DNA from: Atractiella rhizophila
Taxonomy: Eukaryota
Reading direction: 5' to 3'
Assembly: GCA_021432655.1 (NCBI GenBank)
Contig: MU271183.1
Span: 245,177-265,176, forward strand
Length of the DNA stretch: 20,000 nucleotides
This document shows positions 1 to 20,000 of this stretch, one piece after another. The first letter of the stretch is position 1, and every line of letters begins with the position of its first letter. The translations under genes were made by a program, and so were the position numbers. The notes beneath the pieces were generated by a model. It saw only the letters and a program-made list of their open reading frames with translations, was not told where the DNA came from and made no database searches.

Positions 1-438
1 CATCACCGACGTGGAGAAGATCGTTCACGCTTGTGTTGTAGGGTTACTAGTTGACATGCCCAGAAGGTTAGATGAGCAGGAGAGGGAAGAGCTAATCCAG
101 GACGGCAGCGTCTTCGTCTTTGAGGAAGGCAAAAGCGGGATGATGCGATGGGAAGATCATTTGAAGGTGCATATTCCTTCTCGAACTGTATCAGAGAAAA
201 TTAAGAACTAACTGGTTGTCATTATTCCTTAATCGATCAACAACATCAGTACAAGCAGTCCAGAATGTCCGGCGTCTTTCTCACTTATACTGAACGCGGC
301 TACCCAATCGACGCGCTTCCTCTTACCAGAGCCTCCATCTGTATCAACAGACAGGTATCGAACTCGACAGTCGAGCGCTGGCACCTCGTCGCATATTACA
401 ATCGGGAGTATCGTACACTTCCACGAGTTAGTAATGAT
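1..438 (+). pseudogene. Partial diverged duplicate of the Gti1/Pac2 (WOPR) gene. It begins before the window, keeps intron 167-249, and homology ends right after the WOPR domain.
   Basis: Aligns by eye with 4196-~4635: VEKIVHACVVG...FVFEEGKSGMMRWEDHLK | YKQSRMSGVFLTYTE...WHLVAYYNREYRTLPRVSND. Similarity stops abruptly at GATC (~435-438). The frame then runs on to a stop at 648 through unrelated sequence. Confidence 0.8.
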
Positions 439-442
439 CTAA

Positions 443-812
443 TCAATTTCCACTCGCTGTCGCGTTTCCTCCCTTCCCGGCAGCGACAAGAGGGAAGAAT
501 TGAGCGCCATTCCCCGCGTAGGCTGGCGCCGTTGCGATGGCCAAAGGCTCTGCACCAGTCGCGGTGGGACCTGGGTACCCGACTTGGCTTTCGTCGGGAA
601 AGAGGTCAGGGGATGCTGATGCTAGTTATTTTCATTGGCGGCGGTTAGCACTCCCGTCTGGGCCTGTCAGGAAGGACGAAGACAGGGGAACACGCACTCC
701 CAGCAGCAGGGAAGACGGTGAAAGTGGCCGTTGCAGCCTGCCGTTTCTCAGCGAAGGGAGATGCGAAAGCCCCTCCAGCAAGAGTGAGAGCACAAAGAAC
801 AAACACCTTCAT
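443..812 (-). pseudogene. 5' fragment of a secreted histidine acid phosphatase/phytase-like gene (exons 812-698 and 621-443)
   Basis: Manual translation: signal peptide MKVFVLCALTLAGGAFA-SPFAEKR, then intron GTGCGT...GCTAAC...TAG (697-622), then LFPDESQVGYPGPTATGAEPLAIATAPAY...FPLV. I recognise this as the N-terminal extension of basidiomycete phytase/acid phosphatases. It stops (TGA 445-443) before any RHGxRxP catalytic motif. Confidence 0.7.
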
Positions 813-1387
813 CGACATCGTGGAACGCCTTGAAGAATCACCACGACAGCCTCTCTTGGAGAGTGGATTGGGATCGGTCGAATAAAACCACGCCAGCCTC
901 CTGCTAGCGCCAGCCTTTTATCAAGCCAGTGCTCCGCGTCGCTATTCTTAGACCGAGAGAGGAATGAAAGCGAGCGCGATGTCTGGCTATAATAATGGGA
1001 TCCACGTTCAGCCCAATGACGCACAGCGAGAGAGAAATCCATGCCGAGCTACAAATGAGACAACAGGCATAGCGGACAATTCAGAAACTGATTGCAAATG
1101 TTAAACGTGACTGTGCAGGCTTCCCATAATCTCTGGAGAGTGGGAGACCAAGTGCTCGTGCCACTACAACGCTGCGATTCGAGAGAACAAAGCTGAGAGG
1201 AAAGGTCCAAGTCAGGGCTCAGAGCGAGACTCGATCGTCAACTCTGTGCCCAACCAAATGTGAGAAGCGGGACGTGTCCCGCAACAGCTTTCGCCATTCA
1301 AATTCGAGGATGTACCTTTCGCCCAATTTTCGATGTTGTCAAATGGTAGGTCCTGGTGAGACAGATGAAGGACGGGAATTTGTAGGC

Positions 1388-2050
1388 ATGAGCGAAAGAG
1401 AACCGGACAGTCCATCAAGCTCATTCGACTCGGACGGGATTATAGACGAGATCACTCTGATGCCAGTCGCCAATCTGTACGATCTGGAGAAGCTGGTTTG
1501 GGAATATTTACTAGAGATGGAACAAGATAGCCGCTTCTTCTTCTGAATGGCCACAGAGCTGGGGCAACCACAGGTAATCGCATTCCGCAATACGTCATAC
1601 TAGGCAGGCATCGATTGCAGTTGCCAGCCTCACCAACTTGAACCTTCCAAGGCCAATGCACAAAGGATTCCACTCAATGGGGGTAAAAGGACTTGCAATC
1701 TTGAAGCTCAATCACGAACATTGTCCCTTCTTCGTTCCTGTTGGCTCGAACTGACTCTTGCAAGAGAACCTCACTGCAGACTTCTGGGGTTGCTTTGGCA
1801 TACGAGTAGGTTATGGACTTGCTTCCATTGGTCTCTTCCTGCCTTGAATCGTCCTGCCTTCGGTCCTCAACCCCTTGCACCCTATTTCCCCCAACGCCAG
1901 AAAAAGTTGGTATGAAGCCTCGAAGTTAGTAAATACCAAATTGAAATTGGGACCACTGGCAACACGTTCAAATTTGTGCACCTTTCAAACAATTGTCTTT
2001 CACTTGTTACAAGAAAACTGCAAGGATGGAAAAACACTACCTGGGAAAAG
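1388..2050 (+). pseudogene. Possible degenerate gene remnant, family unknown
   Basis: Protein-like stretches (DGIIDEITLMPVANLYDLEKLVWEYLLEME; DFWGCFGIRVGYGLASIGLFLP*IVLPSVLNPLHPISPNARKSWYEASKL...) broken by stops. No recognisable motif. Confidence 0.25.
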
Positions 2051-4156
2051 GTACAGGGCTCGACAGGGTTCAAGGGTCGCACTGAGGAACTGAACTTCCA
2101 CTACAAAATCAAGAATTCACAGTTCTCTAGATTTGTGTAGCACCGCATCAAGATTTATAAAAAGTGAACCAAGAACACTTCATTCCTCAGTGCCGTTGGA
2201 GACGAGCAAGGTTTTAGAGGATATCTGAGATTTCGTATGAAACGGCATATGAAAAACTGAAAGAGAATGGACGCTAGAACTCCGTCCTCTGAATTCAGCA
2301 TCCCATTAGATTGCTACGCTGACGAACGCAGGAGACGAACATTTCAATCATTTTGCATTCACGAGCATCCGAGACCGCCGAGGAGCCCTTCACTTGTGTA
2401 CCTTCGGTCAGAGGCGTTGCACTCCGTCTTCAGAGCGGGAGATGGCGAAGAGCATGAGAGGGACACTCAGATGAAATTAATTCCGTGATGATCCATCCTC
2501 TCCATAGGCATTAGATATTGAATGTTGAATGAGGTAGTGAGGACCGCCTGGTCTTCAGCCTCATCATGATCATGAGATACACTGGGTTCTGTTTGCAAGG
2601 TGAACAGGGCACGACCCCAGTCTCCCGCTCTGACAAGGGAGACTCGGTACCGGCATCACTAGAGAAAAGCTTTTTTAAGCAATAAAATGTGGCCCGTCTA
2701 TGTTCTCCCAATCAACCATGGAATATGGGAACAGCGACTTTCCGTTTCCGTCAGACTTTGCAGCAAACTTGCGGCGGCCTGACCCACGAACTCGATTTAC
2801 TGTAGCTACATTATCTAGCTCAAACAAAACCAGCTAGGGCATCGAACATCACGCAACCAGGAACCGAAAGCCAGAATGAAGCGCCGTTGCACTGGCGCTC
2901 TACGTCCCACTTTCATCAAAAAATTCTGTAAGGACGCCCGCTTTCATTTCCAGCTTGCACCTTCTGTGGGGTTGCGGCGCCATGGTTTCAGTGGCCCAGC
3001 GTTTAGCTGCACATATTCATCAACATCGATTTATGCCCTCTTCGCAAGTGGACTTGCTCAACCTCAGATTCGTACCTAAGGCGTCCCATCCCATCACAAA
3101 TGGAGATATGTGGACTGATGGAAGCCCCAACCGTGCGTGAAAAAACTTCGCTGACCGTTTTTAAGTTTGTTAGGGTCAAAGTCTGTGCTCGACTTTTCAA
3201 ACTATGTGAGGATTATTCCTAGGTGAGCCATGTCGTTAATATCTTGATCTCCACTCGAGGCTAGATTCAACATACGCCGAACTGTAACAACCTTGAAAGC
3301 TTCAATCTTGGTCAACTTGGAGGAGGGCGTCGTAAGGGACAAAACCGCACCTGTTGCGCACGGAGGGATCATGCGCACGATGCTCCCAAAGAAAACAGGA
3401 AACCTACTTCTGCCGCACTAAGGAGAGACACCAGAGAACGCGGAAGTGATCCTGAAGCGTGGTTCTCTCCACATGTCAATGAACAAGCATATAAGCGTCA
3501 GATTACCGAAAAACTAGCAGGCGCCTAACAGTTTCATTCATTCTCCTATATCCTTCATAATGAAGCCGTTACGCCAACACACGCCTTGCAGACGTTTATC
3601 AGAGTTCGGGAATGTAAACTGTATCGTGCATAGAAACGTCGGGTGAGTCTCTGAACATAAACTTCGTTTGTTACTAATACCGAAAGAGCTTCTGCTTCTT
3701 CTTCTAATTTGACTGCAAGAATCACAGAGTCATAAATGCAATACTCTACCATATTGCAGGAAGATGCAGTGTACACAGGAACAGGATAACCAAAAATCTC
3801 CAGGACTTGACAAAGAATAAAGATGGGCTTAAATAAAGTTGAGGATGATTGAGGGATCAACGACGCCGAAACCCAATTAACGGGATTGTAACGAGGAACG
3901 AGGAGAAGATATGCATCACCATGCATACAAGAAGAAAAGAAGCCGTAGCTTCGCCTCAAAAGGTCTCATCTTCATCTCGCATTGTGTCAATTGCTCAATT
4001 GAATTCTTCCTTCTCCAATCTTGTTTATACCGTCCAAGAATATATGAAGAGCAAGTTGCTTGATGCCCTGAACATCGCCAACAAAACCTACAACCTGACC
4101 AGGACGAACCACCTACCTCTCACGCAGTATCAACGCTCCTGTCTTCTAGAAGTATC

Positions 4157-5579
4157 ATGTCGTTGCAACCCACGTGGTATGGATACGTAGCAGACATCAC
4201 CGAAGTGGAGAAGGTCGTGCACGCTTGTGTGGTTGGGAAGCTCGTTGATATGCCTAGAAGGTTAGACGAGCAGGAGAGGGAAGAGCTAATCCAGCACGGC
4301 ACCGTCTTCGTATTTGAGGAAGGCAAAAGCGGGATGATGCGATGGACCGATCACTTGAAGGTGCATGTCCCCCTCGAACCTTAAGACAGAGGAACGTAAA
4401 GAACTGACTGGTTGTCATTGTCCCTTGATCAATCAATAATATCAGTGTGGGCAGTCCAGAATGTCCGGCGTCTTTCTCACTTATACTGAACGCGACTATC
4501 CACCAGGCGCGCTTCCTCTTACCAGAGCCTCCATCTGTATCAACAGACAGGTATCGAACGGGACAGTCGAGCGGTGGCACCTCGTCGCGTATTACAATCG
4601 GGAGTATCGTTCGCTTCCACGAGTTAGTAACGATCCAGCCCTCAAATCTGTCATTGTGCCATTTAAAATGTATGTGAACAACTCGTCGAGGAACCGAAGC
4701 GGGACAGGCGGATTGTTTGGCGGGAGTTCCACCAGTAGTAAGAGTCCCCCGAACCCCCCGTCTGTACGTGCAGCCATCCCCCCACCCCGTCCTTCAACTG
4801 CGACTTTTCCTGCGCACGCTCAAGCTGCTCCCTCCCCTTCTTACTCCCAATCCCAAGCCCAACAGCAACCTCGTCCGACCTTATTCGGGAGAACCGGTCT
4901 ACCCTCTTCAACAAACACCGCAAACGCTCGGCTTCCTCCCATACAGACACGTCCTCCTGCACAACCCCAAACTCAACCCTCTCGCGGACTCTTCGGTGGA
5001 ATGAGAGCCTCGACTCCCCCGCCTCAAGCCACACGGCCACCGGCTCCGCCTCAATCATCAGGAGGTCTCTTCGCTAGAAGAGCACCAAGTCCCGGACCTC
5101 AAATGCCGCAGCAGCCTCAGCAAGCCAGAGGAATGTTCGGCATGAGGGCCCCCTCTCCGCAACCAACGCAATCCCAACCCCTCCGGTCCGCATCCCCCGT
5201 CTCCTCCTCCCGCTCTTCCTGGGGACGCTCCTCCAACCCCTCTCCCACCTCGAGAACGAGCAGCGAATACAATCACTCTCACTACCAACCGGACGAGATG
5301 ATGGACGTTGATCGGGAAATGGGAGGCTTGGGCATCGGGATACAAAGGCCCTCGACTGGGATGGGGATGGGGAGGCCGAGGCTCCCTAGCGTCAGCGGAA
5401 TGAGTGGAATGAGTGGGTTGGGGAGTTATCAGAGAGGGAGGAGGATGAGTGTAGATATGAGAGGACCAGATGATACTGAGTACGTCAACCCCTCATTGCA
5501 GAAGTAGGGAGAAAAAGACTAATGCGATGTTTTCGTGTTTTCCAGGATGTTACAAGCGATAACGAGAGGAACGAGATGA
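4157..5579 (+). CDS. Gti1/Pac2 family (WOPR domain; Wor1/Ryp1-like) transcription factor. Exons 4157-4360, 4446-5479, 5546-5579.
   Basis: PTWYGYV...ACVVGKL..MPRRL..QER..LIQHGTVFVFEEGKSGMMRWTD...SRMSGVFLTYTE...HLVAYY are WOPR motifs. Introns GTGCAT..CAG (4361-4445) and GTACGT..ACTAAT..CAG (5480-5545). The C-terminus is P/Q/S/G-rich. Confidence 0.9.
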
Positions 5580-5759
5580 CCCAAAAAGCCTGGCAAGCTT
5601 ACCCTGCTCAAAAAAGGCACAATGCATCGACCAATGCCCTCAGCATCAGCACTGAGGAACACCAAGGATCGGCCGCTTGCGTGTTTGGTTGAGAGCACTC
5701 TTTCTTCATTTACTTCATTCCGTACCAGTCCCATCCATCATCTTCGCAACCTCCAACTC

Positions 5760-6360
5760 ATAGTCCTTCATTTTGTTTGTTCATATGGGCTATAGCACCT
5801 AGCCCACTCACCAGACTCCTTCCTTTCAGCCTCTGCATTTGTGATTGCTTTTTCAATTCGTCAGTGACTTTCAAAGTGACCACTTCCGCTCCTCTGGCAA
5901 CACACTCAACTTTTCCAAAAGAACAAAGTGCTGTATGTTACGTGCTACTGCAGCAACAGTTCCCTCCCTTAACTTGGTTTACTTGTCGTTCAAAATTGAC
6001 ACCGCTTACTGAACATTTTATGGCTACATTTATTCCCCGCGCATGTTTTAGCATTTGTTTCTGTTTGCAAACTTTTATGCCGTATGCCGATGCTTCTCAC
6101 TTTGATCAAAACCTTTGCTTTGCTTTGAAAAAGTTACCCCGGTCTATAGCTTTACTTAATGATCCACTTGTATATAGCTGCCCCGTGTTTGGACTCAGGG
6201 CGTTGAAAGTTTGCTCCACATCGATCAAGAGTGCATCAGAATTGGCCATGCTCCCGTGTTCTCGATATGCGTCGCTAGAGCCGCGGTTAGGATGGATGTA
6301 TTTAGATACGCTTGGAGGAGTGTTTTTGGGGGTTGGAGTTTTGTTGCCCTTTCCTTCGAG
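5760..6360 (-). pseudogene. Possible decayed ORF, unknown family
   Basis: A minus frame of about 200 codons reads protein-like (GKGNKTPTPKNTPPSVSKYIHPNRGSSDAYRE...VTLKVTDELKKQSQMQRLK) but has two TGA and one TAA stop. The 195-aa plus-strand ORF looks like its antisense shadow. Confidence 0.3.
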
Positions 6361-7597
6361 TTAATCCTGCATCGTCAAACAAGGACAAAAGACTGGAAGA
6401 AGCTTCGAAGAAGAATGAGGGACTCATCCTGCCTTCTTTTCTTCCCTTGTCAGCTGTCATATTATATTTAGGAGATAGTACGCCGTGACAAATTCACTCT
6501 TGACACAGACTGAACTTTATCATTCCAGTCGCACCAGCTTGTCTGGATTGGAATTGTAACTTTGGTATGTTGCCGTACCTTAGCAGAAAGAAAAGCCCTC
6601 ACTTTTAATTTTAAACGCTGCTGCTGTTTAGGAGATATCCACTTTCCGCCTCAATGTGGGAATCTATGCAGTCTCTGTCTCCTACAGGCAAGATCTATCT
6701 TGCCTCTCCACGAGGGGAACGACGATGTCCGCCTCAAACGAACAAAGAATTGTAGACGTACTAGCACTAAGGGTGTCCTTCCACTCAACTCGCAGGACCT
6801 CTCGCAGGTAAGCCGGTAAAACCTGTGCGGGTAGGGAATGGACACGGGAATCCATTTGCCAATGTTGAAACCACGGGCAAGCGGAAGCCGCCTGACGACT
6901 TGAGACTTGAGTGGTCATTGCAAAGGCACAATGAGACTACGTAAAGCTTTACAATCTGGTGTTTCTCTATTTCTCGCTGCAATGAGAAGTAAAAAGGACA
7001 ATTTATGCTTGGGTTTACACTTTCGCTTCACGCTAAAGGGTGATGAAAAGGTCTAGCATCAGCTGCTGAATTGCATGGCATCCGAAGGCATTCTTGTTTG
7101 AAAAGTGAACACAATTAAGTTCTTGGGCTTCTTCGTCTCCTGCAATATTCTATGTTTTCTTCATCTGATGCGGAAACCTTCCAGCTTCGGTATCGTGCCC
7201 TCCACGACTCCCAACTCCTGCTGCATCGTCATGAGTCTGTCTGAAACCCTTCAACTCCCATCCTGCCAGTTATCTCGGGGGTAAGCTATTCAACGACTGG
7301 GAACCCCTTGCGGCACAGGGAGGGGTGAGGATGCGTTAAGAGCAGTAAACCCTTTCGGGAAAACGCAGCGAACGACGGCTGTCCCCTGTGACAGGCCTAA
7401 GCAGCACGGTAACCGCAACTCGCGCTAGGAGCGAGGAGAATCGGGAAGTGGGAAGGAAATACTGAATGTTGCTGGCGATGCCACAACATCCATGATCCTT
7501 TCCTTGCAATAAAAGCTCGAGAATTGACGCAAGTGCTTCCCATCTCCTCCTTGTCTTTTCTCTCCTCCAGTTTCAATCACGACTAGAAACGACAGTG

Positions 7598-9293
7598 ATG
7601 AGACACAGCACATGGCCCACAATCATCTACAACTTTGCTTTGCTTGCATCGACAGCGACTTCAGCACCGTATACTGGTCCAAATCCTTTCAAGAATGGAC
7701 ATGAAGGCTTGGGCTCAAAGTACGGCTCACTTACAACTAAACCAGCCGACCCTGCTCAACTCATCGAGAATCCGTTCCCCATGACGTGAGCAGATTTGCT
7801 CTCCGCCTTCTGTGTTCTGAGGACGGTATCAGATGCCATGCCGAGTACTCAGGCCCTGGCAACAGCGGCTCGTTCGTAGGTCTGGCGTGCGTTCCTTCTT
7901 CTCTAGAAACTTAGACCTACAACCTGACAACCACTCCATAGCTGTCATGCTGCAGATCCGAATTCATTGGCCAGTACAAGGACAGAGAAAATGGCGAACG
8001 AATCTGAGGACATAAGCAAGCGTCAACCAACGTACGTGACTATCACGTACAATCTAACATTGAAACTGATGAAAGTCCCACTCTCTCCGACAGCTGTGGC
8101 GTCACCCCTAATGAAGAGAAGATGGGACAACTTCGGAAGAAGTATAGTGACCGCATGTCTAAGAATCGCAAAACTCTGGAATCCTATGCAAAGCCGACAA
8201 CAGAGGCAGGTGCTATCATTGCCGTGCGCAAGTATTTCCTTTAATTTCCTTCTCTCCATCTCCCCAGCCTGCTCCAGCTCTTACAAATCATCAGATTTCC
8301 ACGTCATCACTGCCAACACGACCAGAGCCGGTGGAAACCTTTCTCGCCTCGATGTAGATTTGAGTGCGCATCTTTTCTTCATTACCCACGAATTGCGTCC
8401 CTGATGACGAGAGATCAGGCATATTAGCCCTTAATAATGGCTTTTCAGGGACTGGCCTCCAATTCGAGCTCGCATCACTAGACTACAGTCAAAACAGCAC
8501 CTGGTTCCTCAAAGCAAACACCTTTGAGCAAGATGCGAATGGAGGACTCATCGCTAGCAAAGAGGGAGCACAGATAGATTATGAGATGAAGACCGCTCTG
8601 CGCGTAGGAGAAGAGAAGGACTTGAACGTTTATACTGTTGCATTTGAAGGCACTCCTTCGTTGCTGGGCTATTCGTAAGATTATCATCATTCTTTATCTG
8701 GTGGCAGAGACACTGATGATCAGGATGTGATGTGGTAGTGCTTTTCCAGAAGATTACGAGGACAAACCAATCTTTGATGGTGTGCTTATACATTACCGAA
8801 CTACTCCGGGAGGAGGATTCACTACGTGAGCACCACAGTAGCCTAATCTAATGAGGTTGATTGAACCTTCATGCACAGAGCTGATCAAGGAAAGAACTTG
8901 GTGCACGAAGTCGGGCACGTCATCTCTCCCTCATCACCATTTGTGCATGGAAGTCCTAACAGACAGTGCAGGCATTGGGTGGGGCTCTTCCACCCATTCC
9001 AAGGCAGCTGTGATGATTTAGATGACGGCGGAGACATGGTAGGCTTCTCCCTGCTTCCGCCATGAGGACTACACTCAGTGAGGGAACAGGTCGATGACAC
9101 GCCACCCGAACTCGAACCTACTGGAGGTTGTCCAGTCTCCAATCCACCCAAAACGTGCCCAGGAGAAAATCAGCCAAGCTCCATCTTCAACTATATGTCG
9201 TACACTTTCGATGCTTGTAAGAACCCGTTCACTCCTGGTCAGATCACCAGGTTAAGATCACAGTTGGACATGTTTAGGGGGATTGAAATTTGA
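7598..9293 (+). CDS. Secreted zinc metalloprotease, peptidase M43 (pappalysin/ulilysin-like, fungal MEP1 type), about 10 exons
   Basis: Signal peptide (IIYNFALLASTATSA), prodomain CGV, HFHVI, MKTALRVG..DLNVY, LLGYSAFP, DGVLIHY, the zinc motif HEVGHWVGLFHPFQGSC (HExxHxxGxxH), GDMVDDTPPE and the Met-turn NYMSYT..C...FTPGQ. Nine introns can be placed in frame. Confidence 0.93.
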
Positions 9294-9394
9294 CTGATTG
9301 ATTGATGTAACTCTAGATCTGTATTCACTTTGATCACGGACTGAATTATCACTCTTTTCCTTCATGTTCGCATTGTGGAAAGTTGCCTGCGGCT

Positions 9395-9640
9395 ATTTTT
9401 TCATTAGATAGGTCCAATGAATAACGCAGTCGAAAAGTATGAGGTCCTCGTTCTCTGTCCTGACAAGCGAACACTACATGGGGTAGCAGCGCTGGGATAT
9501 TTTTAACATGTGACTTTATCACATCGTCATTTCCTCATTCACTACGACGTAACTAAGCTTTGCAGTGTCGATCAGCAGACCATTTATGCCGTACGCCTAT
9601 TCGTAAGCTGATTTTTTCATTGATCGGTCCAATGAATAAC
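9395..9640. repeat. Dispersed direct repeat of about 30 bp (9395-9425 and 9611-9640), each copy an imperfect palindrome containing CCAAT
   Basis: ATTTTTTCATTAGATAGGTCCAATGAATAAC versus ATTTTTTCATTGATCGGTCCAATGAATAAC. Confidence 0.6.
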
Positions 9641-10245
9641 AGTCTAAATAGCATCTTGGACAGGCAAGTGTGAACAGAAAAACAGGGGCACAACGTATCA
9701 GGCTTGCGTAAGCTGATCCCACCGTCATGTTATTCTCACAGCTGTGAAACGTTGGATATTGAAAGTGCGAAAGAGGCTCTTCGTCTCACGTACGGACAAA
9801 GCCAGGGAGAGTCATGAGAGATGAAATCTGGGAGAAAGATAACTTTTCGAATAAGTTATGTATGGATTGCCAATGCCTCATTTATTGTATCAAGTACTTC
9901 CAAGCATTTATATTCCTTGGAAGCAGCGATCCATTTCACGCAACTTCTCAGATGGAGTGCCAGCCAGAAATGACTTGACACCTTCCAACCACTTAGAACA
10001 AAGCGTACCGATAGCCTGCCTTATAATCGCATTATGTTGACGCCACTTTTCATGTCAATCTGGGTCGCCATCTCTGCCGTCCTTGCTAACTTCGCCATTC
10101 TTCTATACTTCTTGTGGTCGTAATCATTTTCGGCTTTCCGCGACAGTACGTCTGTAGTTTTCTTTGGTTCTTCCCGCATTCCTGATCTCTCATCAGCAAG
10201 ACAGAAGCAAGGAAGTAGTAATACGCAACATCCAAAGTTCACACG

Positions 10246-12694
10246 ATGGCCTCGCAAGAAACGCTCTCCAAGTTCTTCGCACACGTCGACTCCCTCTCCC
10301 CCGCCTTCATCGACCGTCTCTCCAAAGCAGTCTCCATCCCCTCAGTCTCGGGAGAGCCAGTCAGGAGGAAGTTCTGCTTCGAGATGGCAGACTGGCTCGA
10401 GGGAGAGCTCAAGGCTGTCGGGGTTAGTACCGAGAAACGTAGGTTGTCATTTGATCACGTATTTGTTTTGTGTTTGCTTTTGATCCAGCTCGATGTGTGG
10501 ATTTGGATTTGCTAATGATTTGATCGATTGGATGCATAGGTGATCTCGGAAAGCATGTTATGGATGGGAAGGAACTCGATCTGCCGCCTATCGTGCTAGG
10601 AAAGATCGGAGAAGATAAGAACAAAAAGACCATTTTACTCTATGGTTCGTCTCCCTCCATCCACCCAATTCTGTCCTTGCACGTATTCTATTCTCATGTA
10701 CTTTTCCTACTTTTCCTACAGGCCACTACGATGTCCAACCCGTAAACACCTCCTTCTCTCCCAATACTGCGAAGTTTCTCACTCCAATGGCTGTACACAG
10801 GCCGAAAAATCAGATGGCTGGACCTATGGTCAGTCGCCATCACTTTCTCCTTTCCTCGCTTCTCAACCGATAATTTATCACAGAGCCCTTCGTCCTAACA
10901 CACGAGAAGTCGACCGACCGCGTCCGTTTTTCCTCGTCTCGTTTCTTCGATCATATTCAGACCAAACCTGATTGGTACCGGCGATGCGGTTGATAGTTGT
11001 TTGGGAGGGGATCTACAGATGATAAAGGTCCCGTGCTTGGATGGATCAACGTCTTGCAAGCACACAAGGAATTGGGCATCGATTTACCTGTCAACCTCCG
11101 GTTCTGCTTCGAAGGTTCGTCGTCCCACGCCATCGAAAGGGCACGATCGATCGCTGACTTTTTTGTTTCGTATTGCTCGCTCCAAATGTCTGGTATAGGA
11201 ATGGAAGAGAATGGATCAGAGGGACTCGATGCTCTCGTTAGAGAGGAAGCTGGGAAATATTTCAAAGATGTGGATGCGGTTTGTATTTCGGATAATTATT
11301 GGTTAGGAACTGAAACCCCTTGCTTGAGTTCGTCATCTTCTCCCCCTTATCTTTTGTGTTTTCCATCACCCTGCAAATTTTGATCGTTCTTTGGCATCAG
11401 CCTATGGTTTGCGAGGTATCGCATATTACAAAGCCACTATCTCTGGTCCTGGAGCAGACCTACACTCTGGAGTGTTCGGTGCGTCACTCTCTTCTGATGC
11501 CCTTTGATCAACGAAATTAATGGTTGCTGTATGGATAGGCGGAACGGTGCATGAACCCATGACCGATCTCTTCCACCTCTTCTCGAAGCTTGTATCCCCT
11601 CAAGGTAAAATCCTCGTACCGGGATTGAACGAATTGGTGGACCCCTTGACGGAGGAAGAGAGGTCTGTCTCCTCTGAGCTTTGATATACATCTGTACTAA
11701 TGGACGGCGATAAATAGGAAGCGATACGAAAAGATCGACTTCTCCGTCTCCGTACGACATTCTCTTTGAACCGCACATTACACGCTGACTGGGGAACGGC
11801 TTTCCTTGGTCCCCTAGAACTTCGCTACAGCCTCGGTTGGCGCGTCTACGACCCTTAGTGAGGATAAAATCACCACGCTGATGGGTAGGATGCGGTATCC
11901 TTCGCTCAGCTTGCACGGAATTGAGGGAGCGTTTTATGGCGCTGGGTCGAAGGTACGCCTCGTCTGCCCAACCTGTCCCTTGCAACCCTTTACGGAGCTT
12001 GGGAAATGACACTGCTTGGATTTGGTGCAGACTGTTATTCCCGCTACTGTTCACGGTTCGTCTATGTTTCTCTAGTTGGGAGAAGAGTGCTGATGACGCG
12101 TTGGAATAAAGGAAAGTTCTCCATCCGTCTTGTCCCCAGTTTGACTGTGGCCAACGTTACTCCGTTGGTGGAAAAATACATCAAAGTTTGCCTTCCCTCT
12201 CTCTCATGAAGTTTGCCTGACCATGAATGCGAATGGATTGATAGGACGAATTCACCAAACTGAACAGCAAGAACAAGCTCTCCTTTGAGCTTTCCCACGG
12301 CGGAGAGAGCTGGATCACAGATCCGAATCATTATAGCTTCGTAGCCGCTTCCAAAGCTACAAAGACGGTGTATGGGAAGGAACCTGATTTCACGAGAGAG
12401 GGAGGGAGCATTCCGATCGTCTTGAGTTTCGAACAGGCGCTTAAGAAGAGCGTCCTCTTGCTACCTAGTACGCCTCATTCCTTCCTTTCTCCTTTCTCCT
12501 TTCTCCATCTTTCCATCTCTCCCCGCCTTGCTTCGTGGTTGGCAACATTCCGGTCTGATGTTGCTTGGTTGGTAGTGGGTAGAGGAGACGATGGCGCGCA
12601 TTCGACCAACGAGAAACTCGATCTCTCTAATTATATCCAGGGCACGAAATTGTTGGGAGCTTACTTGCATGAGGTCGGCGCTGCTCAAGCGTGA
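10246..12694 (+). CDS. DUG1: Cytosolic Cys-Gly metallodipeptidase (M20A; DUG1/CNDP2 type), about 15 exons
   Basis: Motifs in order: [95 protein letters not shown]. Fourteen GT-AG introns can be placed in frame. Confidence 0.95.
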
Positions 12695-13024
12695 AATGTA
12701 GCTGTGTAAGAGGAACTTTCGAAACAAAGAAGGAAGCTGTTGTAGCCAAAATAAAAGGTGTAGGAATGGACAAAATGTTTGTTCTCTCATTGCCAGTGAA
12801 CATTTGAAGAAGTGAGCAAGGCCCGACAGTGATGTAATTTATATTCAAAAGACGAGGTGTTCATCTTCTCGATGGGCATCGGCCAAAAAGCACAAGGATT
12901 ACAAAATGTCAAACATGTTGGAGTGCACTGAATGGGGTGGTTTCTACATCATGCAGGTCATAAAGATACAGGTCTGAGTGAGTACGGATGTGGGTATGCA
13001 AGACAAGTGACAAAACAAAGATGA

Positions 13025-14345
13025 TCAGAGGAAGACAGGTCGCAGGTTTCTCCTCCTAGTATCCGTTCGACAAGTTGGGCAACGCCTTCGACGGGCTAGC
13101 GCCTGATCGATGCATTCCAAGCAGAAGAGGTGTCCACACGGAGTCAAACGAGCATTGGTAACGGGTTCGAGGCAGATCGCACAGGGGACTTGGACTATGC
13201 CTAATCTCATCCATCAGACGACTGAGTTCCGATCAATAACTGTACATACCAGTTTCTCCCGTGAACCCTTGTGAAGAGTCAGATTTGAGATTTCGAAGGA
13301 ACGTCGCAGTTTTGCCTAGTTCGGCGAGCGCATTGCCGATCTCTCTATCTCTTTCTGATTGCTCCAAGTTTTGGCAGACGGTCAACAGCTGTTCAGCTTC
13401 CATCCACAGATCTCTATCTTCTGGGGTAAGGGAAGAAGACATCAAGACCTCGGGTGAAAGCTTGCAGAGGCGATGATAATCCGCAGAGAGTGAAGATGTT
13501 GGTTCAACTCGCGCTCCATCACCTAAAGTGACTGCGGCAAGGAGGGAATGACGAAGTGTTTTAACCTCTTGCAAGAAATCACTCGGACTTGGAACAGCTC
13601 GGACAGGTTGGAACGATTCTGGACGACTTGAGCTCGCCAATGACGGTGGAGGTGACAGAGGGGTAGACGGAACTCCCGAATCGAAGTAAGTGTTGCTGGA
13701 GCGACCTGAAATGGATGAAGGATTGCGTAGAGAAGAATTCGACGCGCGGCGTGAACTTGCTGCTGAAGGCTCGATAGCGCTCGCCGATTCACCATCGGCT
13801 GTTGCTCTTGACTTCCCTTTCTCACTGGTGGGTTTGTTGTCCATCAGTCCATCCTCCCTTGGGGTGCGGGCGGAGACAGCTGTACGCGACAGCGATTGGA
13901 GGCGCCGGAGTGCTTCCAAAGCTTTCTCTAAAGCTTTCACGTCTTCACCCCCCAGAAGAGTGTCTAGAGCACGAAGGTCGTCCTCAACAATGTTGATGGA
14001 GGATAGTTCGCTACTTGTGGGGACTGTCCATTTGTGAGCGTGTTGTTGCTGGTAACTCCCAACCCTCTCTGAGAAGTTGAGGCATTGCGTTCCGCCTGTA
14101 ATGACAGTGTCAATTCCGGGATCACACAAGCGCAAAGTGCATACACCAAGAGAGCCAACCAATCTTCGCATAATACTCCGCGTGAATTGCGAGTGGTGAG
14201 GGTGAGGGTGTTGACAATGTGGTGCGAGCATCTTCGAAAATGGCACTGTCGTCGTCTATGTCCCCTTCACAATCAGAGTTTTCTAATCTGAGCTCTATGC
14301 CGCTTGAATTGAGCTCAGGACTTGGGTGGCTTATTGGTGTATCTG
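13025..14345 (-). CDS. 3' part of a large protein ending in a C3HC4 RING finger (putative E3 ligase). Exons ~14345-14145, 14095-13250, 13200-13025.
   Basis: The terminal exon gives CAICLEPVTNARLTPCGHLFCLECIDQALARRRRCPTC. Two 49-nt introns: GTATGT..TAG (13249-13201) and GTATGC..TTGAC..CAG (14144-14096). The upstream exon reads ENSDCEGDIDDDSAIFEDARTTLSTPSP. No convincing start codon in normal orientation. Confidence 0.85.
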
Positions 14346-16224
14346 AAAACCGGACGGTGGGAGTTTCTCCCCACCTTACAGTCGGAATTAAGCGAAAGTG
14401 CAGTAACGGACTTTGGAAGCGAGGCGCTCACTTTCGTAAGATGTGATAGCTGTTATTTGTAGAGGCATAAACGTGTATCTTTCGAGACCCCAGACGACAG
14501 TAACCAAGCGAGGGACTACTCATACTAACTAAACTTGGGGTCGTACTAGAGCTCACTGACCAGCCGAGAGGTCTTATCAGAGTAACTCTCCACCCTCATC
14601 TCTATGGTATACAGAGACTATGGAACTAGAATCGTACCGAGAGATCCTAGAGGTCTTTTTTGTCTGCGAAGCAAGTGGGTTTAAGTGATAAGTAACTAAA
14701 CGGACGCGATAAGGTTGCAAGTCCGTGGAGACATACGAAGATCCGAAAACTCTTAGAGTGAGATCTGCACTCTAAACCAGAAGAAGTAAGAAGATTAAGT
14801 TTCCTATAAAAAGTCGTATCTGTCTGCGACTAGTAAGTAGTAATCGTAGTTTTATTGTGACCAGTGGCGTTAGGAGGGCACATACTTGTGTAATAGGTCC
14901 GGTAGGAGTGCCGAAGGGGGAGGGACGTGAGAGGGAGTGGCGGTGCCAGCGGTTGCGTGAGCTCGTGACTTGGAAACGTACTACCTGTCCGTGCGTTGCC
15001 GGTGTGCTAAGGGTGAAGGAGGCGGCTAGCGTTAGGAAAGGAGCACGGACTTGGAGTTGGCTAATGAAGACTTAGCTGTAGTCGTGGTCGATTAGCGTAC
15101 GGCTGTAATCTCCTCTACTCCCTTGTTTCCGACTTGCGTTAAGCTCAAGCGAAGGGAAGCGTTGTCAGAAGAAGAGGAGGTAGAGGTGAAAGTCGTTCAG
15201 AGTTGCTGGACCGTCGAGCATATCCTGCTGAGGTACAACTCGTGCTAGGTCTTCCGTGCCTTGGAGCACGCGTGCTTTCACGTGGACGAGGCAGTTGTTC
15301 CTGGCACTCCTATAGCTCAAGGCGCTTACCTAGTTCGCTGCTGCTACCAGGGTGTTCTTAGCAATTAGGAAGAGGGGGTGGACAGGAGGGACGATGAGGT
15401 GGAAGCCCGGACTTGTCTTCTGCCAGAGCCAGAGCTTCACAATTACCTTCTCAAGGCAGCGACCTATCATAACAAGTTTCAAGCCTCCTTCTTCTCAAAG
15501 CACGACCCCATGCCCCGCGAAACCGCGTCAACTGCGACCCCTGCGCCTCCAACGTCAAGCTTTGACTTTGGCTTCGCCTTTGCTGTCTCAGACTCCTCTT
15601 GCTCGGCCTATGCCTATTACTTGGCTGGCTATCGCTTCTATCCAGGAGGCTTACATCCTCGCTACGACTCGCCAGCGGTCTCGTTGTAGACAGTTCGTCA
15701 AGTCTCCGCTCCCTACAGTCCCTCTCAACGCTAACAGGACAAACGTCCTTCGAACTCTGGGCCAACCTTTCGTTAAACCTCTAACATGTCCTACTTTTTC
15801 GAAAGACACTTGACACAGTGTTTTGAAAGGAGTGTTATAGTCTTGAGTTCCATGTAGAGTAAAAGAAGACGACACAGCCAATGAGTGCCAACAACATCGA
15901 TGTGTTTCAGGAACTGGTATTCGATGGGCAAGAGCTGAGACGCCCGGGAAGACGAAGAAGTGTGGAAGTCCTAGCAAGTCAAGACCTCTGCCTACATAGA
16001 CACGACCCCCTCGAATATGCCGCGTAGTTCCCCTCCCCTTTACCACTGTGAAGCGTGCACCTACACAGTGGACACCTTAATGTCAATGAGCTCCCTACGG
16101 TGCTATTGAACTTCGCCGTGCGAGTGCTCCCATTCAACAACAGGTCGGAAAAGAGGTCTAATGACTGTCCGAACATTGTTTCGCTCTCATTATAGTAGAT
16201 CTTACAGGTACCCTAGGTCCCGAA
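14346..16224. other. Reversed (not complemented) block. Its left-to-right complement encodes the upstream exons of a C2H2-finger protein, probably the same gene as the RING CDS.
   Basis: The complement read left to right has a stop-free 1005-nt exon (14846-15850) and introns at 14429-14479, 14591-14646, 14672-14743, 14768-14845, 15851-15898 and 16131-16182 (GTAAGT..TACTGAC..AAG). It encodes FCELCHKTFLTISELK|LHKVLDH (C-x2-C-x12-H-x4-H). The left boundary is approximate (14290-14430), and the small 5' exons are less certain than the large one. Confidence 0.9.
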
Positions 16225-16249
16225 NNNNNNNNNNNNNNNNNNNNNNNNN
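16225..16249. other. Assembly gap, 25 N
   Basis: Run of 25 N. Confidence 1.
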
Positions 16250-16414
16250 ATCCCTACTCCCACCTCTCAATGAGACTACTCTGGAGAGTCGACCAGTCAC
16301 TCGAGATCATGCTGGGGTTCAAATCAATCATACTCATCAGGGAGCGAACCAAATGATAGGAAAAAACCCCAGAGCTTTCTGTGTGCAATATGGAGATGTT
16401 TCTTGTCGATAGTG
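16250..16414. repeat. Mirror copy (same bases in reverse order, not complemented) of 14443-14604, imperfect
   Basis: 16250 ATCCCTACTCCCACCTCTCAATGAGACTACTCTGGAGAGTCGACCAGTCACTCGAGATCATGCTGGGGTTCAAATCAATCATACTCATCAGGGAGCGAACC... matches 14604->14443 read backwards, with a few substitutions and small indels. Confidence 0.95.
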
Positions 16415-17024
16415 CCAAATGATTCTACCCGCCACAAAGCATGGTGGAAGAGGAAAGCAGTCCCTGTTATTCAGCTCGTCCACAATTACTTCTTGAAGCA
16501 GAGGATCAAGACAACGTCTACCTCAAATCAACGACTGAGTCTGCACAAAAGAATCCATCATGCAAGGAGGGCAACGGTGGCACACCAACAATTTGAAGAT
16601 AACAAAAAGATCACACACCTGTCTAAATGCTCTTTCTTCTCCAAATCCCCTCCCACACCTCTCACCTCTCGCATTCAAGCCAGCACAAAACCAATGTTCC
16701 ACTCTTCCCTCCCCATCCTCCCTCGTCCTCCTCCTCTCCTCTCCCACCACCGGCTCTCCCAAGCAATCCTCACCCCTCCATGTCGCGCACCCGCTCTCCC
16801 TGATCTCGACCTCCCGGCTTCCGATATCGGATCGGAAGTATCTGTGGCTGTCGAGAAGGGTGGAGGAAGGAAAGGAAAGACGACAGAAGGGACAGTAGTT
16901 GTGGGAGGTGTTGAGGTGTTGGGAGATTTGGAAGGGGTAGGAGAAGTGGCGGAGAGTGGGACACCTGTTCAGAGTTCCATGGAGTTAGATTGCATACTAT
17001 TCGGATAATCGAAGAAACGCACAA

Positions 17025-17471
17025 ATGACAGGTTGGCATGTTGAGCACCTAAGTGAACCTCAGAAACCAGAGTTGTCTACCAGAATCGAAAGCGCCGTAG
17101 TAATGCTCAGATCAATCTTCAGGGAACCTCATATATCATACGGTAATGCTGATGCTGTTGTGGATGCAATGATGTTCGTTATGGACCAGTTCCCCAGTCG
17201 TTCACTCTCGCCCCATGACTGCATTTCGGATCCGGGGTTATCGCATCCAACGAACAAAACCACAAGTCGATTCTTTGTTGGGAAAATTATAGGTTATGAC
17301 ATGGCGGGACGAGTTCTTCATAAGTCTGAAGCCATGAAGCAAAGGCCCTTTCTTTTTGTTACGCTCCGGAGGACACGAATCCCTCTAAGGAAGGGTTATG
17401 AGAGAATACCAGTCTATCAATGTCAACTTCTCTTTCTGCAGAGTTATCAGAGAATACTAGTCTGTCAATGA
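17025..17471 (+). CDS. Hypothetical ORF, possibly a fragment
   Basis: 148-aa ORF whose first half looks globular (ELSTRIESAVVMLRSIF...DAVVDAMMFVMDQF). No recognised motif, and the end runs into a tandem duplication. Confidence 0.2.
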   Translation: MTGWHVEHLSEPQKPELSTRIESAVVMLRSIFREPHISYGNADAVVDAMMFVMDQFPSRSLSPHDCISDPGLSHPTNKTTSRFFVGKIIGYDMAGRVLHKSEAMKQRPFLFVTLRRTRIPLRKGYERIPVYQCQLLFLQSYQRILVCQ

Positions 17472-17493
17472 CAACTTTTCTTCTGTAAAGTTA
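17395..17493. repeat. Two-copy imperfect tandem repeat, unit about 48 bp
   Basis: GTTATGAGAGAATACCAGTCTATCAATGTCAACTTCTCTTTCTGCAGA / GTTATCAGAGAATACTAGTCTGTCAATGACAACTTTTCTTCTGTAAA-GTTA. Confidence 0.8.
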
Positions 17494-18087
17494 AATTTGA
17501 GCGAGGAGTCGTGTCGCTCCTTCCTCTTAGTTTGACATTTTGATGGATCAAAGAGTCCGTGTAATTTGACTCTTACTGTGCCGTGCTTCGGGTCTTTCCA
17601 GAGTCTGAGCCTTGGCTTTACTGCTCTGTTATGGTCATTCACATTCTCATGCAGACGCGCAATAACGCTTTATCACAACTGTCTTTGAAGTCTGGACTGT
17701 TACCTTCTCCAACCAAACGTCACCTGCTTTTCCTCTTTAATTGTTAATCAAAGTCGATTCACTATTGACGCTGCATAATTTCGTCTCGCGCCCTTCGTCT
17801 CCCATCCATACCAAAATGTGATTTGGTTGGCACCGTCTATGCTTAGAAGCTATTCTCTCGCGTTTGTTCTATTAGAGATCTTACTTACTCCTGGCACACT
17901 CTTTCTCTTATTTCTTTCATTCTGGCGGCCTTGTGCATAGTGGCACAAGTTTCTGTCAAAAGTTAATGCAAGGCCAACTTGTCTCATCAAAGGGAGGAGG
18001 GACCTTCGGGACAAACTCAGAACGCATTTTCTGACGAGATAAAATGTCCTTCTTATTCCATATCTCTTCCAGCCTTGTCTCCCAAGA

Positions 18088-18094
18088 TATAAAA
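18088..18094 (+). promoter_or_regulatory. Candidate TATA box for the 18154 ORF
   Basis: TATAAAA about 60 nt upstream of TCAACATGG, with a C/T/A-rich leader in between. Confidence 0.35.
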
Positions 18095-18153
18095 TCCACC
18101 TGGTCCTATCACACCCATCTCGTTCACTTCAATTTCCAAATCTCAAAGTCAAC

Positions 18154-18696
18154 ATGGTTTGCGGCCAGTGTTACACCAAAGGCTACAGGTCTTGCAACCA
18201 CCAATTCCGCACAAATCTTGATTACGCCGCAGATACCGAAAAACAGAAGATATTCTCTCAAGGCGTGCACAGGCGTAGAGGCGCCATTAGTGGTGGTGAT
18301 ATCGGCACTCAACTGGCGGTCAACGGTAGCGTGGTATCCAATGGTTCGAACTTTACAGAGAAGATGCAGAACCTCCGCAAGAAAGGCAAGAAAGCGCTCC
18401 GCTCCTCCATACCTTCCTCTTCCTTCCTTCATTTTTCCAAATCCTCAAACCAGCAACAGCAACAGGTGCAGTATGATTTGGAGGCGGCGCTGGAAAATGA
18501 GATGCGCCGCCTTAGTGCTATGGAACAATTAGCCGAGAGGAGGAAGCAGAACGCCTCCAAGTTTGTCAAAATGTTGCCTGAACGGGATGAAAAGACTATA
18601 CCGGCGGTTTTTGAGGACAACCATGGCTTTTATAATATTGACAAGACGGGGAGAAAGGTGTACTTGAAGGAGAGCCTTAACGAGATCCTTAAGTAG
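18154..18696 (+). CDS. Intronless 180-aa hypothetical protein (N-terminal CxxC-x7-CxH, RRRGAIS motif, short polyQ, helical charged segment)
   Basis: Good start context (CAACATGG), hydrophilic protein-like composition, upstream TATA and a T-rich 3' flank. Confidence 0.65.
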   Translation: MVCGQCYTKGYRSCNHQFRTNLDYAADTEKQKIFSQGVHRRRGAISGGDIGTQLAVNGSVVSNGSNFTEKMQNLRKKGKKALRSSIPSSSFLHFSKSSNQQQQQVQYDLEAALENEMRRLSAMEQLAERRKQNASKFVKMLPERDEKTIPAVFEDNHGFYNIDKTGRKVYLKESLNEILK

Positions 18697-19076
18697 TTTG
18701 GTAGTTTGATAATATCTGGTGTGCTATGACTATTTTGTACTGTGACAATCAAAAGATTGGTTTTTTACACATGTCTCCGTTCTGTTTCACATTTGATGCA
18801 ATGATGCCTTCCATATGACGAGGCAAGTTGAATTCGTTCCCAAAGCTTAGAACTGAGACATGATTGACGGGATCTAGAGGACATGGACTAGACTGGAAGG
18901 CAGTGGAAAGACCCCGAGTGCGAGAGACAAAGTGGGAAAGAGAAAGAAGCAAATAGAAACTTTCGCTTATCGTCAACAAACAATGGGACGTGAATATTGA
19001 ATATTGAATAGTGGCATTGCACATCGAGTAATGATAATTAAGATGAAGGTGCATAAAAGAAGGACGTAAAACGCGC

Positions 19077-20000
19077 TTAGCAAACATTTCCCTTTTTACA
19101 CTTGCCCAAACAATGATAGGTCCCAATCCAGGAGTCTTCTGAATAGACGGCCAGTCCAAGCATCCACCCGTTCAGGATCTTCAACGATGATTCTCAGGAC
19201 ATTCTAACAATCCAGAGGAGCACGCGCTCACCTGGTGCACATAATCAAGATTCTGCGGGTCTCCATTCTTTACCCCCTCTTCAGAACAGGGGTAAGACTG
19301 TGTGAGGCCATTGTTACCGTTGAAGCCATTGCCTTTTGTAAACTGTATCAAAAAAGGGTGAGTTACATAGTAAATAAGGCGAAGAGAATCTTACCCATCC
19401 ATTATACTGGCCAAGTGCCTTCAGGATATTCCCTTTACTATCATCTAGATGTTGGCGAAGTTCTTTTGTCGCGATGTCAACATTGTCTGCAACAGAGTTC
19501 GTGCTGTATTCACTTGAGCATTACCACAAGGTGAGGAATTAAGAATACCATTGCCCTTCAGGATAGTTTTCGCAAGGAACTTGCATTAAACCTGTATTCC
19601 ATAATTTGTTTGGGACCTTACGATAAGAGAACAATTGACCAGGAGTAGAACCTCCTGCGTCTGCGTTGCACGAGCTTTCCTGCATGGCAATAATGGCCAA
19701 GATTGCCGGATCGACATCGTACCTTTTACCTGAAGCCTAGACCATTGGTGAGCGTCATTGCACTCCGACGAGAGACATAAGCCAGGTCACCTGAAAGTAT
19801 TCGTCGTACTGGAACCATCGTTCAGAATATCACATGACAAGGAGAAACACGTACTTTTTTACAGTCTTTGCCGAGGTCAGCATAAAACTGATCTTTCCCA
19901 ATTACAGAGATCGAACTGACATTCAGAAAAGGCGGATCCCATCCAGTTTCGTTCTTAATCCCTCTATTTAACCAATCTTGGGAGCCATTTGGCCCGCTGC
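19077..20000 (-). CDS. Glycoside hydrolase family 23 (lysozyme-like / SLT domain) protein. The 5' end lies beyond the window, with at least 7 exons here.
   Basis: Spliced manual translation: GPNGSQDWLNRG..GWDPPF...CKK|YDEYFQ|ASGKRYDVDPAILAIIAMQESSCNADAGGSTP|GLMQVPCENY..C|TNSVADNVDIATKELRQHLDDSKGNILKALGQYNGW|...QNLDYVHQ|ILNGWMLG...KGNVC* (TAA 19079-19077). ES, GLMQ and YNG are the SLT/GH23 motifs. Confidence 0.9.

Follow-up and report, generated by a model that had tools for sequence, protein, structure and literature searches.

Does a segment of about 1.9 kb that gives only nonsense in its six normal reading frames represent real DNA of Atractiella rhizophila, and if not, what does it conceal? 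In the initial annotation of the window (the whole stretch of 20,000 nucleotides analysed here), positions 14346-16224 were held to be written backwards and to contain a spliced zinc-finger gene readable only as the un-reversed complement. The cause was sought in a software orientation error during the extension of a contig into the neighbouring 25-N gap, or in a later manipulation of the data. Our analysis leads to a closely related reading. Positions 14385-16224, a mirror block of 1840 nt, are very probably genuine genome sequence that lies at its proper place but is stored 3'→5' and uncomplemented, a data artefact whose likeliest cause is a step of assembly or gap filling. The neighbourhood is as described, the block adjoining a run of exactly 25 N (16225-16249) that is the sole N run in the window. 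Soft-masking provides no clue to the origin of the block, the letters of the window being all upper case.

The direction of the block was evaluated with strand-symmetric Markov models (orders 1-4), for which both strands of the window outside the block served as training data. Such a model is blind to a reverse complement and sensitive to a plain reverse. For the segment 14346-16224, the log-likelihood of the sequence as it is minus that of the reversed sequence was -38.0, -39.5, -44.1 and -42.1 nats for orders 1, 2, 3 and 4, respectively. For 31 control blocks of 1879 nt that do not touch the block this difference was always positive, ranging from +22 to +59 for orders 1-3 and from +19 to +76 for order 4, with means of +34 to +45. 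The per-position direction score climbs along the whole window and drops only between ~14346 and 16297, all 600-nt windows with a negative direction sum overlap the block, and no second mirror block is seen in the window by this score. The richness in TAG, CTA and GTA words that had been noticed by eye is in line with this result, as CTA/TAG and GTA/TAC are the most direction-asymmetric words in the rest of the window and are rare in its normal reading.

The open reading frames point in the same direction. Over the block, the longest stop-free run amounts to 350 codons in the mirror reading and to 159 codons in the six normal frames. Of 1000 dinucleotide shuffles, none reached 350 codons (maximum 266), while 151 reached 159 codons. 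Hence, the reading as deposited does not exceed chance, whereas the mirror reading lies far beyond it. Within the mirror reading, the complement of 14846-15850 taken from left to right translates by machine into 335 codons that include the residues quoted in the initial annotation; the stops that would speak against a hidden gene are absent.

To locate the edges of the block, we compared the window with contigs of public sequencing runs, namely X1 and X2, two DNA-like runs of one sample, and X3, a run with spliced joints. In X1-X4, all twelve bins of 14386-16233 have a contig depth of 0; the flanks have cover in X1-X3. Absent contig cover proves nothing, however, and the zero depth over the block was not counted as evidence; the loose ends of the contigs were used instead. 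Of the 1840 nt of the block, these unmatched parts display no more than 30 + 30 + 8 letters. In each of X1, X2 and X3, one contig fits the window up to 14384 and then continues with 78, 328 and 836 non-fitting letters, respectively. The first 30 letters beyond 14384 are the same in the three runs and equal the reverse of 16195-16224 at 30/30 positions. Neither strand of the deposited window contains this junction 30-mer, and a search for it in metagenomes gave 0 matches. An X3 contig with a length of 995 letters spans the junction from 16224 to 14384.

According to these junctions, the true plus strand after 14384 runs from 16224 down to 14385. As 14384 continues as 16224, 16223 and so on in the contigs, the left edge of the block is 14385 and the segment was reversed in place, which excludes a complement in place. 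Of the extent given in the initial annotation, the right end at 16224 is thus retained, while the left edge has to be moved from 14346 to 14385, the contigs of X1, X2 and X3 fitting the window through 14384. The reading frame is also open over a join of 14345 to 16224, which we regard as a coincidence, since the contigs put the join at 14384. The view that the block is an artefact and not real mirror DNA is borne out by the sequence data, in which the reversed form follows directly after 14384 in all three runs.

The other end of the block clarifies the nature of the gap. When the block is reversed, its stretch from 14604 down to 14425 aligns with 16250-16432 on the plus strand with 88.6% identity, including indels, over 184 columns (E 6e-62), and the match begins at the first base past the gap (16250). 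The sequence at 16250-16432 is therefore a second version of the far end of the block. The sites at which the two versions differ are the sites at which the contigs of X1, X2 and X3 show the other form (16289, 16353-16365 and 16381). In one X3 contig, the 30 letters preceding 16250 equal the reverse of 14605-14634 at 30/30 positions, and the same contig, after 77 letters that do not fit, agrees with the window again from 16444. Accordingly, only ~18 letters lie between the true end of the block (14385) and 16444, and 16250-16443 would be an alternative version of the last ~220 nt of the block. As the far end of the block matches the sequence past the gap, the two sides of the gap overlap rather than being short of sequence; the gap is an unmerged overlap, and ~200 nt near it are present twice, as two variants.

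Between 16250 and 16500 the DNA-like runs contain two coexisting forms, that of the window and that of the far end of the block, with a 29-nt stretch in one form corresponding to 77 nt in the other. In X1, contigs continue upstream of 16250 in three different ways. The X1 depth sums at 16250-16500 are 175.3 and 102.9, compared with 270.6 in the flank, although contig depths do not equal copy numbers. The depth sums hint at two haplotypes, from a locus that would be heterozygous or dikaryotic; alternatively, the two forms may be dispersed repeat copies.

Reversing the block in silico yields one minus-strand gene from 17039 to 13025, with seven exons and a coding sequence of 2904 nt or 967 codons that contains a single stop, at its very end. 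With the reversal, reading frames and splice signals are recovered and connect properly with both flanks, and six of six introns of the restored gene have GT..AG ends. The gene had been assigned to the block alone, but it extends beyond both edges. What the block conceals are exons 3 and 4, the start of exon 5 and the end of an intron of ~654 nt.

The gene starts in normal orientation on the right flank. Exon 1 (17023-17039, minus strand) carries the ATG at 17039-17037, with an in-frame stop upstream at 17051-17049, and is followed by a 58-nt intron (16965-17022, GTGCGT..ACAG) whose joint is seen only in X3. Exon 2 (16619-16964, minus strand, 346 nt) encodes C2H2-like fingers and ends with ..CAG before a GTGTGT donor at 16618. 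At 16654 one X3 contig terminates in a stretch of C (CCCCCCCCCCCCTC) not present in the window, apparently an artefact of sequencing or assembly in X3.

The donor at 16618 opens the long intron, which contains the gap and has its 3' part in the mirrored sequence at 14385-14845, with an acceptor ..CATTAG ending at 14845. Two X3 contigs start 8 letters (TTTTGATG) before 16619, and these letters are the reverse of 14846-14853. This loose end marks a splice by which the ..CATTAG acceptor at the hidden exon of 335 codons is joined to the GTGTGT donor at 16618.

Exon 3 (14846-15850, 1005 nt) is readable only as the complement from left to right. It is separated from exon 4 (15899-16130, 232 nt, mirrored) by a predicted intron of 48 nt (15851-15898, mirrored, GTACAT..TTACTCAC..GTAG). 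This intron splits a C2H2 finger, as the initial annotation had stated, the pattern C-x2-C-x12-H-x4-H being read across its GT-AG ends. A further predicted intron of 52 nt (16131-16182, mirrored, GTAAGT..CTGAC..AAAG) has an alternative in-frame acceptor at 16188, 6 nt further, which would extend it to 58 nt. Six introns had been proposed within the block. Only two whole introns, those of 48 and 52 nt, lie inside it and both are predicted only, while 14385-14845 is the 3' part of the one ~654-nt intron that contains the gap, so that a number of six is not supported.

Exon 5 spans the mirror junction. Its first 42 nt (16183-16224) are mirrored, the true sequence running straight into 14384, and its remaining 240 nt (14145-14384, minus strand) are in normal orientation. 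At 14263-14269, contigs of X1 and X2 contain a 6-nt insertion, which is CCTTCA in one of them and CCTTCG in the second and is missing in the window and in X3. The insertion is in-frame, in a part of exon 5 coding for Thr, Pro and Ser, and looks like a two-residue length polymorphism between strains. The gene continues with an intron of 49 nt (14096-14144, minus strand), exon 6 (13250-14095, minus strand, 846 nt), which matches no Pfam family, a last intron (13201-13249, minus strand) and exon 7 (13025-13200, minus strand), which encodes a C3HC4 RING finger and ends with the stop at 13027-13025. Three CT..AC joints in X3, absent from the DNA-like X1 and X2, correspond to the minus-strand introns 16965-17022, 14096-14144 and 13201-13249; the last of these is also seen in the spliced public protein KAH8930482.1.

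The RING finger is the best-defined part of the product. On 13028-13198 (minus strand) Pfam zf-C3HC4_2 (PF13923) is matched with an E of 5.5e-12 and 45.7 bits at a cut-off of 27, and the C3HC4 pattern is found at residue 916 of the restored protein. Its best match among solved structures is RNF4, with an E of 1.2e-17 for a tandem-RING construct and ~1e-8 for single RINGs. Like the RNF4-type RING E3 ligases (PDB 4ap4, 4ppe, 3ng2, 2xeu), the protein carries its C3HC4 RING at the C-terminus, in the last 57 residues; unlike them, it has 967 residues, C2H2-type fingers and long disordered regions. In the restored model, the C2H2 pattern C-x2-4-C-x12-H-x3-5-H is matched at residues 4 and 442. The matches of exon 2 to Pfam C2H2 families are weak and below the cut-offs, the best being zf-C2H2_jaz with 16.3 bits compared with 22.6. 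The hidden exon 3 is rich in Ser, Pro, Glu and Arg and carries the first half of a C2H2 finger.

Judging from its domains, the product is probably a large, mostly disordered RING E3 ubiquitin ligase with C2H2-type fingers that may bind nucleic acid or protein. A strict pattern scan detected only 1 SUMO-interaction-like motif, at residue 661, and we therefore consider a role as a SUMO-targeted ligase of the RNF4/Slx8 type no more than a lead.

Searches for relatives led back to the same species. For this protein no homology was found outside the RING, and an exhaustive search with exon 6 among 1.84 billion representatives gave 1 match, KAH8930482.1, a public 'hypothetical protein' of 109 aa from Atractiella rhizophila whose gene lies on a contig of 292,263 bp. 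This protein corresponds exactly to the spliced C-terminus of the restored model, its start being identical to the last 51 residues of exon 6. No longer proteins matching 13236-14255 (minus strand) were found, exon 2 gave 0 longer matching proteins, and 135 pattern matches of exon 6 in metagenomes included none that was confirmed. These searches found no homologue outside the species that would confirm the hidden exon by conservation. The first 230 residues of exon 6 are undisturbed, transcribed sequence, yet they occur in no protein of the searched libraries.

The public annotation thus appears to have only a fragment of a transcribed gene, with 109 aa compared with 967 codons. Such a truncated model would fit a locus that was already broken in the deposited record. 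The three ATG-started nonsense ORFs of the deposited block were not found in the protein collection by exact look-up, a result that is uninformative on public gene calling.

The evidence also has to be weighed against other accounts of the block. The DNA might be real as deposited, as a natural rearrangement that looks mirrored or as a chance open frame without a gene. Contigs can lose rare variants, but there is no positive support for this idea, and we regard it as extraordinarily improbable. We know of no replication or recombination process that reverses a strand without complementing it, the contig 30-mers are missing from the deposited form on both strands, and the run of 350 codons exceeds that of every shuffle. 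A natural chromosomal inversion likewise leaves a segment oriented unlike its flanks. It is, however, a reverse complement and would read normally on the other strand, whereas this block is normal on neither: the six normal frames stay at or below 159 codons, within the reach of the shuffles, and the deposited form and its reverse complement both score as backwards.

If, on the other hand, the block had been complemented and not reversed, the hidden gene would lie on the plus strand, run towards the gap and diverge from the gene of the left flank. The hidden exon can indeed be read from left to right in the complement, as this would require. Against it, in X1, X2 and X3 14384 is followed by the reverse of 16224..16195 and not by the complement of 14385 onwards, both the reading frame and an RNA-like contig enter 14384 from the block's 16224 end, and the splice of 16619 to 14846 ties the 14846 end to the right flank. 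We give this account almost no credence. The chief remaining rival is that the same reversal dates from after deposition and was made in a database conversion, by the pipeline when the window was cut out, or as a deliberate control, in which case the public assembly would be intact. This appears unlikely, because a randomly placed reversal would have to land on the edge of the gap by chance, while the block begins where an extension would begin, and because 1840 nt is not a round length. Moreover, a public fragment of 109 aa from a well-transcribed gene of 967 codons would be expected if the deposit was already broken.

We therefore favour a reversal that arose when the assembly was made. The proposal of an orientation error during extension into the 25-N gap, or of a later manipulation, gains support from the finding that the block ends exactly at the gap and that its far end overlaps the sequence beyond. 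A block that ends at the gap and overlaps past it is arranged like a flank that was extended from one side and left unmerged. From this we infer that the contig ending at 14384 may have been extended by 1840 nt towards the next contig in an assembly or gap-filling step, the extension reaching the first ~200 nt of that contig. The two contigs would have been left unmerged because their overlap is only ~89% alike and contains indels, and a minimal run of 25 N would have remained. The string of the extension would then have been written with just half of the reverse-complement operation applied.

Gap filling of the PBJelly type is said to leave fixed 25-N spacers, and the initial annotation had brought it up on this ground. 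The PBJelly paper (English et al. 2012, PMC3504050), in the passages considered here, counts any run of at least 25 N as a gap and describes how reads extend one flanking contig into it; a gap is termed 'overfilled' if extensions without an identifiable overlap leave it open despite the excess sequence. The present locus resembles this outcome in that a one-sided extension of 1840 nt stops at exactly 25 N and overlaps the next contig at 88.6%. It differs in that those passages mention neither a reversed output nor a fixed remainder of 25 N, the 25 N being given as the definition of a gap. The block is, furthermore, free of frameshifts over ~1280 coding nt, which is unlike a raw long-read patch and makes PBJelly in particular a less likely source. 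AllPathsLG assemblies patched with PBJelly are described in a fungal pipeline published for another genus (PMC12923307), which speaks to plausibility only. Our literature search found no assembly-method paper for the Atractiella rhizophila genome. A search for reversed-not-complemented assembly errors, or for PBJelly together with '25 Ns' or 'overfilled', gave no account of such an artefact; one candidate, PMC4776415, was set aside, the passage in question being a figure legend only.

Two further features of the window were noted. The neighbouring open reading frame at 12248-12691 (plus strand) weakly resembles Peptidase_M20 at its end (E 3.8e-4, 20.8 bits at a cut-off of 24.6) and is probably the final exon of a metallodipeptidase gene that converges on the RING gene. 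The region 4440-5507 is G+C-rich (0.56-0.62) with a strong skew of C over G (down to -0.43), and it coincides with an open frame of 355 codons on the plus strand that has no Pfam match.

As long as the record is not corrected, read mapping, gene calls and comparative analysis across 14385-16249 will fail. The block may, furthermore, be one case of a systematic and unnoticed fault by which gap extensions were written 3'→5' in this assembly and perhaps in others of the same pipeline, a suggestion that we put forward tentatively. If it holds, each instance would break or shorten gene models, as here where 967 codons became a public model of 109 aa, and a log-odds score of words versus reversed words beside every N run would find all cases and recover the genes. 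The word-direction log-odds is very cheap and places such blocks within ~50 nt, so that whole assemblies could be screened. The value of the finding lies in the curation of the record and in this cheap screen for like faults elsewhere. For the organism itself, the block contains no new biology; it is part of an ordinary multi-exon fungal gene that is concealed by a data error.
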